Origin: Amoebidium appalachense
Taxonomy: Eukaryota > Protista > Ichthyosporea
DNA: 64,000 bases
NCBI GenBank assembly: GCA_963693365.1
Contig: CAVNZM010000007.1
Coordinates: 5,825,962 to 5,889,961 of the forward strand
Direction of reading: 5' to 3'
Shown: positions 1 through 64,000 of the stretch, in pieces
How the letters are laid out: each line of letters begins with the position of its first letter
Numbering within the stretch: position 1 is the first letter of the stretch
Translations under genes and position numbers: made by a program
Notes under the pieces: generated by a model
Told to the model about the DNA's origin: nothing
The model's input: only the letters and a program-made list of their open reading frames with translations
Databases searched by the model: none

Positions 1-102
1 GCAGACCTGTCCTACTTGCTTTCAGACTCTCGGGCCGGGTGTTTGCAGACGAATGTGGTTATATGTCAGGGATGAAGGGGCCATATTGAATAGCGAGGGG
101 CA

Positions 103-145
<43 letters not shown>

Positions 146-432
146 CTGAACCGAGAACGTATGTACTACAGAAACATAAAAGTGAAAGCATCTAGTAAGT
201 AACGCTACTGACAATCGTAAGGAAGCGTCTGGAGCAATTTCTAGCTTTTGTGCATAGCATTTTGCGCGGATGTGCCAGCACACTCTATAGCAACAACACC
301 AACAGCAATAATATACAAAATCAATGAATGTGTGCACGCGCACGCTTGCCTTTGTGTTTACGTGGTAACGGGTAGTGAATGGGGTTGGGCTGGGGGGGTG
401 GTTGGTTGTGGAAGTGGTAGTGGCAGTGGTGG

Positions 433-466
<34 letters not shown>

Positions 467-473
467 GACTTAC

Positions 474-1857
474 GAGATCATGCTGCCACCGTGCTTCTGG
501 AAGAGGTCGACATAAGAGTCCATGCGGCCGGCAGTGGTGGGACCAAACGAGCTGTGGAAAGAGTTCAGTCAGGTGTGAGCACACGGAGACCTCTGACTGG
601 AGTGCGATGGGAGGGTAGGGTAGAACATGGCATCAGTTTGTTGCATATCTTCGAGATTTTGGGCTGTTTGTGCAAGAAGAGATTCTGTCGACACGGTGGA
701 TGAGTAGTGAATGGAATGCACTGTGCAACATCCAAGTGCCCCCCCCCCCCCCCCCCCCCTTCCCCCCCCCCCCCCCCCCCCCCCCCCCTCTCACACACAC
801 ACACACACAAAACAAAAACAATTAATATACACAAACAAAGGGCCCGACGTGTCCCCTTGTGATCGTGCAGGAGTGTGTGTATGTGTATGGGACACTGTGG
901 TGAATGTACGTGTCTTATCCTTTTCCATTTCTTTAGTTCGTTCTCTTCTAGTGATTTGTTCAGCTGAGTGTGTGCTTGTGCAATTGTGCGCGCCTGATCG
1001 TATATGGGTGTACGTCCGGGTGTCTTTGGGGGGAAGAGAGAGGGAGGGAGGGAAGCAGGGGGGGGGGGGGGGGATTTAGCATACCCAGAGGCCATGCCGG
1101 TGGGGGTCTTTGCTGGGCCAGCATAGTAGACAATGTGGTCCTTGATGTACTGCAGAGAGATATGGTGTGTCAGCAAGCACAGCAATATGCACTGGGGAGG
1201 AGGGGAGGGGCGGGGGAGGGGGGAGGGGGGAGGTAAAGGGTTTGAGGGGAAGAATGGAGTCTGTGTGTGCAGTTGCATTCAATTCCCATGTGTGGGAAGG
1301 GAAAGATAGACACTAGGACATGTTCACAGATTCAACTAGCAGAATATAGAATATGAAAGACTGTGGGGAAAAGGTGCGGTGGTGGGTGAACGAATGGATG
1401 AGTGCGTGGGTGTGTACATTCAAACCCTTTTGAAAAAAAGGTATGATGATTGTGGGTGGGTGGGTGGGTGGGTGCACTTGCGATTCGTGTATGCGTGTGT
1501 GCAAGTGTGCGCGTATGTACATCCAAATCGGTTTGGAAGACGTGTGGTGGTGATTGTGCTGTGCTGGTGGGTGGATATAATTTTTCAATTTATGCCTGTG
1601 TGTCTCGCCAGGCATGTTTGGGAAAACGAATGGTGGTTATGGGTGGGTGCGTTTTTCGATTCGTGTTTTCATGTCTGTCTGCGCGTGGCGTGTAAGTAAA
1701 ATTTCTGCATATACCTGGGGCAGGCCCTGGCCGGCATCGATCCTCTCCTTGAGCTTGGCGTGGGCAATGTCACGTGCCACCACCAGGGTACCGCTCAGCG
1801 ACAGGCGGGTCTTGATCGGGTACTGGCTCAGCTGCCTGCTCACAACAAAAACATCAG

Positions 1858-1898
<41 letters not shown>

Positions 1899-1901
1899 TG
1901 T

Positions 1902-1941
<40 letters not shown>

Positions 1942-2005
1942 GTTATTATGCAGCACACACAAGTAGATCGCAATGACGAAAAACCGTGTAGGTATGCAAA
2001 GAGAG

Positions 2006-2044
<39 letters not shown>

Positions 2045-2459
2045 GAAGAATCATAGCAAAATTGGGGGGAGGGGGGCCACTGCTGAAACAATGACATTCA
2101 GCTTGCTCGGATGTGTTTGTGGTTCCGCACTCACTGCAAAGACGCCATCCTTGTTTGGATGAGGAGGAAGGGTATGCTCATGGGATTGAAGGAAAATAAT
2201 TATGTTCGTTATTGATACAGACTACTACATATTTGTTGGCAAGTGTGTGCGCACAAGCACAAAGTGTATCAATGGCAAAGCACACGGATGCGCAATTATT
2301 GTAAGCAGGTGAGTGTGAGTGTGTGTGTCTGTGTGGGCGTGAGACCGTGTGTCCAGTTGTGCGTGGGCATGAGGTGTGCATGTGTGCATGTGTGCATGTT
2401 GTGTGTGTCTGTGTCTGTGTGTGTTGGGGGGGAGGAGCCGTAGGGAATGTGTGTTGGCG

Positions 2460-2508
<49 letters not shown>

Positions 2509-2846
2509 GGACTTGAGGATGTCTGCCATGGGCTGGTTGAGGTTCACATTCACCACGTCACTGCCAAGGTCAGACTGCAGAACACACACCCCAGTGTCAG
2601 CCACAACACTTACTGAAAAAATTTCCTTCATTCATTTGTTTACACACACATGCGCATGCATATATGAAAAATGTAAACAAACAAACAGTGCTCACATACA
2701 GAAACTAGCACATGCCTTCACTCCTATCCCTTCCACCCCAAAGTCTCGCAAAGCGCTCTATTCGTCATCCCCATATCCCCCCCCCCCCCCCCCCCCCCCC
2801 CACCACCACCACACACTCCCGTCATTCCCTTTCTCCCCACCCCCAA

Positions 2847-2877
<31 letters not shown>

Positions 2878-3004
2878 GACACACACCTCCGTGATCTCGG
2901 GCAGGTACTTTGCTGGGTTTGTCTCGAGGGCCTCAATGAACACACCTTCCTTGGTCATCTTGCCCAGAGCCTGACGATCGGCACTGCAAGACACACCAAT
3001 GCCG

Positions 3005-3062
<58 letters not shown>

Positions 3063-3429
3063 ACGCGCAAACGTGGAAAAGGCCAGAGGTTAGCAAGAGA
3101 GGCCGGGAGGGGTGAAGGTATGACAATTTGGGGGGGAGAGGGGGGGAAGGGCTTTGAATGCGTCGTAAAGTACGAAGGAAACATGAACAACGAATAACAC
3201 GATGCAGAGTGCAAACCATACATAAAGGGTATGCATAATAATCAGAGCCCATCCTGGGGGAGGGCACGTACAGGGCAGGAGGCGCCGTGGCGGGGCAGAC
3301 GGATGACTCTGACATCGTGGGCAAAGTACTTGCCGCCAAACTGCGCACCAATGCCGGATTTCTGTAGCCCAGCAGGTGTCAGAGTCACAAAGCTACATGA
3401 AAAAGAATGATGTGGCCCAGAGATCAAAG

Positions 3430-3486
<57 letters not shown>

Positions 3487-4452
3487 CGAAACAAACAAAA
3501 AATCCTCAGGGCCACAAGCCAGGGAAGCCTCAGCTAGCTACACAAGCACAAGGGCCACGTGGTGTTATTTCTGAATGGCAAATTTTCTGGAAATACCCAA
3601 ACGTAAATTTCGGGGAATATCCCACCTGGCACAGCTTGTGAACCTGCTATACTATCACACGGACCACATGGTGATATTTCTAAAATATATCCAAACGTGA
3701 ATTTCAGGGAATATCTCACCTAGCACAGCTTGTGGACCTACTATACTATCACACGGACCACATGGTGATATTTCTTAAATATAAATAAACCTGATTTTCA
3801 GGAAATATCTCACCTGGCACAGCTTGTGAACCTGCTCCTCGAGCTCAATGTCCCTGAAAGCCCGGCCGAGGTTGTTGCCTGTGCACACAGTGCCCAAGTG
3901 TCAGCGGAATACCAATAGCATATACAAAAAAAACAAAAAAAACAAATACACACAGACATAGACAAGAACACGGTCACATACAAACACACACGCAAACACA
4001 CAACACCACACCTACGGTGCTCTCCTGGTTACGTGCAATCCTTTGCACACGGCGTAAAGGACATATCGCACATGCAAAAACACACACACACAAAAGAACA
4101 CAAAGATCACACTGAAGCATGCACAGTGCCCTCCTCGAAAAAAGATTCATGGAAACATTCACATGTTGCATAAATGACAAAGCCCCCCCCCCCCCCCCCC
4201 CCTCCCCCTGTCCCCACACACACACACACACACAACCCACCGGTAGTTGGCAGGTCATCATAGTATCTGGCCGAGCCCAGCTTGACGGTCTTCAAGTTCT
4301 GCTCGGCAGACATGCCACCCACCACGATGCTCAGGTGGTAGGGGGGGCAGGCAGACGTGCCCAGAGACTTGATCTGTGCACCACCCCAACCTCTGTGTTA
4401 GTCGTTTTTAAGAGTACATTTGCACTCTGTCGTTTCTTGCTTACTGAAGAAT

Positions 4453-4494
<42 letters not shown>

Positions 4495-4790
4495 CCGCGC
4501 CCCCGGAAGCGCAGAAAACCATCACATGCCCGTACAAAGCAGCTCCCCCCCCCCCCCCCCCCCCCCCTCCCCCTTCCCCAGCGCACACACACATTAAAAT
4601 CACCGAATCCACAAACGCTCACAGGCACACACTACTTCAACTTCGGTATCACAGATTGCCCAACACCCAACAAAGCCCCAATGCCCTGTGTACGCCTGCC
4701 TGTATGTGTGTGTGCATAGGGGTTAAAAGTGGGGGTGGGCGGAGAAAGAGAGCACGACACACGCACACACACACACACACAGAGAAGCGG

Positions 4791-4823
<33 letters not shown>

Positions 4824-4941
4824 GGGGAGAGAGAGAGAGGGGGGGGGGGGGGGGGGGGGAGGGGGGGAGAGAAAGAGAAAGAGAAAGGGAAAGTGTGTGT
4901 GTGTGTGTGTGTGTGCGAACGCACATGCATGTGAGCTCTAA

Positions 4942-5007
<66 letters not shown>

Positions 5008-5504
5008 AAGAGAGCGCAAGGCACACCTTCTCGTCCAGGAACTTCATGAGGGATGTGGGGTTGAGCAGGGCCTTGGTCTGCTGGAACAGGAACGTCTTGT
5101 TGGCTGACCCACCGCCCTTGGCCATGAACAGGAACTTGTACTCGCTGCCTGCTGTCCCGAAAATGTCGATCTGCGCACACATCAAGAAACGATTAATTAA
5201 CAAAGAAGAAAAGGCGGAGAGATCGGGAAGGAAGAAAAAGGGGAAGCAAGGGGAAGGGGGAGGGGGGATGGAGAGGGTATGGAAGGGGCTAAGGATGCTG
5301 GGTGATTGGTAGGTGTTATTGGGAAGCACGTTTATTCTAGTGCATTCACACAGCAGATAGTGGGCTTGTGTGTGTGTGTGTGGGGAGGGGGGGGTACCCC
5401 CCCCCCCCCACACACACCGTAACCACCACCAACAAAAACTATCCCGTGAACTGCAAGACTACGAGATCTAGCTTCACGTCAACACTAGGCCTTATAAGCC
5501 AACA

Positions 5505-5541
<37 letters not shown>

Positions 5542-8500
5542 AAAATAAAAAATATACACCACCACCACCATCAAAAAAACTGCCTCTACCCCTCTCACCT
5601 GCAAGGCTTAGTTTTACGTTTCTACTACGCGGCTTGTATGTGCCAATATACCCCCCCCCCCCCCCCCCCCCAAAACCCCCCGCCTGTGCCCTCCCACCCT
5701 TTCCACCCAGCAAATAACCCAACAGTAACTATGACTGACACCAAACCACCAGCACAGCAGGTAGCCCCCCCCCCCCACCCCTCCCCCTCTTCCCCAACTA
5801 TTCAACTATTGGCAGCAACAATGACTGAAAGCAAACCACCAGCACAGCGCACACGTACCTGGGCCGGCAGGTTGCAGCCAGTGTTCTTCTCCGTGTACAT
5901 GTCCAGAGGAGCCACCTGTGTGAAATGCATCAAGTACATTCAGAATATAGCTCCTAAGGGGCCCCAGTATTCTCGTTAAGTGTACTCAGACAAATCATTT
6001 ACTGCTTTCAGCAAAAAAACACTTATCATTCGCAGTGCCCCCCCCCCCCCCCCCCCCCCCCCCCACACACCACTTTCATCGTTCAGGTATCCCAGAGCAG
6101 CCTCCCGCAACCCTCTGCATAAAAAACAGTGTGTGTGTGTTGTGTCTATCCTCGAAGGTATGGGTACATGTTATTTTGCATGTGCGTGAGGAAGTTTACC
6201 GAGTGTAATAAAAATAAAAGGGGAGACAGGGGAGAGGGGCCTGGGGGGAGGGGGGAGGGGGGAGGAGAGAGAGAAAGTGTGTGTGTGTGTGTGCATGACC
6301 TGAGAGTAGCGTAGGTTCCTCTCCGTGTAAGCACGGAACACACCCTTGGACAGATGCTCCTCGTCGTTGCCGTCCGTCCACACGTTCATGCCCCTCTTGC
6401 CCATCACAATGGCTGCATGCACACGTACACAGTTAGCAAACACAACAGTATCCCTCCGCGTACTAGCAAGAATGGAGAAGTGGAAGAGGTAAGGAAGGCA
6501 AGTACGCAAGGAAGGAGGACAGGTGGGGGAAGGTGTGTGGAGAAAGAGAGGAAGGAGATGAGCGAGAGAGGAGAAGGAGAAGGAGAAGGAGAAGGTGGTG
6601 GTGGTGGTGGTGGTTGGGGGGGGGGGGGGGGGGGGGGGGGGGGAGAGAGAAAAAGAGAGAGCGAGAGAGACAGGGAGAATCCACCACACTCTTCAAGCAC
6701 TGTTTCATACAGACCTTCCCCCCCCCCCCCCCCCTACCCCTCCATCCACCCCCCTCCCCCCGGGTGTCCTCCCCTCCCTCCACCTCCAACCTTCCCATAC
6801 TGCACCCAACCTCCCCTCCCCTCCCCCCCCCCCCCCCCAAAAAAAAAAACTAAACTCAAACACCTGAAGCATCTACACTTTTCACATAAACCCCAAAGGC
6901 CGCAGTATGGAATATGAATTTAATAAAACAGTAAAAAAGACCAATGTTTCACGTCAAAGGGCTCAATAAATAATGTGCTTACCAGTGCCGGTGTCCTGGC
7001 AACCGGGCAGCACCATGCCGGCAGCAATGTTTGCGTTCTTCAACAGCTCAAGGGCAACGAACCTGTCATGAAGAGGGTGTTTTGGGTAAGCATGACGTGG
7101 TAAGTAGTGACATATTACTCTTTTTGGACAAAGGCACTTCAAACCCCCGGGTAAGTGTGCTGTCAAATATGGTCACCTGTCACTGTTTATGGGCAAAGGC
7201 AGCCCCCCCTCCCCTCTCCCCCCATAGCACACACATACTCTTTCATATCATTTCCTTACCCATTCTACTCGTGCTTGCTCGATGTGGAAGAACTGGGTTT
7301 ACAAAACGTAGTGAGGCATCACTGATACTTAGCACAAAAAAATACATAAACCCGTCCCTATAAGTGGAAAGCATACCGGTCGTTCGTGGATGCCTCAGGG
7401 TCCTTGAGGATGTTAGACAGCTGCTGAAGGTGGCCGGGGCGCAGCAGATGCGCAATGTCGATCATGGCTTGGTTGGCCAGGACGGTCAGCGCCTGGGGGT
7501 CAACCTGGAGAACACGGAATGAGAACGCCTTTGTCTTTTGTCACATTATCATCTACCTGGCAAAAAAAAAAAAACAAAAAAAAAAAAAAACGACTGATGT
7601 GTGCCTATGTTAACGTGCTTGGAGTCCCAGAAGGTGAACCTAGGGACTTTTCATCATTACCCCCCCTAAACCGTATGCCCAACAGAAACCCACAACCACA
7701 TGCTGAAGCCCAAACTCAGCCCACAAGCTAACCGGCCCATACCTGAAGAATCTCCCTCCCGTTGACGTTGACGGTGGAGACATAGTCGCTGGTAATCTTC
7801 TTCCAGGGGGTGTCGACCTTCCGGGCCGGGTCATGAGTGAACAGGTCCGTGTAGGCAAACTGCGGCCCTGCGGCGGCATAGTGGCGCTTCTGCAGACCAG
7901 CTGTGGGGAAAGCAGCAATGGGTGAGAAAAAGAGTGCCGGGGAAGAAGCGGGGGAACACAGAGAGGGAGAGAAAGAAGGAGGGGGGGGGGGGGGGGGGGG
8001 GGGAGAGAGAGAGAGAGAGAGAGGGCGGGAAGGGGGGCGAGAGGGGGGTTGAGGGAGGGGGAGGGGGGGGGGGGGGGAGGGAGGGGAGAGAGAGAGCGAG
8101 AGAGCGAGAGAGCGAGAGAGAGAGAAAGAGAGAGTTTTCGGCATGCACGTGTTTGTATGTAAGAACGATGAATGTGGCTGTTCCTTCAAAGAGCATGTGG
8201 TCGTGAGAGCACTTCACATAAAAGAGTAGAAAAGTTAGTGCTGGCCCACGTATCCCTCCCAGCAGGATTGCAGGGTTTTAGAGAGCAATGGGGAATATCA
8301 GCTGCCGGCCTATTGTCTCAAGTCTTTATCCCAGATTCTAAACCTGAATGATGCCTTTGCCCAGAATTGGTTTTTTCGCACGCTAATATAACAGAACGGA
8401 ACTCTTCACAAAAAGCCAAAAAACGCAGTTGTCCACAGCTCAACCTATCAATTATCCTCTTTAGTCACGGGCTCCTGCATTCCATTTCTAGCTCTGCGCT

Positions 8501-8597
8501 GCTGAAGAAACGAACCTGCAGCAGCCACGCGAGCAGGCAGAGATGCGGGGGCTGAAGCCATAGCGCCCTTTACCACAGCGGACGCGTTGGCCAACAT
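474..8597 (-). CDS. Class I (Fe-S) fumarate hydratase, probable mitochondrial precursor; 15 exons in window, 3' end continues past position 1
   Basis: Exons (minus) with GT-AG ends and consistent phases: 8516-8597, 7743-7900, 7377-7504, 6983-7062, 6300-6412, 5859-5915, 5027-5170, 4241-4373, 3814-3878, 3272-3361, 2887-3006, 2513-2574, 1715-1835, 1085-1149, 474-551. FumA/FumB-type motifs: [94 protein letters not shown]. The N-terminus ([27 protein letters not shown]...QKRHYA) is Ala/Arg-rich and acid-free, like a mitochondrial presequence. Confidence 0.95.
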
Positions 8598-8699
8598 CTT
8601 CGCCAGATTCCGTCCAAACCGAGGCCTGGAAGGGTTGGTTTCTGTTTGCTCCTGTGTGCTGGCACTGCAGCAGCTCAAACGGCATGCGGCGTGCCTTTA

Positions 8700-9120
8700 G
8701 AGTTTTTATACCTGCCTCTCCTTTCTCCTGCACCAATCGAAGCCAGTCGAAACCATAGTATAAAAATACAGGAAATAAATGTGTTATTTTAAGTTTGATT
8801 GGGGTTTTGGTGCAAAACAAAGGTGTACAACGGGGTGTGCGGTGAATTTGTAACGAATCTTACTCTTTTTTTTTGCTGGTTAATCATTTTTCGGATGTTG
8901 TAGGGCTTCGAAAATTGATGTTGTTCTGTCCAATCCAATTGGCGCAACAACAACTGTATTTGGCGTTATTTTCTCTCTCTTTTTGGCGCGAACCTGCGGC
9001 CTATAGCTAGCTAGAATTCGGAAATTTCTTTAACAAATAAGCCAGGAACACTGACGTCATCTTAGAGGCAATTTAACCAAATAACAGACATATTCTAGCG
9101 TTATAGAGCAGTCTATTGTA
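8700..9120. promoter_or_regulatory. Probable divergent promoter region between the fumarase and PTB genes
   Basis: AT-rich, repeat-free stretch between head-to-head genes, with several CCAAT/ATTGG boxes (e.g. 8930-8942) and a CRE-like TGACGTCA at ~9052. Inferred from position and motifs only. Confidence 0.4.
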
Positions 9121-9907
9121 GACTAACCAGACTTCGACTGACTCGGAGAACCAGAACAAGGTGAAGAATCATGAGCATGTTCCCTTTATAGGTGGAGTTT
9201 CACAGCGTAATGTATCAGTCATCCTCTCTTCGTTACAGTTAGGAAAGTGCGTTTATTTAATTCTCCACGTTTTGTAAGCTAGGAACCCTGCTCAGGGATC
9301 CCCGTTGTGTTCAACGGACAGCTAGTGAACAAAGATCCAGGAGTCCAGAACTGTGACACGGTGCCTATTATGTTGTGACTTGCCACTACGGACTAAAAGC
9401 ACCTGGTTCCGTAAAATTCACATAGCTCTAGCCCTTGGCAATAGCTAGGAGAGGCTTTGTCACCTTGAGCTGTGGATTGTAAGGGTTTACCAATTCTGAG
9501 GCTACCAATCGACGGCAGTTAATCACTCCTTGGTGCAGCATTCCTAACAAAAGAGGTATGTAGCGCTGCCCCTTGTTGTATGTAATTCCATGCCCGTCGC
9601 CCAGGCTCTTCTCTTTCTGTGTATATAGCGTATTTCCATCATTCCTCCCCTCCCCTCCTCCCTCCCCCAACCCATCCGACCTATCCTTTCCCGGGCCCGG
9701 CCCTCACCGTCCCTTTCCCCTTTTGCATTCGCCCAAGCCTCAGCTTTGCCCGTAGTACCTTCTCCCCACCTCCTTCCTCACATCCCTTTCGTCACCTTTA
9801 TTTCTTCAATTCACTCTGCCCCACCTGCTCCATCCCACCGCTTCTGCCTCGCTTGCCTGCCTCTCCCCTTCTCGCCATTTCACGGCGACCTTGGATTCAT
9901 TAGACCG

Positions 9908-9941
<34 letters not shown>

Positions 9942-10240
9942 ACGCCCGCCTGCCTGCCTTCCTCAAATCAATCGGTCTCCTTGACCTCTTCCTTATACCC
10001 ACCCTTGTCCTCTCTCACACTTGCTTCATTGCTACTGCCCATGCTTGTACGTTCCTCTTCCCTGGGTTCTAATACTCATTACACACGTGTACCATACATA
10101 ACAACACAGCATGCACACAAATGCATACAGAGAGAGAACAAGAAATAGAGGAAGAAAGAAAGAGAGTTCGCGGGGGGGGCCCACTGAGAGAGAGAGTATG
10201 TGTGTCTGTGTGTTTTGGGGGGAGGGGGGGGGGGGGAGCA

Positions 10241-10271
<31 letters not shown>

Positions 10272-10785
10272 AGGGGGGAGGGGGGAAGAGAGAGAGAGGG
10301 AGAGAAGTGAGAAGAGAAGTACATGCAGTCATATGAAAGCACATTATGTGGCATTCACACACACCATGCACACATACAGAACATGCTTTCGTTGGTTCAG
10401 AGATGAAACACTTTACTGTAAATGTGTGAGCCAGCTTGCGGAGAGAATATTTGCCTAGAGGGAGGTGGGAAGAAAACGGGGAATCTGGGGAGTGTGTGGT
10501 GGGGGAGGAGCGGGTATGTTAAGGTGGTGAGGGCTGCCTGGGGATTAGGCGGCGAGATGCTCACAATCATAAACACATGAAAATGGTTCTCTTCCTCCTT
10601 GGCACCCATCTCCTTTTCTTCTCCTTTTTTTTAACCGAGTTATGCATCACCACTCGTTGAGCTGTTGGTTTCGCTTAAAGAGATGTTTGCCTCTGCATTC
10701 GTGTTGGTTTCTCTGGGCTGTGTTTTCTTTGCAACTTCCTCTCATCGCTCTGGTTTCACGGTTGTCACAACCATAAATGCACACA

Positions 10786-10819
<34 letters not shown>

Positions 10820-10933
10820 AGTGTCTTCTGCCCTTCATACTTGCATTGTTTGATTTTCGGTTTCTCATTTTTGTGAAGTTTTGCTGTTGTCCTCTGGTGT
10901 CTCCTTCATATTTCCAACCCTCTAACACATACA

Positions 10934-10978
<45 letters not shown>

Positions 10979-11056
10979 ACACACACACACATCCCCCACC
11001 CCCCCTCTCCCCCTCTCCGCGGGGTGGCCTTCCCTCCTCTGTGCGCCAATTCTGGG

Positions 11057-23654
<12,598 letters not shown>

Positions 23655-24180
23655 TACGTACTGGATTTTATTAATGATTTCATAAATGTTAGGTTGTGAA
23701 TAGTTTTTAAAACAAGTAAAAAGGTAGGAATATTGTAAGGATTTATTAAATAACATGGTGGCATACAGCAGGTATGGCCTAAATGTTGATAATAATAATA
23801 TGTGATGCTGTGAACGTGATTGATGGTTGTTAATAAACATTATGATATAATTATCATAGTGGTGACCGATGGGATTGTGGGTCGCTCATAAAAGAGACTG
23901 GATCGAAGCATATTTGGATATGCCAAAGTGCGCATGAAGAGCAAAACCTAAAGCCAAGGAAACGTGGATGGCTGGGCAGAGAAGTGGGGGTGTCGAGTGG
24001 GGGTTGAGGGGAGGGGGAGGGGGGAAGAGAGGAGGAAGACAGACAAAAAGAGAGAGAGGGAGAGAGAGAGGGATGAAAGACAGAGAAAGCGGGGGGGAAA
24101 GAGAAAGATCCTGACTGACAGAGAGAGAGAGAGAGAGATAAGGTGACAGAGAAAGCCAGGGGGGGGGGGGGGGGGGGGAG

Positions 24181-24215
<35 letters not shown>

Positions 24216-24296
24216 TGTGAAAGCGCGGGGAGGGAGGGGGGGGGGGGGGGGGGGGTCGTCGGGTGTGTGTGTGTGTATCTGTGAAAGCGCGGGGAG

Positions 24297-24333
<37 letters not shown>

Positions 24334-24679
24334 CGTCGGTACTATAGTAGTAGGATCCCCATGGCAGGAAATGTTTGGCACCGTGATTGGGGGTTAACAA
24401 CATTTAGTAAAAGTTTAAATGAAAACCGTTTACGCACCCGGGTTTCAACCCGTCTTCAGACTCTGTATTAGTTTAGTTAGCTCTACATATATATACGTGT
24501 TTTTAAGTATGTACACGAAACCTATTCAGGTTTTACAATATTGCACTATGGTAGATCTGTACATCATCTTGCTTCACAAAACATGCGCTTCTTGGACACT
24601 GATAGGCCCACGTACGCGTGTACACAAAAAAAATAGCTATCGTTATTGTTTTAAGGTTTTGAACAATATGCCTAATATT

Positions 24680-25534
24680 CTACACTCTCGCAAACAGTTC
24701 TGCGTCGGTGGCCGGGACGTTGTCGCCAAACAGGACACTGCCGGGCCGCACCAGGTCCAGACGGGCGCTGGGCACGTCCAGCGTGGCGTAGGAGCTCGCA
24801 GCGTGCAGCAGCAGCGCGCTGCGGTCCAGGCCGCCCTCCCGCACGAGCCACTTGCTTTCCTTGACGAACCGCGCCAGCCCGCCCACCACGGCAGCCTTGT
24901 CCTCGGTGGGGAAGTGCGTCATGATGCCGGCCACGGTCAGCCCGGGCAGCTCGAGCATCTCCAGCGCGTCGGCCTGGCCCTCCTCGCTCCGCACATCCAG
25001 CCACCTCTGCATGCCGCCCGACGACAGGCCCACGTGCACAGCCATGGTGCGGTTGTGTCGCTGCGCCGCGGCCGACACCTGCTGGGCTCCCTCCAGGCTG
25101 GCCACAAGCTCGTCCACACCGAGGCCCAGCGCAGCTGCAGACTCGGCCTCGCCGCCAGTGGCTGGCCGAAGCCGAATGATGCGCCCCGTGAAGTTGCCTG
25201 CACGCACAGCGCGGGCCTCCGCGTTGGTGGCCACCCCCACACAGATGATGTCTGCGTCGATGATGGCCGGCAGCATGGCTTCGATGCCACGCCCGTAGGC
25301 GTTGTGTTTGAGGGCCGGGCACACCACCGGGCCATTGTCGCCAAGAATGTCTTTGAGCGTGTCTATGTTCTGTGCCAGTGCGGCCACGTTTGGCTGCAGA
25401 CAAGTGGCGGCCGAGGGAGCGGAGGGGGAGGAGGAAGCAGTGGGTGCAGCAAAGGCGGCAGTGGCGGCCAAAACAAGGCCAAGGACGGCCGGCAAGAGGG
25501 TGCCGGCGGGCCTGGATGCACTGTAGCGGGCCAT
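24680..25534 (-). CDS. Secreted alanine-racemase-family (Bsr-like) protein, N-terminal PLP TIM-barrel only, copy 1 (284 aa)
   Basis: Intronless and GC-rich. Signal peptide MARYSASRPAGTLLPAVLGLVLAATAAFA. PLP-lysine motif VCPALKHNAYGRG, then CVGVATNAEARAVR, VHVGLSSGGMQR, GIMTHFP, LHAASSYATL and LDLVRPGSVLFGD, which follow the Bsr/Alr barrel as I recall it. Stops 12 aa after the GD. Confidence 0.88.
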   Translation of the reverse strand: MARYSASRPAGTLLPAVLGLVLAATAAFAAPTASSSPSAPSAATCLQPNVAALAQNIDTLKDILGDNGPVVCPALKHNAYGRGIEAMLPAIIDADIICVGVATNAEARAVRAGNFTGRIIRLRPATGGEAESAAALGLGVDELVASLEGAQQVSAAAQRHNRTMAVHVGLSSGGMQRWLDVRSEEGQADALEMLELPGLTVAGIMTHFPTEDKAAVVGGLARFVKESKWLVREGGLDRSALLLHAASSYATLDVPSARLDLVRPGSVLFGDNVPATDAELFARV

Positions 25535-26765
25535 TTTTGCGTAAACGTAGAGCGTTAGGATGAGATATTGGGAGATGGAGCTGGGTTGATATATCGAGGG
25601 GAAACGCTGATAAGTATGTGTAGCTATGCTTAGGGGCATACTCGTACACAGACTACACTATGAAGCGACTGATCGGATTGAATTCGAAGTGAACTGTTTG
25701 GTAACTCTCCTCGGAGTCCAGCTTTATATATCCCCAGCAAGAAACAGATATCCAATCGTAATCAAGAGATCTGTTTGTTTACATTCCGAGATCTCGAGTT
25801 AAAAGCTAAAAATAGCACAGCTATCACAAGCGCAGTTCTATCCTACGTAGCTCTCTCTCCTTCAAAACGTGGGTACAAAAGCCAGACCATTAACCCAGAT
25901 ATATTTTTGTTACATTATATTCTACATAAGTAATTGCTAAAGCACGGATAAGGCTGTCGGTTTCTATCACGTTAGTTCACTTATTGTAAGATGAATTACT
26001 GAACGGAGTCAGAGTGACGTCGGGGCCGTGCGTTGCTTTTCGGAATGTCAGCAGGAATGTGATGTGATGCTTACAATACGGAATACTCCCATTGAATGTG
26101 TGATTGGAACCACCAAGCTGTCTGGTGATTGGCCCGAAGTTCTCTGGGCACGTCGCTGTGTCGTGCTGTGTACTGACACTTGAATGACGCAGCTGCAGCG
26201 TGGGGCTGCGACGCAAAGGAAAGGAAAAAAATGCACGCCATGGGAGGAGGCGCGGTCAGCCTACTGTACGTTCGCACGCTTACTTTTTTTACATCTCGCT
26301 GTTGTATGCGTATTTGCTTGTCGCTGTGGGCCTGTGGCGTCATGGCATGATATGTAATCTGTTGATAAACAATGCGACATCGAAATGTGATGGGAATATG
26401 AATTTGAACACGGATGAAAGTCGGATTGGGGACGGATGGTCACAGCTTTCGTTGACAAGAAATAAGTTTTGGACAAGGAAAAGACTGAGGACGCCAGGTC
26501 CCATTTACATCGTGATGTTTATTGATCTGGGGGGCTTCCGTGTCTGGGGTGACTCGATGTATATCTACGTCACAACAAACCAGCATTTTCGATATGATTG
26601 GCTAACTACCGCAATCTGAAAACTATATAACTTGAGGGCTGCTGGGGCCATCAACATCAGTCGCAACAAACACAGCAAAAACTCCGTGGCACCATCAGAA
26701 CTCTTTAGCTCCGTTTCGATCCATCTCAATAACCGCATTCCCAACACACTCCTCCGTAAGCCACA

Positions 26766-27614
26766 ATGGCCCGCTACAGTGCATCCAGGCCCGCCGGCAC
26801 CCTCCTTCCCGCCGTCCTTGGCCTTGTTTTGGCCGCCACTACAGTTTTTGCTGCACCCACTGCATCCTCATCTCCCTCTGTTCCCTCGGGCGCCACTTGC
26901 CTGCAGCCCAACGTGACCGCACCGGCACAGAACATTGACACGCTCAAAGACATTCTTGGCGACAATGGCCCGGTGGTGTGCCCGGCCCTCAAACACAACG
27001 CCTACGGCCGTGGCGTCGAAGCCATGCTGCCGGCCATCATCGGCGCAGACATCACCTGTGTGGGGGTGGCCACCAACACAGAGGCCCGCGCTGTGCGTGC
27101 CGGCAACTTTACTGGGCGCATCATTCGGCTTCAGCCGGCCACTGGCGGTGAGGTCGAGTCTGCGCTGGGCCTCGGTGTGGACGAGCTTGTGGCCAGCCTG
27201 GAGGGAGCCCAGCAGGTGTCGGCCGCGGCGCAGCAACACAACCGCACCATGGCTGTGCACGTGGGCCTGTCGTCGGGCGGCATGCAGAGGTGGCTGGATG
27301 TGCGGAGCGAGGAGGGCCGGGCCGATGCGCTGGAGATGCTCGAGCTGCCCGGGCTGACCGTGGCCGGCATCATGACGCACTTCCCCACCGAGGACAAGGC
27401 TGCCGTGGTGGGCGGGCTGGCGCGGTTCGTCAAGGACAGCAAGTGGCTCGTGCGGGAGGGCGGCCTGGACCGCAGCGCACTGCTGCTGCACGCTGCGAGC
27501 TCCTACGCCACGCTGGACGTGCCCAGCGCCCGGCTGGATCTGGTGCGGCCTGGCAGTGTCCTGTTTGGCGACAACGTGCTGGCCACCGACGCAGAGCTGT
27601 TTGTGAGAGTGTAG
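26766..27614 (+). CDS. Secreted alanine-racemase-family (Bsr-like) protein, N-terminal domain only, copy 2 (282 aa)
   Basis: Near-identical inverted paralog of 24680-25534, with the same motifs, signal peptide and stop position. A TATA-like CTATATAA lies at ~26623. Confidence 0.88.
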   Translation: MARYSASRPAGTLLPAVLGLVLAATTVFAAPTASSSPSVPSGATCLQPNVTAPAQNIDTLKDILGDNGPVVCPALKHNAYGRGVEAMLPAIIGADITCVGVATNTEARAVRAGNFTGRIIRLQPATGGEVESALGLGVDELVASLEGAQQVSAAAQQHNRTMAVHVGLSSGGMQRWLDVRSEEGRADALEMLELPGLTVAGIMTHFPTEDKAAVVGGLARFVKDSKWLVREGGLDRSALLLHAASSYATLDVPSARLDLVRPGSVLFGDNVLATDAELFVRV

Positions 27615-28100
27615 AATAATACTAGGCAAATTGTTCACACCTTCCAACTTAGTAACGATAGCTAATTTAGTTTTGTTAACAAAAATGTACATGTGCAAAC
27701 ATTTTACTGTCAATATATAATATTGTAAAACTTGGATGAGTTTCATGTACATACATGCTCAGAACCATTTAAGGATAAAGAGAATTGCATGTAGAGCTAT
27801 CTAAAATAATACAGAATCCGAAGGCGGTTTGAAAACGTCGTTTACCTTACAATGGTTAAAAAACCGGCTCTTGCTTTACTGTAGCTGAATTTTGGAAGGA
27901 ATGGGCAAAGGGCAGGAACAGAGTAATGTGTGTGTGGCGTGTTTTTCAAGGTTATAGCCTACGGTCGGACTCCACCGTCTCCTTTATGATCGAGCACACC
28001 TCCGCTCCCACCGCCTTCCCTTCCCACACACATCTAATCCTTCTGCCTGCGCCCCACATCCCCCTTCGCTCCTTCGTTTCACACACCCAAAAAAAACGAG

Positions 28101-28173
<73 letters not shown>

Positions 28174-28397
28174 GGGGGTTTGGGTGGAGAGCGAGAGAAA
28201 ACGAGAAAGGGAGACGCAGGGGGGGGGGGGGGGAGGGGGGGACTTTGGGATTCCGAACGGTCGGAGACAGAAGCAGAATGAAACTTTGGACCCTCCCCCT
28301 TCCCCCCCTCCCCCCCTTCCGGGGGGGAACTAATTTCAACCAGCCCTCAGTTTTCATCTGATGATTTACAGCATACAAGTATTGTTCAACAATTTGT

Positions 28398-28507
<110 letters not shown>

Positions 28508-28704
28508 ACACATAAAGAGACATCAGTGTACACTGACCCAAAAACTACTCAAGTTTCTCGTTCCTCTAGTGCCTTCTATCCATTCGAGTTTTTTTTTGGG
28601 CTAAAACAATTCGCTGCTACTCAGTCTGAATCAGCTCATTATTAACTCCCTCTGCTCTCTGCGCGTGTGTGCGCGGGAGCGCGCGCGCGCACACACACAC
28701 ACAC

Positions 28705-29145
<441 letters not shown>

Positions 29146-31022
29146 TCTATCCGCTTCTCTCCCTCCCTCCATCCCCCTCTTTTGCTTCTCCCCCCTCCCC
29201 CCCCCCCCTTCCCCCCCGCTCCCAAAAAAATAAAACTCTCTATGCGCCCCCCCTCCCCCCCCCCCCCCCCCTCCCCACTTCCCCTCTCCAACACATACAG
29301 ACACACACACCCCCTCTTGCCCACGGATGGCCCAATTACATCAGCGGAATCAACTGGGGGTCTGAGCCAAAAGTTCTGCAAAAAAACGATTATATTTCAA
29401 ATCGCAGAATTATTCTGCACAAGTATTCTTGCGTGCCTCTGACACCTCAGGAGGAGAGAGGGAAAAACAACAAACACAAATAAATCTAAGATCCAAGGCT
29501 AACTTGGTGTATAAGCAACTCAAGCTAAACTGAACAGAGGTGCATAACGAACGGGGGGGGGGGGGGGGGGGGGGGGGGGGAGAAGGAGGCTTGAAGTCTT
29601 TCATTTGTAAGTCTTGTTGTTTTCTTCTTTTTATGTTATGGTGGTGGGCCCCCGGGGGAGGGGGAGGGGGGAGGGGGGGCGGGGCAGGCGGGGAGGGGGG
29701 GGAGGGGGGCGGGGGGGGGGGGGGGGGGGGGAGGGGGAGGGGGGGGGAGGGGGGGGGGGGGGGGGGTAGTATGACAGTGAACTTAGAGTTGTTTCCATCA
29801 ATGAATATATAAATAGCACCAATGCCGAGTACTCACGGTCATAAGGTGTGTTTATTATTTGCCCTTTTACAGCTCCCTCATTCATAGACCAACAAAGCAA
29901 GACCAAAAGGAGAAAAAAAAAAAGAAAAAGAAAAAAAAAAAGCATCCGACCAAATGCATGAATCGGGAAGTTTGGACGTCACGGATCATCTGAGGTGGAG
30001 AGAAGCAAAAGCAAGATGGAAACGGGAAGAAACTCTCGTTTTAAGGGGCGGAGGGGGGTGGGGGGTGGGGGGGGGGAAGGGGGGGGGTTGTGGTGGTGGT
30101 GGGGGGAAGGGGGGGGAGGGGGGGGGGGGGCATAATCAATATTGCGATACTGCTGCATATCTAGGAAGACTCAAGGATATTGCACACAGGTTAGATGCAC
30201 TCCGAAGTCAGCTAGGAGAAACAGTAGAACTCGCGATCACCAGAGTTACGTATGAAATCAAGCACGATAAAATTCTTCAGGTCTTTCACTTTGGCATGTT
30301 GTGTATGGGCCCGGGTAAACCGGGTGTATTTGTCTGGTGGAATGCAGGTTGAGAGCAAACCACGCTCTTGGGGGCATGTTCGTTTAAACTGAGGTCCAGT
30401 GTTGTCACGTGGGTCACAGGGGGGGGAGGGGGGCTGGGTATAAGACCTTTCGAAAGCTCCCCCCCCGCCCCCCCCCCCCTCCCCCGCACCCGGCCCCTCC
30501 CCCCCTCCTCCCCTCCCCACTCCTCCCCCCCTCGTCCCTCCGGATCCATACGCAAATATCATCGGTGTTACCGGTCGACATCGTACCTGGGCCTAATCGT
30601 CGATGATCCCTACGAATCCGTCCGCATATTGCTTTCGCATACCATTAATGGGCCGAAATGCTGGAGGGATACAGAGTCCGTACATTAGAGCATGAGAGAA
30701 TCATGTCGTTTACATAGTGTGTGTGTCTTCGTGGGTGCTTCGTCGTGTAAAGCTTCAGCTTCTTCCTGCCTGGTGGCCGCGCACATGCAGAAACACGTCC
30801 TTTACGTACATGACATAGTGCGTGTGTGTGTGCACGGTTTTTGTGTGTGTGTGCAGGCGTAGGTGTGTGTGAGAGAGTGTGTCCGTGTGTGTGTTTGGCA
30901 ACGCGTGTGTGTGTGTGTTTGTGTGCCTGTACATGTCTGTCTGTCTGTCTGACTGAGAGCGCTAGCGAGTATCTGTGTGTGCGGCGTGTGCGTGTGTGTA
31001 CACTGTGTGTGTGTGTGTGTAC

Positions 31023-31096
<74 letters not shown>

Positions 31097-31098
31097 CC

Positions 31099-31197
<99 letters not shown>

Positions 31198-32381
31198 GTG
31201 CGTGTCTGTGTGCGTGCGTGCGTGTGTGCCCGTGTGCGTGTGTTGCTTTTGGCGGTATGAAGCAAGCACACAAGATCAATAGATAAGAGTTCTCGCGAGA
31301 GTGAGAGAGTTTAGTCTAAAGCTTTTCAGCTCGGCCTGGCCTGGAGGCGCCACGTGCACGGGGTTAGGGAGAGAGATCTAAGGGTCTTGGAGGGGAACAG
31401 ATCTAGAGGGAGCAATGGAGAAAGGGAAGGAGGGAGGGAGGGCCTGAGACGGAGGGATCCGGAGGGAGGTCGGAGGGGCGGAGAGAGGGAGAGAGCGAGG
31501 GAGGGAGGGGGGGACTTAGAAAGGAGGGAGGGAGGGAGGGGAGGTCCGAGGGGGAAGAAGGGAGGGAGGGAGGGAAAGAGTAACGATGGGGACTGAGAGG
31601 GACCAGAGGGAGAGTTAGACTAAAGACTTGCCGTGGTACGTATGTATAAACATGTTTCAGTGACAGGATCGAACCTAAAGTTGGCTGCAAAACATCCACA
31701 GATTCCTAACCATGTGTCAGCACACACGATGGCAATACAAATGTGCTTTCGATGATCTACTCCCCAAGTGAATGCTCCTGTCGCGGCCCCTCAGCAAACT
31801 TTCTGCCGAAAGGGCCTGACCGCTGTGCTGCTGCGCATCTGACCCACACACATTCCTGCGCATCTTAGCCAATCGAAACACATTATTTTATCGGGCCGAT
31901 CCAGATGGCGGTTTGTACATGTAGGGGGAGTCCACGAGTTTCCGAAGTTTTCAAATAAAATTATATTTTTACTTCATCAAGTTCCCAGTACTGTGCAAGG
32001 AGTGATGGGGTAAATATTCGGGGTATGTGTACCCCAAGTTTTCTTGCCAAAATTGTTTTTTAAAAAAAAGGTTTTAAACTAATATTAGTCGTTGAGTATT
32101 TCCTGGCATCTCAGTATTGCAATTTGCCTATATCTTTTTTCAAAAATTCAAATTGCGTCAGCCGAGGTATTGGGTGACAATGCCAGTATATATCGCACGG
32201 ACGCCTCACTGAGGATCAGAATAGATAGCAAGGACTTCAAAGAAAAGGCGAAACGGGTAAGCCCTACGTTGTGTGCTTACTACAGACCCGTCTTAGTTTT
32301 AGCTTTTTAGTACCAGCAAGTTGATTTCAACGGCAAATCAACCGTATCAGTAGCGTTTTGTCAATAATACCAACAGAAAGT

Positions 32382-33676
32382 ATGCATCTTCGCACGTGTT
32401 TTGTGGCCGTTCTTCTCAGCTTTTCGCCTGTCGCTCTTGCGCGACCCAAGAAGGAAGTCAGCACGGAGAAGTTGGCAAGATGGGACAAAACCGCACGCCT
32501 AACAGTCTATGAGGATGAGAACTGCACGCAGATAGTAAATGGAGAGGATGGAAACCCCTACAAGGTAAGAGGACGAAGCGAAGAAGAAGGGTATGACTAC
32601 ATCTAATAGACCTGCAAGTGGCGAGGATTTAGTGTGATAGTCTCGAGCTCGTTGAGATACTCTGAAGGGCATCACACACGCAACTCACACACCTCTGTCT
32701 ACCATGCATGCAAAAAACCGACACGTACTCACGAAAAAGTACTTTGAGTCATAATAAAGCTGCAAAAGAGACGCCGTCCGCCAGGATCATAAGCACGCTG
32801 TGTGCTGGCCCAACAGATCTAGTTCAGCATACGATGAACGGCCGTCATAGCCTTTGATTACTTGCGTTTCAAATCACTTACATACTTAACAGTTTAAGAA
32901 CTGAAGATCGAACTCAGGATTTACTCGGGCTTTCCTGAATACCAAAGTGTAATTACTATGCAAACACCCACGAGCGAGTTCTCACAGATCACAAACACAC
33001 CTTGTGAAACCCCACAGATTGAGTTCCAAGCGCAAGATGACGCTTGCCTCAAGCTACCCAACACCTCTGTTTACGTCAACCCTTTCATCAAGCGCTACGG
33101 TGGGCCTACCCTCCACCTTGCACAAGACGATCAGTGCGAGTATGATGCCGTGGAAAAACATGAGGAATCGTACATGCCGGTCCCATATGGCACGTGTGTA
33201 GGTCCCATACTCGACACCAAGCTCTTCGCTGTTTACACCCACAAAGGTATGTGTGCTGTGCTATTTCAGCCTTTCTGCTTCCCCTACCCACAACTACCCG
33301 CTCATGCACCGACACTCATACACACAAACCTTTGCACACACAAATGCTTAAGACCTAAGGTCTTTAACCCCTCTGCTCCCTATTCCCCCCCCCCCCCCCC
33401 CCCCCCCCCCCTTTCTCCTCCTCCCCCCCCTCCCCCTAGTGCCCTTCCAGCTCTTCTTCCCCGCGTTCAGTTGTATACGTGGGTTTCCATGGCATCTCGG
33501 GCAAAAGAGTAATCTTCAAATTATCCCCCCCCCTCATCCCCCACCCCCTCCCCCTGCCCTCCTCGGTGCATTTTTCTCTTTGTGGAACCCGCCGTATTCA
33601 CAACAGACTAACCCCTGTCTACCTTCTCTCCCAACTATCCATTCGTGCACAAGCAAACAGGCGCGCGCGCACGCAC

Positions 33677-33737
<61 letters not shown>

Positions 33738-33866
33738 TGTGTTAGCTACCACTCATACATTGCCGGGGATGACGTGCTTTCCTACTGCGACAGCGGAGTA
33801 GGAGATTACGCCACTGAAGCTGACGACAAGACAGAGTGTGACCCCAACACCTGGACCTGTCATTAG
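32382..33866 (+). CDS. Small secreted cysteine-rich protein of unknown function (~190 aa, 3 coding exons)
   Basis: Exons 32382-32564 (AAG|GTAAGA), 32988-33246 (CAG| ... AAG|GTATGT) and 33736-33866 join in frame (573 nt). Signal peptide MHLRTCFVAVLLSFSPVALA; 9 Cys in the acidic mature part; ends ...TECDPNTWTCH*. Confidence 0.75.
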
Positions 33867-34783
33867 ATGATGTGATTTTATGTTTTACTTTGCTGCTTCG
33901 TTGTGATTTTTTGTCATAGTATATGGCCTGTATATATGCAGGCGATGGTAGATCCAGAAGGGAGCAAGCATTAAGCAGTGAAAACGCTTAGTATAAAGAA
34001 ACCTGCATGTAAACCTGAGGATTCGAGGAGCTGATTTACTGGCTAGCAAAAGTGTATGTAGTTTATGTAACACACAGAATATTGAGAAATGCAACTTCTG
34101 TACACGTATATACCTGCCCTAGCAGAGCATTACCGAAATGTAACTATCCTTCGAGTGTCGTGTCTTTGGCCATTATATATGTTGAAAGGGTGTGTGTGCG
34201 GTATACATATGCCGTGAACAACGGTCCGTGAGAACATAATTAAACACAAGGATGCATTACTCGAAAAAGGAATGCCAATAAAGTGCCCTTCCGGAAAGCA
34301 ACTGGTTTTCGCTGCCTTCCGCAGATGTGGCCAGTAGCGCCCGTTCGCTAATGATGCGCCCATACACTATTATAGTTTGTACTGTGTCTCCTGCCGTGTA
34401 CAATACAATACGAGAGTTATGGTATGATCCAGCTCTGGATCTGTGCAAGATTTTTTGTAGGATCCAGCAGCTGACCATGGATAGGCCACAGAAAGTGGAT
34501 CATGGTGCCCGCATGTATAACCCTTGCACCACAGTGCAGGACTGCATCTTTTTTGAAGGCTTGCTCGCATGCCCAGGGCAGTTGTGCAAATATCTGTTGT
34601 CAAGTTTTTACAGTTGAGTCAAGTGATACATGTGAGACAAAGTTTCCGGGATATAGAGGCCAGACACATATGCATCACTGTGGCTATGTGATTGACTCGT
34701 GTTTATAATTATGTGCGATGGCGTGTATGATATCTCTTATTGAATTGGTTTATATATTTTGGAATTTCCATTTGACATGAAGA

Positions 34784-34855
34784 GGGGTAATGGTCTAGAG
34801 GTATGATTCCTGTTTTGGGTACAGGAGGTCCCGGGTTCAAACCCCGGTTACCCCC
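34784..34855 (+). tRNA. tRNA-Pro (anticodon UGG)
   Basis: Acceptor stem GGGGTAA/TTACCCC, D-arm TGGTCTAGAGGTATGA, anticodon arm CCTGT-TTTGGGT-ACAGG, T-arm CCGGG-TTCAAAC-CCCGG; followed by T-runs (Pol III terminator). Confidence 0.95.
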
Positions 34856-35295
34856 ATTATTTTATTTTTTTTGATTTTTTTGATTTTTTTGTTCGTGCAT
34901 ACAAACACCATATATTTCTGGCTTACCGGTCGTTCATATGTGCAGCTTGTCATGCTCTGACATAAAGACACCTTATGTTTTCAATATTTTTGTAGAAGAA
35001 CGTTGAGCTCCAAAACCTGTGTGAGTAACTGTGTGCTTTGTGCACGTGTGCACATATACGGTGCCACAGACCCACCTTAATACCGGTCGATATTCGACTC
35101 TTGTACCCCATATATTAGCTAGGGTTGGTGCATACATATTATGATATTTTAAGAAATCTAGCACCTGATGCACTATGATCCGAAAAGATGATAGAGCCAA
35201 TGCTTGGTAATTGTAAAAGGTTTACAATCCCCCTTCCCCCCCCTCCCGGAGTCCCCCCCGGCTCCCCCTCTATTGCCCCCCCCCCTCCCCCCCCT

Positions 35296-35330
<35 letters not shown>

Positions 35331-35554
35331 CCCCCCTCCCCCACCTTTCCCCTCTTCCCCAACCTCCCCCCCCGGCCCCAGTTTCAAACACTAAATCTGG
35401 TCGGCACCGAGGGTGTGGTAGCTAATAGATGAAGGTTCAAGAGGATGATTTTTTAACTTTCAAAAAATGGATGCAATCGAGAAGTTTTCCCACCTGGCCC
35501 AGTTTAATAAAGGCAATCACACATAATAGTTATTATTTTTTTTTAATTTTAAAA

Positions 35555-35587
<33 letters not shown>

Positions 35588-35883
35588 ACCACTCCTCAGC
35601 TGGCTGGGGGAGGGGGGAGGAGGGGAGGGGTCCCGGAGGGATCTGGAGCCCCAGCATCCCCCTCCCTCCCCCCACTCTCAGGGGAGGGGCCACATGATAT
35701 GACTAATGACTAGACTATTAGTAAGTATGTATATTGGATACCAACTTGAAAGTGTGTATATTGGATACCAACTTGAAAACATGATGGCATTTGGCAACTT
35801 CTCTACACCCACTAATTGGTATCAGTGATTGATTATTGGGCCCTGGGTTACTAGTGAGCTACTTATAACTACGTATAGGCTTC

Positions 35884-35924
<41 letters not shown>

Positions 35925-36289
35925 TGCTGGGCCCCCCGAACCACCGCGGGCCTCCCCCCTCTAGATCTGCACCTCTTGAACTCATATCGAGACCGCTGTT
36001 GCTCATGATCACTCACCTTCTCGACTATGTAAACTATCGGTTATCATGACAACAGCGTGCCCACGTATAATCCCCTTACTCCCGTTTGCCCCCCCCCCCC
36101 CTCCTCCCCCCTCCCCCCCCCTCACTCCCCTCCCCCCCCCTCCCCACGGGCCCTCGCCACAATCCCATGGCAGCTTATTTACTATGTGTAAACAACTGTA
36201 CACATGAACTGTACATGTTTACTAAAGAATGTGATCTACTAGCACACAATTCGTTCTTTGTCATGAATATCACATAAATATTATGTCCG

Positions 36290-36540
36290 CACCAATAGGA
36301 ATCAATCTTACCTAAGAAATGAACCATATATGATTCTACCGCTGCATACCACATAAACGAAGTGAACCAATAAGATGTTTGCATAAATAGGACGAAGGTC
36401 TGACTGGCTTGGACCGCACCAGAATCACGAATGGCATGTTGCCACCCGCGCTGGCCGCGGATGAACCAATCCTGGGCCTTGATCCGAAACCTGGGGGCTA
36501 TATAATAAAGCCGTCCCAGTACGGGGATCACATCAGTGAA
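36290..36540 (+). promoter_or_regulatory. Possible Pol II core promoter with no assigned gene
   Basis: Three ACCAAT boxes (~36291, ~36366, ~36465), then TATATAATAAA (~36499) and CAGT initiator-like sites ~20-35 nt downstream. Confidence 0.3.
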
Positions 36541-36884
36541 GTCTGAGACAGACTGAGTCGGCCCATAGTAAAAGCAACCTGGCCGCGTGTGCCTTTCTAC
36601 CCGTTCTCTGTCTTTATTCTGATTCAGTTGTTCTCTGCCTTATCCCAACTAGTTCAACTGTTTACACTATGCTACCCACACGACCTCCCTCATCTCCTTT
36701 TTAACCGCAACTTGCGCGTGTATTTCTCCGTAAAGTCTACCAATTGCATGGTGCACGCAGTCACAAGACTCGAGATCATAGAATCCCCGTAACCGTCACT
36801 GACACCGTGCACGTTGGAATCAGCATGCAGACATGATGATCGGCAATGGACATGTACATGTCAGCGTGAAACAGGCACACACAC

Positions 36885-37375
<491 letters not shown>

Positions 37376-37675
37376 GACACACGGGCGTGCGGGGGTTCGT
37401 GCGTGCGCACACACGTGCACCATAGCACTATGAGTGAACACATTGACAGGAAAAAAACAGAACCGTGACTCGTGCACGTGGGTACGCACGCATGTTTGCA
37501 CACATGCGCACGCAGGTGCACAGGCGAATACAGGCGCGCACTGGCACACTAAATGCACACGCACACTAAACTTAAGGGGCATGCCCAGGCTGCCGCAGGA
37601 TAATATGCTAAGTTTTCGTGACCCAGTGGCACATATAATGACGCATCACGGCGCACACACGTGGCACACTTAAGG

Positions 37676-38107
37676 GCACAACCACATCGGCTGAGTCAAT
37701 TTGCTCCGAGCAGAACTATTCTGCAAAAGCAAGATTATTCTGCTATAAGCAGAGTTATTCTACAAACAGCAGAATTATTCTGCTATAAGCAGAGTTGTTC
37801 TACACACAGCAGAATTATTCTGCCAGAGCAGAGGTATTCTACAAACAGGAACATTATTCTGCTACAAGCAGCCAAAGCAGAATAATTATGTTTTTGCGGC
37901 TTAATTCTGCTAAAACTGATTGCCATTCTGTTAAAAGCAGAATGATTCTGCTCAATTGCAAAGCAGAATAAATCTGTTTTGCAGAATATTTCTGCCTGTT
38001 GCAGAATATTTTTGCTTTTGCAAAATAATTCCGCTATTACAGAATAATTCTGCCTTTTGCAGAATAATTCTGCTGTTTACAAGTCGACCCAGCCGACGTG
38101 GCTGGGC
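37676..38107. mobile_element. Foldback/MITE-like element with imperfect TIRs and an internal array of palindromic GCAGAA(T/A)(T/A)ATTCTGC units
   Basis: The left end gcacaaccacatcggctgagtcaatttg matches the reverse complement of the right end (gcccagccacgtcggctgggtcgacttg) at 22/28 positions. The interior holds many degenerate gcagaattattctgc units. A partial, more degraded copy lies at ~29330-29430. No transposase and no clear TSD. Confidence 0.6.
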
Positions 38108-38741
38108 ACCAACCCTGAGGCCCTCACTTTCTCGATCCAAGTTTTTCTCTCTTACTCCCCGTATCCCTCCCCCCTCCCCCCCCTCCCCCCCCCTCCCCCT
38201 CCCTCCCTACCCCCCTCCCCAGCCCTCTCTCTCACTCTCTATCTGCTCCCCCCCCCCCCCCCCCCCCCCCCCCCACCACCACCACCACCACCACCACACA
38301 CATACACACACTCTGGCGCAAACAATATGAATCATCCATCACCCGGTATGTATACATCTTGTTCAGATCTGCTGGTCGAGCCGAAGGAGAAAGTTGGGTG
38401 GTGGTGGTGGTGGTGGAGAAGGGGGGGGGGGGGGGGGGGATCACCAGATGGGACCTCAATATTTACTACTGCTACCCCACCACTTCCCCTATTTCAAATT
38501 CAAAAAAGCCTAAGGAACCTCGAGCTTGAATTCCGGATTCCCCTGCCTATCGAGAACACTCTGAATGTGCGAACTAAAAAGCTATCGAGGCCTTTGCTAA
38601 TAATAGTGCTCCCGATGACGACCCCATTCCCCCAACCACATCACCGTGACGATCCCCTGCCCCGCAAAACCCTTATTGAGTGACCCGCCCACCCGACCAC
38701 CCCCCTTCCCCCCCCCCCCCCCCCCTCCCCCCCCCACCCCC

Positions 38742-38785
<44 letters not shown>

Positions 38786-38881
38786 CCTTTCCCCTCCCCC
38801 CAATCAAAACCACCACCACGCCACCACCACCAACAACAACAACACCAACCCCCTGAGTCCCCCCCCCCCCCCCCCCCCCCC

Positions 38882-38917
<36 letters not shown>

Positions 38918-39123
38918 CAACAACAACAACAACAACAACAAAAACAAAAAAAAAAAAAAAAAAAAAAAAAAACCCCTCTCCAAATCGATGTCTCCATGCC
39001 TCCAATCCATCATATTGTTAAGTTGATACAAGCAATATTTTGTCACGGAATTCGACCTTAACTCTGAATGGTCTAGGTTCACGTTTAAGCTCAGGATAGC
39101 TCCTAAAAGTTTAAACTCGCACC

Positions 39124-39164
<41 letters not shown>

Positions 39165-39264
39165 AAAAAAAAAAAAGAAGAAGATTGTAGAGGCCACTGA
39201 CGCTGGGCCCGGTTGAGAAGCGGGGGAGTGGGGGGGGTGGGGGTGGGGAGGAAATAAGATAGCG

Positions 39265-39309
<45 letters not shown>

Positions 39310-39587
39310 TGCGACTTTTGTGTGACCAACGTGGTTCAAGAAGGCACATGCCGCACATAAAATTTTCTCTTGAGAAGTTCAACAGAACTTTGCTTGATTT
39401 CCCATATCAGGAATTCGAATCATCGTGTGTACGTGCCACAGGTTAGAGAGTGTGTGAGTTAAGATGCAAGTGTGTCACTTGAAGCATTGCTGAGTTTCGC
39501 CTATGCACCTGTTTTGTACGTGAGTTGTGCATATTATACAGTATATGTGCTCATGTGTGATTTATGTGACAGTATGCCACTGTGTCA

Positions 39588-39668
<81 letters not shown>

Positions 39669-39835
39669 TGCCGTGTGATAGTGTTTGTGTGTGTGTGTGT
39701 GTGTGTGTGCGTGTGTGTGTGTGTGTCTGTATGACAATGCGTGTGTGTCACGTGTGTGTATCATGCAGGTGTGTGTGTGTGTGCACGTGTGTGCACGTTT
39801 GTGCACGTGTGTGTGTGTGCACGTGTGTGTGTGTA

Positions 39836-39868
<33 letters not shown>

Positions 39869-40713
39869 GCGTATTAGTGTGGGCCAAGGTGCCAGTGTGT
39901 TCATACGGTGGGTGTGGGCGGTATGTAAGTGTGTGCTGTGTATGCCTGGGGAGGCCCCGGGAGATTGGGGGGGGGGGGGGGGGGGGGGGGGGGAGGGGGG
40001 GGGGGAGGGGGAGGGGGAGAGGGAGAGGGAGGAAGTGGGGAGGGGGAGGGGGGGGGGGGAGGGGGGGGGGGGGGGGGAGCCCTAATTCTACACAAGCCAA
40101 CCGCGACAAACAAGAAAGAATCCATTAAAAAAAAATCAAAACAAACCAACGGCCCGTTTGACACCAAACTCAAAAGAATTCCCAAAAAGCAGCTGGAAAA
40201 ATTAGGGACTATATCCAGATAAGAAGTCAAGGCAAAACAAGCTTACACACTCTCTCTTTGACTTTGGGTGCTCCTGGACGCATTTTTGAAGCCATATACA
40301 CTGCATGCATGCGAATTGGCCGGCCAGTGTACTATACGGCAAAGCAACACAAGCATGCAATGCAGGTACGCATTCCCCCCAGGGCTGAGGCTCCCCCTCT
40401 TGAGTCCTCCCACCACCGCTCCCCTCCTCCAACACACACACACACACGCACACAACTCCCACACCACGCTGGAAAAAGGCACTGGAAGGCAGATGGGTGA
40501 AAGGGGGGGGGGGGGGGGGGGGGGGGGAGGGAGGGGGGTGGGGGGGAAGGGGGGTTGTAAAGAGTGACAAGATGTTGGAAGGTGTTTGCGCTTGGGGGGA
40601 ACTCGGAGGAGAAGGGGGAGAGAGAAGGGGGAGAGGGTCCCGGGTCGGGGGGGGAGGGGGGGGTATGTGTGGCCCCCCCGTGCTTATGTTGGCTTGGGGG
40701 TGCGGGGGGTAAG

Positions 40714-40780
<67 letters not shown>

Positions 40781-41559
40781 CGCGCGCGCATGCGTGCCTG
40801 CGCGTGAGCGTGCGTGCGCGAGTGTGCATGTAAGTGCATGTGGGTGCCCGTGCACGCTTCAAACCCAAAACCAAAACCCAACCCAGCCCAACTTTAATCT
40901 TTCACTACAAAGAGCCTGTTCAAAAACCAAACAATCAAAACTGAGCAACTTCAATACTTTCATCCAAATATCGGAAACTTTTGAACACTCCTAACCTAAA
41001 AAAATAACTGAACTTGAAACCTTTTTCTCATCGCGTCTGGATTTTCGAGACAAGATGTAATGGACACATGCTGAAAATTCCACGACAATTCACATTCGTC
41101 TGCAAGTGTATGAACGTGTAGATACAACATAGCAACATGCTATTTAATAATTAGTGTCACGCAGTGCACAGCCGCCAGTGTGCATACGTACACATGGCAT
41201 ATCCCCCCTCCCCCCCCCCCCCCCCCTCCCCCCTTCTCCCTCAACCGCTGCCGCCACCACCACTACCACACGTGCACACCTGCAACCTCACCTCCCAAAA
41301 TATCGAAACAAAACAAATCGTATAAAGGAGAAAAGGGAAGGAAAAGAGACCCCGAGCATGCTATGGAACACAAGTGGGTAAATATGCAGCCTGGCATTGC
41401 ACTGTCCATCACAATTTCAAATACAAAACTCATCCGGGCTAGGTACCGGTCTCCACATAACATCTATGATCGTTAAAAAATTTTTTTGTATACTTATCAG
41501 TTGGACAAGAGGGGAGAATGGACTGGAGCTTCCCCCCCCCCCCCCCCCCCCCCTTGCAA

Positions 41560-41590
<31 letters not shown>

Positions 41591-42468
41591 AGGGGGGAGG
41601 GGGGTCCCTCGACTCCCACTGGCACGAAGGCCACTAACGAAATATACATTCGATGACTGTGTAAACACTGTGCTGCAGTGCACTCGAAATAACTCGAAAA
41701 TAAATGAATCGTCGCAAACCCCTTATAAATAAAAAAAACACAGATAAAATTAATTTTACATCATCGGACACTGAAAAACAAGCATACCGTGGTGTGTCCC
41801 ATCGCCCAAAAAAAGAAAAGAAAAAGAAAAAAAAAAGAAAAGAAATAAATAAATAAAAACAAGCAGCTTGAAAAGGAAGAGCTGCCTTCGAAATCATTAT
41901 GCAGCTGTGTTACACTAAGTTGGCAGCGCTGGGAGCCAGTTATCCGATTTTGCAAATTCACGCAAATGACCTCGTGGGAGTGCAGCTAGTCTCAGACGTG
42001 CCACCAACCATTTAACTGACCACGTCCCTTGACACTCTTCCTTTTTTTTTTTTTTTTTTTTTTTTTTTCCCCCTCTTTACAGGACACCCGCTGGTTCTCA
42101 CATGGCACCCACTTGGTGGGCACAACTCAGCCGGAGACTAACAAAAAATACGGTCACATGTACACATGAGAAAAACAGCTTCTAAATATATACTATACCA
42201 CAGCATGACGGACAGATGGCTGTCTAAAAATGTGAGCACAGCCCACCTTCCACCTTAAAAAAGTTTGCACCCTTACCAGCTTTCCTGGGCACTACTATTT
42301 ATTTATATGAGCCTCGGATATAACTTCGGCACTACGTGCCAGCAACAGTTTTTTTCTAGCTCTCCGAGTTTGCCTTGAAGACACATTACGGAATATCGAT
42401 AATTCCGCGGCCATCGACCACTGGAGCCCGGTTCAGTAGGTACTGCGGCCCGGCCCGGCCCGATTTGT

Positions 42469-43800
42469 TTAGTTTTTCTCTGTGCCAGCATTATTCGCCG
42501 ATTGGGGGTTAGCTGTGATGGCGGGCGAGTCGGTTGGGATTTTTTTGGGTTGTTCCGTGGAGAGGCGGGCATTGGAACGGAAAATTGGGCCGCGCGCTTT
42601 GCGGGAGAGGGAGCGAACTGAACGCCTGCTAGCAGAGGCCGAGGGGGCTGGCGCTGGGGGTGCCGGGGCTGGCTCTGGGGAAAAGGAATTGGAACGGAAA
42701 AGACGGGGCTTGCGAGAGAGGGAGCGAACTGAACGCCTGCTAGCAGAGGCCGAGGGGGCTGGCGCTGGGGGTGCCGGGGCTGGCTCTGGGGAAAAGGAAT
42801 TGGAACGGAAAAGACGGGGCTTGCGAGAGAGGGAGCGAACTGAACGCCTGCTAGCAGAGGCCGAGGGGGCTGGTGCTGGGGGTGCCGGGGCTGGCTCTGG
42901 GGAAAAGGAATTGGAACGGAAAAGACGGGGCTTGCGAGAGAGGGAGCGAACTGAACGCCTGCTAGCAGAGGCCGAGGGGGCTGGCGCTGGGGGTGCCGGG
43001 GCTGGCTCTGGGGAAAAGGAATTGGAACGGAAAAGACGGGGCTTGCGCGAGAGCGAGCGAACTGAACGCCTCTTACCAGAGTCCGGGGTAGGAGGGTTAG
43101 CTGGTGTGATTGCCGGTGTGTTTTTGGGGGGCGCGGACGGTGCGGGGGCGGCGACGCGGGAATTGGAATGGAAACTAGGGCCACGCACTTTGCGAGAAAG
43201 TGTTTCCTCCGAGCGAACTGAACGCCTGCTGCCCGAGGGGGCTGGTGTCGGTGCGGGGGGTGGGACGTAGTTATTGGAACGGAAAAGACGGGGCTTGCGC
43301 GATAACGATCGAACTGAACGCCTCTTACCAGCTTCCGGATTAGGAGGGTTTTCTGGTGTAATTGCCGGTGTGTTTACGCTGGATGCGGGTTTGGGTGCAG
43401 GGGCTGCGACGTGGGAATTCGAACGGAAATTCGGCCCACGAGCTTTGCGGGAAAATATTGTCTCCTGCGAGCGAACTGAACGCCTGCCAGAGCCCTGAGG
43501 GGGGCTGCTGGTGGTTGCTGTGCCCCCGTTGGTTGTCGGCTTGGGTGAAGTTTCCGTAGTGAAGGCATTGGCACGGAATATTGGGCCACGTGCAACCCTC
43601 TTCAGCTTGTAATCCACCTCGCCTTCCCCATGAGAAACCATGGCGGGTGTGTTGGAGTCCGAATTTCCTAACATGCCCTCTGCCGACGCACTGCTCACGG
43701 AGGAACTTGCCATGAGCAGAATTACGCAAGAGGAAAGAACGGCGAAGAAAAAGCCACGACGTGGTGAACCCACCGTGTGGGTTTTCATTTCGAGTCCCAT
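42469..43800 (-). CDS. Secreted repetitive polyprotein; putative prohormone/pheromone-like peptide precursor (443 aa, intronless)
   Basis: N-terminal hydrophobic signal (FFFAVLSSCVILLMASSSVSSASA). Nine peptide units start with GPxF[RH][SA]N or LFRSN. Each is preceded by RVAR/RKAR/RKPR/RKVR, and all but the last are followed by (K)RRSVR. Four units are near-identical 111-bp (37-aa) tandem repeats at ~42600-43070. Confidence 0.8.
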   Translation of the reverse strand: MGLEMKTHTVGSPRRGFFFAVLSSCVILLMASSSVSSASAEGMLGNSDSNTPAMVSHGEGEVDYKLKRVARGPIFRANAFTTETSPKPTTNGGTATTSSPPQGSGRRSVRSQETIFSRKARGPNFRSNSHVAAPAPKPASSVNTPAITPENPPNPEAGKRRSVRSLSRKPRLFRSNNYVPPPAPTPAPSGSRRSVRSEETLSRKVRGPSFHSNSRVAAPAPSAPPKNTPAITPANPPTPDSGKRRSVRSLSRKPRLFRSNSFSPEPAPAPPAPAPSASASRRSVRSLSRKPRLFRSNSFSPEPAPAPPAPAPSASASRRSVRSLSRKPRLFRSNSFSPEPAPAPPAPAPSASASRRSVRSLSRKPRLFRSNSFSPEPAPAPPAPAPSASASRRSVRSLSRKARGPIFRSNARLSTEQPKKIPTDSPAITANPQSANNAGTEKN

Positions 43801-44847
43801 CTTCTGTAATAGTTAGCGAAGAAAAACTGACAAAGCTGTGTTTCCTGACTGAATTGCTCACTATGTGCCTAGTTGTGTTGGAGATGTGGTCCGGCTACTA
43901 TCGATGTCGTCCGTGCCAAATCTGACATTAGATATGATCAATTACAAAGCACGTGTAGCACACAAGAGCATAACGCCTAAGGGAACCATGCACACGGGCC
44001 ACACAAGTAGTGTGAGATGTGAATGGCTGTAAGGGCGCTTCTTATAAAAGAACACATGCTTTGCTATGTCACCGTCTATGTTGCCAGGAGCGCATGTCAG
44101 TGTCACGGCCGCGGCAACTAAACGCCCAATCAGATCCCTTAGCTGCTATTGAGATATGAATAACCATATATAGTTTTGCTTACCAGCAGTTGATTGGTGT
44201 TGGGTGTGTGGGAGATTCACTAGGAATTATTTGGAATTTGAGATGGTATGCAGCTTAGGGCTTGAACTTTTATCGCCAGAAGCTAAGGAAAAGCAGGCCG
44301 GGGGAGGAATCATGTGCACCTAAAGTGGGTGTTCAAAACAAAGAAAAAAAGGGGTTGGGCTGAGAAGTATTTGATATCTGCAGCGAACTCACGCTTGTAA
44401 TTAGCAGGCGGACGCCGTACAGGTTGGGCCCACCACTCCCAGTGTACTTGACCGTGAATTCAGAATAAATTGTTCACAAAATACCTCCGGGAGCACCCCC
44501 TAGCTCGCCCCAACCTCTCCGAAAAGATCCATATTCATTACGTCCATCCCCATCTTATTTTTTTATGGGGGGGAAATTTCCTCTTATGGAATAAAAATGG
44601 AGATGAGACATGTCCAGGAAGGGTGACCTGTAGTCCTCCTACTCCTCACAAGTTTCATGATGATAATTTCAAGCCCTGTCCAAGGAAGATAAAAACTTTT
44701 GAACTGATAACGAAACCCACAACGTTTCTCAACAAGCTCGCTCGACGGTTAACCAATTAGATGAGTTCATTTTGTTCATCTATAATTGACGAGGCGGTCC
44801 TTGCATTCCACGGCCGGGCATTCCACATTCCTTGGGCAGGAGTGTGC

Positions 44848-44899
44848 CATACAAGCCTGAGCCCATGCACACGTGTGTGCATGGGCTCAGGCTTGTATG
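44848..44899. repeat. Perfect 25-bp inverted repeat (hairpin) with 2-nt spacer
   Basis: CATACAAGCCTGAGCCCATGCACAC-GT-GTGTGCATGGGCTCAGGCTTGTATG. Confidence 0.9.
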
Positions 44900-45462
44900 T
44901 ACACATGTCATGGAGTACGTGGTGTCGCCTGCCATTTGCAGCCAACATGGGATCGTTTGTCGTTGTAAACATCGAAATTGTGCCCCTGCACCATGGGCCA
45001 GATATGTCTGTGAGCCTGCAGGCCATGGAGCCTTCAAGGGCTAAAAATAAGATTCGTATGTAAAAAACTATTAGGAATGTCCGAGGCATAATTCCTCCAC
45101 CACGTTTCTCGCGTACCGGCTATTGTATTTTTTATTCTGTATACTGCCGTCCGACGGCCCTCCAATTTTTGTCGAGCGTACGATCGGCACAATGCCTCTT
45201 TGTATCACTTCAATGCTTTTTGATTATCCGAGGAGCTGCCAGGAGCTGCTCAGTACGTGACCACTCCCGAGCATTCCGCAACTTTTTCGGATTTGACATC
45301 TTGCAACATCATCCATGCATATGGCAACGAAACATTGCGTCAGGCCAACTATATCACGTGGTTCACGTGCACCATCAAAAAGTTGATCACTGATGATACA
45401 TATCAAAAGTGTTACATGTGTTATTCACTGTGGAACAAGCTCAACTCCTGAAATCATTGTGA

Positions 45463-45578
<116 letters not shown>

Positions 45579-46906
45579 ACACTAACACACACGCGCGCAC
45601 ACGCACACGCACGCACACTCACGCACACGCACGCACACGCACGTCACACGCACGCACACGCACACCCACACGCACGCACACACTCACCACGTGGTACCCC
45701 ACCTCGGCTCCCCACAACCAAAGGCCAAGTTGGCAGTGAAAACAAATACAGTACTCATTCAAGCATTTGAAAAACTCAAAAGAAAAAAAATACTGTTGTA
45801 TACAGTAAGTGGTACATGGCTGACACCTGCGTTGCCGTGACTAAACTAGCATGGGATCACCGTGAACACAGCAGTCCGTCTCAAATGGTATCCATACAAA
45901 TGCATGTCACGTGACAAGACAGCAGTATCCATGATACATCCACGCAAAGTTTTCGTGGCTCCTGTACCAACCGGAGAGTCTCGTGGCTGGCTTCTTGCCC
46001 AACACATAATATATATATAGTCGTTACGGTTAAACTTTGTCGTGGGGAGGTTGTGCAAGTCCAAAACACTGTGACAAGCACGCACACAAAAAAAAATAAT
46101 AACAATAATAATAATATAAAAAAAAGCCACAAACAATGAAAAGGTGTAGAAGCAATGCCATTCTTCCCAATCCCGCAATCGGAAATATGGGATGCCATCA
46201 TCAACATGATACATAACGCTTGCTGCTGAAAAGGCTTAGAAAGAGGCTTAATGGGCTGATGAGTTCGGAGCTCGGGACACGGTATACCCACACTAACCAA
46301 CATGGTATATGAAGGTAGCTAGAACTGGGCAGGACGTGTCAAATCATATGGTGCATGAAAAGTTTTACAGTTTCAGGAGTCATTGACAGTCTTTCAAAAC
46401 TTGTAAGCTTTGCACTGTGTGAGAGGGTTGCATGGTTATCATCATATGCCATCACGGTGACTGACCATGGGGAAAGGTGTCATAAGACAGAGCAAGCCTA
46501 CCTAAGGAGCATCATATAGTAATGGCATGAACATTTGTGCCACAGTCTCTCTAATTTAGAGTTACGAGTATACCAACACGGTGTTTTGAAACAGAACCGT
46601 GCGTGACACGGCCCGGGGACGTTGAACTAGAGTTCCGAAGCTGAACAAGTCTAAACTCAAACAATTGTTCAACTGCACGACGGTCACCAACACACCATAT
46701 CAGGTTTCCTTTCTATCATTTTTTCTTACTTTCATCCCTTAAATTTTCTCTTTCATAGAGCCTTTCTTTTCCTTCTCTTTCTTCTTCTTCTCCTTCTTCC
46801 TTCTTCTTCTTCTTCTTCTTCTTCTTCTTCTTCTTTTTTTTGGACAAAACTTTCCTTTTCCCTTTGCACCTGTCCCATAATATTTGCTTTTTCTGGGCAC
46901 CAACCC

Positions 46907-47587
46907 ATGATGGCGCATCCCATTTCACCCATCACCACCCTCCGTCCCTACCTCTGCTTCCCAGGCACTTGCGAAGAAGTTATGCACTTCTACGCGGGCG
47001 TGTTTGGGTCCAACCCTGTCAAGATGACACGGTTCAAAGACGGACCGGATCAGTGCAAAACACAATACGGAAAGGAAAACGGAAACAAAATTATGCATTG
47101 CACCTTCGAGGCTGGAAAGCTGTTTTTCATGGCCGCGGACGACGCGTGCGGTTAGGAGAAAACGGAACACGGAGAAGCGATGGTCGAAGGAAAGGTTGTG
47201 GAAAAGAAGAAGAGAAAGGTGGAAGGGGAGGGTGAGGTGGTGCATACAGAAAACGTGGAAACTATCGAGTCTCTCAGAGAACCAGAACATGACTCGGAGC
47301 AAAAGAAACATTCGGAGGCAGAGGGGGAGGTGAAAAATGGTGGTGGGGGAAAACAGGTGCAGACAGCGCTCGCGCTCGATTTCAAAGACACCAACGGCGC
47401 GGCAACAATTTTCAACGCGCTTCCGTCCGGAGGGGGGAAAATGTTGGTGGAGTTTAGAGAGGAGCGGTGGGGGGACATGTTTGGTATGGTGCGGGATAGG
47501 TTTGGGGTGGAGTGGATGGTTACGTCACGTGATCACCTGCCGTGGGGGTTTGTGGGTGACAGGTCGGAGCCTGCAGGGCTGCCTTGA
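46907..47587 (+). CDS. PhnB/VOC (glyoxalase-superfamily) protein interrupted by an in-frame TAG at 47153-47155 (pseudogene, small intron, readthrough or sequence error)
   Basis: The N-half (LRPYLCFPGTCEEVMHFYAGVFG...KIMHCTFEAGKLFFMAADD) and C-half (IFNALPSGGGKMLVEFREERWGDMFGMVRDRFGVEWMV) are PhnB-type. Both halves are in the same frame, joined by an E/K-rich insertion. Confidence 0.8.
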
Positions 47588-48569
47588 TGTCATCATGATA
47601 TGTTACTGCCACGGGCTGCGTCATTATACACATATTTAAATTTCTACTTTTTTAGTTGTTTAATTTAAAAAAAAATTGCGTGTTTAAACTACCCACACAA
47701 ATTTTCATCCGGGCTAATCAGTCAGGTCGTGCGTGCATTATTGGTCGATGGAATTTTTGGTGAGATTGCGATATTCCTACCATTTTACTCAAAAGTATTA
47801 AAAACTTTCTATTGCAGAGAGGAGAGGGGAGGGGTTTTTTGTTTGTTTGTATTTTTTTTGGGGGGGGGGGGGGAGGGGAGGGGGGGGAGAAGGGGGGAGG
47901 GGACGAGGTGAAAGAGGGGGGGGGGGGGGGGAGGCCCGAGGTGGGGGGGGGGGGGGTGCACGTGAGGGGGGGGCAGGGGGGGGGGGGGGGGGGGGGGGGG
48001 GTGGTCCAGGTTCGTATAAAGTTTTAGAGCACTTGAATCTTATTTCATTAGCGGGTACAACTTGTTATATAACTTATGACACGAACCTGACCATCCCCCC
48101 CTTCCCCCGGGGAAAAAAAAAAAGAAGTTTAACACACCCACTGGCTACACACACACACACCGCCACAAATCCCCCCCCCCCCCCCCCCCCAGTGCACTGG
48201 TTGACGTTTGCAGCTTTCCATAACATATAGGTCGATGACCTTTTTAATATCCGGGTACCTTCCCATTTGTTAATTATAAACATCGCAAAGTTCTGCTTTT
48301 TGTCACTGGCTGAGCTTCCCGTCGGAGAAACATTGATCAAAGCTACCCATAGCAATCAAAAGCTATCATAGTATATACCTACATTACACCTGCGCATGAG
48401 TTGTTTTGAGAACCTGCCATGGCCAGTTCCGCGACTGCTGGTGTGTGTGGCAACCGTAGTAATAACTACTACTGTAGCAGGAGCTGTGTTTTTTTAATCG
48501 TGAAAAGACGTGTGCTTCTGCAGGTGTTGGTCTGGAGAGCTTGAAACAATCACTGTCGGGGAGACGGGG

Positions 48570-48601
<32 letters not shown>

Positions 48602-50106
48602 AGGGGGGGGGGGGCAAGCTCGGGGAGAACATGTACAGAAAAGCGGTGCGTGCGCGGGTGTGTGTGTGTGTGTGTGTGTGTGTTGTGCACGTGTGTTTGT
48701 TTTTCTCTCTGTGCGCGCACGTGTGTGTGTGTGTGGGTTTGGGGGGAGGGAGGGGAGGGAAGAGAGAGGGGGGGTGAGGGGGGGTAAGGGGGGGGGGGAA
48801 AGAGAAAGAGAGAAGGATCGAGGGGATGGGGGGGAGGAGAAGGAAGAAAAGAGGGTGGGCCAGGGGAAAAGGGGGGGCAAGAGAAAGAGCTATATTCATT
48901 GGGGGGGGGGGGGGGGGGGGGGGGTCTTGGGATTGCAAAGCGAGAGAAAGTTTGAGGGACAACTCAACCCAATTGTGGAGTGTCACGGGGTAGGATATGG
49001 GGGGTTGAAAGGGGGAGAAAGGGCAAAGCTTAATTCGAACTTGTCCAAACCCCCACTTACTCAACCCATGGCCACCCAATCCCCTCCTTTTTGTAGCACC
49101 ATTAATATTCCCCACTTTTCTTCTCCCTATCCCATTTTGTGTCAACATTATTGCCTTCCGAAGTTCCAACTTCCTGGCATCGAAAGATTCCAGACACAAT
49201 CCTTGGCTAACAGAGGTGTCTCATGACGCTCGGGTGGCCCAAGATCACCGGCATGTTTGGATTTTTATGGATTCAAATTCCAGGATTTTTCATTTTTATA
49301 TTTTATTTTTTTATTACAAGTATCACATGCTGTGCCGGTAGATTATTTGTAGTGGTGTTTGCGCCGAGCACAAATCTTAAAAAGTGAAACGACAAGTCCG
49401 CCTCCCTCGTTTAGGAGTTGGGCTGGAAAACCAGGGCTGCATCCACCAAAAATACACGTTGAATGCCATAAATACCATAATAAGTATGATTTACAAGACA
49501 CATCTCTGTCCACGGACACGCGCATACACAACTTCCCAGGGTTTGGCCGTTGGAAAACAACCACGACTACTCCACTCGTGTGGCAAAAATTTTCAATTTG
49601 AAATTCGCAAAAAGTTAAAATTTTCCATGTCCCCTATTACTGCATGTGCCTAAGTCAAACCATACACCAGCTGATGCACATTTGGAAACCTTCTAGAATC
49701 CCCACTCAGGATTGCGCCAAAACCCTCCCCCCCAAAAAAACCCAACGAAGACAAATAAACAAACAAACGAAAGCAGATAAAAAACCGAAAATATATACCT
49801 CTCGGTATGCAGTAACATATCACCGTGCGCGCCATCAAACAATGGTCTCAATCTAGTCTAAGTGCAACTATGTATAGATACATTAATCGATTGCTCTCTT
49901 CCACACGCATATCGGGGTGTTGTACTATCACCCCGTCACTTTTACCCACTTTAGGCAATTATCCCATTAGTCAAGAGACGCGCCATAGAAGCAAACATAC
50001 GGATCTGAAATGGCAGTTGTCATGTTGCCTTATGATAATTATTCATAACCAGATATGCAACCAACCAATCAAAATGGAGGATGGTCAAGTGATTTGGTCA
50101 CGTGAC

Positions 50107-63788
<13,682 letters not shown>

Positions 63789-64000
63789 CTGGGATATGAC
63801 ACATGTTAGATATATTGTGCAGTTGTCAGTGGGGAGATATATAACAACGTTTTAGTTATGTTGTGCCATGGTTGGTGGGGAGATAGTTGAGCGGCACACC
63901 CTGGGATATGACACGTGTTAGATATATCTTGTGGAGTTGTTAGTGGGGAAATTTATGTTTTACATGATGCTTGACCCCCCCCCCCCCCCCCCACCCACCA

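Follow-up and report, generated by a model that had tools for sequence, protein, structure and literature searches.

The open reading frame at positions 42469-43800 of the minus strand encodes a real orphan KEP-like precursor (P0001, 443 amino acids), which is probably processed. It lies in a 64-kb window, by which we mean the whole stretch of DNA analysed here. A preliminary description of this DNA had proposed a secreted multi-copy precursor, and a precursor that is transcribed and probably secreted was supported by the repeat grammar of the frame, by its signal-peptide-like start, and by contigs of run X1. Cleavage of the protein is likely, and, given cleavage, a signalling role has a probability of a little over one half. 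The complete reading, in which the protein is cut into peptides that serve as extracellular signals by way of a common N-terminal head, falls somewhat short of an even chance.

The frame list and the translation showed an intronless gene. Among the six reading frames of this region it is the only open one, since the remaining five carry 4-15 stops each. The first ATG has an A at position -3, as was also observed in three further genes of the window. The precursor can be divided into the following parts:

43681-43800 (-), predicted signal peptide (residues 1-40), with a basic pair at residues 14-15, a hydrophobic core at residues ~16-31, and a small-residue end
43588-43680 (-), pro-region (residues 41-71, 31 residues) with five acidic residues, closing with a KR pair and the first RxxR site
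43486-43587 (-), predicted peptide 1, Gly-Pro type, with a Thr-rich tail and a C-terminal Gly before RR (amidation signal)
43324-43437 (-), predicted peptide 2, Gly-Pro type, with a long tail and a C-terminal Gly before KRR
43228-43287 (-), predicted peptide 3, Leu type, 20 amino acids
43072-43182 (-), predicted peptide 4, Gly-Pro type, with His replacing Arg in the head, a long tail, and a C-terminal Gly before KRR
42599-43085 (-), 111-bp array with four identical 25-residue peptides of the Leu type (42961-43035, 42850-42924, 42739-42813, and 42628-42702)
42472-42591 (-), predicted peptide 9, Gly-Pro type, C-terminal, without a hydrophobic anchor

The predicted signal peptide is likely to be cut after residue 40. 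The hydropathy peak of the protein falls on residues 17-35 (2.15 over 19 residues), and the five best hydropathy windows all begin at residues 16-21. In the AlphaFold2 model, which was built from a single sequence and has low confidence (mean pLDDT 43), the sole helix spans residues 13-33, with no structure elsewhere. Thus, neither the hydropathy windows nor the model, which has no further helix, revealed a transmembrane segment past the signal peptide.

Nine heads of the form F-[RH]-[SA]-N were located, at residues 75, 125, 173, 210, 257, 294, 331, 368, and 407. An R-[KV]-x-R site stands before all nine, either adjoining the head or two residues ahead of it, and each internal unit ends in one of eight RRSVR motifs. 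The repeat grammar proposed earlier was therefore borne out, and the spacers matched their earlier description as well. Past residue 40, 50 of the 52 arginines are found within the 154 residues of the motif zones and two within the other 249; this concentration indicates that the pattern did not arise by chance. The earlier count of nine FRSN peptides holds for the units; however, units 5-8 are identical in protein, and the distinct peptides therefore number six. These six candidates are 20-38 residues long and have exact predicted termini. The unit tails consist of 45-76% Pro, Ser, Thr, and Ala and are predicted to be disordered in the low-confidence AlphaFold2 model. They had been thought to vary freely, but the comparison revealed two related families, with long tails in units 2, 4, and 9 and short ones in units 3 and 5-8.

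Two tandem repeats were detected in the gene with Tandem Repeats Finder, namely the 111-bp array, with 4.4 copies and 97% matches, and an older 252-bp doublet with 82% matches at 43021-43487. The copies of the array differ at three third-codon positions alone, all of them silent. Recent dosage amplification had been suggested on the basis of this array. The array itself is real; however, tandem slippage explains it equally well, and dosage is one reading of it. No second copy of the repeat-gene region was found within the 64-kb window, and the six frames of the window contained no F[RH][SA]N head elsewhere and one RRSVR outside the precursor, at 33125. Opposite the repeat array lies an antisense frame of 250 amino acids (42518-43270, plus strand) with Glu/Arg/Gly/Ala repeats, which is probably a by-product of the repeats.

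The precursor contains 22 matches to RxxR, none of which corresponds to the strict furin consensus RX[KR]R. Hence, the furin/Kex2-type sites proposed earlier were retained in their minimal form, with RxxR at all nine heads, together with RR/KR pairs (eight, ordinary Kex2 sites), whereas the strict form is absent. In the sites before the nine heads, P1 and P4 are always Arg and P2 is Ala, Pro, or Val, which fits the minimal furin site R-X-X-R. The minimal status of R-X-X-R, as well as the recognition of R-I-P-R by furin, and hence the tolerance of proline at P2, has been described (PMC8999023). Five of the 22 matches are RLFR sequences inside the heads of the Leu type and would represent a competing site, cutting through these heads.

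What separates the Gly-Pro from the Leu type of unit is exactly one X-Pro dipeptide, lying between the site and the head, and Gly-Pro is kept in all four units of its type despite three silent changes. Since Ste13 prefers XP/XA dipeptides (PMC6339444), trimming of the four Gly-Pro units by an enzyme of the Ste13/DPP-IV type would give the same five-residue x-F-R-S-N head as in the five Leu-type units. In addition, G-K/R-R, used as an amidation signal in PMC6313938, closes all three internal units of the Gly-Pro type (3/8 internal units), whereas the five Leu-type units have no amidation Gly. These two points, which the preliminary description had passed over, favour processing of the precursor. 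Each of the two features counts as approximately one evolutionary event, because the units share one ancestor, and an X-Pro or X-Ala pair is possible by chance in a protein in which Pro and Ala make up 28% of the residues. Basic sites alone say little, since convertase consensus sites were present in 756 of 771 secreted proteins of Chlamydomonas (PMC6313938). Kexin-like genes have been reported from yeast, Capsaspora, and Monosiga, lineages that bracket the host; the same source makes no mention of ichthyosporeans (10.1101/802215).

Codon changes between the units were counted as minimum changes. For 18 motif codons, 15.3 silent and 12.7 replacement changes were obtained over all units (ratio 0.32, p 0.003), and 12 silent and 6 replacement changes over units 2-9 (ratio 0.19, p 0.0007); these ratios are biased, as the motif columns were picked as conserved. 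In the tails of units 2 and 4, there were 7 silent and 13 replacement changes (ratio 0.71, p 0.31). The unit comparison and the motif-codon counts supported the earlier suggestion that constraint acts mainly on the basic sites and the N-terminal head. DNA homogenisation may contribute to the conservation of the motifs, because the four RRSV codons are identical at the DNA level in all eight units.

Expression was assessed from runs X1-X3, which come from one sample, none of them recorded as RNA, and which were available as contigs only, without strand. In the fumarase gene of the window, one GT-AG intron is skipped in X1 contigs and two in X2; therefore, both runs hold spliced RNA. Three X1 contigs match the precursor gene and its surroundings:

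43251-43880 (strand.), 630 nt, 0 mismatches or gaps, running from 80 nt ahead of the ATG over the signal peptide and units 1-2 as far as the head of unit 3
42877-43017, no difference, fitting two places of the 111-bp array
42049-42385 (strand.), 337 nt, no difference, downstream of the stop, with no contig bridging to the frame

The last of these is a possible 3' UTR, and an AATAAA signal is located within its span on the minus strand (42298-42303). The donor-like GTAAG at 43328 is read through, unspliced, by the X1 contig; a second splice-donor-like GTAAG, at 43076, lies outside the contig cover. X1 contigs leave gaps at 42386-42876, 43018-43250, and 43881-45400, and such gaps prove nothing; likewise, no X2 or X3 contig was found on the gene, which is no proof of absence. 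A transcript had been named as a check in the preliminary description, and the gene is represented in RNA: contigs of a run that is spliced at the fumarase gene match the 5' half of the gene without a single difference, in one sample in which DNA carry-over may be present.

The window consists of intron-rich eukaryotic DNA full of microsatellites, and includes the following genes and repeats besides that of the precursor:

~1715-8596 (-), multi-exon gene whose product, a class I (Fe-S type) fumarate hydratase, carries a targeting-like peptide at its N-terminus; RNA contigs confirm two introns of the gene
3593-3833, 94-bp tandem repeat of 2.6 copies, in which the end of a fumarase exon and its splice donor are duplicated
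~11712-23654 (+), PTB-like RRM gene with several exons, which resembles animal PTBP1-3 closely (63% to a bird PTBP3, measured on one exon)
13999-14412 and 23154-23456, intronic duplications of 127-134 bp in the PTB-like gene
24683-25534 (-) and 26766-27611 (+), near-identical head-to-head intronless alanine-racemase-like genes
46907-47587 (+), intronless PhnB/VOC-like gene with weak PF06983 and PF00903 matches and a charged low-complexity insertion
~50100-63812 (-), multi-exon gene for the DNA polymerase delta catalytic subunit

The 94-bp repeat could provide the fumarase gene with alternative donors. Both racemase-like genes have a signal-peptide-like start and the N-terminal racemase domain alone (PF01168, E 5.5e-37 for the first), with a stop after ~283 residues; they would encode a secreted truncated racemase-like enzyme in a eukaryote, possibly of bacterial origin. 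The in-frame TAG at 47153-47155 of the VOC-like gene would point to a pseudogene, an assembly error, read-through, or an atypical intron.

A 70-residue exon of DNA polymerase delta was used as a query and matched 2782 proteins. The best among the matches listed, leaving out two animal entries with inflated scores, were P0008 from EukProt (99%), Ichthyophonus hoferi (87%), Creolimax (85%), and Sphaeroforma arctica (83%). Comparison of P0008 with the window gave 14 exon stretches at 70-100%, where the lower identities probably reflect overrun into introns. A tree was developed from 20 rows picked from 120 listed, with P0008 standing in for the window's own spliced gene. On this tree, P0008 was sister to I. 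hoferi (100/99) within a four-row ichthyosporean clade (100/100). The host, described earlier as a probably unicellular eukaryote, is thus an ichthyosporean. A viral origin of the precursor was rejected, as no match in viral contigs was confirmed and the flanks bear host-like microsatellites.

Searches for homologues of the precursor gave no relative. Pfam returned no family at E up to 1, and this includes families of mating factors. A word-indexed search of 5.8 billion clustered proteins with lengths of 243-776 amino acids found no homologue among the best 7995 candidates; two matches with E ~6 were rejected as Pro/Ala linkers of chemotaxis or flagellar proteins. A HMMER search of 1.84 billion representatives yielded one match, P0004 (ENA, 194 amino acids, E 7e-4). 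This protein has a 37-residue repeat period and ~33% identity around the head, resembling the site-plus-head stretch of a Leu-type unit. It has neither a signal-peptide-like start nor a Pro-rich tail, and we took it as a chance match, with the equal period inflating the score. None of the 18 pattern matches in viral contigs and none of the 470 and 192 in metagenome contigs was confirmed, and PDB sequences gave no match. By exact look-up in the protein collection, both start variants of the precursor were absent, as were two racemase frames (one racemase query started upstream of the ATG). Consequently, the peptide "family" assumed earlier found no second member in the protein, viral, metagenome, or PDB searches. 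These empty searches do not prove that the precursor is unique, since the collections are poor in ichthyosporean genomes. A possible likeness of the head to the tethered ligands of protease-activated receptors was dropped as too short to weigh. In the open-access literature, no repeat peptide precursor was found for ichthyosporeans, and the words "peptide" and "pheromone" do not occur in a 2024 review of the group (PMC11286789).

The precursor was compared with the known systems of similar layout. For fungal KEPs, the published criteria are a signal peptide by SignalP, no later transmembrane segment, at least four fragments of two or more residues after cuts at KR/RR, and at least three similar fragments that cover at least 15% of the protein (PMC6339444). 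Of the 12 fragments that result from cutting the precursor at KR/RR, 10 exceed one residue in length. Eight fragments start alike, four are identical, and the repeat span, determined without the FIMO step, is 85%. The precursor thus shares with the KEPs described in that source a signal-peptide-like start, the absence of a later membrane segment, KR/RR-parted repeats over 85%, and more than one motif variant (PMC6339444). Unlike them, it belongs to an ichthyosporean host, not a fungus; in each of its linkers a short basic spacer is flanked by two sites, RR/RRSVR and then RKxR, its X-Pro pair follows the second site and not the dibasic one, and no sequence homology was found (PMC6339444). Directly after KR/RR, XA/XP is absent: Ser-Val follows the RR pairs, and Gly-Pro follows RxxR in 4/9 units. 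With prepro-alpha-factor (MF-alpha1), as it is outlined in the same source, the precursor has in common a predicted signal, a pro-region, tandem peptides, and predicted trimming of the Kex2, Ste13, and Kex1 type; however, it has no KR-EA/DA spacers and no Pfam match, and its peptides are 20-38 amino acids long and Pro-rich, with conservation confined to the head (PMC6339444).

Animal multi-copy proneuropeptides and the proneuropeptide-like proteins of Chlamydomonas, as described in PMC6313938, resemble the precursor with its predicted signal peptide, its lack of a folded domain, its paired basic sites, its several peptides of similar sequence, and the G-K/R-R amidation signals of three units. 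The precursor differs from them in its N-terminal conservation, in its five units without an amidation Gly, and in the lack of homology (PMC6313938). Homology to known neuropeptide families was absent from the Pfam, word-indexed, HMMER, and PDB searches. In typical animal neuropeptides, conservation resides in the amidated C-terminal motif. The phoenixin/SMIM20 and NUCB precursors, found in choanoflagellates and Tunicaraptor, are each a single conserved counterpart of an animal gene, and ichthyosporeans are absent from the text of that study; the likeness consists of convertase-type sites in a precursor from a unicellular relative of animals, whereas P0001 is lineage-restricted and multi-copy (PMC9004410). 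In summary, the architecture of P0001 is already known, and its sequence, double-site linker, convergence of Gly-Pro and Leu units on one head, and host lineage appear to be new.

The following course of events is proposed for the precursor. The predicted signal peptide would be removed, and a convertase of the kexin/furin type would cut each linker twice, at RR/RRSVR and then at RKxR, so that the short basic spacer is discarded. A dipeptidase of the Ste13/DPP-IV type would strip Gly-Pro from four units and then stop, whereupon all nine would begin with x-F-[RH]-[SA]-N. The C-terminal basic residues would be trimmed by a carboxypeptidase, and the three internal peptides of the Gly-Pro type could be amidated, provided that the host has PAM. 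The head would then be the epitope read by a receptor, with the disordered Pro/Ser/Thr tail as a carrier, which may be O-glycosylated. In its strongest form, this scheme describes a secreted multi-copy peptide hormone or pheromone whose processing follows the animal/yeast grammar in full, from convertase and X-Pro dipeptidase to carboxypeptidase and perhaps amidation, and whose two classes of peptide share one N-terminal receptor-binding head; as such it is possible but doubtful. Against the scheme stands a study of the Creolimax secretome, which reports no known animal diffusible-ligand domains, in a search that is blind to domain-less precursors (PMC4739763). A rhodopsin-type GPCR has been reported from the ichthyosporean Pirum gemmata, and its model best matches aminergic or peptide receptors (PMC12716839).

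Several other explanations were considered. It is unlikely, in our estimate, that the protein is cut as predicted but into Pro/Ser/Thr-rich (glyco)peptides of a structural kind that build or coat a wall or an adhesive, with the head as an assembly or cross-linking motif. The composition and predicted disorder of the tails are in line with such a role, tandem expansion suits bulk material, and cell walls are present in ichthyosporeans (PMC11286789). Ustilago Rep1 and yeast Pir offer a parallel of Kex2-type processing of a secreted protein with products that may be structural (PMC6339444, PMC2515848); both are listed as proven Kex2 substrates (PMC2515848), and the Rep1 peptides remain on the hyphae (PMC6339444). 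No sequence likeness of Rep1 or Pir to the precursor was found. Moreover, Rep1 has no Ste13 signature, which the KEP authors take as a pointer to hormones, whereas X-Pro follows the second site in 4/9 units of P0001 (PMC6339444). The predicted peptides also contain no Cys and almost no Tyr and have no predicted amphipathic structure, which argues against structural material. A further explanation, to which we give a rather low probability, is that the protein remains uncut, as a basic mucin- or extensin-like protein, secreted or signal-anchored, in which Arg clusters bind anionic wall polymers or surfaces and the Pro-rich linkers serve as spacers. The excess of Lys and Arg (73) over Asp and Glu (20), the zero count of strict furin sites, and the near-universal presence of basic sites in secreted proteins, as found in Chlamydomonas (PMC6313938), agree with this, and a basic pair ahead of a hydrophobic helix suits a signal anchor as well. 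S-x-E is a secretory kinase motif, and its eight occurrences in the precursor could be sites of such kinases. Set against the anchor is the A-x-A motif ending at residue 40, which conforms to the small-residue rule of signal peptidase. A role of charge would not call for a variable P2 between invariant Arg residues at P1 and P4, for an invariant Phe and Asn behind the site, or for unit types offset by exactly one Gly-Pro.

Release of the peptides against other organisms, either an animal host or microbes, is improbable. Candidalysin from Ece1 and the proline-rich antimicrobial peptides from multi-copy precursors are analogues of such a use. Many ichthyosporeans are found on animals or inside them (PMC11286789), some fungal KEPs give rise to toxic peptides (PMC6339444), and an orphan gene with diversifying tails is, by inference, of a kind common in effectors. 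However, with a net charge of 0 to +2 and neither a hydrophobic nor an amphipathic segment, the predicted mature peptides differ from antimicrobial peptides of the lytic or cationic kind, and the neighbours of the gene (VOC-family, Pol delta, PTB, racemases) include no tailoring genes. It is very improbable that the frame is non-functional, held open by tandem repeats, and represented in the RNA run through incidental transcription or DNA carry-over. The absence of a homologue in the searched collections would be expected for such a frame, as would a codon-likeness to three host genes near zero (-0.04), a GC3 of 0.56, lower than the 0.64-0.88 of the racemase, fumarase, and Pol-delta stretches, and the lack of X2 and X3 contigs, with the reservation made above. 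Nevertheless, all differences in unit length are multiples of three, silent changes are in excess in the motif codons, and a signal-peptide-like N-terminus stands outside the repeats of the sole open frame among six.

Returning to the peptide-signal reading, P0001 represents, if it is cut as predicted, a hormone-precursor-like gene in a group in which none was found described, and the ichthyosporean lineage bears on the question of how peptide signalling arose in animals. With six defined candidate peptides and their exact predicted termini, the proposal is open to testing through peptidomics and with synthetic peptides. Should the products be structural, Kex2-processed repeat proteins would extend beyond fungi, and the gene would give a first handle on the wall or adhesive proteins of ichthyosporeans. 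If the hormone reading is true, multi-copy peptidergic signalling would exist in non-animal holozoans, with ligands whose sequences the gene already gives and which are ready for synthesis.
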